Positions 1-64,000 of a stretch of 64,000 nucleotides of DNA are shown here, in pieces. The stretch's first letter is position 1. Every line of letters begins with the position of its first letter. Made by a program: the position numbers and the translations under genes. Origin of the DNA: Eledone cirrhosa (lineage: Eukaryota); the NCBI GenBank assembly GCA_964016885.1, contig OZ024749.1, forward strand, positions 53,010,001 to 53,074,000. The letters run 5' to 3'. The notes under the pieces were generated by a model. The model was not told the DNA's origin. It saw only the letters and a list, made by a program, of their open reading frames with translations, and ran no database searches.

Positions 1-40
1 ATATATATATATATACATACATATATATATATATATACAT

Positions 41-2174
41 ATGGGTATGACATTAAACTACATCCAGTGGCAAGGCTCCAGTTCGGGAGTTCAGGAGATG
101 TGGGGAATGTGGAGTTACCCCTTAGTTGTCATGACTCCCAGGTCTGCCCTGGCCCGGGGTGGTAGTACCTGTTAGGGCTCCATTTATGGGATAAATAACT
201 ACCTTATTCGAGTGGCGCCGGTAAGGTATTGTCAGCCATTGAAAAGAAATATGGAGAGTCGATGTAACAGCACTAGGGTTAGAGCCCCTAATTACGCTGT
301 CAAGGAGCAGCCTGGTCGTTATGACTCTGCTGGCTTAGAGCCACAGAGAGGGCCAGTGGATGATGGATCAGCTGTCTCTGAGACAAATATAAAGAATGCA
401 GTTTTGTCCTGCAGAGGAGCCATCAAAATGGGCACTTTGAATGTGAGGACTATTCGAACGCTGGAGAAGAGAGAGGAGTTGGGACATCTGTTCGAGGAGA
501 GTGGTATACAGATACTTGCGATCCAAGAACACAGGATTCTACACGATGAGCCCGTGAGGAGTGTCATGATTGGGAAGAAGAGCCAGCTCATCACTACATC
601 GGCAGTGAAGAACACAACAAATGCTGCAGTAGGAGGAGTGGGTTTTGTGTTCAGTGCAAAAACAAATCTGTTGGTGAGGGAAATAATGCCTATCTCCCCG
701 CGAGTGTTGAGGGTGACCTTCAATGGAAACCCAAGACTGACAGTCATCTCAGCCTATAGTCCAACCGAGGGGGACAGTGATGTGAATGCCGAGGAGTTCC
801 ATGAGGAGGTGTGTAGGGCTGTCAACACCACTCAGGCACACAATATCCTGCTTGTTTTGGGGGACTTCAATGCACATCTGAGTAAGGAGGGCAGTGAAGA
901 TCCTTGCTGGTACTTCCATAACAACACCAACCGAAATGGAAGACTACTGAGAGACACCCTGCTGGAGGCGAACTTGATGGCGACCAACCTAGGGTTTAGG
1001 AAGAATCTGGGGAAGATGTGGACCTACATCTCAGATGTGCACCTGTCCAAGTCCCAGATTGATTTCATTCTGGTGAGGAAAAAGTGGCGGAATAGTGTTC
1101 TGAACACAGAACCATACAGCTATTTCAGTACACTGGGTAGTGACCACCGGCTTGTTATGAGTGAGGTCCGCGTGAGCTTAAGAAAGAGCAAGGCTCAGCC
1201 CCGGAGAACAATCTATGACTGGGGAGCTTTCAAGGAAGATGTTAAGCTACAGGAGAGGTTCACAGTGGAAGTGAGAAACAGGTTTAGTGCTCTGTGTGGA
1301 GAGTCGGAGGAGAGAGAGATTGGATGGACTGAGGAGAGTGTGACGAGGAGGTACGGGCACTTCACCAATGCAGTGGCGAAAGCAAGTGAAACCCTGGTGC
1401 CGAGGAAAAAGAACAAAGGGAAGCACGTCAGCTCTGCAAACCCAAAAGTGTGTGCAGCCAGAGAACACCTGAAAGCTGCCAGGGACCAATTCTATGCTGA
1501 TCCTACGGAGGAGAGGATGGAGACTGTGGAGGTGATGAGGGAAAAGCTCTGTACAGCTTACACTGAGGTCAGAGAGGAGGCACTGATAGAGAAGATCAGA
1601 AGTGTGGAGAGAGCGGTTGACAGATCTGGATGTAAGGAGAGCTGGATGATCATCAACGAGATCACAGGGAGGAAGAAAAGGTGTTCGAGTCAGATCCAGG
1701 GAACGGGGCCCGAGGATAGGAAGAGGAAATGGCTAGACCATTTTAGGACCCTACTAGGAGAGCCACCCTCCACAGCCCAGAGCACTGGGGAGATCAGGCG
1801 GCTGTTTGAGGAACTGGATGTTGAGACAGAGCCCTTCACCAGAGGGGAGCTTCAGAGAGCCAAGAAGAAGATCAAGGAGGGCAAGGCTCATGGAGAAGAT
1901 GGAGTGGCATCAGAGGTGATGAAGAGGTGTGATTTTGATGATATCATCCTGGGGTTCTGTAACGGGGCACTGGAGAAAGGAGTTGCCCCGAATCAGTGGA
2001 GGATCAGTAACATCGTCCCAGTGCCAAAGAAGGGAGATCTCTCTAACACCAACAACTACCGGGGGATCTCACTGACGTCACTTGTGGCAAAGACCCTCAA
2101 CAGGATGATTCTTAACAGGATCCAGCCTGAGATGGAGAAGAAGCTCAGGGACAACCAGAACGGCTTCAGAGAGG
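41..2174 (+). mobile_element. RTE-like non-LTR retrotransposon: 5' region, AP endonuclease and N-terminal part of RT, 3'-truncated
   Basis: Uninterrupted ORF 212..2230 with APE motifs ([41 protein letters not shown]) and early RT motifs ([23 protein letters not shown]). Homology stops right after QNGFREG, with no YADD. GC content is much higher than the flanks. Confidence 0.9.
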
Positions 2175-2230
2175 GTATTTTGTTAGTAAAACCTACTACA
2201 GCCAGTAGGCATCTCTATGTATTTAGGTAA
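212..2230 (+). CDS. LINE endonuclease-reverse transcriptase ORF (truncated; last ~18 codons come from adjacent sequence)
   Basis: ORF track 672 aa with EEP endonuclease and partial RT motifs. The true start codon is uncertain. Confidence 0.75.
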
Positions 2231-2292
2231 GGCGGGTCTTCTCTGTTACTGAGTACCGCCAAAGGTCTCGGTCCAGTGACATTGTCTTGACA
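2175..2292 (-). mobile_element. inverted fragment of an RTE-type 3' end
   Basis: Minus strand reads [19 protein letters not shown], similar to the sequence at 32925-32975 (gaccgtgacctctggcg...agaagaccc). Confidence 0.5.
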
Positions 2293-2804
2293 TACATATA
2301 TATACATACATATATATACATATATATATATACATACATACATATATATATACGTACATATATATATATATATACATACAATATATATATATACATGTGT
2401 GTGTGTATATATGTATATAAAGCCAGGGTTGATCCAATTCATCTTTATTATCAAAGATAACTAACTAACTCTATTAGATTCATGTAGGTATATTTCTTTT
2501 TCATTTAGAAAAACCTTCTTTTGTTGCCTGCTCTGAAATATGATCTTTTAATATACAGTTCCAATTCAAAATAAAAGATATAAAGAGTTATTGTTGAAAT
2601 TTACATTGAATAAAATGACAGGTGCATCTCATTATCTTGTCTTCTTCTAAAATGGGTCATTTGTTAAGAATTCAGTTATTTTCAGATAGCAGTCAGTTAA
2701 GTTGGTAAGCTGCTAAATTAGTGTGAGAACACAAGCTTTATCTTTACTATCATAGATTTGACCAACTGTGAGGTCTCATCTTTGTTAAAGTCAAGGTTGT
2801 TTTA

Positions 2805-2980
2805 ATAATTGTTTCTACTTTAGGCACAAGGCCAGCAATTACCCAGTACATTTCTGGTACTTTATTTTATCGACCCCGTAAGGATGAAAGGCAAAGTTAA
2901 CCTCGGCGGGATTTGAACTCAGACCGTAAATCTATGCGTCAAAGCATGGCGTCCGACCCTCTACCGATACTGCCAATCCA
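2805..2980 (-). mobile_element. tRNA-derived SINE, family 1 (Meta-like central domain)
   Basis: Minus strand has A box TGGCAGTATCGG, B box GAGTTCAAATCC, core ...ctttgcctttcatccttacggggtcgataaaataaagtacc... and an ATT-type tail. About 20 copies in the window. Confidence 0.85.
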
Positions 2981-3319
2981 AGGCCCTTAATAATAATAAT
3001 AACAACAACAATAATAAAACACAGTCAGACACATAACGAAAACTCCAGGGCTTACAAATATATACAGCATTACTAGGCACTGTACACATTATTTAGAGTA
3101 CCCCAGGACTTACATATATACAGCATACAGAAAGTAACACTACTAGGCACCACAAACATATTACAAACAGTACTTTCAATACAAAAAAAACACCACCACC
3201 AAAAACCACACATATCGAAGTCGCACAGAACTGCGCTCGGTAACAGTGGTAATGTGCAACATAATAATGATGATGATAATAATAATATTATTACTGTAAA
3301 CAGTACATGGATTAATAAA

Positions 3320-3750
3320 AGAGATAGGCATGAAATTTGCACCAGAAAAATATGCCAAGGCAACTCTGAAAAGAAGAAAATTAGAGAAAATCTCTGATAT
3401 CACACGAGATAAAGAAACTGAGATAAGAGAACTAGATCAAACAAATAGGAATCAGTGGACTAGACAGGGTTCAACACACACAAATGAAAGAAAAGATTAG
3501 AATTCTACTTAAGACAGAACTAAATACAAAGGATAAGGTAAGAATTGATACACTAGTGATACCAGTAATACACTACAGTTTTAATAATCTGAACTGGACA
3601 CTAAAAGAAATATCAGGAATAGTAGACAGAAAAACAAGAAAAAATAATGATTTCATTTAGAATACACCACCCCAAATCAGATGTAGAAATATAACTACCA
3701 CGAACATAAGGAGATAGAGGCCTTATGCAGTGAAAATAACTACTGTAAGA
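3320..3750 (+). mobile_element. decayed R4/Dong-like LINE RT C-terminal fragment
   Basis: Frameshifted remnants IGMKF..K.AKATLK, HTQMKEKIR, LKTELN, YSFNNLNWTLKE, HHPKSDVE, RGLMQ, next to a (TAA)n tract. Confidence 0.6.
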
Positions 3751-5969
3751 CTACAAAAATATGTGCAAGATATTTTGTTTGTGAGTGCCCCTACCCCTTC
3801 CTTCTTCCCTTTAATCTAATAATTACTGTTGATTATTGATAACCAATCAACTGAAAGACGAGAAAACTGATGAGATAACCTTTGTAATGAGACAATAAAG
3901 TAATGTGTTTAGAGCAACTGATTGTCACATTATGTGCAAATATATATACATATATACACACATATATATTTATATATATATATACATACACACACACACA
4001 CATATATGCACGCATACATACATCCACATGCACACAATGAAATAAACTTTAAAAAGATTCCATCCCTGGAAAGTATTCTATTGATAGTGATTATAAAATA
4101 GGATTCCGAGACTGGGTGGAGAATTTACAATTCTAATGTTTATAGGTTAAGAAAATGTCAAAGGTAGCAAGTTTTACGACACCAAAGCAGAAAGAGATAA
4201 ATATAGTAAAGATGAGATGTGTAATTATTATATAAAAGACTAAGATTACCATTCTTGGGAACCAGTAACCTTTTTTTTGCTGTAATTAATTATTTCAATT
4301 TGGTCTGTTCTGATAATTCTGAAGACTCGCTTATTTTTAAGAACCACTTGACTTCTGTCAAACCCTTTTTATGAAACTTAAGAACTAAATTCAACATTTG
4401 TCTATATGTTGCAACAATTATCCCTCAGGAGGGGTTGGCGCTAACATTAGGTTTTGTTTTTCATCCAGCAGGGTGTGTCCTAATATCGCCCCCTCCCCCC
4501 TATGTGACAAATCAAGCCTGTTGAGGTTGCTGGCTTAGTCTGATGACCCAACCACACATACATACATACAAATTCATAAACTAGGTGGGGCTGAAAAGTT
4601 CATAAGCTGACTATGAAGGAGTGATGCTAGAGCTGTGAAATCTTGTATCCATTAATTTCAACTTTATTTTTTTTTTTATTCATAACTGGATTGTTTCTTT
4701 CTAGAGACTATATTGAAAAAAAAATAACATCAATCTAAAGAGAAAATGACTATATTACTAAAACCCTCCAAATTCTTCATTTTTCAACGTGTCTTTTATT
4801 AGAAATATGGTAACAAAAGAGCTCATAATGACAAAGCCAGTTATATTACTAAATCTTTTTAAATTCTTGATTATTTTCCAAATTATTTTAAAACCATAGG
4901 CAGAGTCTTTCGTTAGAAATATGGTAACAAAAGGGTTGATAATGAAAAAGTTCTATTTCTAAATGCCATCAAATTCTTTATCTTTTAAATTTCTTGAAGA
5001 ACATTGGCAGTATCTCATTAGAAATAGGGTAATGAAAGAGTTAATATGATAAAGCTAGTTATATTACTAAATCTCACCAAATTCTTGATTATTTTCAACA
5101 TTACTTGAAAACCCAAAGACAGTCTTTTATTAGAAATATGGTAACAAATGAAAAAAAAAAAAATGAAAAATTCTAAAAGCAAAGGAATATTTACAGATAA
5201 TGTCAAGAAAAAAAGAAAAAAAAAGGTTTATAATATTGGCCAACAACAACTACAATTACTTAGAATTTGTTTTTCTAATGTCAACAATTTGTTTGTACTA
5301 TAACTTGAAGGATCTATCTGACAAATTAGATTCTTTTGACCTTCAAGTAGCTCGGTTGAGAAATAATGTGCTGATAACATTTGATTTTGGCAAACATTCT
5401 ATATAAACTGGCTTTTGACATGAATAAGGAGTTATTTAGTGGCCATTTATTTTAAGTTGGTGTTTATTACAATTATTTTATTGTATATAAACAATTTACA
5501 AAAAAGGTAGATATAATACGAACCCTTGACAGTCAGTTAAGATATTCCAAAAGATGGCATATGTTCCTACTAAAATAAATAAACACACATTATCTCCTTA
5601 ATCTACATAAGAGATAGGGGAGAGTAAATTACCCCAAATGAGGTGAAATTTAAAAAAACAAAAAGACCCACCCCCTTTCCCTCCAATACATATTACATGG
5701 GGGATATTTTTCTTGGAGCCTTTGACATACTCTTATACTTATTTCAGTTGACAGACTGAGGCCCTGCTGGGGCACCACCATGTGTAAGGCACTAAAGGGT
5801 TTTTATTGTTTGACACTTTAGGCTGATATTTTTGGTGTTTATTTTCATTTTGTTTTATGTAAATTGTTATAAAAATATTTAGCAATTTATGTATTTCTCT
5901 TTGAAAGTTTAATTATCTCTTCCATGATGTGTATTTCTAATGAATTACACTTTATTTCAATCAATTTAA

Positions 5970-6170
5970 CCCTTTAGTATTTCCATTACTCTATATTTAC
6001 TATTGTATTTTCACGGTAAAGTCTTTAACTCACATAATATCCAATCTACAAGATTTTGATGTTATTTATTTTGAGAACAATACCTTAATGTCAGTACGAG
6101 TGGCTGGTTTGAACAGGAAAGAGGTGAGAGAATTCTGGCCAGATACGGCTGGTTTAAATATGCTAGAGGA
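5970..6170 (+). mobile_element. piggyBac-type TTAA MITE, family A
   Basis: ttaaCCCTTTAG... start, internal sequence shared with copies at 26001, 27261, 30117, 48671 and 57330. Confidence 0.7.
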
Positions 6171-7260
6171 TTAATGAAGAATTTTGAGGAATTTATTAAA
6201 ATTATTCATAATTTTATAGGTAGCAAATTTGCTCCATTGTTAGAATGTCAGATATAATACTTTATGGCATTTGTTCTGGCTGTTCTCTGAATTCAAATCT
6301 TGTCGAGGTGAACTTTGCCTTTCATCCTTTTGTGGTCAGTAAAAAAAATGACCTGTCAAGTATTGGAGTTAATTCTTCCTCTATATCTCTTTCTCACACA
6401 AACACATTCTCAGGAAGTAACTGTCTGAGTTAAAACCTAGAGAAGGGTTGGGCTGTGCCAGGTTTAAAAAATGTCCAAGACACACTGGATGTCACTGACA
6501 TCTCTACAACTTCAAAGCGAACTAAAGACAGAAGAAAAAAGAAAAAGAAGGTTGAAATTTGAAGGAGATTTTTAGTTATCAGTTTCAACTTAATCTGTTG
6601 ACGTGACTTTGCTAAAATATTGTTTTATCATTCTCTCTAATCTAGAAAACTGTTTATGTTCTCCTGTATTTCTGAAACATTCTACGTAATAACGTGGCCA
6701 ATTGGGTTGTTAGAATATTTTGTGGTATTTCTGGCTCTCAGGTCAAATCCAACTGAGGTCAACTTTACCTTTCATCTTTTTGAGGTTGATATTAAAGAAC
6801 CACTCCAAGGCTTCCATCGACTTTTAGCGCTCTGCACCTTTTATGCAGCCACCATCCTTCATACACATCACATGTCCATACCTGCCCCATCTTTCCTGCA
6901 CACATTTCATTCCTCTTATGCCTAGTTTCTCTCAGTTTGTTTATGCTATATTACTACTACACATCAGAGCAGCAGGCTTCATTTCTTTCCAGCTTCCGTA
7001 AGTCTTCTGCACACACCACCCATGTCTCACTGCCATTTGTATGCACACATCATACATTCTAACACATTTGTTAATAAGAATAGTTTGAACAATCTCAAAA
7101 AACAAACACTACAAGCTTGAGTGCACATTAAAAATTTATTTACATGATTGTACAGTGAAGAAAACCTTTCACCTCAGCAATACTTGTCTTGCTGCAGTCT
7201 CCTGTTTTGATTTTATTTTGTTGTAAGTTTTACAGAGAAACAATATAGCATAGAAGAAGA

Positions 7261-7440
7261 AATATTTCTTCAGTTAACTGAAAGACTCAAATTCTATGCC
7301 ATTTACCAGAATATTATATAACTTAATATTTCTTCAATTAACTGAAAGGTCCAAATTTTATGCCATTTACCAGAATATTATTTAACTTAATATTATTTTT
7401 TCAGTTAACTGAAAGACTCAAATTTTATGCCATTTATCGG
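7261..7440. repeat. about 3 tandem copies of a ~62-bp unit containing the palindrome TTCAGTTAACTGAA
   Basis: Direct inspection. Confidence 0.7.
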
Positions 7441-7939
7441 AATCAGGAAAAATAAAATAACTCAGTTTTGTAATGGCGTTGTGTAGTGTAGAAAAAAGCC
7501 TATCAACTGAATTTATTGATATTAGACAAAATATTACACTAAAAACGTGTAAACAAACACCTAAGAGGGCCCATCATTTGCTACACACGACTGAAACATT
7601 TTTAATATGTAGACTACTACTACTACTACTAGTAATAGTAGTAGTAGTAGTAGTAGCTGTAGTAGTCCTCAGTGTTTTTAACTCAGTAATTTTAAGTGAG
7701 CAATTTCAAGTTTACTCAGTGGCTTAATAACAATAACAACTATATATGATGACGATGGTGATGAAGGTAAATAATGTTGGAGATGATGATGATGATGGTG
7801 GTGATAGCTATATAGTTTTACAGAAATGATGGCCACTCTTAAGTTGTTGTCGTCGTCTTAGACACATCCCCATTAAATATACTGAATGTCATTAAACACG
7901 TGTAACTGACCCTCGTGGCCAATAAAGACATTATTATTA

Positions 7940-8056
7940 TTAACCTTTGGCATGCTAGTAATTTTTATGAGTTTTTTCCCCTTGACACTGCATTATCTAT
8001 TGAGGGGAGAATACTCATATGGCGCCGTGTGTTGCCCACAGCATGCTGAAGGTTAA
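7940..8056 (+). mobile_element. short TTAA-flanked MITE, family B
   Basis: ttaaCCTT..GCATGCT ... AGCATGCTGAAGGttaa termini. A second copy lies at about 29065-29163. Confidence 0.6.
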
Positions 8057-8602
8057 ACATCTTTGAAGAAGTCTTCTCATTATTAAACACATTTTTGGCC
8101 CATGTGGCCGATAAGGACATTATTATTATTATTATTATTATTATCATTATTATTATTATTAAACATCTTTCAAGTGTTCTCAGTGCCTGTGAGAAAAGAT
8201 TTATAGAAAATAACTCTATAGGAAATTCAAAAATAATATAGAAGCATATTGTTTTTCAGGTTTATCAAAACTTCAACTGATACCAACTTTTTATTATTTT
8301 TAGAGCCTCAAGCCTCAAAATGGTGGAGAGAGAGGGAATGGTTAGCAGATGGTGGAATGAAGATGAATTTCATAATATATTTTATTTAATGATTTAACAG
8401 GAAGACTTTGCACTGGCACACACGCACACACACACACACACACACACTCTCTCTATCACACACACACATGCTCACTTCTATATATATATATGTATGTGTG
8501 TGTGTATAAACATATTCTATTCACACTTTAGATGCTAAAATGTGCATGTAAGCACTAATTGACATCATTTAGCAGTCTTAATATCTCTGGAATAATAATA
8601 AT

Positions 8603-8824
8603 AATGGTTTCTGATTTAGGCACAAGGCCAGCAATTTGAAGGAGAGGGGAAGGGAAAGTCAATTAAATTGACCCCAGTACATTACTGGTACTTTATTTTA
8701 TCGACCCCGTAAGGATGAAAGGTAAAGCTAACCTTGGCGGGATTTGAACGCAGAACGTAAAGGGCCATAACTATGCTGCAAAGCATATTGTCCGATGCTC
8801 CACCGAATCTGCCAATCCACTGCC
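8603..8824 (-). mobile_element. tRNA-derived SINE, family 1
   Basis: Same A/B boxes and core as the copy at 2805. Confidence 0.8.
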
Positions 8825-9062
8825 TTCTAATAATAATTCTATAAACTAATTTGAATATTCATTATGAAAAAGAAACTAATGTTAAGTATCAGTTAAATAG
8901 GAAGAGTCACTGACATCAAACACACATTATATATATATATATATATATATATAATCATCATTGTTTAACATCCATTTTCCACACTAGCATGGGTAGGACG
9001 GGCTATCCCTTTGTGAGAGATCAGGTTGGGGGACCTTGTTTCACTCATATATATACAGATAT

Positions 9063-9690
9063 ATGTATCTTGTGCATCAATACACTGCATGCATCTAATG
9101 CACCGACACATTACATGTATCTTGTGCATCAATACACTGCATGCATCTAATGCACCGACACATTACATGTATCTTGTGCATCAATACACTGCATGCATCT
9201 AATGCACCGACACATTACATGTATCTTGTGCATCAATACACTGCATGCATCTAATGCACCGACACATTACATGTATCTTGTGCATCAATACACTGCATGC
9301 ATCTAATGCACCGACACATTACATGTATCTTGTGCATCAATACACTGCATGCATCTAATGCACCGACACATTACATGTATCTTGTGCATCAATACACTGC
9401 ATGCATCTAATGCACCGACACATTACATGTATCTTGTGCATCAATACACTGCATGCATCTAATGCACCGACACATTACATGTATCTTGTGCATCAGTACA
9501 CTGCATGCATTACACTGCACCGGCACATTACATGTATCTTGTGCATCAATACACTGCACCGACACATTACATGTATCTTGTGCATCAATACACTGCATGC
9601 ATTACACTGCACCGACACATTACATGTATCTTGTGCATCAATACACTGCACGCATTACACTGCACCGACACATTACATGTATCTTGTGCA
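9063..9690. repeat. 52-bp minisatellite, about 12 copies
   Basis: Unit atgtatcttgtgcatcaatacactgcatgcatctaatgcaccgacacattac, period 52 (9063->9115). Confidence 0.95.
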
Positions 9691-10024
9691 CTGGTCCAGT
9701 GTCTCTGATGAAATTGAAAAAAAAAAGGATATAAAAAAAAAACCTAAAAACAAAACAAACCCCACCTCACCAAACCAACGGAGCATTTCTGAGAAGCCTG
9801 TGTGCATCAGGTGTTGATGGCTAAGGTGAGAGATTGATCTGAAATGTCAACAATATACCTCTATATTATAGTATTGGTAGGGGTGGGGGGCGTCTGTAAG
9901 TAAGTATTGCTGATATTACAAGAAAAATGTTCTGGTATTAGAGTTGCTTGGATGAGAGGCACTACAATAGAAGGTACAGCCAGCCTGAAATGAGAAGATG
10001 AAAGACAAAGAGAGAAAAACCATT

Positions 10025-10174
10025 TCATTTCCGACCACAGCTTCCAGATGCTCCTGTTGAATTTCGCAACTTGTCTACTATATTACACAACTTCAGAACA
10101 GGTCCTAATTTTAGTCCCAAGTACTTCATCATCATATCACTGTTGAGCAACAGGAGGGCTTTACCATCGATTTC
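10025..10174 (-). CDS. Scm: Polycomb Scm/SCMH1-like, last coding exon (SAM domain C-terminal half)
   Basis: ttag|[49 protein letters not shown], the classic Scm SAM/SPM motif. Confidence 0.95.
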
Positions 10175-10788
10175 CTAAGGTAAAACAAATAACATATTAT
10201 ATATATATATTAATTATCTATTAAAATAACAGATTAAAGTTTAAGCAAAGAATCGCTGCTTTCACTCTTAATGGGATCTACTGAAACTAAAAAAAAAAAA
10301 TCTGTCTGGACGCAGATATAAATATTTCGAAAAATGTTGCAACCGAAGGAAAACAGGAAGACGATTTTAGTCTTCATTATTATTATTATTACTATTTTAT
10401 ATATATATATATATACACACACACAAGTCATTAAAATAATGAAAAATAAAGCTTCAACTAGACAATGAAATGCTAACTAAAAAAGGTGTCAATATACACA
10501 AACAACTATTTCATTCCACCACCACTACAGAGTGTACTGGGTACATTTCATCGTGTAGATCACCAATACTAGGGAGGTGTTGTGCCTTTGATACAAATGA
10601 GTCCTCTCAAACCTGTATGATATGGATGCTACAGCTGTATACCCATCTTATTACTAACCACTTTACAGAGTGTACTGGATGTGTTTTATTTAGACCCAAA
10701 CATTATTTCCATCCATATTCTGATTTCAATCTGAATAGGTAATCAATAATCTATAATTTAGGCAGTCTGATGAGGAAACAGAACTTAC

Positions 10789-10928
10789 ATGTTTCCGGAA
10801 AATTTCTGTGTGTGGTTTGAGAGCTGGGTCTGTGTCACAAATATGGTTTATGACATCATCAATTGACCAATCTGAGGGATCAGTTGAAACTTTGTGAGGA
10901 GGTCTGTGATCTGATGTGGTAGAACTGG
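10789..10928 (-). CDS. Scm: Scm-like exon (SAM N-terminal half)
   Basis: acag|..STDPSDWSIDDVINHICDTDPALKPHTEIFRKH|gtaagt, phase 1->0. Confidence 0.93.
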
Positions 10929-11416
10929 CTGTAATTAGAAGAAACAAAGATATCATACAACAGAACGAGGAGAGGATATGTAACATTTTAATATATGGTA
11001 GTGTTAGAACTATATCATTTAATGTCGACTTTGTTCAAGTTTTAGAGCAAGAGAGACAAAACACAGACAGTTATAGAGAAACACAAATTTTAACAATTTA
11101 TAATTCAACATTTAATTAATGTTATCATAAAAAATAAAGATCTAAAACTACAGAAATAAAAATATTACTACATAAAATATATTAAGAGAAGGAGAGATAT
11201 ACTAAAAAAATGTAGGACACAGTCAATAAAACGTGTTTATAAAAAGGGGACAGCCCTAATTAATATTATAAATATATATAAAAAAGAGGACTCCCTAATT
11301 AAAATTATGAATATATAAAAAAGGAGACTCTCTAATTAAAGTTATAAACATATATATAAAAAGGGACAACCCTAAGTTATAAATATATAAAAAGGGAACA
11401 AGCCTTCATCACTAAC

Positions 11417-11563
11417 CTTCAGCCTCATAAGCAGACATTTTTCTTTGGATTTTGTGCATCCGAATACCTTTCTGACTGTCAATGGATTCATTGGAATACC
11501 TGCGCCGTGGAGTCTTGTGATGACGACAGTCTCGTGATTCTCGAGGTTCAGGACTGTCTTCTT
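11417..11563 (-). CDS. Scm: Scm-like exon (linker)
   Basis: atag|EEDSPEPRESRDCRHHKTPRRRYSNESIDSQKGIRMHKIQRKMSAYEAE|gttagt, 147 nt, symmetric phase 1. Confidence 0.85.
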
Positions 11564-11989
11564 CTATACAACAAATATAGAAGAACAACATACTTTATAT
11601 ACATAATATACATACATGTGTGTGTGTGTGTGAGACAGCTCACTCCTATGCAGGTTTAGCTGGTATATCTCGTTGGAGGTGTCTTGGGTAATTTAATGAT
11701 AGGGACCCCAGTCCTATCATCTTATTTCTGTATGAGGTGAGGGTAGGGGTGTATAATACAGAAATCTCATTCTCGAGACATTTCAGGATTACAGAGTGAT
11801 GTTAATATGTATGAATGGCAAAGTATGGATTGGCTGAGGAAACCCCACTGCTTCCCAGGATATAAGAGGAATCAAATGAAGTGTGTAAGAGAGAAGATGG
11901 CACTGGTATTTTAATACAATGAGTTCTTAATTATGTGAATGTTATAAAACAGTTATAGATGTTCTGAGTGAGAAAAGCAGCTTCCATAC

Positions 11990-12172
11990 CTATTTTAATA
12001 CGATGAGTGCTAATTTTTAGGCACTTTGAGCATCGACCTTCTAAAGGTTGGCTGGATAGGAAATTCTCGCAACAGCCAAGCTCTTCCATCATGCCTTCTA
12101 AGTAGCTCCAGAAGTCAGAGATTTTGAATGCTGATGGGAGGCGTTTTGTGTAAGTTTTGTTTCCATTATTTG
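11990..12172 (-). CDS. Scm: Scm-like exon (SLED/DUF3588 C-terminal part)
   Basis: ttcag|ANNGNKTYTKRLPSAFKISDFWSYLEGMMEELGCCENFLSSQPLEGRCSKCLKISTHRIKI|gtatgg, 183 nt. Confidence 0.9.
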
Positions 12173-12282
12173 CTGAAAATTTAAGAGAAATTTTAGAATA
12201 TAAAAAAAAAAACAACCAAAAACCCAAACATAAAAACAACAAACAAACTTAGATAAAGATATATATATATATATATATATAG

Positions 12283-12615
12283 TACAGGGTACCCGACCTC
12301 CCATGGGTACATGCTGAAGCATATAAACAATATGCCCCCCCCCCCCCCCACCGCAAGGTGGTCGTGGAGGTGCCACGGCAAAAAAGCACCCAGCCCACAC
12401 TGTAAAGTGGACGTGTAGGCGCCACGAAAAAGCACCCAGCACTCACTGTAAATGAGGTTGGTGTTAGGAAGGGCATCCAGCTGTAGAAATCAAGCCAAAA
12501 TCAGTTCCTGTATGAGCAAGGCATGGTCAGCCGACCAGACACTGCCCACAACAGGACAACCCGTCTAACCCATGCTAGCGTGGAAGAACGGACGTAAAAC
12601 GGTGATGATGATGAT
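12283..12615 (+). mobile_element. RTE-related SINE/LINE 3' end with (GAT)n tail
   Basis: ttggtgttaggaagggcatccagctgtagaaa...aacccatgctagcgtggaagaacggacgtaaaac(gat)n. A near-identical copy lies at 32915-33303 and partial copies at 32630 and 48530. Confidence 0.75.
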
Positions 12616-12629
12616 AGTATAAGAATAAA

Positions 12630-12760
12630 GGAACAAAGAATCAGTGTTGCATCATAACATATTTAATAAGATAACATGTTTCACTGTCAATCAGCTCGAG
12701 GAATGATCTGTCATTGATTGAACCCGACTCTGTAATCGAAAGATCGTCAGATATGACTCC
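12630..12760 (-). mobile_element. degenerate copy of the long-stem-II hammerhead element
   Basis: Minus strand: catatCTGACGAtctttcgattacagagtcgggttcaatc...ctcgagctgattgacagtGAAACatgt, homologous to the 53204 and 61034 copies. Stem I is decayed. Confidence 0.6.
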
Positions 12761-12844
12761 GTATCTGATCTCATCTCCGATTCTGTGTGCGAAATTCTCC
12801 AGCCTGTTGATATATTCATCATCATCAGTCTATATATCATATTG

Positions 12845-15225
12845 ACCCCTGAACTAGACTGTGGTAGAGAGGAAGTGAGGGAGATAGAGAGAAAGTATCT
12901 ACCCCAGTACTGGACTGTGGTAGAGAGGAAGTGAGGGAGATAGAGAGGAAGAATCTACCCCAGTACTTGACTGTGGTAGAGAGGAAGTGAGGGAGATAGA
13001 GAGAAAGTATCTACCCCAGTACTGGACTGTGGTAGAGAGGAAGTGAGGGAGATAGAGAGAAAGAATCTACCCCAGTACTGGACTGTGGTAGAGAGGAAGT
13101 GAGGGAGATAGAGAGAAAGTATCTACCCCAGTACTGGACTGTGGTAGAGAGGAAGTGAGGGAGATAGAGAGAAAGAATCTACCCCAGTACTGGACTGTGG
13201 TAGAGAGGAAGTGAGGGAGATAGAGAGAAAGTATCTACCCCTGAACTAGACTGTGGTAGAGAGGAAGTGAGGGAGATAGAGAGAAAGAATCTACCCCAGT
13301 ACTTGACTGTGGTGGAGAGGAAGTGAGGGAGATAGAGAGAAAGTATCTACCCCAGTACTGGACTGTGGTAGAGAGGAAGTGAGGGAGATAGAGAGAAAGA
13401 ATCTACCCCAGTACTGGACTGTGGTAGAGAGGAAGTGAGGGAGATAGAGAGAAAGTATCTACCCCTGAACTAGACTGTGGTAGAGAGGAAGTGAGGGAGA
13501 TAGAGAGAAAGAATCTACCCCAGTACTGGACTGTGGTAGAGAGGAAGTGAGGGAGATAGAGAGAAAGAATCTACCCCAGTACTGGACTGTGGTAGAGAGG
13601 AAGTGAGGGAGATAGAGAGAAAGAATCTACCCCAGTACTGGACTGTGGTAGAGAGGAAGTGAGGGAGATAGAGAGAAAGAATCTACCCCAGTACTGGACT
13701 GTGGTAGAGAGGAAGTGAGGGAGATAGAGAGAAAGAATCTACCCCAGTACTGGACTGTGGTAGAGAGGAAGTGAGGGAGATAGAGAGAAAGTATCTACCC
13801 CAGTACTGGACTGTGGTAGAGAGGAAGTGAGGGAGATAGAGAGAAAGAATCTACCCCAGTACTTGACTGTGGTAGAGAGGAAGTGAGGGAGATAGAGAGA
13901 AAGAATCTACCCCAGTACTGGACTGTGGTAGAGAGGAAGTGAGGGAGATAGAGAGAAAGAATCTACCCCAGTACTTGACTGTGGTGGAGAGGAAGTGAGG
14001 GAGATAGAGAGAAAGAATCTACCCCAGTACTGGACTGTGGTAGAGAGGAAGTGAGGGAGATAGAGAGAAAGTATCTACCCCAGTACTTGACTGTGGTAGA
14101 GAGGAAGTGAGGGAGATAGAGAGAAAGAATCTACCCCAGTACTGGACTGTGGTAGAGAGGAAGTGAGGGAGATAGAGAGAAAGTATCTACCCCAGTACTT
14201 GACTGTGGTAGAGAGGAAGTGAGGGAGATAGAGAGAAAGAATCTACCCCAGTACTGGACTGTGGTAGAGAGGAAGTGAGGGAGATAGAGAGAAAGTATCT
14301 ACCCCAGTACTTGACTGTGGTAGAGAGGAAGTGAGGGAGATAGAGAGAAAGTATCTACCCCAGTACTTGACTGTGGTAGAGAGGAAGTGAGGGAGATAGA
14401 GAGAAAGAATCTACCCCAGTACTGGACTGTGGTAGAGAGGAAGTGAGGGAGATAGAGAGAAAGTATCTACCCCAGTACTTGACTGTGGTAGAGAGGAAGT
14501 GAGGGAGATAGAGAGAAAGAATCTACCCCAGTACTGGACTGTGGTAGAGAGGAAGTGAGGGAGATAGAGAGGAAGAATCTACCCCAGTACTTGACTGTGG
14601 TAGAGAGGAAGTGAGGGAGATAGAGAGAAAGTATCTACCCCAGTACTTGACTGTGGTAGAGAGGAAGTGAGGGAGATAGAGAGAAAGAATCTACCCCAGT
14701 ACTTGACTGTGGTAGAGAGGAAGTGAGGGAGATAGAGAGAAAGAATCTACCCCAGTACTGGACTGTGGTAGAGAGGAAGTGAGGGAGATAGAGAGGAAGA
14801 ATCTACCCCAGTACTTGACTGTGGTAGAGAGGAAGTGAGGGAGATAGAGAGAAAGAATCTACCCCAGTACTGGACTGTGGTAGAGAGGAAGTGAGGGAGA
14901 TAGAGAGGAAGAATCTACCCCAGTACTGGACTGTGGTAGAGAGGAAGTGAGGGAGATAGAGAGAAAGTATCTACCCCAGTACTTGACTGTGGTAGAGAGG
15001 AAGTGAGGGAGATAGAGAGAAAGAATCTACCCCAGTACTGGACTGTGGTAGAGAGGAAGTGAGGGAGATAGAGAGGAAGAATCTACCCCAGTACTTGACT
15101 GTGGTAGAGAGGAAGTGAGGGAGATAGAGAGAAAGTATCTACCCCAGTACTGGACTGTGGTAGAGAGGAAGTGAGGGAGATAGAGAGAAAGAATCTACCC
15201 CAGTACTTGACTGTGGTGGAGAGGA
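12845..15225. repeat. 56-bp minisatellite, about 42 copies, in an Scm intron
   Basis: Unit ctaccccagtact(g/t)gactgtggtagagaggaagtgagggagatagagagaaag(a/t)at, period 56 (12901->12957). Confidence 0.97.
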
Positions 15226-15250
15226 CTAGAAACGGTAGATTAAAGTTTAC

Positions 15251-15451
15251 CTGTAACAATAATTTTACTAGTTCCATCCTTCAAAAGATTGAAGACCGTT
15301 TGTTCATGGTTTCCACATTCAATACAACCCTGAGCTACTTCTCGTAACACTCTATGTAACGTACCAGGTCCGTAATGTAAAGGAAGCTGCTGAACCTTAC
15401 GTGGATTCAAATAATTTCCCGGATTACACGAACGGTTGATATAGACACATA
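15251..15451 (-). CDS. Scm: Scm-like exon (SLED/DUF3588 N-terminal part)
   Basis: tgtag|VCVYINRSCNPGNYLNPRKVQQLPLHYGPGTLHRVLREVAQGCIECG...IIVT|gtaaac, 201 nt. Confidence 0.93.
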
Positions 15452-16059
15452 CTACAATAAATAAAACAAACAAACAATCAAATGACAGTTTAGAAAAAAA
15501 AACAAACCTCAAAAACTTTACAAAGCGACTTCATATATTTAAAAATTAAAATGAGAATATGTTCTTAGTAAAGTAAATACATTTTTCAATTAAAATTATA
15601 TTTTATTTAAAAATATTTTATTATTTAATTTTACCGGAATATAAAATAAATACAATTTTTTCTTTGGCATTCTTGTCAGAGTTTAAGAATAACATTGACG
15701 TACGATGACTGATGAGAGAAATAGAAGAACATTTTAAGTTTAAGGAGACATTAAAAATTAACTAAACAATAGCAAAATAATCACACACATTATGTAATCA
15801 ATAAATTATATATAATGATTGATTTTGGAACAGTAAAATAATTACACATGTTTTATAATCAATAAATTAGATATATAACGATTGATTTTAAAATAGAAAA
15901 CAAATCTTGATGAAGAATTTAATAATCTAAGCCAGAAAAAAAAGACAAAATTAAATTAGGTTTTTATGGAAAACACAGAGAGAGGGGGATAGAGAGAGAG
16001 AGGGGGATAGAGAGAGAGGGGGATAGAGAGAGAGGGAGAGAGAGAGGGAGAGAGGGGGA

Positions 16060-16091
<32 letters not shown>

Positions 16092-16463
16092 ATCAATTAC
16101 ACTATTTTGATAACATGAACTAAAAACTCAAATTTGGAATTTCTTGAGCATACAAAAATTAACTTTTTGAAAAGTGTTACAGATTAAATCTGCTTGTTGT
16201 TGCTGTTGATGTTGTTCAATATTCAAAGACTTATTAAATAAATGTTAATTAAGGTGTGAAAATTATATTTGAAGGAGGAGTTAGAAATTACTTGTCATTT
16301 ACATCAGTGAAAAACATATGAGGTGGATCAATGTGGGTGGTGTGGGTGGTTATGGAGAAACAAGGAACAGCTTTACAGACAGAGTCCAATTGGAATATTA
16401 TGGTCTTTAAATCCAATGATTGAAGTGTCAACAGGTGCTAAGAACTGAAGAGGATTTACTGAC

Positions 16464-16694
16464 CTGTGGTGCTGCTATGTGTAGAGCTTGTATCTGGTTC
16501 TGTAACCATGACTACCGGGGAATGGGCTTCTCGTGGGGAGATCTGTCGGTCAGGACTGGAGGGACTGGCGACAGATGAGCGCGACTGCCCCCCACTGCCA
16601 GGGCCTGTGGCTGGGGTGGTCACTTGATTGGCCGGCAGGTTCAGCACCATGGCCTGGTGCTTTATCACCTTGTTCAGTTTGTACTGCGACGTGC
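16464..16694 (-). CDS. Scm: Scm-like exon (Ser/Pro-rich linker)
   Basis: catag|GTSQYKLNKVIKHQAMVLNLPANQVTTPATGPGSGG...SSTT|gtcagt, 231 nt, GC-rich, symmetric phase 1. Confidence 0.88.
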
Positions 16695-17809
16695 CTATGA
16701 GTCAGAAATGATCAACCAGGGTGAGCAACTCGGCACATGACTAACAATTATTATCAGGTTTTTTTATTTATTTATTTTAATGAAAGTTTTTTTTTTGTTT
16801 TTAAATAAACTGTTTTCAAAGGACCTGGCACATTTCTATATTGACTATATGCTACCAATAACTGCAGCATTACAGAGATTAGAGAGAGAGAGAGAGAGAT
16901 AGACAGAGAGATTAAAAGCACTATTACAGAGATTATCAATGATTTAAAGGAAATCTACAAGTTTACAAATAGAAATGACTTCAGCTTAAAACAAAGGAAT
17001 TATAATAAAACTAGGTTGGGTTGTTATATCTTAAATTGGCAGAAAACTACTTACAAACGTTCATTGTTTACACTTTTGTTATAACTTAATATTAGAAAAT
17101 ACATCAGAATTAAATCAGATTTTATATAATTTATGTAAATTTACAGTTTAATGGCCTTTTTTAAATTTTATTTCTATTTAAATATTTTTGAAATGGTTAT
17201 CACAAAAAGTCTTAAAATAAGGCAAAATCTAAAACTCAAAAGAATATATTCACTCAAAGAATTCAACAAACAAATTGAAAATAAAATAATTTTGGGAGTT
17301 ATGAAGTTATATTATTTGTTTTTTTGCACAAGGTTAATAATACAATTATAAAAAAAAAAAAAATAAAAAATAAAAAAAAGAAACAGGATTATTCATAAGA
17401 AAATCTTAAATAATTGTGCGTGGAATTTCTGTATAAGAGTCTATGTGATATGTATTCTAAGAGGATCCAAAGATCTTGAAAGAATGGAGGAGGGGAATAT
17501 ATTTCTTAATTGTTGTAAAGCTATTGATGTGTAATTTGTTTCATTGTGAGGTAAAAATCGAGAAAAAGGGGTCAGAAGAAGAAGAAGAAATCCTCAAGTA
17601 TATAAATAGATGCCAGGATATATCTCAAACACATCATCAACTGAGAGATGATAGTGAGAAAAAGAAAATATGGTTTTTAGGGACCAGCTAAAGTTGCAGA
17701 CCGACAGAAACATATTAACATACAAGAATACCTCTTAAATGGTAATCTTGTATTTAAGCCTAAAGGAGGACTTAATAGACTTAGTATGGCATCATGTATG
17801 TGAGGTAAG

Positions 17810-17853
<44 letters not shown>

Positions 17854-18180
17854 GGGGAAGGGGTAATTAGAAGGTTACTATCATGTATATATAAACTCAG
17901 GTCTGAAGGCTGTAATGATAGGACTGAGAAAAGATAAAAAAAAGATCTCTAGACTTTATTTAACCTTCTCATGTCTGACAGCCATAAACCACTGCATTTT
18001 TACTCGTGTCTTATTCATAGCAATATCAAGTTTTTAGCTGTTTTATTTAAATTGGTTCAAATTCCTTTTAAAGAAAGACAACATTTTTTTCAAAAACACT
18101 TCTCTTATTTATTTTGCTTGTTTTTATAAAATTATTGAAAATAAAGCAAACAAGACTTGCTAAGTGGGTAAATAATACAA

Positions 18181-18540
18181 ATGATTTCTAGTGTAGGCAC
18201 AAGGCCAGTAATTTGGGGGGAGGGGAAAGTTGATTAAATTGACCCCAGTGCATTACTGGTTCTTTATTTTACCAACCCCGAAAGGATGAAAGGCAAAGCT
18301 AACCCCGACAGGATTTGAACTCAGAAAGTAAAAAGCCATAACACTATGCTGCAAAGCATGGTGTCCGACACTCTACTGATTCTGCCAATCCACATAATGG
18401 TTTCTGATTTAGGCACAAGACCAATAATTTCTTGGGGAAAGGGAAAGTTGATTAATTTGACCCAAGTGTGTGACTGGTACTTTATTTTATCGACCCTGTA
18501 AGGATGAAAGGTGAACCTAACCTCGGCAGGATTTGAACTC
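18181..18540 (-). mobile_element. two tandem family-1 SINEs
   Basis: Core and B box occur twice. Confidence 0.75.
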
Positions 18541-19252
18541 AAATAATAATAATAACGATTAAGTTATTGAAAATCTGAACCAATTTCAATAAAATCAGTT
18601 ATGTTGTTAATACTGTTTTAGTTAGTAGTAAGAAAATAAGAGGAAATATGGATCACTGGCAACTCTAAACATGAAATGGTTAAAACAATGATATGTTTTT
18701 TTTTTTCTTTGTCTGTGTATCAAAATGTATATATATATGTGTGTGTATATATATATATAAATGATCCAATGGAGCAATTTGAAAGAGGGTAAGTACTGTA
18801 AATAACAGGTAATTAACTCCAGCATGCTCAAGAAGTCCAAAGCTAGACTAAAATCTAACATATTTAACACAGCTTGTAGAAAGAAAAAAAAATATTAAAA
18901 AAATATTTTAAAAAAAATTTTGAAAAAAAAAAAAAAAAGAAAAAAAATTAGGGTTAACTGAAAACAAATATGGTGCTAAAGTAAGTAAATTGATTTTTCA
19001 CACCTTCCAAAGTTACATGTAACTTATTTTAGATAGTTTATAAACGAAATCTGATCAGGCATGCGTTGTATAAAGTGCATAAACAACCATATAAATAAGG
19101 AAAATAATAATAAATATTTTGCTACATAAGACCAAGACAGATATGACAGAAGGTTTCAAAACTGACACAAGGAATATTAGTATTGTGAGAAGAGAAAAAA
19201 AAAGACAAGAATCAGATTAACAATACAGAAAATTGTATTTTTTTAGTCAATG

Positions 19253-19283
<31 letters not shown>

Positions 19284-20025
19284 TGAACTACGGATGAGAG
19301 GTTAAGGGTTAAATAGCTACAAAAATTTACTGTAAGTTTTAAATGTTTTAGTTTTTAATATATAAATATTTCTCTCTCTCTCTGTATATATATATTCTTT
19401 TGTAATGAGTTTTGCTCTCAAAATTAAGAACTGTTAGTAGTTAAATCCTGTCTCGTTACATTCTCTAAGTGCCAGGCCTTTGTTAAAAATTGTAAAAAAA
19501 AAAAAAATAAAAAAAAAATAAAAAAGAATTTAAGAAAAAAAAAAGAAATCACACACACATACACACACAATCATATACAATTTGCATAGCATTTAAAAAG
19601 GATGAAATGAATTTAATGTAAGATAATATAGATAGATAGATAAATAGATATTAAAAAAAATTTTTTTTTTTTAAATTCTGACCATTTGTTTTAATACAAA
19701 ACAGGTGGACATTAACAGATTTAGATTTAGAAATGTTTTAAATTTCAATAAAAATGGAAAAAAAAAATGTGAGGCATTAAGAGGAGTTAATTTTAATGTA
19801 GTTTAAATAAATTAGAGAAAGATTGTTAATTTTAATGTAGTTTGAATAAATTAGAGAAAAAAATGTTAATTTTAATGTAGTTTAAATTACAGAAAATCTA
19901 AATTTTACTGTAGTTTAAATTATAGAGCATGTTAATTTTACTTGCAGTTTTTAAGATCTATTTAAAAAAAAAAGTCTTAATTTGTATTGTACGATGAAGT
20001 GGTTTAATGAAGAGTATCACTCAAA

Positions 20026-20211
20026 ATAATTGTTTCTACTTTAGGCACAAGGCCAGCAATTATCCAGTGCATTACTGGTACTTTATTTTATCGACCCCGT
20101 AAGGATGAAAGGCAAAGTCAACCTCGGCGGGATTTGAACTCAGATCGTAAAGGGACGTAACTATGCTGGAAAGCATGGCGTCCGACCCTCTACCGATACT
20201 GCCAATCCACC
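20026..20211 (-). mobile_element. tRNA-derived SINE, family 1 (near full-length)
   Basis: A box, B box, core and tail intact. Confidence 0.85.
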
Positions 20212-21594
20212 AGTTTAGAAAAGGATTTTTTAAATGTTTGTTAAATTTAAATATATATTTCTCTTTTTATTATTAGATCAAAACATTCATCCCCACTTTC
20301 AGTTAAATATCATATTTATGAAATTTAAAGATTATTTTAAAGAGATTTCTTTTTCTCTCTTTTTAATCAATCATTACTGAATTTAAAACAAATTGATATT
20401 ATACAGGTGAATTTTCAATCAATTTGCATAATTTGAATTATTTATAAACTATTTTATTAGCCATTTAGATTTAAAAAAAATAAAATCCCACTAACAGCAA
20501 GTAAAAAAAATATTAGTTTCCGTTGAAATAGAGAGAAAAAATATTTGATATATGTTAAGTCGGAAAAAGAGGGACAAATGGTGTAAAATGGTAATAAAAT
20601 AGATTAGCAGATCATTTGAAAATAATAAAACAGAGAACTTAAAGAAGATAACAATACTATGCCTCAATTCTGACTACTTACTGAAAGTAACAGGTGTTTG
20701 TTACCAAAGCTTTTGATAGTATTGGCATTAAAATTCTTAATCTCACCACTGAAGAAATTTACAGGTTATTTGGCATATATTAAATATAAATTAGGGAAAA
20801 ATTTATTTAACTTATTAAATTATAAAGCTATGATACATTGATTGTTCACAGATTTTAATTTTTGATAAGGAATATGTTAAAAATTTATTGATTAAATCAC
20901 TTAACTATTTTTTATTGTATTTTTTTTTTAGATAACTTTAATCAAATCAGTTAGATAGAGAATCAACACTTTTCCTCTAACAATATATTCAAATTAATTA
21001 GAATTCAACTTAAATCAGTTGTTAGTGTCTTCATCTTGATTTTACTTTATAATCCAAAAGTGTTTAGTTTAATTTTTAAAGTATGTGAAAATAAAATTTA
21101 ACTTACTAGATTACAAATTTGATAATCGTGTGTGCAGGTACATCGATGTGTATTTACAGGTGTTTAGTTTTGCTTTCTTTTACAATTAAAAAAATTGGGA
21201 GGAGAGCATCCCACTTAGGGAAGGACCTCTGTGAAGAGGATTGGCTATTGTAGCGCTTGTTCTTGGCTGTTCTCCACAGAAATGCTTTCGACATTTTCGT
21301 CTGTAAGTCACAACAAAAAACCCCCCAGTCCACCCTGCTAGATGGTCGTTTTGGTGCTATGATAGAAAGCTCCCATTCCACCCTGCTAGATGGTCGTTTT
21401 GGTGCTATGATAGAAAGCACCCAGTCCTCAAACACTCCTTCCAGCAGGTCCTTGATATTTTAAAATCAACAATGTTTTTTCTGTAAAAATTTATCAATCT
21501 GCTATGTAGACATGTTATGTCTATCTGTTAGAAATTAACATTCAGTTAAAGATGAGAATAGAATGGTTAGATTATAGTAAATTAGGTTCCTAAT

Positions 21595-22085
21595 AGTTTA
21601 TATTAGACCTATACTGTACTATTGTGTAGTTCAGTTTATATTAGACCTATACTGTACTATTGTGTAGTTCACAGTTTATATTAGATCTATACTGTACTAT
21701 TGTGTAGTTCAGTTTATATTAGACCTATACTGTACTATTGTGTAGTTCAGTTTATATTAGACCTACTACTGTACTATTGTGTAGTTCAGTTTATATTAGA
21801 CCTACTACTGTACTATTGTGTAGTTCAGTTTATATTAGATCTATACTGTACTATTGTGTAGTTAACAGTTTATATTAGACCTACTACTATACTATTGTGT
21901 AGTTAACAGTTTATATTAGACCTATACTGTACTATTGTGTAGTTCACAGTTTATATTAGACCTATACTGTACTATTGTGTAGTTCACAGTTTATATTAGA
22001 CCTATACTGTACTATTGTGTAGTTCACAGTTTATATTAGACCTATACTGTACTATTGTGTAGTTCACAGTTTATATTAGACTCAT
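21595..22085. repeat. ~38-41-bp minisatellite, about 12 copies
   Basis: Unit agtttatattagacctatactgtactattgtgtagttc(ac). Confidence 0.93.
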
Positions 22086-22138
22086 ACTGCACAATTGCGC
22101 AATTAACGGTTTGTATGCAATTTGGTTTAATCAACTCA

Positions 22139-22483
<345 letters not shown>

Positions 22484-22517
22484 CTAAAAAATTTTAATAA
22501 TAATAATAATAACAACA

Positions 22518-22868
22518 ATGGTTTCTTATATAGGCACAAGGCCAGCAATTTTTTGGGGAAAGGAAAGTCAATCAAATCGACCCCAGTGCGTGACTGGTAC
22601 TTTATTTTATCGACCCCCGTAAGCATGAAAGGCAATATAATAATAATAATGATTTCTACTATAGGCAAGAAAGCAAGCAATTTTGGGGGGAGGGGAAAGT
22701 CAATTAAATCGACCCCAGTACAATACTGGTACTTTATTTTATCGACCTCGTCAGGATGAAAGGCAAAGTTAACCTGGGCAGTATTTGAACTCAGAACATA
22801 AAGGGCTATAACTCTATGCTTGCAAAGCCTAGTGTCCGATGCTCTACAAATACTACCAATCTGCCACC
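22518..22868 (-). mobile_element. two family-1 SINE copies
   Basis: Core and tail similarity. Confidence 0.75.
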
Positions 22869-23219
22869 CTAATAATAATAACATTTTAACAAGATATAAA
22901 TTCATTTATGGTGGATTAGATTTATTTTCATATATTGTGTGAAGATGACTTAGACTGGGTTTATATATTTTGAGAGGTAGATAGACAGAAAGTTATGACG
23001 TCACCCTCATCTAGAGAGAGAGAGAGAGGAAACATTAAGCGAAATAGATGTACATAAAGTGAGAGAAGGAATGTCATTTGTTAAGAGAGAGAATGTGTGT
23101 ATGTGTGTGAGACAGAAAGAGAGAGAATGTGTGTGCATGTGAGACAAAGTGAGAGAGAGAAAGAGAAAAGGGGGAAGAGGTCGCCTTCACCTAGTAGTAA
23201 TAATAATAATAATAATAAT

Positions 23220-23259
<40 letters not shown>

Positions 23260-23264
23260 CCTAC

Positions 23265-23353
23265 TGGTTTGAAACATTTTTCTGGGGCAATTTCAGCCCC
23301 ATTTAAAGTTTTCTGTAAAAATATTGGCCAGGATGATGCATTCATCCGAAAAC
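23265..23353 (-). CDS. Scm: Scm-like exon (MBT1-MBT2 junction)
   Basis: acag|GFRMNASSWPIFLQKTLNGAEIAPEKCFKP|gtaggt, matching the conserved GFR.NASSWP motif. Confidence 0.95.
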
Positions 23354-23464
23354 CTGTTTTAAGAGAAATAAAAATAAACGAAAATAATAATAATAATAAA
23401 AAAAAAGAATGGAGTTATTAAACAAACAGATTTTAGTCACAATATTACAGACTTTCACTGTTGG

Positions 23465-23850
23465 CAACAACCATGTAGCTGTCATTTCTCCCTTCACCAT
23501 ACTCTCAGCTCTCCTCACAAACATGTAGCACTCATTTCTCCCTTCATACTTTCAATGTTGGCAACAAGCATGTGGCTCTCATCTTCCCTCACAAACATGT
23601 GGCTGTCACTGCTCCCTCCATCATACTCTCACCCTGCTCCCCTCAAAACCATGTAGCTACCAGTGCTCCATTCATCATACTCTCACCCTACTCCCCTCAA
23701 AACCATGTAGCTACCAGTGCTCCATCCATCATACTCTCACCCTGCTCCCCCCCCCCCCCCCCCCCCACAACCATGTAGCTGACATTGCTCCCTCCATCAT
23801 ACTCTCACCCTGTCCTTCACAAAGATGTAGCTACCAGTGCTCTCTCCATC
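23465..23850. repeat. degenerate ~54-bp tandem repeat
   Basis: Recurring accatgtagct...catcatactctcaccc. Confidence 0.7.
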
Positions 23851-23884
23851 ATATCGTCTTGGTCAAGTGATGACTGAAACATTA

Positions 23885-24193
<309 letters not shown>

Positions 24194-24736
24194 CTAAAGA
24201 TTAAAGAAGAATAAAAAGAAAAAAATACATTTGTCTTGAAACACAAATAATAAATATGACAAATTAAATTAAACTGTTGAAATATATTTCAATTTTTACC
24301 ATTCCAAGCTAGAATTTATTATAAAAATAATGGTTTCAGATTTAAGCACAAGGCCAACAATTTGGGGATAGAAGAAAGTCGATTAAATCAACTCCAGTGC
24401 ATTACTGGTACTTTATTTTATTGACCCCATAAGGATGAAAGGCAAAGCTAACCACAGTGGGATTTTAACTCAGATGCACACCATCTCAGATTCCCCTTAA
24501 ACCCAGCTTCTCTCCCAGTTCATCCAAACTCTGCCTTTCTCTCACATTTACGTTGCACATCCAATGAAGCATTGTTGCTTCATTTCTCTCCAGTCTACAC
24601 ACGTCTTCTGCAGTCACAGCCCATGTTTCACTACCATGCAGCATCACACACATATATATCTATATATATCGTAATACAAAAATAGAGATAGAAAGAAGAA
24701 ATAAAGACTTAAAAGACATTGGTAATATTTTCTTAC

Positions 24737-24807
24737 CTGTTTAAAACAAGATGCAGGAGCTGCTTGAGAACTAGTCTCTTTCATGTAATCTTCCCAATTG
24801 AATGTCC
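24737..24807 (-). CDS. Scm: Scm-like exon (MBT1 N-terminal arm)
   Basis: tctag|GTFNWEDYMKETSSQAAPASCFKQ|gtaaga. Confidence 0.93.
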
Positions 24808-25299
24808 CTAGAAATTACAAGAAAGAAAAAGTATTTACTGACCATATTTACATCAATACATCAAGCTCTCATGTAATTTCTGCAAACAACAGTTATATCA
24901 TATGGAAGGTGTAGGCCCCCTTTGGTCACGAATGACCATGGGATTAGCTTATATTATTTGAGTATATACGGTATCTGTTGGAAAAAAGTCAAAAGCCTGC
25001 AAGAGGAATATTCCTCTGAATTCATCCAATCTATATAAAATGGGGGAGGGAGGAAAGAGGGAAAATCTTTGATTGCAAAAAACAATGGTGAGAATGATTT
25101 TTCTAATTTTGACACAAGGCCAACAATTTGGGGAAGAAGAAAATTGATTATAACAACCCTGGAAAGATGAAAGGCAAAGTTGACCTCGGTGGGATTTGAA
25201 CTTAGAATGTAAAAAAAAATGAAAAAAATACTTCCTGGGGAGGGAGCTCGAACAATTCTGCCAGTCCAGCATCTTTGAGAATGTCAACATAAAATTCTA

Positions 25300-25600
25300 G
25301 GAAAGCTTGGGATGAGTTCCAAAGTCTGGCAGTTTGAGGAAAAAAGCTACGACTGTAGAAAGACTTCCTTATTTGTGGAACTACAACAGAATCCTTTACT
25401 TTAGACTTAAAAAATTTCAGGTCATAAGAAGGAGGGGGACATCAATGAGATGGAAAAGAGAGTTCCAAATTCTGGCAGTTTGAGGGAAGAAAAAAAAGCT
25501 ATGACTGTAGAAAAACTTCCTTATTATATCAAAATACTTTGCTTTTTTAAAGACATTCCAACCTCTCCTGTGCACTTGGTGAAGCGTTGAACGAACAGAG
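25300..25600 (-). mobile_element. decayed CR1/L2-type LINE 3' end, partly duplicated
   Basis: Minus strand FYSHSFF..PQTARIWNSL motif occurs twice. Confidence 0.5.
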
Positions 25601-26000
25601 TGAGACACAGAACCGTGGCCTGCCTGGGAGATCAGTAGCTCCGCCTCAGTACTGGCCTGCCTGGGAGATCAGTAGCTCCGCCTCAGTACTGACTTGGTCT
25701 ATGTAGACCTGTCCAACTCTTGCTAGCAAGAAAGTGGACATTGAAATGATGATGGTGATGATGATTGATATAAAATTTAAGGAATGAAACACAGCAATGA
25801 AATACACCAATACTATATATGTGTGCTGGCAATGGATGACAATCCTATCACCAATCACTTGACAGAGTGGACTTGGTACATTTCATCCGACCACCAGCAC
25901 TAGAGAAGAAGCCCCTTTAATTTAATAAATGCGAGTTCAACATAAAATGCATTAAAAACCAAATATGTCAAGATTATGTTTGAAATTGTTTAAAGATTAA

Positions 26001-26188
26001 CCCTTTAGTATTTACATTACTGTATTTACTATTGTATTTTTGTGGTAAAGGTTTTACCTCACATATCGAATTTATGAGATTTTGAGAACAATACTTTAAC
26101 AACAGTATGAGTAGCTGGTTACAGCCGGTTTGAACAGAAAGAGGTGAGAGAATTCTGGCCAGATACGGCCAGTTTAAATGCTAAAGGG
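26001..26188 (+). mobile_element. piggyBac-type TTAA MITE, family A (complete)
   Basis: TTAA|CCCTTTAGTATTTA ... TAAATGCTAAAGGG|TTAA. Confidence 0.85.
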
Positions 26189-27260
26189 TTAATCTTAGAT
26201 GGCGAATCAATAAAATAGAACAATTTAAAAGTGAACAAGTGTGTGTATGTGTATGTTTGTATCCAAGTGTAGTAGCTAAAATAAGATCAGGAAGGAAGAA
26301 GTTCCAAGAACTACTGCCTGGGTTAACAACAAAAGGTCAGCTGTGTGATGCTTGTGTACCAAGTGTGAAGTTCCATGAAATGTAGAGAGGATATGTGGAG
26401 GCTGGAGAGAAATGAAGCTAGCATGCTTTGATGGATAGGCTGAGAGAAAAACTTGGTATAAGAGGAATCAGATATAATGTCCAAGATAGGAGAGAGCACT
26501 GGTATGTACATGTGATGTGGAGGGATCTACTTGCATAGGAAACAGTTGTAATTATGTGATCACCCCTCAGTTGTTGTAACCAGCTCACGGTGGCAGGATT
26601 AGGGTGTGCGAGGCCCATATTCTCAGGTTGGCAGTAATCCAGTCACTCGTACAGTAAATGTTGAGTAGTCTGCTCTGGCGAGCTGCTGATGGATACAAGC
26701 CCCTAACAATGCAGGGTTGCATTCAATAGGCTGCCACGTGTGTAGCCAATTCAAGGACCCTTTCCCCCGAGTGAGGTTAGCACCAGAGGTGGGTGAAGAG
26801 GGTTGGGGTTGACATTCAGTTGGGCCAATCAAGATGTTTGGTTCCAGCTAGCTCCCTATGTCTGAAACATGTTGAAATCTGTGTTTCTGATGAAAAAAAA
26901 GGGCGTTGTGACATCAAGCTTTGTTGTAGTCTTTGCTATGTTCAACTTCAATCTTCAGATCTTGAAATATGTTGCTAGTTGAGCCATGGTTTGTCTGTCT
27001 GTCACTGGTGGTCTTCAGGACAATTAAAATCACCCTGGTTTTACCATATAAAATTCTCCATTTTAAAATATTCATATGAAAATCTTGCCTCAAATTTTTT
27101 TTAAAGAAATTTTTGTTAAGAATGTTCCAAACATCAGCTTAATAATGAAAGAAGTTAATTATTTTATTAAATTCTTCCAAATTTTTTATGATAATCAAAA
27201 TTAATTGAAAATATAGGTAGTGTATTACATTGGAAATAAGGTAATATAAGGAATAGTTAA

Positions 27261-27462
27261 CCCTTTACCATTTCCATTCCTCTATATTTACTATTGTATT
27301 TTCGCAGTAAAGGCTTTACCTCACATAATATCAAATCTTCGAGATGATATTTATTTTGAGAACAATACCTGAACATTGGTACGAGTGGCTGGTTACAGCT
27401 GGTTTGATCAAAAAGAGGTGAGAGAATTCTGGCCGGATATGGTAGGTTTAAATGCTAAAGGT
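27261..27462 (+). mobile_element. piggyBac-type TTAA MITE, family A
   Basis: Same termini and body as the 26001 copy. Confidence 0.75.
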
Positions 27463-27793
27463 TTAAAACTGTTTAGATATAGCATTAGAGTTCCAATGTT
27501 GCCAAGGTTGATAAAGTACCAGTGATGTTCAGGGCTCAATTCAAGCAACTATTTCCTGCAAATGTTCTACCTTGCACCAACGTTAAGATTCATTTGTCAT
27601 TAGAAAATAATACAGAAAGTTTAATTTAAAAAAAAAAAAAAAACAGCAGAAAAATGAGAGTAAGTTGGTATGAGAGAGTAAATTTGAAAGTGAAAGAGTT
27701 GGTATATTTTATGGTGATTAAGTTTCATTAGAGTTGAAGTGGGTTTTGTCTAGAGTCTAACGAATGACATTCAGACACACGACAATTAGAGAG

Positions 27794-27824
<31 letters not shown>

Positions 27825-28349
27825 CACAGGAACGGTTAAGTAAATTGTTTTGATCAATCCTTACTCTTAGAGTACATTAAACTGTAAATAAGGATGGGGA
27901 GTTCTAAATATAGATTGAACTGGCAAAGTTCGTTAAGTTTGCCAAAACGAGGGGTTAGGAAGACCCTTCAGTTTGTGTTAAAAGACAACTTCTTTGCACT
28001 CGATAGAATGTATGACCGTATGTAAGCAGGAAACAGACCCCCTTGACCTGTCTGGGAGGTCAGTAACCCTGCTTCAGTACTGACTTGGTCTATGTAGACC
28101 CGTCCAACCCTTACTAACAGGGAAAACAGACCTATGATGATGAAGATGATGATGATGGTGAGACAGAAGTCCTAATACCCTTAATAACTGAGCTTCAGAT
28201 ACTCTTTTCTCTTTCTTTTATTTTTTTTTCAAATAGTAACCTAGTGCTTTACTACTAACTACAAGAATGAAGAAATGTCTTTGAGTGCTGCCTAACTGAG
28301 GCTAATATTAAGAACGTGAACAAACTTGCTTCTTTATACCAATACTAAC

Positions 28350-28395
28350 CTGGGTAGTCATATTGATATGACGAGCCTTTCGAACTCGATGACAT
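28350..28395 (-). CDS. Scm: Scm-like probable first coding exon (exon 28350..28421)
   Basis: ttcag|...acaacaATG TCA: MSSSSKGSSYQYDYP G|gttagt, phase matches the next exon. The frame stays open to the acceptor, so an upstream start is not excluded. Confidence 0.7.
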
Positions 28396-28754
28396 TGTTG
28401 TTTCCTCACAGTTGTAAGCAACTGAAAAGCAGGATTAGGAAAACTTGGGTAAAAAAAATATCACAAAACGTTCCTTAGAAAATAAAATTAACTTTAAATT
28501 ATTATTATTTTAATAGTTTTTGATTGAAGAGAGCGAAAAATAAGAGTATATAGACTTATTTGTAGTGTTTTTAGTGAGTTTACTTGTTTACTTAAGTCTA
28601 AACAAGGACATTTTGAAATTATGGGCAATTACCCTCCTTCCACTCCCATGAAATTCCTAGCTTTTGTCCACACCATAAGTTTTTATATTTAAGTAATCCC
28701 TGCCCCTATGTTGCTCTATAGTTCTTCAAGATGAACACGATCAAGAATGGTCTA

Positions 28755-29015
28755 GGTTAAACCTGGGCTCAATAGGGTGTTGGTTAAACCTGGGGCTCAA
28801 TAGGGTGTTGGTTAAACCTGGGGCTCAGTAGTGTCTTGGTTAAACCTGGGTTCAATGCGGTCTTTGTTAAACCTGAGTTCAATACGGTCTTGGTTAAACC
28901 TGGGCTCAATAGGGACTTGATTAAACCTGGGTTCAATACGGTCTTGGTTAAACCTGGGTTCAATACAGTCTTGGTTAAACCTAGACTTAATGTGGTCTTG
29001 GTTAAATCTAGACTT
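28755..29015. repeat. 27-bp tandem repeat, about 9-10 copies
   Basis: Unit ttggttaaacctgggttcaatacggtc. Confidence 0.88.
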
Positions 29016-29309
29016 AAGGTTTTGTTTGTTCTTTTTTCTTTTGCATTAAGGCAGTGAAGAATCATTAATCTTTAGCACGCTAGTAATTTTTACGAGTTGT
29101 TTCCCTTGACACTGCATTATTTATTAAGGAGAGATTACTCTTATGGCACCGTGTGAAGGTTAAGGTATCAGATGAAAAATGTCGTGGTAGTATTTGTTCA
29201 GTTCCTCCCAGTTGATTTCGTAAGAGGTTGATGGTTCTTCTGGGCAGGTTGTTGGTCCTCTAGAATAATCAGATGAAGGGTTGCCATCTTGGAAGCGAGC
29301 CGACGTGTT

Positions 29310-29437
29310 GTGGATCACCTTTGGTCTGGAACATCCCTGTGAGAGCGCTCCGTCTAGGGTGGTCCCTACCTGGAGCAGAGCTCCAGATGAGAACGTCAGA
29401 TTTTATGGAACACACAAGGCCCCTCGCCAGACGAAAG
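29310..29437 (-). mobile_element. RTE/BovB-like 5'UTR remnant
   Basis: Minus strand ctttcgtctggcgaggggccttgtgtgttcc...ggtagggaccaccctagacgg...ttccagaccaaaggtgatcc resembles RTE-clade 5' leaders (from memory, not searched). Confidence 0.45.
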
Positions 29438-29690
29438 AAGAGTTGTATTTAGTTGTGTTTAGATCTGAAGTTTTTTTATCTTTCATTTGGCCAAAAAAAA
29501 AAAAAAAAAAACTTAAAATATTTTGAAGCATTCAACCTAAATTTCATTTCTTTATTTCAAAGGTGAGGAGCGTTACCTCTGTCTGTACTCAAGAATTTCT
29601 TGAAAAACATGCAATGTTTTCAAAGTGTTTATGTGTAAATTTGCAAGTATATAGTGTTATGTAATTGTTTGCTGTTTTGTATCATTTACA

Positions 29691-29721
<31 letters not shown>

Positions 29722-29779
29722 GTGGGTATCTATTCAGTAACATTTATGTTCCTCTGTTGTACATGGGAGTGTAGATGTT

Positions 29780-29814
<35 letters not shown>

Positions 29815-30116
29815 TCTAGCTATACATATATGATGCTTGCAATTGTAAAAAAAAAAAAAATAAATAAACATTCTAAAACAAATTTTAAAATTATAAAAAT
29901 AAAAATTACAAAAATATAAGCAATTTTAAAGTGATATAAAGACAAATTATTACAATTCTTTTCAATGTTTTCATTTTCCTGTTTTAAATGTTGAAATTAA
30001 TTTAAACAGTTTATGTAGATATAATAAAAATAGCAGGCAACATAAATGAACTTAAATCTATTAAAACTAAAAGGTTGTTATCTTCATCTAAACAGCATGC
30101 TTTAATAAGATCTTAA

Positions 30117-30288
30117 CCCTTTAGCATTTATATTACTCTATATATATACATGGTAAAGACTTTATCTCACATAATATCGAATCTATGAGATTTTGATGTT
30201 ATTTATTTTGTGAAGAATACCTAATATCAGTATGAGTTACAGCCAGTTTGAATAGGAAGAGGTGAGCTAAATGCTAAATGCTAAAGGG
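30117..30288 (+). mobile_element. piggyBac-type TTAA MITE, family A
   Basis: TTAA|CCCTTTAGCATTTA...TAAATGCTAAAGGG|TTAA. Confidence 0.8.
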
Positions 30289-30634
30289 TTAATGGAATCT
30301 ATTATTTAAATATCTGATGACAAAAAAAATTAAAATTGAAAAAAAAAAAAAAAAAAAAAAGTTTTCAGTGTTCTGTGTAAAAAGAATATCAAAACAGTAT
30401 GGTTGAAATAATAATTTTAAAAATCAATAATGTTTTAATGTAAAAAAACATTCTAACATCTCGAGTTTATTGTTTCTAATGGCAACTCCAATGTTAAGAT
30501 TTCAAATTTCATATAATAAAAAAAAAAAAAATGAAAAGTTTGAATAATAATGGTTTCTGATTTAGACACAGCCAACAATTTTCATTAAATCGACCCCCAG
30601 TGCGTTACTGGTACTTTATTTTATCGACCCTGTA

Positions 30635-30838
30635 AAATCTGTCCAGCAATTCTTTCCCCGAGACATTTTAACCACATGTAATAGAGCTGTGATCTCTCAA
30701 TTCGGAGAAGTAGCAGCTCTATTTGGAGTGACTCTGATCTCCGAGCTACGCACTCTATTGGGTAATATTACTCCAAGGACCCTTTGGAGGAACCTCACTT
30801 TAACTGCTTGTATTCACAATCATATTCTTTCGGTTATC
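30635..30838 (-). mobile_element. decayed RTE-clade RT C-terminal fragment
   Basis: Minus strand TERI..IQAVKVRFLQRVLGVILPNRVRSSEIR...HVVKM. Confidence 0.6.
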
Positions 30839-30943
30839 AAAAGCAATGGAGAATATAGGGATGATTAAATACGTCATGGCTTGTGTTTTATATTTGTAGA
30901 TGAAAGTGAAACAAAAACCCCTCAATTCCATTAACATATAATA

Positions 30944-31127
30944 TGTTTCTACTTTTGGCACAAGGCCAGTAATTATCCCAGTGTATTACTGGTACTTTAT
31001 TGTATCGACCCCGTAAGGATGAAAAGCAAAGTTAACCTCAGCGGGATTTGGACTCAGATCATAAAGGGCCGTAACTCTTTGTTGCAAAGCATGGCGTCCG
31101 ACCCTCTACCGATACTGCCAATCCACC
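30944..31127 (-). mobile_element. tRNA-derived SINE, family 1
   Basis: A/B boxes and core. Confidence 0.8.
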
Positions 31128-31399
31128 ATTCTTCTGATTGTTACGCTTGTAACAACCTTAACTATGAAATGAAACCAAATTCAACAGCTTCAATAATGAA
31201 ATAACATAAAAATCCTAATCAAATGAAATCTTTAAGGTAATGAAACAAGGATTTGAAGATATAAATTTATGTATCAAAATAAAAATAAGAACATATATAA
31301 AATGTAGAATTTCCATGGATACCACTAGTTAGCGCAAATAGTCTGAGAAAAAGCAGAATATTGGTACAGCATTAAATAGTCCATCATGACCATGTGGCT

Positions 31400-31710
31400 A
31401 TTCTTAAGTCTAAAGTTTGTTTCGAGCTTCGAGGCTCATCAGGCCAGTTCTTATCCCGGTGTTTGTGGTATTAAGTGACAGAGTACCCCCCCCCCCCCCC
31501 CCCACACACACACCGGAGAAGATGCTAGTCCATTGCAGGGTTAAACCCTCCAACTACTGCTGTTGGTACTCATTTTCAGCTGAGTATACTGGAGCACCGT
31601 GAAATGAAGTGTTTTGCTCAAGAACACAACACACAACCTAGTCCAGGAATCGAACCCACGGTTTATGATCTTAAGTCCAACACCCTTACCACTAGGCCGC
31701 ATGCCTCCAC
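31400..31710 (-). mobile_element. tRNA-derived SINE, family 2 (CORE-like domain)
   Basis: Minus strand ggcctagtggtaaggg...ggttcgattcc...tgtgttcttgagcaaaacacttcatttcac. Related copies at 42264 and 55326. Confidence 0.7.
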
Positions 31711-32914
31711 ATGTGGCTATTAACCACTAATAGATCTTTCGAGAATATATTTAGGTAATTATTTTGCTATTATTACACATGTCTCTGGGACAGGTGTTAT
31801 GGGGTACTCAGGTAAGGGAACAACAAAAAAGTAGTACTTTACAATGAATTAAAACAGGTGTGATGATAAAAATTTACCAAAATTTAAATACAAGAGATAA
31901 AGGGACGATAAAGTCAATGAGTCACTGTGGTGTCACATGAAGACAGGTGTGGTTTTTTTTTCAGGTAAGTCAGCAGCATCACATGAAACCTTCCAACATT
32001 TGTGTGCCTGGAAAGGAATAGGGTAATCGATTGCTTGATGATGGTTGAGGGGTTCTCGCACATGGCTATGTCAGCAATCCCTTTACCTCGCACAGCACTA
32101 ACATGACTAGTGTTAGTCCTGTATGTGTATTTAGAGAGAAGCATGTGTTGTAGTTTTCATATTCACAGCAAGGTTTTACTGACTGATTTCTGTGCTGAAA
32201 AGGACCAGTCAAACCCATACAAGAGTAGAACGGACATGATGAAAGTAAGCAGGGTTTGCAAATATTCAGTAGATTTAAACGGCATGGAAGTGGACGAAGA
32301 ACAGGATCTGTGAAACCCATACAAGAGAGGAACAACGGACATAATGATGATGATGATAAGTAATGTTAGCAAATATTCAGAAGATTTAAATAGTATGGAA
32401 GTGGTTGAAGAAATAATAGATGGCATACATCAGTGGACCAACTGAATTGAAGATCTGTCACGGACGGCTTTATTTGGAAATAGTTTAGAAATGTCAGAAT
32501 GTTGTTTAATATCTTCTCCACACCAGACATATCAATAATATAGTTTCATTCTTAACATCCTGTAATGATTTAGCAGGAAATGTATTTACATTAAAAACAA
32601 AACGTAAAAAAAAAAAAAAAAAAAATGTTGACAAAAAGCATCCAGCACACACTGTAAATGTAGTTGGCATTAGGAAGGGCATCCAGCTGTAGAAACCAAG
32701 CCAAAAATCAACCCTGGGTGAACGAAACATGGTCCTCTGACCCTTCTTTCCCTACCCATGCTAGTGTGGAAAATGGACGTTAAACGATGATGATGATTAT
32801 ATATATATATATATATATAGCAATATATGGAAAAGGAAAACAGTGCTCAATTGAGAAGAGAGATTTTGTTCCATGTATGAACACAAATAATATATACCGT
32901 GACCTCTGGCATCA

Positions 32915-33303
32915 CTCTAATGGCGATGACACACGACCGTGACCTCTGGCGTCACACAGTAATACAGAAGACCCAACTTTCCATGGGTACAAGCCGAAGC
33001 TGAAGCATATAGACAATATGCCCCCAATCTCTCCCACTGCAAAGTGGTCGTGGAGGTGCCACGGCAAAAAAGCACCCAGCGCACACTGTAAAGTGGACGT
33101 GTAGGTGCCACGGCAAAAAGCACCCAGCACTCACTAAATGAGGTTGGTGTTAGGAAGGGCATCCAACTAGAAATCAAGCCAGAATCAGTTCCCGTATGAG
33201 CAAGACAAGGTCAGCCGACTAGACACTGCCCACAACAGGACAACTCGTCTAACCCATGCTAGTGTGGAAGAACGGACGCAAAACGATGATGATGATGATG
33301 ATA
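32915..33303 (+). mobile_element. RTE-related SINE/LINE 3' end with (GAT)n tail
   Basis: Near-identical to 12283-12615. Confidence 0.75.
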
Positions 33304-33558
33304 TATATATATATATATATAGTTATATATATATATATATATAGTTATATATATACACATACACAGTTATATATATATATACACATACAGTTATATATAT
33401 ATATATATACATAGTTATATATATATATATATATATACATACAGTTATATATATATATACAGTTATATATATATATATATATATATATACAGTTATATAT
33501 ATATATACAGTTATATATATATATATATATATATATACAGTTATATATATATATACAG

Positions 33559-33594
<36 letters not shown>

Positions 33595-33692
33595 TTATAT
33601 ATATATATATATACAGTTATATATATATATATATACAGTTATATATATATATATATATATATACAGTTATATATATATATATATATATACAG

Positions 33693-33726
<34 letters not shown>

Positions 33727-33864
33727 TTATATATATATATATATACAGTTATATATATATACAGTTATATATATATATATACAGCTATATATATATATAT
33801 ACAGCTATATATATATATATACAGCTATATATATATATATACAGCTATATATATATATATACAG

Positions 33865-33949
<85 letters not shown>

Positions 33950-33957
33950 TATACAGC

Positions 33958-33989
<32 letters not shown>

Positions 33990-34038
33990 TATACAGCTAT
34001 ATATATATATATATATATAGCTATATATATATATATAG

Positions 34039-34087
<49 letters not shown>

Positions 34088-34120
34088 TATACAGCTATAT
34101 ATATATATATATATATATAG

Positions 34121-34157
<37 letters not shown>

Positions 34158-34220
34158 TATACAGCTATATATATATATATATATAGTTATATACAGCTAT
34201 ATATATATATATATATATAG

Positions 34221-34259
<39 letters not shown>

Positions 34260-34552
34260 TATACAGCTATATATATATATATAGTTATATACAGCTATAT
34301 ATATATATATAGTTATATACAGCTATATATATATATATATACATATATACAGCTATATATACATATATATATATATATACAGTTATATACAGCTATATAT
34401 ATATATATATATACACAGTTATATACAGCTATATATATATATATATATATACAGTTATATACAGCTATATATATATATATATATACAGCTATATATATAT
34501 ATACAGTTATATACAGCGATATATATATATATATATATACAGTTATATACAG

Positions 34553-34586
<34 letters not shown>

Positions 34587-35016
34587 TTATATATATATAT
34601 ATATACAGTTATATATATATATATATATACAGCTATATATATATTCAGTTATATACATAGCTATATATATAGTTATATACATAGCTATATATATAGTTAT
34701 ATACATAGCTATATATATAGTTATATACAGCTATATATACAGCTATATATACAGTTATATACAGTTATATATGTAGTTATATACAGCTATATATATATAT
34801 ATATATATATATACAGTTATATATATATATATAGTTATATACAATTATATATACATATAGTTATATACAGATATATATATAGTTATATACAGATATATAT
34901 ATATATAGTTAAATACAGCTATATATATATATATATATATATAGTTATGTATGTATATTAAGCTCTGTTACCCACATAGATCACTCTTTTTTACTGGACT
35001 TTTCCGACGGAATTAC

Positions 35017-35063
<47 letters not shown>

Positions 35064-35070
35064 TTATATA
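33301..35070. repeat. ~1.75-kb compound (TA)n microsatellite punctuated by CAGT/CAGC
   Basis: Direct inspection. Confidence 0.97.
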
Positions 35071-35388
35071 CACACACAGGCAAACTGTATGCAAAGTTTC
35101 TGAAATTAGCTGTGTTTATATATACAGCACCTTTTCTTCTTGACACACTTGTTGCTACACACACACAAACAAACATGCATATATATATATAGACACACAC
35201 ATACATGTATACATACACACAGAAGGATAAAAGGTAAAGGTTACCTTAGCAGGATTTGAACTCAGCACGTAAAGGGACGTAACTATACGCGTCAAAGCAT
35301 GGCAGCCGACCCTCTACCAATACTGCCAATCCACTGCCCCTAATGATAATAATAACAATAATAATGATAACATTTGCTCCACACTTAC

Positions 35389-35494
35389 CCCGACGCCTCA
35401 TGTTTCATCCTATAGAGGTCTAAGACATCACAAAATCTTTTAACAGTCCCTGAAGTACTGTAGCAGATATTCCTCCACATCAGGCAATAATCTT
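35389..35494 (-). other. probable 5'UTR exon of the Scm-like gene
   Basis: Strong acceptor ttctttttccctctag| and donor GGG|gtaagt around 106 nt of unique sequence. Confidence 0.55.
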
Positions 35495-35640
35495 CTAGAG
35501 GGAAAAAGAACAAAAAAAAAAAGAACAATAATAATAATTGTACGCCCTAGGGCCAGACTTTCATGTATATATATATATTAGGTATTTCCGAAAAAAGCAA
35601 AGGAAAAAAAAGAGTTCTCTATGTATAGAACAGAGCTATT

Positions 35641-35770
35641 TAATTAGAAAGTGACAACTACTCCATTACCAAAGGTTTCAGGAAGATCTAGACATATGTT
35701 AATATTGTCTAAGGCCCTGAAACCTTTGATAATGGAGTTGTTATATATTGTGTTGTCCACTTTCTAATTA
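35641..35770. mobile_element. imperfect fold-back element with a hammerhead-like 3' half
   Basis: taattagaaagtg...ctccattaccaaaggtttcagg / cctgaaacctttgataatggag...cactttctaatta. The left arm reads GAAAC-CTTTG-GTA on the minus strand. Confidence 0.5.
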
Positions 35771-36120
35771 AATATATATATATATAAAACGTTCCCGTTA
35801 TAAAGCTGGAATCTGGAATATAACATAAAGGTTCTTGCGTAAAATTAATATTGGAAAGTCTTTAGATAAATATAAGCACTTGAAAATAAACACTTTAGTA
35901 TTGCAGAACCCGGGTGGTTTCGGGCAGTTTAGTAGCAAAAGGGTGAACAAGACTAACGAGGAAGAAAATGAAAAGAATGTAGAAAAAACAAAACAAATGA
36001 CATTGTTTTACGAAAGACATTAGCGACACAAAGTAATATGGTTCTAATTAGCTAATTAAAATCTGGTCGTTGTACTTAGATATAAACAATTATAAGAACA
36101 CACAATATATTAATAAAAAC

Positions 36121-36151
<31 letters not shown>

Positions 36152-36817
36152 GATAATAAATGGATGGATAACGGTTAAATTAATTTAATAATTGAGTACA
36201 ATTCAAAAATTATTCAGCACGTATCTTGATGAGATTAAATTTCATTGCTATGTCGACATTTCTAAGCTGGCATGGGTTGGTTGGGACTTTTTTGAGGCAA
36301 TCGTTTACAGCCGGATACCCTTCCTCACACTAAACCTTCTTATGACCCATTCAGGTTTAGATAGGGCGTACCTTTTCTAAACAGGAGGGCACATTTATCT
36401 ATTCAAAATAATACCAACTCTACTGCCAGAGGTTCCTTATTTAGAAATTCCAACAGAGTACCCCTAGAATTTAATTTAAAAAAAAAAAATGAAATTTATT
36501 AACAGATGTTGCCGCTAAAACTAATTTATATAAGACGGAATATATTAAACCAAATATTTATTTCAATGAGATTTTCTATAACGTATATGTTTATAGCAAC
36601 AAAAATAAACCCAGTTCACTTTTAAAAAAGATTAGCATTGATAGTAAAACCATTTATTTAAAAACCAGTCACAACAGGAAGAATAAAAAAAATATTTTTA
36701 CGACAAGCACCATTAAAATTTAAGCATAAATTCTTTTCATCAACCATGAAAATTAAAAACAACAACAATAACGCATTGAAATAATAGCAATTGTATTTGA
36801 GAAATAACAATAATAAT

Positions 36818-37447
36818 AATTGTTTCTACCGCACAAGGCCAGCAATTCGTAGAGGGAGGGGCAAGTCAATTAAATTGACCCAGTGCGTGTGTGTTGTTAC
36901 AGGTACTTTATTTTATCGACCCCCGTAAGGCAAAGTTAACCTCGGCGGGATTTGAACTAATAATAAAATATAATGGTTTATGATTTAGACACAAGGACAG
37001 TAATTTGAAGGGGAGGGGAAGTCAATTAAGTCGAAACAGTGCATTACTGGTACTTTATTTTATCGACCCTGTAAGGATTAAAGATACAGCTTACCTCGGC
37101 GAGATTTGAACGAAAAATAATAATAATGATAATAATTATTATTATAATTGTTTCTACTTTAGGCACAAGGCCAGCAATTTTGGGGGATTGGAAAGTCGAT
37201 TAAATCGACACCAGTGCGTTACTGGTACTTTATTTCATCGACCCCGTATGGATGAAAGGCAAAGGTAACCTAGGGGGGATTTGAACTCAGAATGTAAAGG
37301 GCCGTATTATAATAATAATTGTTTCTACTTTTGGCACAAGGCCAGCAATTACCCAGTGCATTACTGGTACTTTATTTTATCGACCCCGTAAGGATGAAAG
37401 GCAAAGTTAACCTCGGCGGGATTTGAACTCAGAATGGCAAGGGCCAG
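36818..37447 (-). mobile_element. cluster of four tandem family-1 SINE fragments
   Basis: Four core repeats separated by (AAT)n. Confidence 0.8.
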
Positions 37448-37804
37448 CAATGATTACAAAGCCAGTAAAATGTCAGAAAGACCTGTTAAGTAGGCTAGAA
37501 ACGTGTAGAGGAATGTGAAGGATTATTTGAGAGGAGACAGCAAATAGAAGTTAGGACTAAAATAAGACGAGGTTACAACACACCATGTGCTCTATTTAAC
37601 TGGTACATCTTATGGGGTTTTTTAAACAGCGAAATAGTCTCATTTGTTGCAATTAAATTATATATAATTAAATGGAGACACTACTTCAGAATAATAATTA
37701 CGGAGTTACTGAGTAGGTATCTTAATTAAAGTTAATTTAGATCAGGAATTCCGAATGAAAAAGAAATCAAAATATATTCAACAACCCTATAAACTGCTTC
37801 ATCT

Positions 37805-37835
<31 letters not shown>

Positions 37836-38044
37836 AAGAATTTATTATACACGATCGTTGAGTATGTATATTAGAATGTGTGTTTAAATTACAGTAGGAT
37901 TTAAAAGATTCAAAATATTAACAGAGTGAGTACTCAATATCCGTGGGTAGAGTGTAAATTCTATTTTTTATTTTTTAAGTAGAAAAATGGGAGTGACTTC
38001 GAAGTTTCAATTTGGCCATTTTCATACACACACATATATACATA

Positions 38045-38668
38045 CAGGTGATCCTTTATTTGTCAATATATATATATATATATATATAAATGACGTATAC
38101 AGGACTAGAACTGTTTCGTATTTTATGTGTGTGTACATCAGTAAAGACAGCACGATATTTTCTTAAATCTAAATGTTGACGTGTTAAAAGCCACAGAAAA
38201 CCAAAACCGAACAGAATCATATAAAGAGAATTCTAGAAAGAGAAATAAAATGATTAAGTTCATTGATTAAAAGAGAGGATGCTGGCCAAAAATAGAAGAA
38301 AGGAAAAATAGATACAATAAAGGACATATTGGTTAAGAGTGGAGTCGCTGTGAACGATGGAATCATGTCCAACATAGTTTTCATCGATCAAGCTTTGCTT
38401 CATGTTGAAATATTTTTGAAGCACAAACAGAAAAACACACAGATACACAGACAGACACACACACACTTGGCACCAAACACAGATACACGAACAGAAACAC
38501 ACACACTTGGCTTGTCTTGTCAGACAGACACCACACAAGCATACACGGCTTGTCTTGCCAGACACACACACACAGATACACACATACTTGGCACCAAACA
38601 CACAGATACAGGGCTTGTCTTACCAGACAGACACCACAGACATACAAGGCTTGTCTTGCCAGACACAC

Positions 38669-38714
<46 letters not shown>

Positions 38715-38919
38715 CATATATTCAAATTAACTTTGTTTTCACTGTTAATGTTTAACAATATTTGATGGCTTTTGTTTAAATTCAAGTTTATTTTATGACA
38801 TTGATTGACTTGAAGGTGTGTGTGTGTGTGGGGGAAAGAAACAATGTGTTGTGTGTGTATATATATATATACACACACACATATATATATATAGTATGTA
38901 ACAAATAAAGGATCACCTG
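38045..38919. mobile_element. 19-bp perfect inverted-repeat pair, probable Tc1/mariner-type non-autonomous element
   Basis: ta|CAGGTGATCCTTTATTTGT (38045) ... ACAAATAAAGGATCACCTG (38919). Confidence 0.5.
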
Positions 38920-39154
38920 TGTATATATATATATATGTATTGTATGTATAAATATTGTTTGTGTATATATATATATATATAAACATTAAATAAATTTATA
39001 TAGAGACATATATATACATACACATTACTTTAGACAATGTCATTACGATGTTTATAGACCAAAGTAGACGAAGAAAACAATTTAAATTCATGTAAGCAAT
39101 AGTTTCTACATCACAGAATAACCACATTATATACACACTACGTAATGTTAAAGT

Positions 39155-39575
39155 GTGGGCTGAGAAGTTCATAGGCTGACCAAGATTCTCTCATGGAATG
39201 ACCAAATGTGGTTTATTTTTTTTTTTCAACATAGTCCCTGGAAAGAAACAATGCAGTTATTATAAATAAGAACGGTTGAAATTTAATGCATGTAAGATTT
39301 CAGAGCACTAGCATCACTCCTTCATGATCAGCCTCCTAAGAACATTTCAGAGTGGGTGTGTGCGCGGAGTTTACACACACGTTTATATATATATATAATA
39401 TATATATAGTACATATATATATATATATATAGTATATATATATATAGTATATATATATATATATATATAGTATATATATATATATATACACACATATATG
39501 TTAAAAAATGTAATCTAGACTTTCACAGCCCTAGCATCACACCTTCATAGTCAGCCTATAAACATTTCAGCCCAC
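39155..39575. mobile_element. mariner-type MITE remnants
   Basis: gtgggctgagaagttcataggctgac ... gtcagcctataaacatttcagcccac. A related end lies at about 4585-4720. Confidence 0.55.
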
Positions 39576-39814
39576 CCCACCCTCTCGTACCATAGTGTGG
39601 GTGTGATCGCGGGGTTACATATATATATATATAAATACACACACGTACACACATATATATATATACATACATATATATATATATATAAAATGTTAAAACA
39701 TGTAATTCCGTCGTAGTAGAAAAACACAAAACAATAAACATGATCTATATACAAAATATATAAATATAAAAAAATATATATACATATATAAATAGATATA
39801 TATATATAATTTAC

Positions 39815-40060
39815 CTGCAGTTTGCTTTTTTTTGGCAATGAATTTCCCGTTTGTTTGATAGTGCGGGCTGTATAATTAGATTGCCCGAAACACTATCAAA
39901 TAAATAACTACTACGGAGAAAGTTGATTTAACAGCAACATTATAGAAATGACGCCATGATTAAAGCCCAAGTCTCGCGAGAACTCTTACCACACGAATCT
40001 CTGTTCGGTTATTCACAATATTCCGCCCTCAACCGGAATTCCGTTTTGCGCAACACTATT
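39815..40060 (-). promoter_or_regulatory. probable Scm first (non-coding) exon and CpG-enriched promoter
   Basis: Minus-strand donor CAG|gtaa at 39815/39814, local CpG enrichment, TCTCGCGAGA palindrome at 39972-39981, CGCCAT (YY1-like) near 39952 and CCGGAA (ETS-like) near 40033. Confidence 0.6.
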
Positions 40061-40584
40061 TCGTCGTTTTCTTTCCTTCTAATTAAAGAACTAATGGTAA
40101 TTATTATTATTATAAAAAGAAATAATTATTGTACATAATTATAGCATTTTAAAAAAAATTATTCTTTCTTAGTCATTATTAATATTATATTTGTTATCAT
40201 CATCATCATCATCATCATCACCACCACCACCACCCATCATCATCATAATCGTCTTCTTCTTCTTCTTAACTTTACCTCTCATCCTCAAGGGGGAGGGGTC
40301 GGTAAAATAAAGTACCAGTAAGGCACTGGTTCGATTTATTCGACTTTCTTCTCCCCCAAAATTGCTGGCCTTGTGCCTAAATGAGAAACCATTATTATTA
40401 TGGTTGTTTTTTAAAATTATTTTTCATTGAATAATATTCAATATTAAAATTAGTATTGAACTTTCCATGTTGTGTTAGTACAATCCATATTGGTGAAGTA
40501 TTGACCCCCTCCCCCCAACAATAAAACAAGTTAAGAACATTTAATAAAACAACTAAATGAAAAAAGAAAAGAAAAAGAAAATAA

Positions 40585-40769
40585 TAATTGTTTCTACTTT
40601 AGGCACAAGGCCAGCAATTACCTCAGTGCATTACTGGTACTTTATTTTATCGACCCTGTAAGGATGAAAGGCAAAGTTAACCTCGGCGGGATTTGAACTC
40701 AGACCGTAAAGGGACGTAACTATGCTAGAAAGCATGGCGTCCGACCCTCTACCGATACTGCCAAGCCAC
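40585..40769 (-). mobile_element. tRNA-derived SINE, family 1
   Basis: A/B boxes and core. An oppositely oriented partial copy lies at about 40295-40395. Confidence 0.8.
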
Positions 40770-40899
40770 ACAGGGAAGACAATAAAAACGGTACAGGACG
40801 GTGCATTGTGGGGGTTTTGTGTAAGAAAAAAGTTGATAACAAATACTAAAAAATTAAGCATGAAAAATAACAAACATAACAAATTCTCTCCACTGTGGA

Positions 40900-41085
40900 G
40901 AAAGGTGAAAAAATGCCACGGTCATCCTGATCGTTATGGAAAGAGCTTGGCTGGTCTCACTTGAGGATCCAGCCCGATCAGTTGGAGATAGTTGCTTCTG
41001 ACAGGACCCGCTGGAAGGAGTGTTTCAAGACTGACCCCACCACGAACGTCCCAGGAATAACTGGATGATGAAGAAGAAGAAGATG
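40900..41085 (+). mobile_element. decayed RTE-clade 3' end
   Basis: ELGWSHLRIQPDQLEIVASDRTRWKECF followed by a (GAT/GAA)n tail. Confidence 0.55.
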
Positions 41086-41431
41086 TTTATGTGTATATAT
41101 GTGTGTAAATTAAAGTCTTGCTGCCCCCTATAGATGTGTAGGGATCTTGTGAAGTCAATCTATATTAGTTTTGGAGGATCATTGGATCTTCAGGGGTAGT
41201 CTCCCTCTCTTTTAAGGAAAGTATCTCTTTTAATCTAGTTTTGAGTCAATACCAACACAGCACAATAATCTTACTTTTATTGATAGGACCCCAGTAAGAG
41301 TGGAGACATTTTAATTGATAATTATAGGAGAATTGAAAAAGAGAGAGAGGGAGAAAGGAGAAGGAGACAGGCAGAGGGTGAGTTAGTAAGAGATCGAGGG
41401 AGAGGTGGAGACAGATAGAAGGTGAGTCAGT

Positions 41432-41462
<31 letters not shown>

Positions 41463-42162
41463 TGAGACTGCCATTAGTTTAGTTATAGACCAAAGTAAAA
41501 AAAAAAAAGATCATTTTCAAGTTTTGTAACTCGTGTCTCTTTTTGTAAGAGTTACTTCCCTTGACAAACTCGCGTTTTTATTTCTTTTGTTTTGTCCTGT
41601 TTCCCCCCATAACTTTGTTTCTATGTTTCAGGATCGACAGTCATTAGAACATCGCGTAGAATGTTTGCGGTCTTCGTTCTGGGTTCTAGGTTCATATCTC
41701 AGTGTCCTCGGTGGGATTTGAACCTAGAACCCAGAGAGCCAGAACGAAGACCGCAAAACATCCTGCATGGCGTTCTAATGACTCTGCCGATACTCTCATT
41801 GTCACACCCTAGCAGGTATTCTTTCCACCCCTGTGTTCCTCCTCCTCCACTACCACTCTTTAGCTATTTTCTCCATCACCACACTGCCTACTCATTGTTC
41901 TATTGATAACACCATCTACACCACTACATCCTCTATCTAACTCTCGCTTCCTCTAACCCCAACAAAGCAGAGAGGTCTCTTCAGTTGGAACATATAAATT
42001 ATATACATTTTTACCAATAGAGAGTCGCTTTCTAACATAGACACAAGACTCTCTCATTGGAATTTAGACATCAACTAGGTAGATATGTCTGCATGTCTGC
42101 ATGTGTGTGCATGTATGAATGTTAATGTATGTGTGGATGTGCATGTTTTGAGTTATATGTGC

Positions 42163-42193
<31 letters not shown>

Positions 42194-42263
42194 TTCCGCC
42201 GAGGATAACTTTGCTCTTCATCCTTATGGGGTCAATAAAATAAAGTACCAGTAGTATATATAT

Positions 42264-42520
42264 GAAGGCGCGTGGCTTTGTGAAATTTCGGCTCACGCTC
42301 GTAAGGTCGTCAGTTCTTGAGCAAGACACGTTATTTCACATTGGTCCAGTTTAGTCAGCTGGCAAAAACGAGTTGTACCTGTAATTCGGCGTGAGAACTA
42401 CGTTACAGGCACGCTTGTTTGTGGAATGCTCAGTCACTTGCACGTTAGTTTCACGAGCAGGCTGTTCCGTTGATAGGATCAACTGGAACACTCGTCGTCG
42501 TAACCGACGGAGTGCCTTCC
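42264..42520 (+). mobile_element. tRNA-derived SINE, family 2
   Basis: gaaggcgcgtggc...cttgagcaagacacgttatttcac. Confidence 0.65.
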
Positions 42521-42865
42521 ATATGTATGTATGATCCACTAATGCCTTCTTGCTGTAATCTAAGTTGTTGTAGTTATCTGCCCCTGCCGCTAATAACCGT
42601 GGCAGCACTTGTACATGACGCGAGAATTCCGTGAAATTCTTTTTTGTTGTTGATATCATAACTGAATGACGTGTGTGTCTTTCTGACAACCAATCTCTCT
42701 ACTGGTTAACATTTAGCTTCATCTTGTATATAATATATAAATAGATATATTCCAGTCATCAGGAGAATGCGAAGTTGAACAATCGATACACATCTGAACG
42801 CTTAAATTTCTACATTTATTCCAGACCTAAAGAATCTGTTTGTTCAAACAAATTACCAGAGAAGC

Positions 42866-42888
42866 ATGCCCGTTGATATAATGTCCAG
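42866..42888 (+). CDS. EIF4E2: eIF4E2 probable first coding exon
   Basis: ATG CCC GTT GAT ATA ATG TCC AG|gtgcga. Phase 2 fits the next exon. A CpG-containing promoter-like stretch lies at about 42580-42680. No homology support for these residues. Confidence 0.45.
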
Positions 42889-43124
42889 GTGCGATTTTCA
42901 GAACCATATAATTTCTTTTGATATAATTTATTTCAATTTCTCTTGTATTTATCTGTTTTCCTCCTTCATGGAGTTATGTGAATGTATAAACCCTTAATAT
43001 GGTTGTGTTATTGAAATACCCCGTTTAAACTAATATATTTAAATAAATTATATACATATATATATATATATATATAAATGAGAGGTATAGAAATTGTTTT
43101 AGCGAGAAGCTAATAGTATTCTAT

Positions 43125-43161
<37 letters not shown>

Positions 43162-43238
43162 ATAATAAACAAATAAGACGGTTACTTTAGTCCATCCCTA
43201 TTTATTCAAAAGTATATATATATAAAAGTATATATATC

Positions 43239-43885
43239 AATAATTGTTTCTACTATTGGCACAAGGCCATCAAATACCCAGTGCATTACTGGTACTTTAT
43301 TTTATCGACCCCGTAAGGATGAAAGGCAAAGTCAACCTCGGCGGGATTTGAACTCAGTATATATATCAATAATTGTTTCTATTTTAGGCACAAGGCCAGC
43401 AAATACCCAATACACTACTGGTACTTTATTTTATCGACCCCATAAGGATGAAAGGCAAAGTTAACCTCGGCGTTCAAATCCCGCCGAGGTTAACTTTGCC
43501 TTTCATCCTTATGGGGTCGATAAAATAAAGTACCAGTAATGTACTGGGTAATTGCTGGCCTTGTGCCTAAAATAGAAACAATTATTGATATATATACTGA
43601 GTTCAAATCCCGCCGAGTATATATATCAATAATTGTTTCTACTTTTGGCACAAGGCCATCAAATACCCAGTGCATTACTGGTACTTTATTTTATCGACCC
43701 CCGTAAGGATGAAAGGCAAAGTCAACCTCGGCGGGATTTGAACTCAGATCGTAAAGGGACGTAACTATGCTGGAAAGCATGGCGTCCGACCCTCTACCGA
43801 TACTGCCAATCCAATATCAATAATTGTTTCTACTTTAGGCACAAGGCCAGCAATTACCCAGTACATTACTGGTACTTTATTTTAA
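43239..43885. mobile_element. family-1 SINE cluster with internal inverted duplication
   Basis: Five SINE segments, one of them inverted (43482-43617). Confidence 0.85.
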
Positions 43886-44765
43886 GAACTCACAACATTA
43901 AGTTCTAGTTTGAATATGTCACTATCTGTAAAACAACTTTTGTATTTTATCTGATGAGAGCGTACCAAAATTTTGGTACCCTTGAAATATAATAAAATAA
44001 ATATGGTTTTATAAAGATAGTTTCCATTTATTAATATCATTGATATTATACTCCAGAAGAAATATTATTGAGTGCTTCGAATCTGTTATAAACTAAATTG
44101 TTGAATAATCAAATTAAATAACTCATTGCTTATAAAAGTATATATATATATAATCTTCCATTTGTGTATATATATATATAAATAAATATATCTGTATGTG
44201 GTAGTCCTCAATACACAATAGCGTTGTAATTTATTTCACAGTAAAATAATAATCCATGCTTGTTTTAGTTAGAATTTTTTTCTTTTCTCTTCTTTTTGGA
44301 AATTTATATAAAAAAATATTTCAGCTAAATAGTTTCTACCTGTGAATTTTAAGGAAGGGAAACTACTGGTTATCCCCCCCCCCCCCCAGGGGTACCCTTC
44401 ACCAAACAGATTGATGATAAATATCTATCTAGTTGTTTTTTTCCTCATCCCCTTAACGTAGTGTATATAAAGACGGTATTGTGTGATTTGAGGGGAATTT
44501 GGCTGCTATTTCTAACAATTCAAACGACCAACTAGCTGTTCCTTTGTTGTGTTAGGGTTATACTATTATATTATATTGCTTTGAAATTTGATTTAAAACA
44601 AATTTCATAGAAGGGTGGAATGTTTTGCTCTGAGGGTTCCCCCATATTTTGAAGAAAGGATTTTTAAGACCCGAACTATTAGGACGATAAAAACAAAAAA
44701 ACAATAACCCGACAATAATAAATAGCATTGAGTAAATTATTAATTTTAAATATTTTTTATTCCAG

Positions 44766-44844
44766 TTTAAAACTTGATGACAATGATGAAGATAGTCAAG
44801 ATAAAAACAGAAATTCCTGTAAAATTCCTGTTAAAAAACATATG
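44766..44844 (+). CDS. EIF4E2: eIF4E2 exon
   Basis: tccag|T LKLDDNDEDSQDKNRNSCKIPVKKHM|gtaggt, resembling the acidic LKDDD N-terminus of 4EHP. Confidence 0.8.
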
Positions 44845-45990
44845 GTAGGTTCTAGAGACATTCTCTGTGGATTTTGTTGGGTTTTTCTTCTGTAGCTGCC
44901 TTAGATATGTATGGTTTCTATTGTACACATTTTATTAGGGTACTTTACAACCCAAATACCACCAAGTGTTTTTACCAACAGTTATGTTGTTAATAGCTAC
45001 CATTATATTCACATATGTATTATCATCACCGTTTGTCTATTTTTTCCACTCTTGAATGGGTACATACATATATCATCACCGTTTTACGTCCATTCTTCCA
45101 CACACACACACATGTATATATTGAGTTAGAAACTCAAAATAGTCTCTTACAATTAAATAGCTCAAAGAAAGTTTTTCTGAGCTGTCTAATATAATTGAAT
45201 ATACAAGAGAGATAAACACAGATATAAACATACATGTGTGTACACACACACATGCATATACACATATACACAGTCAGTGCTGGAAGTGATATAAAAGATT
45301 GGCTTTTATCTAAAGCAGATATGATGACCACACAAAAGGTTTTTGATAATTGTGAACTCGCTAAAACTTGGAACAATGAAATTTAACAGCTCAAAATCTG
45401 TGATAATGTCATCAGTTGGTCACAGAAATAGATTGACAATTGTTGAGTCGGGTAGGGCGAGATTCTTATCTGCACAACAAAATCTCACTAAATATAGTCA
45501 CAATTATTCTGAGTCGGATTGTTTTTGTGAATTTGATAAACATTGGAACTAGACGACAATGATGATGATGATGATGATTCAAAGTTAAGATTCCCAAATG
45601 ACATGTAATTATTTGAACATTGTGTGAAAAGGAAAGTATCAGAATAGCTTTAATTCAGATGATCTGAAATTAAAATGTATTGGTATTGAGTTCATTCAAC
45701 AGCTGGACTTAATTTCTAAATTTCAGAGGATTAAAGCCAAAGAAATAGAATGTATGATGATGTCACTGTGTTTATATGTTGATGATGATGATATAAATAT
45801 GTTGTGATTTTTGTGGATATAAGTCTAATTATTGCTAGCAGGGAAGACAGAGGTTTGATGGTGGTGATAGTGATGATGCTACATTCAAATTGGAGAAGGA
45901 AGACGGGCTCTTCCAGGTTTACTATGCCACAGAAACGCTGCCTATCACTACAATGATCCTATGATTCCACCAGGAGCCATGGTCCATATA

Positions 45991-46307
45991 TCTATATATA
46001 TAAAGTTGTATTCCTGTCTGTTTGTTTGTTTGTTCACGAACATCTCCTATGGTTTTGGAGATAGACCCCCATAATCATATATATTCTGAAACTACATTGC
46101 CCAGGGTACTTGGATAAGTATATTTCATTTTAATCAAAGTGTTCCCCGGGGGCACAAACCCCCACTGAAAATTTTTTCCCTTCGATTTATATGAAATTTA
46201 AACCATAGAAAAATGACAAGATATGATGCCTATTCACGAGATTTTAGCAAATTTCAATAATATTAAGACACCCTAATGGGGTTTTTCTCCATAAATTATA
46301 TCACTGA

Positions 46308-46312
<5 letters not shown>
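45991..46312 (+). mobile_element. possible Helitron-type non-autonomous element (5' part)
   Basis: a|TCTATATATATAAAG...gtctgtttgtttgtttg start, typical of non-autonomous Helitrons. No 3' hairpin/CTAG found. Confidence 0.4.
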
Positions 46313-46359
<47 letters not shown>

Positions 46360-46812
46360 TCAGCCGAATTACCTGCACCTTGCTGCGTTTCTGATGAAAG
46401 TTAAACCTTGGCAACCATTATAGTAAATAAATATTCTTTTTTTATCATGCAAAACCATTTTGCTGGTTTGAGAGCTGATGAGGGTGAAGATGTGTATGTG
46501 TGAACTTGTACACCACCTTTCTGAGTGCCAGCATGCTTCTCCTAAGTTCTCTTTCAGTCTTTTCTATGTTTTGTCTGCCTGTTGCCCACCTCACGGGTTG
46601 TCTCTCTGTCAACCACTGGCCGCTGGTCTCTGTCCTCTGAGGCATTTTTGCCCATCACTGCCTTTGACAGCATTTGGTCGCTCTTCTAGCAGTATGTTTT
46701 CTCATTTTGTATGTATTACAAGTTGTATTTCCATCTAGACTTTGTCATGTAAGTATTAATCAGTTTTAGTTATTAAAATAACGGCTTTTAAAATTGTCAT
46801 TGTATATTCCAG

Positions 46813-46929
46813 AAACCTGGTCCTGGGGAACATCAACTTCAGTTCAACTATTCACTTTGGTTTTCACGTCGTGGTCATGGAAAACAGAGTTATGATCAAA
46901 ATCTCAAATATATCACATCTTTTGCCTCA
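46813..46929 (+). CDS. EIF4E2: eIF4E2 exon
   Basis: ccag|KPGPGEHQLQFNYSLWFSRRGHGKQSYDQNLKYITSFAS|gtacgt. Tyr at both the W43- and W56-equivalent positions indicates class II eIF4E. Confidence 0.95.
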
Positions 46930-47877
46930 GTACGTAACATACTTTAAAACCTCCATGCTTTCTGAGATTCGCCAACACTACACCTAATATTCCCCCTCCA
47001 TACACACGCACACATGTATATCATGACTTATACACTATTCATTTCCCTGGCATTTGTATATTATTCTATGTACTACACATGCACCTTTGATGAGTTGTAG
47101 TGCACCTGAGCACTATACACAATAATTTCATTATTATTATTATAGTTTCTCCTTTTTCTTTTTAAATATTTATTTCACCTGGAAAGATAAGATGGAGGTT
47201 TCCAAAGCAAACTTCTTAACCACACACTGACTTACCTGTGACATTTTGTCTTCATTTACCCCACTATGTAACTTAGTTTCTCCACTTTTTTGAATATTTA
47301 TTTCACCTGTCAATCAAACTATAACCATGCCTCTGAAGAGATAGATTTGAAAACCCAGTCCACTCTGTAAAGTGATAGTGCTGGTGCTATAACAAAAGCA
47401 CCCAGTAAGGTGATAGTGCTGGTGCCACAAATATATTTATGAAGTTTTAATATTTTGATATTTAAAGTGTTTTAAATGTTATTTAGACTATAGTTTTTGT
47501 TTCATAACTCCATTATGTAATGATTTTTTTTATCGATTTCCAACTATTTTGAAAGCCATATTCATTCAAACCATAAAAAATAGGAAATACGAATTTCACC
47601 TCCAAAGTGAAACCAGTGTAATATGCACCTCCAAAGTGAAACCAGTGTAATATTCACCTCCAAAGCAAAAATATTTTAGCACTTCATTTATGAAGAATTT
47701 TGAAGTTGGTGAAAATTGGTAAAATATTGACCTCGAATATAAGTTTATCGCCTCACCACCATTTTACAATCAATTTTTTTTGTTTTGTCACATATTTCTC
47801 TGCTTATACACGAGTATAAACGGTAAATTTAAGTTTTGTTTTTCATGTTTGATCTTATCTGCTACCATTCCTTTTAG

Positions 47878-47982
47878 GTTGAACAGTTCTGGTCACTTTA
47901 CAGCCATTTATTGCGACCAACAGATCTGCCAGGACACAGTGACTATCATATATTCAAAGATGGTATTCGACCAATGTGGGAA
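47878..47982 (+). CDS. EIF4E2: eIF4E2 exon
   Basis: ttag|VEQFWSLYSHLLRPTDLPGHSDYHIFKDGIRPMWE|gtaagc. Confidence 0.97.
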
Positions 47983-48039
47983 GTAAGCACGACTGCACTG
48001 TTTTTACTTATATATTCTTTTATTTATTTACTGGATCAA

Positions 48040-48372
48040 TAAATGGGATACAGTGTACCTATTCTAAAAACTGGGATACAGTGTACCTATTCTAAAAATT
48101 AGGATACAGTGTACCTATTTTAAAAACTGGTATACAGTGTACCTATTCTAAAATCTGGGATACGGTGTACCTATTCTAAAAACTACGATATGGTGTACCT
48201 ATTTTAAAAACTGGGATACAGTGTATCTATTTAAAAAAATGGGATACAGTGTACCTACTAAAAACTGGGATAGTGAACCCACTAAAAACTGGTTCAGTGT
48301 ACCTACTAAAAACTGGGGTACAGTATACCTACTAAAAACTGGGGTACAGTGTACCTACTAAAAACTGGGGTA
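48040..48372. repeat. ~26-28-bp tandem repeat
   Basis: Unit aaaaactgggatacagtgtacctattct. Confidence 0.85.
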
Positions 48373-48670
48373 CACAGAGATGTGAGTTATTAAATAATCC
48401 AGATTTCAATATAAGTTAAATTTAAAGAAATTCAATTTTGCATTAAAATAAATGTTAAATTTTGTTTAATATATTTTATATAAAAATATTTTATTTGAAA
48501 TTTTACAAATCAATAAAAATTAATATTTTGCTCAACCAAGCCAGAAACAGTTCTGTATGAGCAAGACATGGTTACCTGATCCGACATGTCTCACAATAGG
48601 ACAACTTGTCTAACCCATGCTAGCATAGAAAATGGACATTAAGCAATGATAAGGATTTTGAATGTATTAA

Positions 48671-48855
48671 CTCTTTAGCATTTAAAGTGGCCATATCTGG
48701 CCAGAATTCTCTTCTTTCTGTTTAAACTGGCTGCTCATACTGATGTTAAGGTATTGTTCTCAAAATAAATGTCAAAATCTCATAGATTCGATATTATGTG
48801 AGGTAAATCCTTTACCACAAAAATACAATAGTAAATATTGAGTAATGCTAAAGGA
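48671..48855 (-). mobile_element. piggyBac-type TTAA MITE, family A (inverted)
   Basis: Reverse complement of the 26001-type element. Confidence 0.75.
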
Positions 48856-48911
48856 TTAAATAAAAATTGTGTTGTAATTTGTAATAATTTTTGGGAGTTT
48901 TTGTTTTCCAG

Positions 48912-49064
48912 GATTCCGCCAATAAAGATGGAGGTAAATGGATAATTCGGTTAAGGAAAGGATTAGCGGCTCGTTGCTGGGAAAACTTGATACTAGCCAT
49001 GTTAGGAGAGCAATTTATGGTTGGTGAAGAGATTTGTGGTGCTGTCTTATCTATGAGATATCAG
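48912..49064 (+). CDS. EIF4E2: eIF4E2 exon
   Basis: ccag|DSANKDGGKWIIRLRKGLAARCWENLILAMLGEQFMVGEEICGAVLSMRYQ|gtatgt. Confidence 0.98.
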
Positions 49065-49352
49065 GTATGTAAAGCTTTCTATATCAATATTGATCAGATA
49101 TCTATAATATTGAATTGATCAAATATCAACAATTTTGCAGAATTCTTTTTTTTTTTTTTGTAAATTTATGGTTAATGTATTGTATACTAGTACGTAGTGT
49201 CTTGTACACAAGAACTGAGTACATAGTGTCTTGTACACAAGAACTGAATACAGTCTTGTACACAAGAACTGACTACATAGTGTCTTGTTCATGTGGTTTG
49301 TTATTGAAAGGGTTAAAATATAACAAATAATAGTTTATTTTAACTAACTTGC

Positions 49353-50105
49353 ACATACACACATTCCCCTCTCTCTCACCTCACATAGACATACACACAT
49401 TCCCCTCTCTCTCACCTCACATAGACATACACACATTCCCCTCTCTCACCTCACAGACATACACACATTCCCCTCTCTCTCACCTCACATAGACATACAC
49501 ACATTCCCCCCTCTCTCACCTCACAGACATGCACACATTCCCCTCTTTCTCACCTCACATAGACATACACACATTTCCCTCTCTCTCACCTCACATAGAC
49601 ATACACACATTCCCCTCTCTCTCACCTCACATAGACATACACACATACCTCTCTCTCTCTTTCACATTCCTCTCTCCCTACCTCCCTCTCGCACACAAGT
49701 ACCTCTCCCTCCCTCCTTCCTCTCTCACTCACACAAACATACTTTTTTCACTCTCTCTGTCTCCTAAAAATAAACTACAATCACTACAGAACATACAGTT
49801 CTCTCCCTTCCTCTCACTCACATATCTCTATCCCCCCCTCTCTCTCTCTCTCTCTCTCCTATATAGTTGTAATTCTTCCTCTCTCTCTCCTATACAGTTG
49901 TAATTCTTCCTCTCCCCCCCTTCCTCCCCTATACAGTTGTAATTCTTCCTCTCTCTCTCTCCTATACAGTTGTAATTCTCCCCCCCTTCCTCCCCTCTCT
50001 CTCCTATACAGTTGTAATTCTTCCTCTCTCTCTCTCCTATACAGTTGTAATTCTTCCCCCCCCCCCCTTCCTCCCCCTTCTCTCTCCTATACAGTTGTAA
50101 TTCTT
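49353..50105. repeat. pyrimidine-rich tandem repeats (36-bp unit, then cctatacagttgtaattcttcc units)
   Basis: Direct inspection. Confidence 0.85.
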
Positions 50106-50130
50106 CTTTATATTTCTGTTATATTTTCAG

Positions 50131-50264
50131 GAAGATATTCTGTCCCTCTGGAACCGAACAGCCAATGATTCAATAACATCCCGTATCCGAGATACATTGA
50201 AACGTGTTCTAAACTTACCTCCAAATACTATAATAGAGTATAAGATGCATGTTGACAGTATAAA
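50131..50264 (+). CDS. EIF4E2: eIF4E2 exon
   Basis: ttcag|EDILSLWNRTANDSITSRIRDTLKRVLNLPPNTIIEYKMHVDSI AA|gttagt. Confidence 0.97.
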
Positions 50265-50478
50265 GTTAGTTCCTGAAGGCCTTAGACTTCTACTGAAATA
50301 GTTTTATTTTCATTTTATTATTTAAATTCAGTGTATGTTTGTATTTTCTTTTTATTCTTCGTCCACCATATCGCTGCCTCCTACGTCTTTCTGTTTTTGT
50401 AATATATTAGTCGTTTTTTTTTTTTTCTATTAGTAAGGGATCCTTTTCTTGTATTTAGGTTACTTCAGAGATTTTCAG

Positions 50479-50518
<40 letters not shown>

Positions 50519-50521
<3 letters not shown>

Positions 50522-50714
50522 GGAAAAAGTATGACCCCGACGCAGAGCTCAAGCCGTTTCAACGGCTATTTCTGGACGTCCAGAAATAGCCGTCGAAACG
50601 GCTTGAGCTCTGCCGTCGGGGTCATACTTTTTCCTATTTCCCACTCTACTACCCTAAGTATTGAGTACTCTGGTGCGTTATGGTCCATTTGGTTCTTTAC
50701 CACATTTCCTTTGT

Positions 50715-50715
<1 letters not shown>
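50519..50715. mobile_element. fold-back element with a hammerhead 3' half (family H2)
   Basis: ~59-bp-arm palindrome centred at GGAC|GTCC (50577/8). The right arm has GAAAC-GGC..GCC-GTC. The tail ccactctactaccctaagtattgagtactctggtgcgttatggtcc is shared with 61250-61300. Flanked by (TA)n. Confidence 0.7.
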
Positions 50716-50756
<41 letters not shown>

Positions 50757-50818
50757 TATATATACATATATAGTAATAATAAATATGAAGAACAAAATCT
50801 GAAGATGTCTTGATAAGG

Positions 50819-50868
<50 letters not shown>

Positions 50869-51080
50869 CATATATAAAAATAAAAACCCGTAGAGTAAAT
50901 ATTTATTAGTACAGATTTCAAAAGATCCTGTATAGGGTAAAAGCAGAAATTTTTTGCTTAAAATTTAATTTGTACTGATATGTGTGTGTGTGTGTGTATA
51001 TATATATATTTTTTTTTAACTAAAATTACTTTACTTAATTAACTAAAATTATTTCACTTAATTACTCGAACATCTATATT

Positions 51081-51158
51081 CAGGGTGTTGCAAAAAAATG
51101 TATACACACTACAACAGCATTCTAATAAAAGTATGTATACATTTTTGGGGACACCCTG
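51081..51158. mobile_element. very short Tc1/mariner-type MITE
   Basis: CAGGGTGT..AAAAATGTATAC / GTATACATTTTT..ACACCCTG. Confidence 0.65.
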
Positions 51159-52295
51159 TGTGTATATATATATATAGTTAACATTAATTTCATCCATCTA
51201 GTTCATACCTATCTCTGCTGGCAAAATTTTAATTCGGAATGAAGCTATATGTCCCCTATATTGTGTTGGTAATTATCAATTTACTGGGTCTAGATGTTTT
51301 TGTAAATCAGTGAAAAAATGGCTCTTCCTATCTTTCCTTTTAGTTCAAAATTACATCATGGACGTTGTTTCAATATAAAAGAACAAATTTACATTGTAGA
51401 ACTTAATAGTGATTTAAATTGTGTGATTTAAACAACAAATTTATATTAATTTAAACAAATTTATATCAATTTCAGAAATAAACAAGCAATAATTAATATA
51501 TTGAGAAATAATTAATATATTAAGGAGTTGATTGCTATCATTAACTATTCATTATTACTTTGATATATAACAAAAAAAAAAACACAAAAATAACTAAAAA
51601 GCAAAAAATCAAAATTATGGTGCTGACAGTTTATTATAATTAGTTTAATATCCCGGTCTTAATTATTTTAGTATAATTATCTGAATATCTCAATCTTAAC
51701 TAATTTAGTATAATCGGTTTAATATCTGTCTTGATTATTTTAGTATAATTATCTGAATATCTCTGTTAATTAATTTAGTATAATCAGTTTAATATCTCAG
51801 TCTTAACTAATTTAGTATAATTTGTTTAATATCCCAGTCTTAATTAATTTAGTATAATTAGTTTAATATCTGTTTTAATTAATTTAGTATAATTAGTTTA
51901 ATATCTGTCTTGATTAATTTAGTATAATATCTCAGTGTTAATTAATGTTAATTAGAGATGAAGTAATTATATTTACCATGAATATATACTCATCTCTATT
52001 CTGCTTTTTAATGTATGTAATTATTTTCTTTCCTTGCATTATTTATTATTAAAGCAGCTATCATGTTTAAATGTCTACTTCTGCTAGAAATATCTTAGTT
52101 TTCTATTTTTATACCAACAATTATCACTTCTTCTTGAGAAATATTCTTATCCAGCTCTACTTTCCCTTTAGTTAATTTCAGATCATCTTCACTGTTACAT
52201 TTAATCAGTAACATTTTATCACACACACTCACACCCACACACATAATTGTATTAATATATAAAAAAGAAAATTTTCGCTCTACATGGCTGAATAC

Positions 52296-52472
52296 AATAA
52301 ATGTAATCTGAGTTTTTCGAATATTAATAATAACATTCGATTCGTTTGCAATTATGTAAACAAGCTTCAATTTTATAGCCATGTCATGGCTATAAAATTG
52401 AGGCTTGTTTGCATAATTGCAAACGAATCGAATGTTATTATTAATATTCGAAAAACTCAGATCACATTTATT
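52296..52472. repeat. 88-bp-arm palindrome with a 1-nt spacer
   Basis: Arms 52296-52383 and 52385-52472 with 3 differences (two G.U-compatible, one A.C). Confidence 0.95.
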
Positions 52473-52658
52473 AATATGTATAAAATGTGGGTAATATTAA
52501 ATATTATCCAATTGCAAGTATGAGAATAGCTCAATGTAAAATAACAAGTATGTTACAGAGCTGAATTACTTTATAAAGAACAATCACTTAAATGTTTTAA
52601 AACACTCTTTGATTGTTGTTTATAAAGTATATATATACACACACACACACACATGCCA

Positions 52659-53033
52659 CAGGGTGTATCAAAAAGAATCATCCAATTTCAACAGACAATA
52701 TTTTTTTTTTTTAATCAAATGCCCATATAATCATGTGGTAACATGTAGAATACATGTCTGGGTATAAAGTTTTATTTACAATGTTTACAAATGCTTAATA
52801 TGCCCTCCTCTTCCAGGCTCATACTTGTTGAAACGAAGGGGGCAGACACTTTTTGTTTGCTGGGTTGACATTTTAAGGCAGGCTGAAGAGCATGTGAAAA
52901 TTGTAAATAATTTTATAAAATATTTATAAAAAAAAAAAAAAGATATAATAAACCTTTATATTCAGAAATGTATTATACAAGTTACTGCATAGTTGTCATT
53001 TGTTAAAATTGGATGACTCTTTTAGATACACCC

Positions 53034-53035
<2 letters not shown>
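52659..53035. mobile_element. Tc1/mariner-type MITE
   Basis: CAGGGTGTATCAAAAAGAATCATCCAATTT ... AAATTGGATGACTCTTTTAGATACACCCT. Confidence 0.75.
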
Positions 53036-53067
<32 letters not shown>

Positions 53068-53203
53068 TATATATATATCTGGTGTGGGATGCTTAAAGTG
53101 TCCGTATGCAGTAGGGCGTTTGAGCACTCGATGCTCTTACAGAGCAGAGTATAATATCACATAAGAAACGGAGAATCAGTGGTGCGATGAATTAAAATTT
53201 ATT

Positions 53204-53300
53204 AGACATATTACAATCGTTTCTCTGGCAACCAGCTCGAGGTTGGATCGATGCGAGGATTGAACCTGACTCTGAAATCGCAAGATCCTCAGATATGTCT
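53204..53300 (-). ncRNA. type I hammerhead ribozyme motif (family H1) inside inverted element 53154-53418
   Basis: Minus strand AGACATAT-CTGAGGA-[tcttgcga...ttgccaga]-GAAAC-GATT-GTA-ATATGTCT: 8-bp stem I, CUGANGA, GAAA, GUA triplet. Confidence 0.75.
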
Positions 53301-53411
53301 TAATCTTTTGAAGCAGAGTTTCCAAATTTGGAAACTCTGGTTGCCAGAGAAACGATTGTAATATGTCTAATAAATTTTAATTTGTCGCACCACTGATTCT
53401 CCGTTTCTTAT

Positions 53412-53453
<42 letters not shown>

Positions 53454-55284
53454 TGTTGAGAGATTCTTGGTGAGTTATTTAGTTCATCTTGTCAGAATTC
53501 CAGTATATTTGTAATTTGAAAAAAAAAATAAAAAAAAAGAGAATTCAATTTCTTTAAAGCATGTACAGATAAATCATTAGTTTTCAACATTTATATCTGA
53601 TATATTAGCGCCATTAAAAAAATAAATTACTACTACATCTGTTAATAGTCCATAAATTAAATTGTCATTTATACAAACATTTTTGGATTTTGTTGTTTTT
53701 CATTATTATAAACATTTTTAGATATTGATCTTTTAAGGAGTTACATTCAACTAATCTTTCACACACTTTCAATGTTGCTAGTTTCTTATACATGGCACGG
53801 TAAAATCTACTTTTCCCCAGTGTATATATATATATCTGTATGTATATATATGTATACATGTGCATATATATTTATGTATATATGTGTGTGTATGTATACA
53901 TATATATATATATATATATATACACACCACAAGATATATAATGTTATTCTGATGATTCATTTATTTACAGTAACTATTTTCTTCAAAATATCATTTTAAT
54001 TAATTAATTAGTTTTTCTTTGTAAGGAGTAATTAGTAAAACAAATTAGCTGCTTTATGGTGTCTTTCTCTATATTTATATTTAGTACTTTGTATTTCTTC
54101 GTAGTTCTCATTTAGGTCAACTTTACTTTTCAGCTTTCTCAAGTCAAAAGATATCTGCTTATAACATTGGTCGAGTTAATACCTTTTGTTCACGTTTTCC
54201 TCCCCCAAACAGAGGGTCATTTATGTCTACAAAACGAAATCATTGTAATTCTAAGATGCCTCAATGAAATGCATATTTTAAAGTTATGCATAAAGAAAAA
54301 AACAGGAAAAGTAATTATCATTTTTCTAGAGCTACTAACTGCTGTTGGCAAAGTGAATGAGATACAATATTTACAATATTTTTCTCAAATCATTGTTTGA
54401 TGTGTCCTATGTTTCAGTATCTAAATGGTTTCTCGTTCTCTATTGTAATAATTTAGAATGGTTGTTATATATATGAGAACAGCAAATATGTAAAATATCA
54501 AAGCTTGTCCTTGCTGCATATATGCATTTGTTTTGTTTTGTTTTGTTTATTATTAACATCATTCCAAACCCTGATCCACTTTCCTGCTTTAATAAGATTC
54601 TTCAAATCATTGTTTGCTTTTGTAGGTTTCTTCCTTTTTCTTTACCTCCACAAAATAACTTTCTTCTACTTCATAAACACAAGCCATGTTTATTCCTAGT
54701 TTTAACTTTTCTGCTGTTCCCTGAAAAAACATTTAAATTCTTGTAAAATTGACAAAAATAAAAAAAAATAAAAAAGACTAACCATAACTATTTAACTTTT
54801 AGAATTTTTTTTTCTGAATGCCAAATGAAAAATTCTGAAAGATTTTTTTTTTTACAAGAATATAAATTTTTCACTTTAACTTTTAAGTAGTTCATGTTTA
54901 TATATTTAGTTTATATTTTAAATAAGACCAATGATAATTTCAGGCTGTTATTAGAAAGAACTTTAGATATTGTTCTTCAATATCTAACATATCAACATTA
55001 CAGTTGCAATATATTGTTGCTGGTTACTGTAATATTTTCAAGAGGTATTTCCTCCTTGTGGCATGTATGAAACGCACACATACACACGCTTCTAGTTAAG
55101 ATCACAAACTCTTATTTATATTTTATATATATTATATATTTTATTTATTTATTTATATATATTAGGTCTTTAAGTACGAAATATCCAATCTCCTTAAGCA
55201 CTTTCAATTTGAAATCAAACATTTTATACTTAATTATATTATATTATATTATATTATATTATATTATATTATATTATATTATAT

Positions 55285-55325
<41 letters not shown>

Positions 55326-55465
55326 GAAGGCGCATGGCTTAGTGGTTAGAGCATTGGGCTTGCAATGGAAAGGTTGTGAGTTCAATTCTTGGACTGGGTG
55401 ATGTTTCCTTGAGCAAGACACTTTATTTCACGTTGCTCCAGTTTACTCAGCTGTAGAAATGAGAT
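55326..55465 (+). mobile_element. tRNA-derived SINE, family 2
   Basis: A box tggcttagtgg, B box gagttcaattc, cttgagcaagacactttatttcac. Confidence 0.75.
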
Positions 55466-55630
55466 GATAGGACTGAGGTCCCTATCATTAAATCACCCAA
55501 GACACCTTTGAGATATATATATTATCAGTTTTAAACAAGGGCTAGGCTATTTACTAGTATCTTATCATGCTACTACTTCTACTCAAATAAAATTAATTCT
55601 AATACCCATTTTCTTTCTTTCTCTCTTCAG

Positions 55631-55673
55631 AGACAACACCAGTTTCAGAAATACAGATGTATTTCTGAAATGA
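55631..55673 (+). CDS. EIF4E2: eIF4E2 last coding exon
   Basis: ctcttcag|A GAC AAC ACC AGT TTC AGA AAT ACA GAT GTA TTT CTG AAA TGA = (K)DNTSFRNTDVFLK*, the conserved D..SFRNT tail of 4EHP. Confidence 0.93.
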
Positions 55674-56630
55674 CATTAAAATGAATCTTCTGCTGACCTT
55701 GAATGATGCCATCCTGTCTATTGGACATCTTATTGTTGTTTTTCTCTGTGTAAGCAGTGTTTCTAGCTCTCTTATAACACTTTCTACATTTTCCATTCCC
55801 AACAATTTCTTCTGCTTCTACATCTCCGTTTTTCTCTCCACCTTTCCTCTTTCTATTTCCTAATAAATTATTTTCAATTGTGTCCATTATAAAGTATTCT
55901 ATTTGTTAATAAATAACATAAAATAAAATAAATGCATACATGTACAAGAACTATATGAACATATTTGGAATTGTTTCTGTTTGGATGTAAAGGTAGAATT
56001 ATTTTTATGTATTTCTAAAGATATACCTACTACGTCTTCAATATTTAATTAAATATTAAAATCATAATAAAAAAAAATACATGTCTTGGAAGCATTTTAA
56101 AGAAAAAGTTGGTAAAAAAATATGCAAGAAATGTAATGTTTTTTAATGTATGGACATGTATAAAAAGTATTTCTTCTGACCAAAAATAGGGTCAGATGTT
56201 TTTTGTTTTTGTTTTGTTTTCTGGGGGAAAACATTTTAAATGTTTGTACACATTGTTTATGTGATGTTCTGAGATCTATGACAATATGACTGAATAATCA
56301 GATTAAAATATTGAACTTACTTTTGTTTTTCCTTTTCTTATTGATTTCCATTTTGTTCTCACGTACATTGTATTGTTTCCTTGGTCAGATCTGATGATCA
56401 ACTCCTTTTTTTTTTCAGTTGTAGCCAATTGAAAGACCAATGGAAACATTGTTTCCTTGGTCCACTTTGATGAGTTCCCTCTCATGTTAAGTGAATGACA
56501 TTTGGTATCTTGTCGATTGTTTCCTATAAGGATGGTGAGTTCTCAGACAAAATACCTTAACGCTATGTGGTTAATTTTCTTGACATTCATTCATTCATTC
56601 ATTCATTCATTCATCATCATCGTTTAATAA

Positions 56631-56867
56631 GAATGGATGAGTTACAATCTCTATGATCACATCACCCCAAACATATGACCTCCAAGCTACCCAGACCTGA
56701 ATCCATTGGACTTATGTATAAGGCAGGTGTAGTCAAGAGGGAAGTCAACCAACACTCCCCATAACAGGCACAATGACCAAAATAAAGTCCATCTGATTTG
56801 GTTATGTCAACATTTCAGATTTCATATTGAAGCAGTCATCAATACTAATAACGGTTTCATTGAGTAG
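56631..56867 (+). mobile_element. decayed Tc1/mariner transposase C-terminus
   Basis: EWMSYNLYDHITPNI*PPSYPDLNPLD (WPPxSPDLNP motif) ... FRFHIEAVINTNNGFIE*. Confidence 0.7.
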
Positions 56868-57329
56868 ATGTGTCAAAGTCTTGAGATTAGTCATTGCCAA
56901 TTTTTTCTCAAATAAAGCTCTTCTTTCATGACTTGTGAGGCTTTACTAAATCTATACGAATGTCCTCAAAGACTATGGCTTTTATTCTTTTGGGGACAAT
57001 AAAATAAATACTGGGAGCAATATAATTGACTATTACTATATTATTAATTCTCCCTAAATTTCTGCTCTTGCCCCTATATTAGTTAGAAAGCCTTTGAAAT
57101 AACCTTTCGTAAACCTCTTAACAACATATATTCTCATGGCTTATTCTAATCCAATCCACAGCTTCCCTGCCCCTGGTTGACCTCCATCGCTTTTGGTCAT
57201 GTCAGGGTTGTAGCCCTATTTACCACGCTTGGCCAATTGTGGGTTGGTGGCTATTTAATCCATTGTTGGGGTGGATGGCCGTCTGGTGAGGAGGGTAAGT
57301 GGAACCCCAGCATGGCTTGTTAGTCTTAA

Positions 57330-59418
57330 CCCTTTAACATTACATTACTCTATATTTACTATTGTATTTTCATGGTAAAGGCTTTACCTCACATAATATC
57401 TCACATAACATTTACATTACTCTATATATACTATTGTATTTTCACGGTAAAGGCTTTACCTCACATAATATCTCATAACATTTACATTACTCTATATTTA
57501 CTATTGTATTTTCATGGTAAAGGCTTTACCTCACACAATATCTCACATAATATTTACATTACTCTATATATACTATTGTATTTTCACAGTAAAGGCTTTA
57601 CCTCACATAATACCTCACATAACATTTACATTACTCTATATTTACTATTGTATTTTCATGGTAAAGACTTTACCTCACACAATATCTCACATAACATTTA
57701 CATTACTCTATATTTACTATTGTATTTTCACAGTAAAGGCTTTACCTCACATAATATCTCACATAACATTTACATTACTCTATATATACTATTGTATTTT
57801 CATGGTAAAGGTTTTACCTCACATAATATCTCACATAATATTTACATTACTCTATATATACTATTGTATTTTCATGGTAAAGGTTTTACCTCACATAATA
57901 TCTCACATAACATTTACATTACTCTATATATACTATTGTATTTTCATGGTAAAGGTTTTACCTCACATAATATCTCACATAACATTTACATTACTCTATA
58001 TTTACTATTGTATTTTCACAGTAAAGGCTTTACCTCACATAATATCTCACATAACATTTACATTACTCTATATATACTATTGTATTTTCATGGTAAAGGT
58101 TTTACCTCACATAATATCTCACATAACATTTACATTACTCTATATATACTATTGTATTTTCATGGTAAAGGTTTTACCTCACATAATATCTCACATAACA
58201 TTTACATTACTCTATATTTACTATTGTATTTTCACAGTAAAGGCTTTACCTCACATAATATCTCACATAACATTTACATTACTCTATATATACTATTGTA
58301 TTTTCATGGTAAAGGCTTTACCTCACATAATATCTCACATAACATTTACATTACTCTATATATACTATTGTATTTTCATGGTAAAGGTTTTACCTCACAT
58401 AATATCTCACATAACATTTACATTACTCTATATATACTATTGTATTTTCATGGTAAAGGCTTTACCTCACATAATATCTCACATAACATTTACATTACTC
58501 TATATATACTATTGTATTTTCATGGTAAAGGCTTTACCTCACATAATACCTCACATAACATTTACATTACTCTATATTTACTATTGTATTTTCACAGTAA
58601 AGGCTTTACCTCACATAATATCTCACATAACATTTACATTACTCTATATATACTATTGTATTTTCATGGTAAAGGTTTTACCTCACATAATACCTCACAT
58701 AACATTTACATTACTCTATATATACTATTGTATTTTCATGGTAAAGGTTTTACCTCACATAATATCTCACATAACATTTACATTACTCTATATATACTAT
58801 TGTATTGTCACAGTAAAGGTTTTACCTCACATAATATCTCACATAACATTTACATTACTCTATATATACTATTGTATTTTCACAGTAAAGGCTTTACTTC
58901 ACATAATATCTCACATAACATTTACATTACTCTATATATACTATTGTATTTTCACAGTAAAGGTTTTACCTCACATAATATCTCACATAACATTTACATT
59001 ACTCTATATTTACTATTGTATTTTCATGGTAAAGGTTTTACCTCACATAATATCTCACATAACATTTACATTACTCTATATATACTATTATATTTTCACA
59101 GTAAAGGTTTTACCTCACATAATATCTCACATAACATTTACATTACTCTATATTTACTATTGTATTTTCATGGTAAAGGTTTTACCTCACATAATATCTC
59201 ACATAACATTTACATTACTCTATATATACTATTATATTTTCACAGTAAAGGTTTTACTTTACATGATTATCTTACTTAATATTGAGTCTATGGATTTTGA
59301 TATTATTTATTTTGAGAACAATACCTTAACATCAATATGAATGGCCAGTTACGGCTGGTTTGAACAGAAAGAGGTGAGAGAATTCTGGCCAGATACGGCC
59401 AGTTTAAATGCTAAAGGG
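57330..59418 (+). mobile_element. family A piggyBac-type MITE expanded by an internal 72-bp satellite (about 27 copies)
   Basis: TTAA|CCCTTT at 57330 and AAAGGG|TTAA at 59418. The unit matches the MITE's 5' internal segment, with 24-codon periodicity. Confidence 0.92.
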
Positions 59419-60633
59419 TTAATCAATAATTTTACAATGTTGTTATTGTCAGCTGGGCAGAGTTGTTAGAACGCGGGACAGATTACTTTGTGGTATTCAT
59501 TCCAGCTCCCTGCTTTCTGAGTTCAAATCCCACCAAGGTCAACTTTGCTTTTCATCCTTTTGAGGTAAAAAAACATACCACAAGCACAACGACTGAGGAG
59601 GATGGAGGGTACTAGTGAACATAGTTTACTCAATGTGCTAGCTTGCAGCGCACGAGTGAAAAGAAGATCACTCTATCTCTTTCCATCTCTAACTGATACC
59701 CCCCCCCCCCCCCCCAAAAAAAACTGCGATGAGTAATTTTAAAATTGTATGAAAATTGAACCCTGACAAATTATGGTTTTTGAATCCAAGAATTACAGCA
59801 TGTTTGGACAATATTTTACAAGGAACCTACCATATATACTTGAATATAAACCGAGGAATATGTGACCCTATGGAAACAACACGGTCGAATGGTTAAGAAA
59901 TTCACTTCATAATCATTAAGTCTTGGGTGGTATCTTGGACAAGTGTCATTTACCATACCTTCATGTCGATCTCTGTTGTCATTGTTTGTGAGTGGGTAGA
60001 CAGGGACTGTTCGGAAGCCTAGGCTGTACCTCTAACTCAATGTGTCACGTCAAATCTCCCTGAGAACTACATCAACAGTACATATGTCTGTGGAATGCTC
60101 AGCCACTTAGACTCGTTATTTTAATGAGCAGGCTGTTCAGTTGATTGAACAGTTCTAACCAACTGAGATCCATTCTACTTACCGTATATACTCGAATATA
60201 AGCTGACCCCACCCGATGTCCGGGGAATGGGCAAAATTCCAAAGCTAATAAACACATTTAAATGGCATATATAAGCCGACACTCGACTCCGCCTTTTACC
60301 ATCAATTATTTAGGGGGTACACCCAGTCAATCGATCTTCCGACACAGTCGATTGACTGGTCTATTATGATTTAATAAGTTGGTACGTTAACAAATAAACA
60401 TTCTTTCAGCAATAGAAAAAACAACTTTAAATGATTTTAAATTTAATCTTTAGCCTGATTATCATATATGAGGACTCTGCCCCCACGACTCTCTCAGGAA
60501 TAAATGGGCGAAGAAAAAGAAGAAGCATATATATCAAAGATATTCTGAATTTAGCGAGAAAAGTAAAAAAAAAAGCAACACGGAATATTATTACAAGAAG
60601 GAACAATTTTAGCTTGCACCGTTTGGTAAAAAC

Positions 60634-60698
60634 ATGGCGGCAATTAGCACGAAACAAAAGCTTCTAACTCTTATAGATGATATTGAAATAGTATCAAA
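60634..60698 (+). CDS. MED4: Mediator subunit 4, exon 1
   Basis: aaaacATGGCGGCA: MAAISTKQKLLTLIDDIEIVS AA|gtacgt, matching the MED4 N-terminal helix. A YY1-like ATGGCGGC overlaps the start. Confidence 0.9.
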
Positions 60699-61033
60699 GT
60701 ACGTATTTTTTTAAATTTCATACTCAAGAATAATTTCTTGTTTAGCTTTGTGTAAAATCATGTTTTTTTTTCATTTTCTAATTTTTCCTTTACTTTAAAG
60801 AGCGTTAAAGCCTGTCTCTGAATTAAACAACAACAATAATATGTATATATGTGTTATTGAAAACATTTCCATGAAATCCCTTTCCTAATCCCTATTCCGC
60901 TTTAAATCCTAAATCTCCTAATTAGACAATGAACCTTTATAATGTTTTCGTTTTAAAATGTGATATATAGAACTGAATATATATATATATATATATATAT
61001 AAGTGATTTTGGAAACTCTGCTTCGTAGAATCG

Positions 61034-61130
61034 AGACATATCTGACGATCTTGCGATTTCAGAGTCAGGTTTGATCATTGCATCGATCGTGCCTCGAGCT
61101 GGTCGCCAGAGAAACGATTGTAATATGTCT
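61034..61130 (+). ncRNA. type I hammerhead ribozyme motif (family H1), sense in MED4 intron 1
   Basis: AGACATAT-CTGACGA(61042-48)-[TCTTGCGA...TCGCCAGA]-GAAAC-GATT-GTA(61122)-ATATGTCT. Confidence 0.78.
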
Positions 61131-61185
61131 AATAAATCTTATTCGTCGCACCACTGATTCTCTGTTTCTTATGTGATATATATAT

Positions 61186-61325
61186 ATAGGAAAAGAGTCA
61201 GGACCCCGACGGCTGAGCTCCGGCCGTGTCCTGACTCTTTTCCTATTACCCACTCTACTACCCTAAGTATTGAGTACTCTGGTGCGTTATGGTCCACCTG
61301 GTATCTTACCACACCTTTGTTATAT
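61186..61325. mobile_element. family H2 fold-back element (shorter palindrome)
   Basis: ataggaaaagagtcaggac...gtcctgactcttttcctat plus the same tail as 50640-50700. Confidence 0.7.
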
Positions 61326-61610
61326 ATATATATAGTCGAAACGGCACGAGCCCAGACGTCAGGTCCCCCCTCTCTAATATATATAACATCGAGTACCTAT
61401 GGTCACCTCTTAGGGTACATATATATAATAGTTCTCAGCTATTATCTATAGTGATCCACAATTATTGTGGTCATTTCTAGGTTGGGATTACTACATTTGA
61501 AATGTTAAACTTTCAGCTATTATTTATGTGTGTGTGTGTATTTATATATATATATATATATACATATACACACACACATATATATATATATATATATGTG
61601 TGTGTGTATT

Positions 61611-61686
<76 letters not shown>

Positions 61687-61697
61687 TGTGTGTGTGT

Positions 61698-61762
<65 letters not shown>

Positions 61763-61773
61763 TGTGTGTGTGT

Positions 61774-61842
<69 letters not shown>

Positions 61843-62138
61843 CTCTACTCCCCTCCCCTAAAACTTCTAGTCATGTGTACCTAATTTAGAAACCGTTATA
61901 TTTTGGTGAATACATGTTTATCCCTTTCATGACTGCATTTCTAATGAAATACACTCTCTTTTAATTAATCAATGAAGTATTTTGAGGGATTTACTTCAGT
62001 TAGCAATTATTTTATTACTAAGATTAATTAAATTAGAAACTTTTAAAATGGGAGGTTTTAGCTAGATTTGGCCAGGTTGGTAGCAAAAGAGTTGTACAAT
62101 TTACTTCAATTGTATTTCAATTTGTTATCTTTTCTAAG

Positions 62139-62260
62139 GGAGTTGTTTGATGTAATGAGCACCCCCAAGAACCAACAAAAGACAGATGCACCAGATCCTG
62201 CCCTTTTGATGGAATTACTTGTTCAGAAAGATAAAGAAATGAAAGAATCATTAAAGCTTG
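62139..62260 (+). CDS. MED4: MED4 exon 2
   Basis: ctaag|G ELFDVMSTPKNQQKTDAPDPALLMELLVQKDKEMKESLKL G|gtgagt. Confidence 0.9.
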
Positions 62261-62307
62261 GTGAGTAGTTGTATTTAAACCCCTTTATTATCATTATTAT
62301 CATCATT

Positions 62308-62562
62308 AAAAGCACCCAGTCCACTCTGTAAGGTGGTTGTGCTGGTGACACAACAAAAAACACCCAGTCCATCCTGTAAAGTGGTTGTGCTGGTCACACA
62401 ACAAAAAAACGCCCAGTCCACCCTGTAAAGTGGTTGTGCAGGTGACACGACAAAAAACGCCCAGTCCACCCTGTAAAGTGGTTGTGCAGGTGACACAACA
62501 AAAAACACCTTACCCATCCTATGGTCATTTTGGTGCCATGATAAAAAGAACCCAGTCCACAC
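62308..62562. repeat. tandem ~48-50-bp units derived from the RTE-tail SINE
   Basis: cccagtccaccctgtaaagtggttgtgc repeated. Confidence 0.7.
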
Positions 62563-62691
62563 TAAATGTGTTAATGGTGGCGCTAGTGGTGATAATGGCA
62601 GTGGCTGTTATTGTGTTTTTTTTTCTTTTAATTCTGTTATTAAATTCCATTGTCAGTTTCTAAGGGTAAAACATTATTGTTGTTGTTTCAG

Positions 62692-62807
62692 CTGAAGAAC
62701 AGATGGACATTCAGAAGACGATGGATGAGTTGAAACTGGAAGTTGAGAAACGAGACACGGATATAAGGAATTTACAGAAGAACTTTAAAGAAGCTGAAAC
62801 TATTTTA
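62692..62807 (+). CDS. MED4: MED4 exon 3
   Basis: ttcag|AEEQMDIQKTMDELKLEVEKRDTDIRNLQKNFKEAETIL|gtaagg, with EVEKRD..I..LQK..KEAE conserved. Confidence 0.96.
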
Positions 62808-62914
62808 GTAAGGATACCATCATCATCAGCATCATTATTGTTTTAATGTCCACTGTCCCTGCTAGAAAGGGTTGGATGGGTCTATATAGACTGTGTCAGC
62901 ACTGAAGCATATTC

Positions 62915-63197
62915 ACAACCACCTCCACCAACACCACCATCATCATCATCACTGCCACTACCATCTCCACCACCACCACCATCTCCACCACCACCACCAT
63001 CTCCATCACCACCACCACCATCACCACCACCACCGTCACCACCACCACCACCGTCACCACTATCACCATCGCCACCACCACCACCACCATTATCACTACC
63101 ACTACATATCCATCACCAACATCACCCTTCCACCGCCACCATCACCACCACCACCACCACCACCACCACCACCACCAGCACTATCATCATCATCATC
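62915..63197. repeat. (CAC/CAT)n trinucleotide tract, intronic
   Basis: Direct inspection. Confidence 0.9.
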
Positions 63198-63214
63198 TAA
63201 TTCTATTTCTCCAG

Positions 63215-63359
63215 GCAACTGCAATCTACCAAGCCAAGCAGAAACTAAACTCTATAGCTCAAGCTAATAAAAAGACGATATCATCGGAAGAACTTATCAA
63301 ATTTGCTCACAGAATCAGCGCCAGTAATGCTATAGCAGCACCAGTTACATGGGCACCAG
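63215..63359 (+). CDS. MED4: MED4 exon 4 (gene continues beyond the window)
   Basis: ccag|[49 protein letters not shown]|gtattt. Confidence 0.97.
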
Positions 63360-63551
63360 GTATTTAGTTCTTATCTACTTCTTCTGCTCTTCTGTATTCT
63401 TTCATCTTTCTCTGTATTTGTAGTTACTGAAAGGTAAACAAAAGCTAAGCTTTGTTGCAAGAGATGTCAACATGAATGGACCTGTTATTTTATCTAAATA
63501 CATTTTTTTCCAACCCGCCCGTCCCCTCAATCTATCGTATTTCTCATTCTT

Positions 63552-63587
63552 TCTTCTGATGAAGGACTAGCGTCCGAAACGTTAAGA
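63552..63587 (+). ncRNA. minimal Penelope-type hammerhead ribozyme motif, sense in MED4 intron 4
   Basis: TCTT-CTGATGA-A-GGAC(TAGC)GTCC-GAAACGT-T-AAGA: 4-bp stem I, 4-bp stem II, palindromic ACGT in place of stem III. Confidence 0.7.
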
Positions 63588-63671
63588 CCCTTTTCCTGCT
63601 ATATCAAGCGTTAACCTAATATATCCCTTCCATATACTGTACTGATTGTGTTGTTATTTCTGTTTACCTTT

Positions 63672-63775
<104 letters not shown>

Positions 63776-64000
63776 CATAGCTCGTCCCATTCTTAGAACA
63801 ATGTCTATATATTTATTTCTCTCTCCCTATCACTCCATCTCTCTCTATCACTCTCTCCATCTCCCTCTCTATCACTCTATCTCCCTCTCCATCTCTCTCT
63901 CCATCACTCTATCTCTCACTATCCCTCTATCTTCCTCTCCCTCTCACTATCCCTCTATCACTCTATCTCCGTCTCCATCTCTCTCTCTATCCCTCCATCT

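Follow-up and report, generated by a model that had tools for sequence, protein, structure and literature searches.

A hammerhead-like element in a MED4 intron of Eledone cirrhosa reads as the terminus of a Hydra-clade Penelope-like element with a long helix II

The question raised by this locus is what an element of about 175 bp with the letters of a hammerhead ribozyme is doing in the first intron of MED4 in Eledone cirrhosa, whether it is a retroelement in its own right or part of a larger one, and whether it is likely to cut the RNA of its host gene. By the window we mean the whole stretch of 64,000 nucleotides that was analysed (contig OZ024749.1, positions 53,010,001 to 53,074,000). Judged from its sequence, the element is the ~175-nt terminus (pLTR/5'UTR) of a protein-coding Penelope-like element (PLE) of ~4.8 kb and not a stand-alone retrozyme. 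The gene setting given in the initial annotation was confirmed: Pfam Med4 matches were found on the forward strand at 62685-62828 and 63218-63358, and with two phase-compatible upstream exons they place the element in sense orientation in intron 1. These two exons (Table 1), which have no Pfam match, we take to be MED4 exons 1 and 2 from their similarity to MED4 and compatible splice phase. Similarly, two MBT exons of Scm on the reverse strand were identified by Pfam and SLED-like and SAM-like Scm exons were recognised by eye on either side of 12.7 kb, and the related copy there is indeed in sense orientation in an Scm intron. Between Scm and MED4 are the exons of an eIF4E-family gene (Pfam IF4E, 47878-50298, +), with a further copy downstream of it at 53 kb. 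The window also holds a LINE fragment, seen as a 684-aa open frame with an endonuclease and the start of an RT (176-2227, +), and minisatellite arrays with 52-bp and ~60-bp units in the Scm introns (9098-9601 and 12860-15200).

When the window copy was read directly, the letters of a type I hammerhead, CUGANGA, GAAA and NUH around three helices, were present and the anatomy was as first described, with stem I, CUGACGA, a 62-nt helix II, GAAA, a palindromic stem III and GUA. All eight pairs of stem I are formed, the closing helix of helix II has 7 of 8 pairs with one U-C mismatch, and the stem III segment, ACGAUUGU, is a self-complementary palindrome. The location of the element also stands, but not its 5' edge, since the family homology begins at 61008 and not at 61002. 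Folding energy did not set the sequence apart, because the hammerhead alone folded no better than chance allows (z -1.69; 13 of 200 shuffles did as well) and so did the full 177-nt element (z +0.28). A search with the Rfam models missed the element: there was no hammerhead among the best 150 of 167 Rfam matches over the whole window, nor on 61000-61180 at E up to 10. Support for the hammerhead comes from its copy number, with control patterns giving 0, and from covariation, not from folding energy. In the window copy N7 is C, a near-private letter (C in 2 and G in 87 of 98 family-A copies), and it is predicted that the core can therefore pair with stem III; the core-open fold lies 2.4-3.1 kcal/mol above the predicted minimum, and the core is thus predicted to misfold against stem III. 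At 60958-60969, 40 bp upstream of the 5' end of the element, 12 nt match its 3' end; this is no target-site duplication. Directly 3' of the element, in (TA)n, there is another fold-back repeat (61186-61325; also at about 50522-50715), whose inverted arms hold the 9-mer of the helix II block and which recurs in L011, L026 and L211.

Table 1. Coordinates of the element, its parts, its relatives and the flanking exons in the window
Feature	Position	Strand	Basis or remark
MED4 exon 1, coding part (putative)	60634..60698	+	splice phase and similarity to MED4
MED4 exon 2 (putative)	62139..62260	+	splice phase and similarity to MED4
Short solo PLE terminus copy	61008..61178	+	+2 to +172 from the putative start site; MED4 intron 1, (TA)n on both sides
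Stem I 5' strand, also DPE-like motif (+28 to +35)	61034..61041	+	sequence; spacing common to families A and C/E
Hammerhead core CUGANGA, N7 = C in the window copy	61042..61048	+	sequence read directly
Helix II, 62 nt: basal helix, near-invariant block (61060-61070 with 61092-61101), apical GAUC/GAUC hairpin	61049..61110	+	
GAAA (61111-61114), palindromic stem III, GUA	61111..61122	+	predicted cut after 61122
Stem I 3' strand	61123..61130	+	read directly
Second family-A copy, +2 to ~+251, with ~75-bp tail	53079..53326	-	BLAST, sequence
Inverted, 5'-truncated partner arm of the 53-kb insertion	53337..53427	+	BLAST within the window
Sister family D copy: core intact, stem III and stem I 3' strand damaged	12628..12759	-	BLAST, tree; Scm intron, sense

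Both homologues named in the initial annotation were recovered by BLAST within the window, at 53326-53150 with 88.8% identity and at 12759-12628 with 74.6%. The copy at 53 kb does lie in (TA)n, but what the (TA)n adjoins is its ~75-bp tail, which runs to ~53079, and an inverted arm (53337-53427) that is absent from the first description and was found by BLAST. The copy at 12.7 kb is a homologue and is sense in its Scm intron, but the tree makes it a member of a sister family. A minimal hammerhead with a short helix II, which belongs to a different AT-rich family with relatives in L058, L068 and L073, was also observed at 43943-43995 (+).

A genome search gave 2,216 first-look candidates, of which 40 were scored, and the full-length ones were 95-99% identical to the window copy. 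They are flanked by (TA)n and inverted partners and have an optional ~75-bp tail, a pattern that has been described for PLEs (PMC8557442). Among the best matches, at 29 distinct loci, there are four, each ~97% identical, that run on upstream into the 3'UTR. In an upstream walk over 20 loci the hammerhead was found downstream in 15, the C-terminus of a sense GIY-YIG endonuclease upstream in 10, and both in 7. Among 20 loci chosen instead by their endonuclease region, the hammerhead was 3' of the endonuclease in 17, and 14 carried RT, endonuclease and hammerhead. The suspected linkage to Penelope RT/GIY-YIG ORFs is therefore real, and the earlier view of a type I hammerhead of the PLE kind, dimer-type with a palindromic stem III, in a retroelement family is borne out. 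The description of that family as non-autonomous is not supported, in view of these 14 loci and of the lack of head-to-tail arrays among 173 motif-bearing loci. The order of the unit is terminus, ~75-bp tail, ATG (~+295), RT/GIY-YIG ORF, ~1.75-kb 3'UTR and again terminus. This is seen in L114, which measures 4,801 bp from hammerhead to hammerhead and reads as (TA)n, a terminus from about -6, tail, ATG near +295, ORF, 3'UTR and terminus; L112 likewise has a hammerhead at both ends. Every family-A ORF examined was broken, and the family may therefore no longer be autonomous. In L034 an endonuclease ORF precedes the element, but none of 20 copies of this ORF continues into the 3' end of the family of the window copy; it was ruled out as the element's own and assigned to sister family B.

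The motifs point to the Hydra clade, whose defining motifs are given in PMC8557442, the published references having been compared by eye. We found RWR (RWK-like), DKT, a CxCx5C linker, no CCHH, and CxxC and CxH around a conserved E and N; MRWR was read from the DNA of L099, L106 and L112, and SDKT in L108 and L112. The flanks of the copies show the (TA)n insertion preference, and direct or inverted pLTRs, 5' truncation and an optional tail were found as in other PLEs. At 4,801 bp in L114 and 4,514 bp in family B the element is longer than the usual Hydra element (<3 kb), which is a typical and not a diagnostic trait. The nearest intact proteins are 48-55% identical with the same motifs, one of them, at 48%, from the octopod Argonauta hians. 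Pfam assigned no family to the RT and endonuclease pieces, and a protein search with the family-B endonuclease piece found no longer relatives. Family B (L055, L061, L063, L067, L070) is itself a sister Hydra family with a 4,514-bp unit, a 3-bp stem I, the strongest stem III palindrome and the cores CUGACGA, CCGACGA and CCGUCGA. Further unrelated Hydra-like RT/endonuclease pieces lie near insertions in L066, L067, L074, L101 and L103, and Hydra PLEs are therefore diverse in this genome.

If the element is a terminus, how do copies of only 175 or 250 bp arise? Ends were mapped in a sample picked by the 3' 24-mer (the first 30 of 656 matches, at 28 distinct loci when each of the overlapping pairs L138/139 and L143/144 is taken as a single locus). 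Among these 28 loci, 15 reach -10 to +5, 6 extend further upstream and 7 stop short, and an inverted partner is present at 17. The 3' ends of the arms fall at +173 to +178 in 21 of 30 and at +243 to +251 in 6 of 30, and none of the arms in this sample begins 3 nt or less from the cut site at +117. In a second sample across families 13 of 23 loci reach -2 to +10. In families A and C/E the 5' boundary is a CA dinucleotide, 27 nt before the DPE-like motif, with different sequences upstream of it; the DPE RGACGTGY is matched at all 8 letters in family E and at 6 of them in the window copy, and family B shows no clean fit to this spacing. Inr and DPE elements have characteristic positions relative to the start site, and it is by these position rules that we read the promoter. 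The common 5' site with a DPE-like motif at +28 is, on these letters, likely to be a transcription start; the Penelope DPE consensus has been reported in PMC2377424. It has been shown in vitro for a Poseidon PLE that RT initiates internally at two sites flanking the tail, and that cleavage is protein-assisted and insertion independent of cleavage (PMC11167929). Given the fixed ends and this internal initiation, run-off cDNA synthesis on the 5'UTR is the best account of the solo copies. Simple run-off does not account for everything: of 14 family-A copies that contain an ORF start, a single one begins at +1 and 5 extend well upstream of it, so that template jumping, a circular template or read-through is needed in addition.

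The short copies could instead be a self-propagating non-autonomous derivative, SINE- or retrozyme-like, that retains the internal promoter, is itself transcribed and is mobilised in trans. Their 5' boundary is sharp, they far outnumber ORF starts (2,216 against 123 first-look candidates), the closest are 95-99% identical to the window copy whereas the ORF-linked ones are 80-95% identical to a young copy, and retrozymes do derive from PLE pLTRs (bioRxiv 10.64898/2026.07.22.740005). We nevertheless regard this as quite unlikely. The tandem copies that had been proposed as a check were not found, with no head-to-tail unit array among the 173 loci with the motif, where neighbours on one strand occur only 4,514 bp and 665 bp apart; the four loci that continue into the 3'UTR speak against it, and run-off of the 5'UTR accounts for the boundary without a separate family.

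The feature that distinguishes this hammerhead is its helix II, which is 57-63 nt long across lineages. The gapped motif of helix II had 3,740 exact matches genome-wide (control 0) and the motif with the long helix II had 7,145 (controls 0), these counts taking inverted arms twice and the search patterns themselves enforcing the helix II block. Covariation was examined in 13 lineage representatives, which are related to each other, with the structure drawn from one of them: 88.6% of 369 cells were paired compared to 81.0% when shuffled (0 of 500 as high) and 26-42% when the structure was slid. The stem covariation foreseen earlier is present in the number of cells with double changes (29 against 13.1 in shuffles, 0 of 500), but the number of pairs with such changes is within the shuffles (9 against 7.3, 91 of 500). 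RNAalifold recovered helix II from the representatives and missed stems I and III. Stem III is 98% paired and is a palindrome in five different sequences, with predicted duplex energies of -5.8 to -13.3 kcal/mol, which fits the dimer model of PMC4209133. Between families with different stems the middle block of helix II hardly changes, and it may therefore have a sequence-specific role; as it scarcely varies, it contributes little covariation. Within 98 family-A copies, a sample biased toward close copies, the core was kept no better than the block (31 of 1,175 non-CpG letters differing, 15 of them U4C, against 18 of 1,073), as expected of decay after insertion. By eye, loop 2 of family C could pair with sequence further downstream, but this pairing was dropped because families A and E do not retain it.

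One reason why helix II is so long could be that a 5'UTR intron has its donor concealed there, as G|GT within the invariant block, with an acceptor in the tail, so that splicing would remove the 3' half of the ribozyme from the mRNA. The 5'UTR introns of PLEs do overlap the promoter (PMC2377424), and family B has a strong donor-like G|GTAAGA and an acceptor-like CTGTCTAG. Family A, however, has only a weak donor and E3 an altered one, and no precisely spliced genomic copy was found, the single match being a short-homology deletion; this absence is weak evidence because PLEs retain introns in DNA. We consider a hidden intron improbable.

Variant cores have also been amplified. In the 7,145 matches, searched as C-Y-G-N-N-G-A, U4 is kept in 55% and CCG is found in 45%; position 4 is C in 3,196 of them and position 6 is U in 1,232, and among the matches listed, U6 occurs almost only on C4 (96 of 100, counted by hand). 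Family-A cores are canonical in 72 of 98 and U4C in 12 of 98. A variant tree was made from 80 of 142 copies with positions 4 and 6 masked, and a quick tree was used for the AU tests. CCGUCGA occurs in families B and E3, which are split by 99% branches and canonical lineages, and a single clade was rejected both for C4U6 (p-AU 7.5e-7) and for all C4 (p-AU 1.1e-5). The C4U6 copies keep a fully self-complementary stem III in 26 of 31 and a stem I of at least 3 bp in 27 of 31, and CCGUCGA lineages are ORF-linked. Median pairwise identity is 95.3% in the E3 C4U6 set, 91.4% in A1 and 93.8% in A2, and E3 is thus at least as young as the canonical sets compared. The direction of change would be from CUGA to the variants, given the universal CUGA consensus and the published Hydra table. 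U4C lowers hammerhead activity but need not abolish it and is tolerated in a viroid (PMC3088659), and A6C strongly lowers Mg2+ cleavage in a metal-dependent manner (PMC7151607); no data on the activity of A6U were found in the literature. The variant cores, in lineages of over a thousand copies, are predicted to be crippled, hinting that the fold may serve another job.

It may be argued that the hammerhead is nonetheless active and required for transposition, U4C and A6U being tolerated through tertiary contacts of the long helix II, a protein or another metal; as to the identity of the element this overlaps with the reading that we prefer. The 55% of matches that keep U4 would fit, as would the GAAA, GUH triplet and palindrome that are retained even in variant lineages, the infectivity of viroids with U4C (PMC3088659) and the cleavage of A6C with Mn2+ (PMC7151607). 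We think this rather unlikely, since the near confinement of A6U to C4 is the order expected of stepwise decay, stem I is down to 3-4 bp in families B and E, and in another PLE insertion in vitro was unaffected by cleavage mutants (PMC11167929). That U4C and U4C+A6U lineages were amplified while keeping their helices and palindrome is why cleavage is likely to be optional and the fold to have a second role. We accordingly prefer, as the probable reading, a truncated Hydra PLE terminus whose cleavage would depend on a dimer or a protein and be dispensable, and whose scaffold is kept for a second role. A bolder version, which we advance only tentatively, is that the hammerhead has turned into a non-catalytic RNA or promoter scaffold, with its long helix II, a stem I that doubles as the DPE, independent CUGA to CCGA to CCGU changes and fold and palindrome kept, and that PLE hammerheads are kept for structure. 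If that were true, the family would be a natural experiment in which PLE hammerheads are retained for structure and not for cleavage. As canonical, U4C and U4C+A6U cores sit on one scaffold, each amplified, the need for cleavage is directly testable.

A probable sequence of events on the preferred reading, that of a truncated terminus with dispensable cleavage, is that an internal Inr/DPE-type promoter would start the element RNA at +1 and the element RT, primed at nicked (TA)n DNA, would begin synthesis within the RNA, at +177 or +251. When it begins in the 5' terminal repeat, it would run off at +1 and give 175/250-bp solo copies and inverted pairs; when it begins in the 3' repeat, the copies would be longer and truncated to varying extents. 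Through the palindrome of stem III the two hammerheads of a full transcript may pair, and they could cut out an RNA of unit length. This excision is likely to be optional, and a second, non-catalytic role is likely for the fold and especially for the invariant block of helix II, for which docking of a protein on the RNA or a promoter element in DNA are candidates. Short solo copies may thus map the transcription start of the element.

What then does the copy in MED4 do? That it cuts or regulates MED4 pre-mRNA is very improbable, even though it is in sense orientation 310 bp into intron 1 with canonical core letters and an 8-bp stem I. No partner sense hammerhead is present in the part of MED4 inside the window, its core-open fold is predicted to be the unfavourable one, single minimal hammerheads failed to cleave in vitro (PMC4209133), and with thousands of genome copies a chance intronic insertion is expected. 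Because cleavage is predicted only as a dimer or with protein help, the lone copy likely leaves MED4 pre-mRNA uncut, and most likely it is an ordinary neutral insertion. The suggestion that it could cleave host pre-mRNA or make small circles is therefore not upheld for a single copy with a predicted core misfold and no partner in the window.

The association of PLEs with hammerheads is already known, and their function there has been stated to be unclear (PMC8557442). Such elements have been described in octopus, as Hydra-1_Obim of Octopus bimaculoides, with a 22-nt helix II, is listed in Files S1/S2 of PMC8557442, and the idea of a family undescribed in cephalopods has to be given up to that extent. 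The giant squid genome has 235 Rfam hammerheads (PMC6962438), and in the text examined of an Octopus vulgaris repeat annotation (PMC13282606) PLEs are mentioned and the words hammerhead and ribozyme are absent. A literature search by title and start of abstract, with Repbase, Dfam and the supplements of PMC4209133 and the retrozyme preprint outside its scope, found no PLE hammerhead with a long helix II or decayed core in octopus. Rfam overlooks thousands of hammerhead-like motifs whose helix II is ~60 nt long. What is new here is the 57-63-nt helix II with its near-invariant block, the shared 5' start site and the amplified U4C/A6U core lineages.

Compared to published Hydra PLEs, Hydra-1_Obim included (PMC8557442), the family here has the same C-terminal GIY-YIG, RWK-like, DKT and CxCX5C motifs, CxxC and CxH, no CCHH, (TA)n targets and, close to the 3' end, a hammerhead in which CUGANGA is followed by an extra base and stem III is palindromic. 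It differs in its unit of ~4.8 kb where Hydra PLEs are generally <3 kb, in a helix II of 57-63 nt compared to 9-24 nt in the Hydra rows of File S2 (counted by hand; two non-Hydra PLE-X rows are longer), and in that 45% of its matches have CCG whereas the Hydra cores listed there are all CUGA. Like the PLE minimal hammerheads of PMC4209133 it is type I, lies in pLTRs, has a weak palindromic helix III of the dimer type and occurs mostly as dispersed single or inverted copies; those have a helix II of 7-8 bp and a helix I of 4-5 bp, whereas here helix II is ~20 bp long and interrupted, its internal block is invariant, and stem I reaches 8 bp. Non-LTR retrozymes are likewise short, non-coding, type I and PLE-derived, but they are defined by tandem units (bioRxiv 10.64898/2026.07.22.740005), none of which was found for this family at 173 loci. 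A retrozyme-like array of another family does occur at L067:7999-9901, with a 466-bp unit, at least 4.1 copies that are 99% identical and a short-helix hammerhead in each. Poseidon PAc of Anolis (PMC11167929) shares two RT start sites that bound the tail at the pLTR-ORF junction and AT-rich targets, with no trace of cut-site ends, but it is of a different clade, with its start sites inside the ORF and its hammerhead overlapping the start codon, whereas here both sites are in the 5'UTR. Finally, Penelope of Drosophila virilis has an internal TATA-less promoter in its pLTR (PMC2377424), as we read here, with the difference that the putative DPE of this family is itself the 5' strand of stem I.
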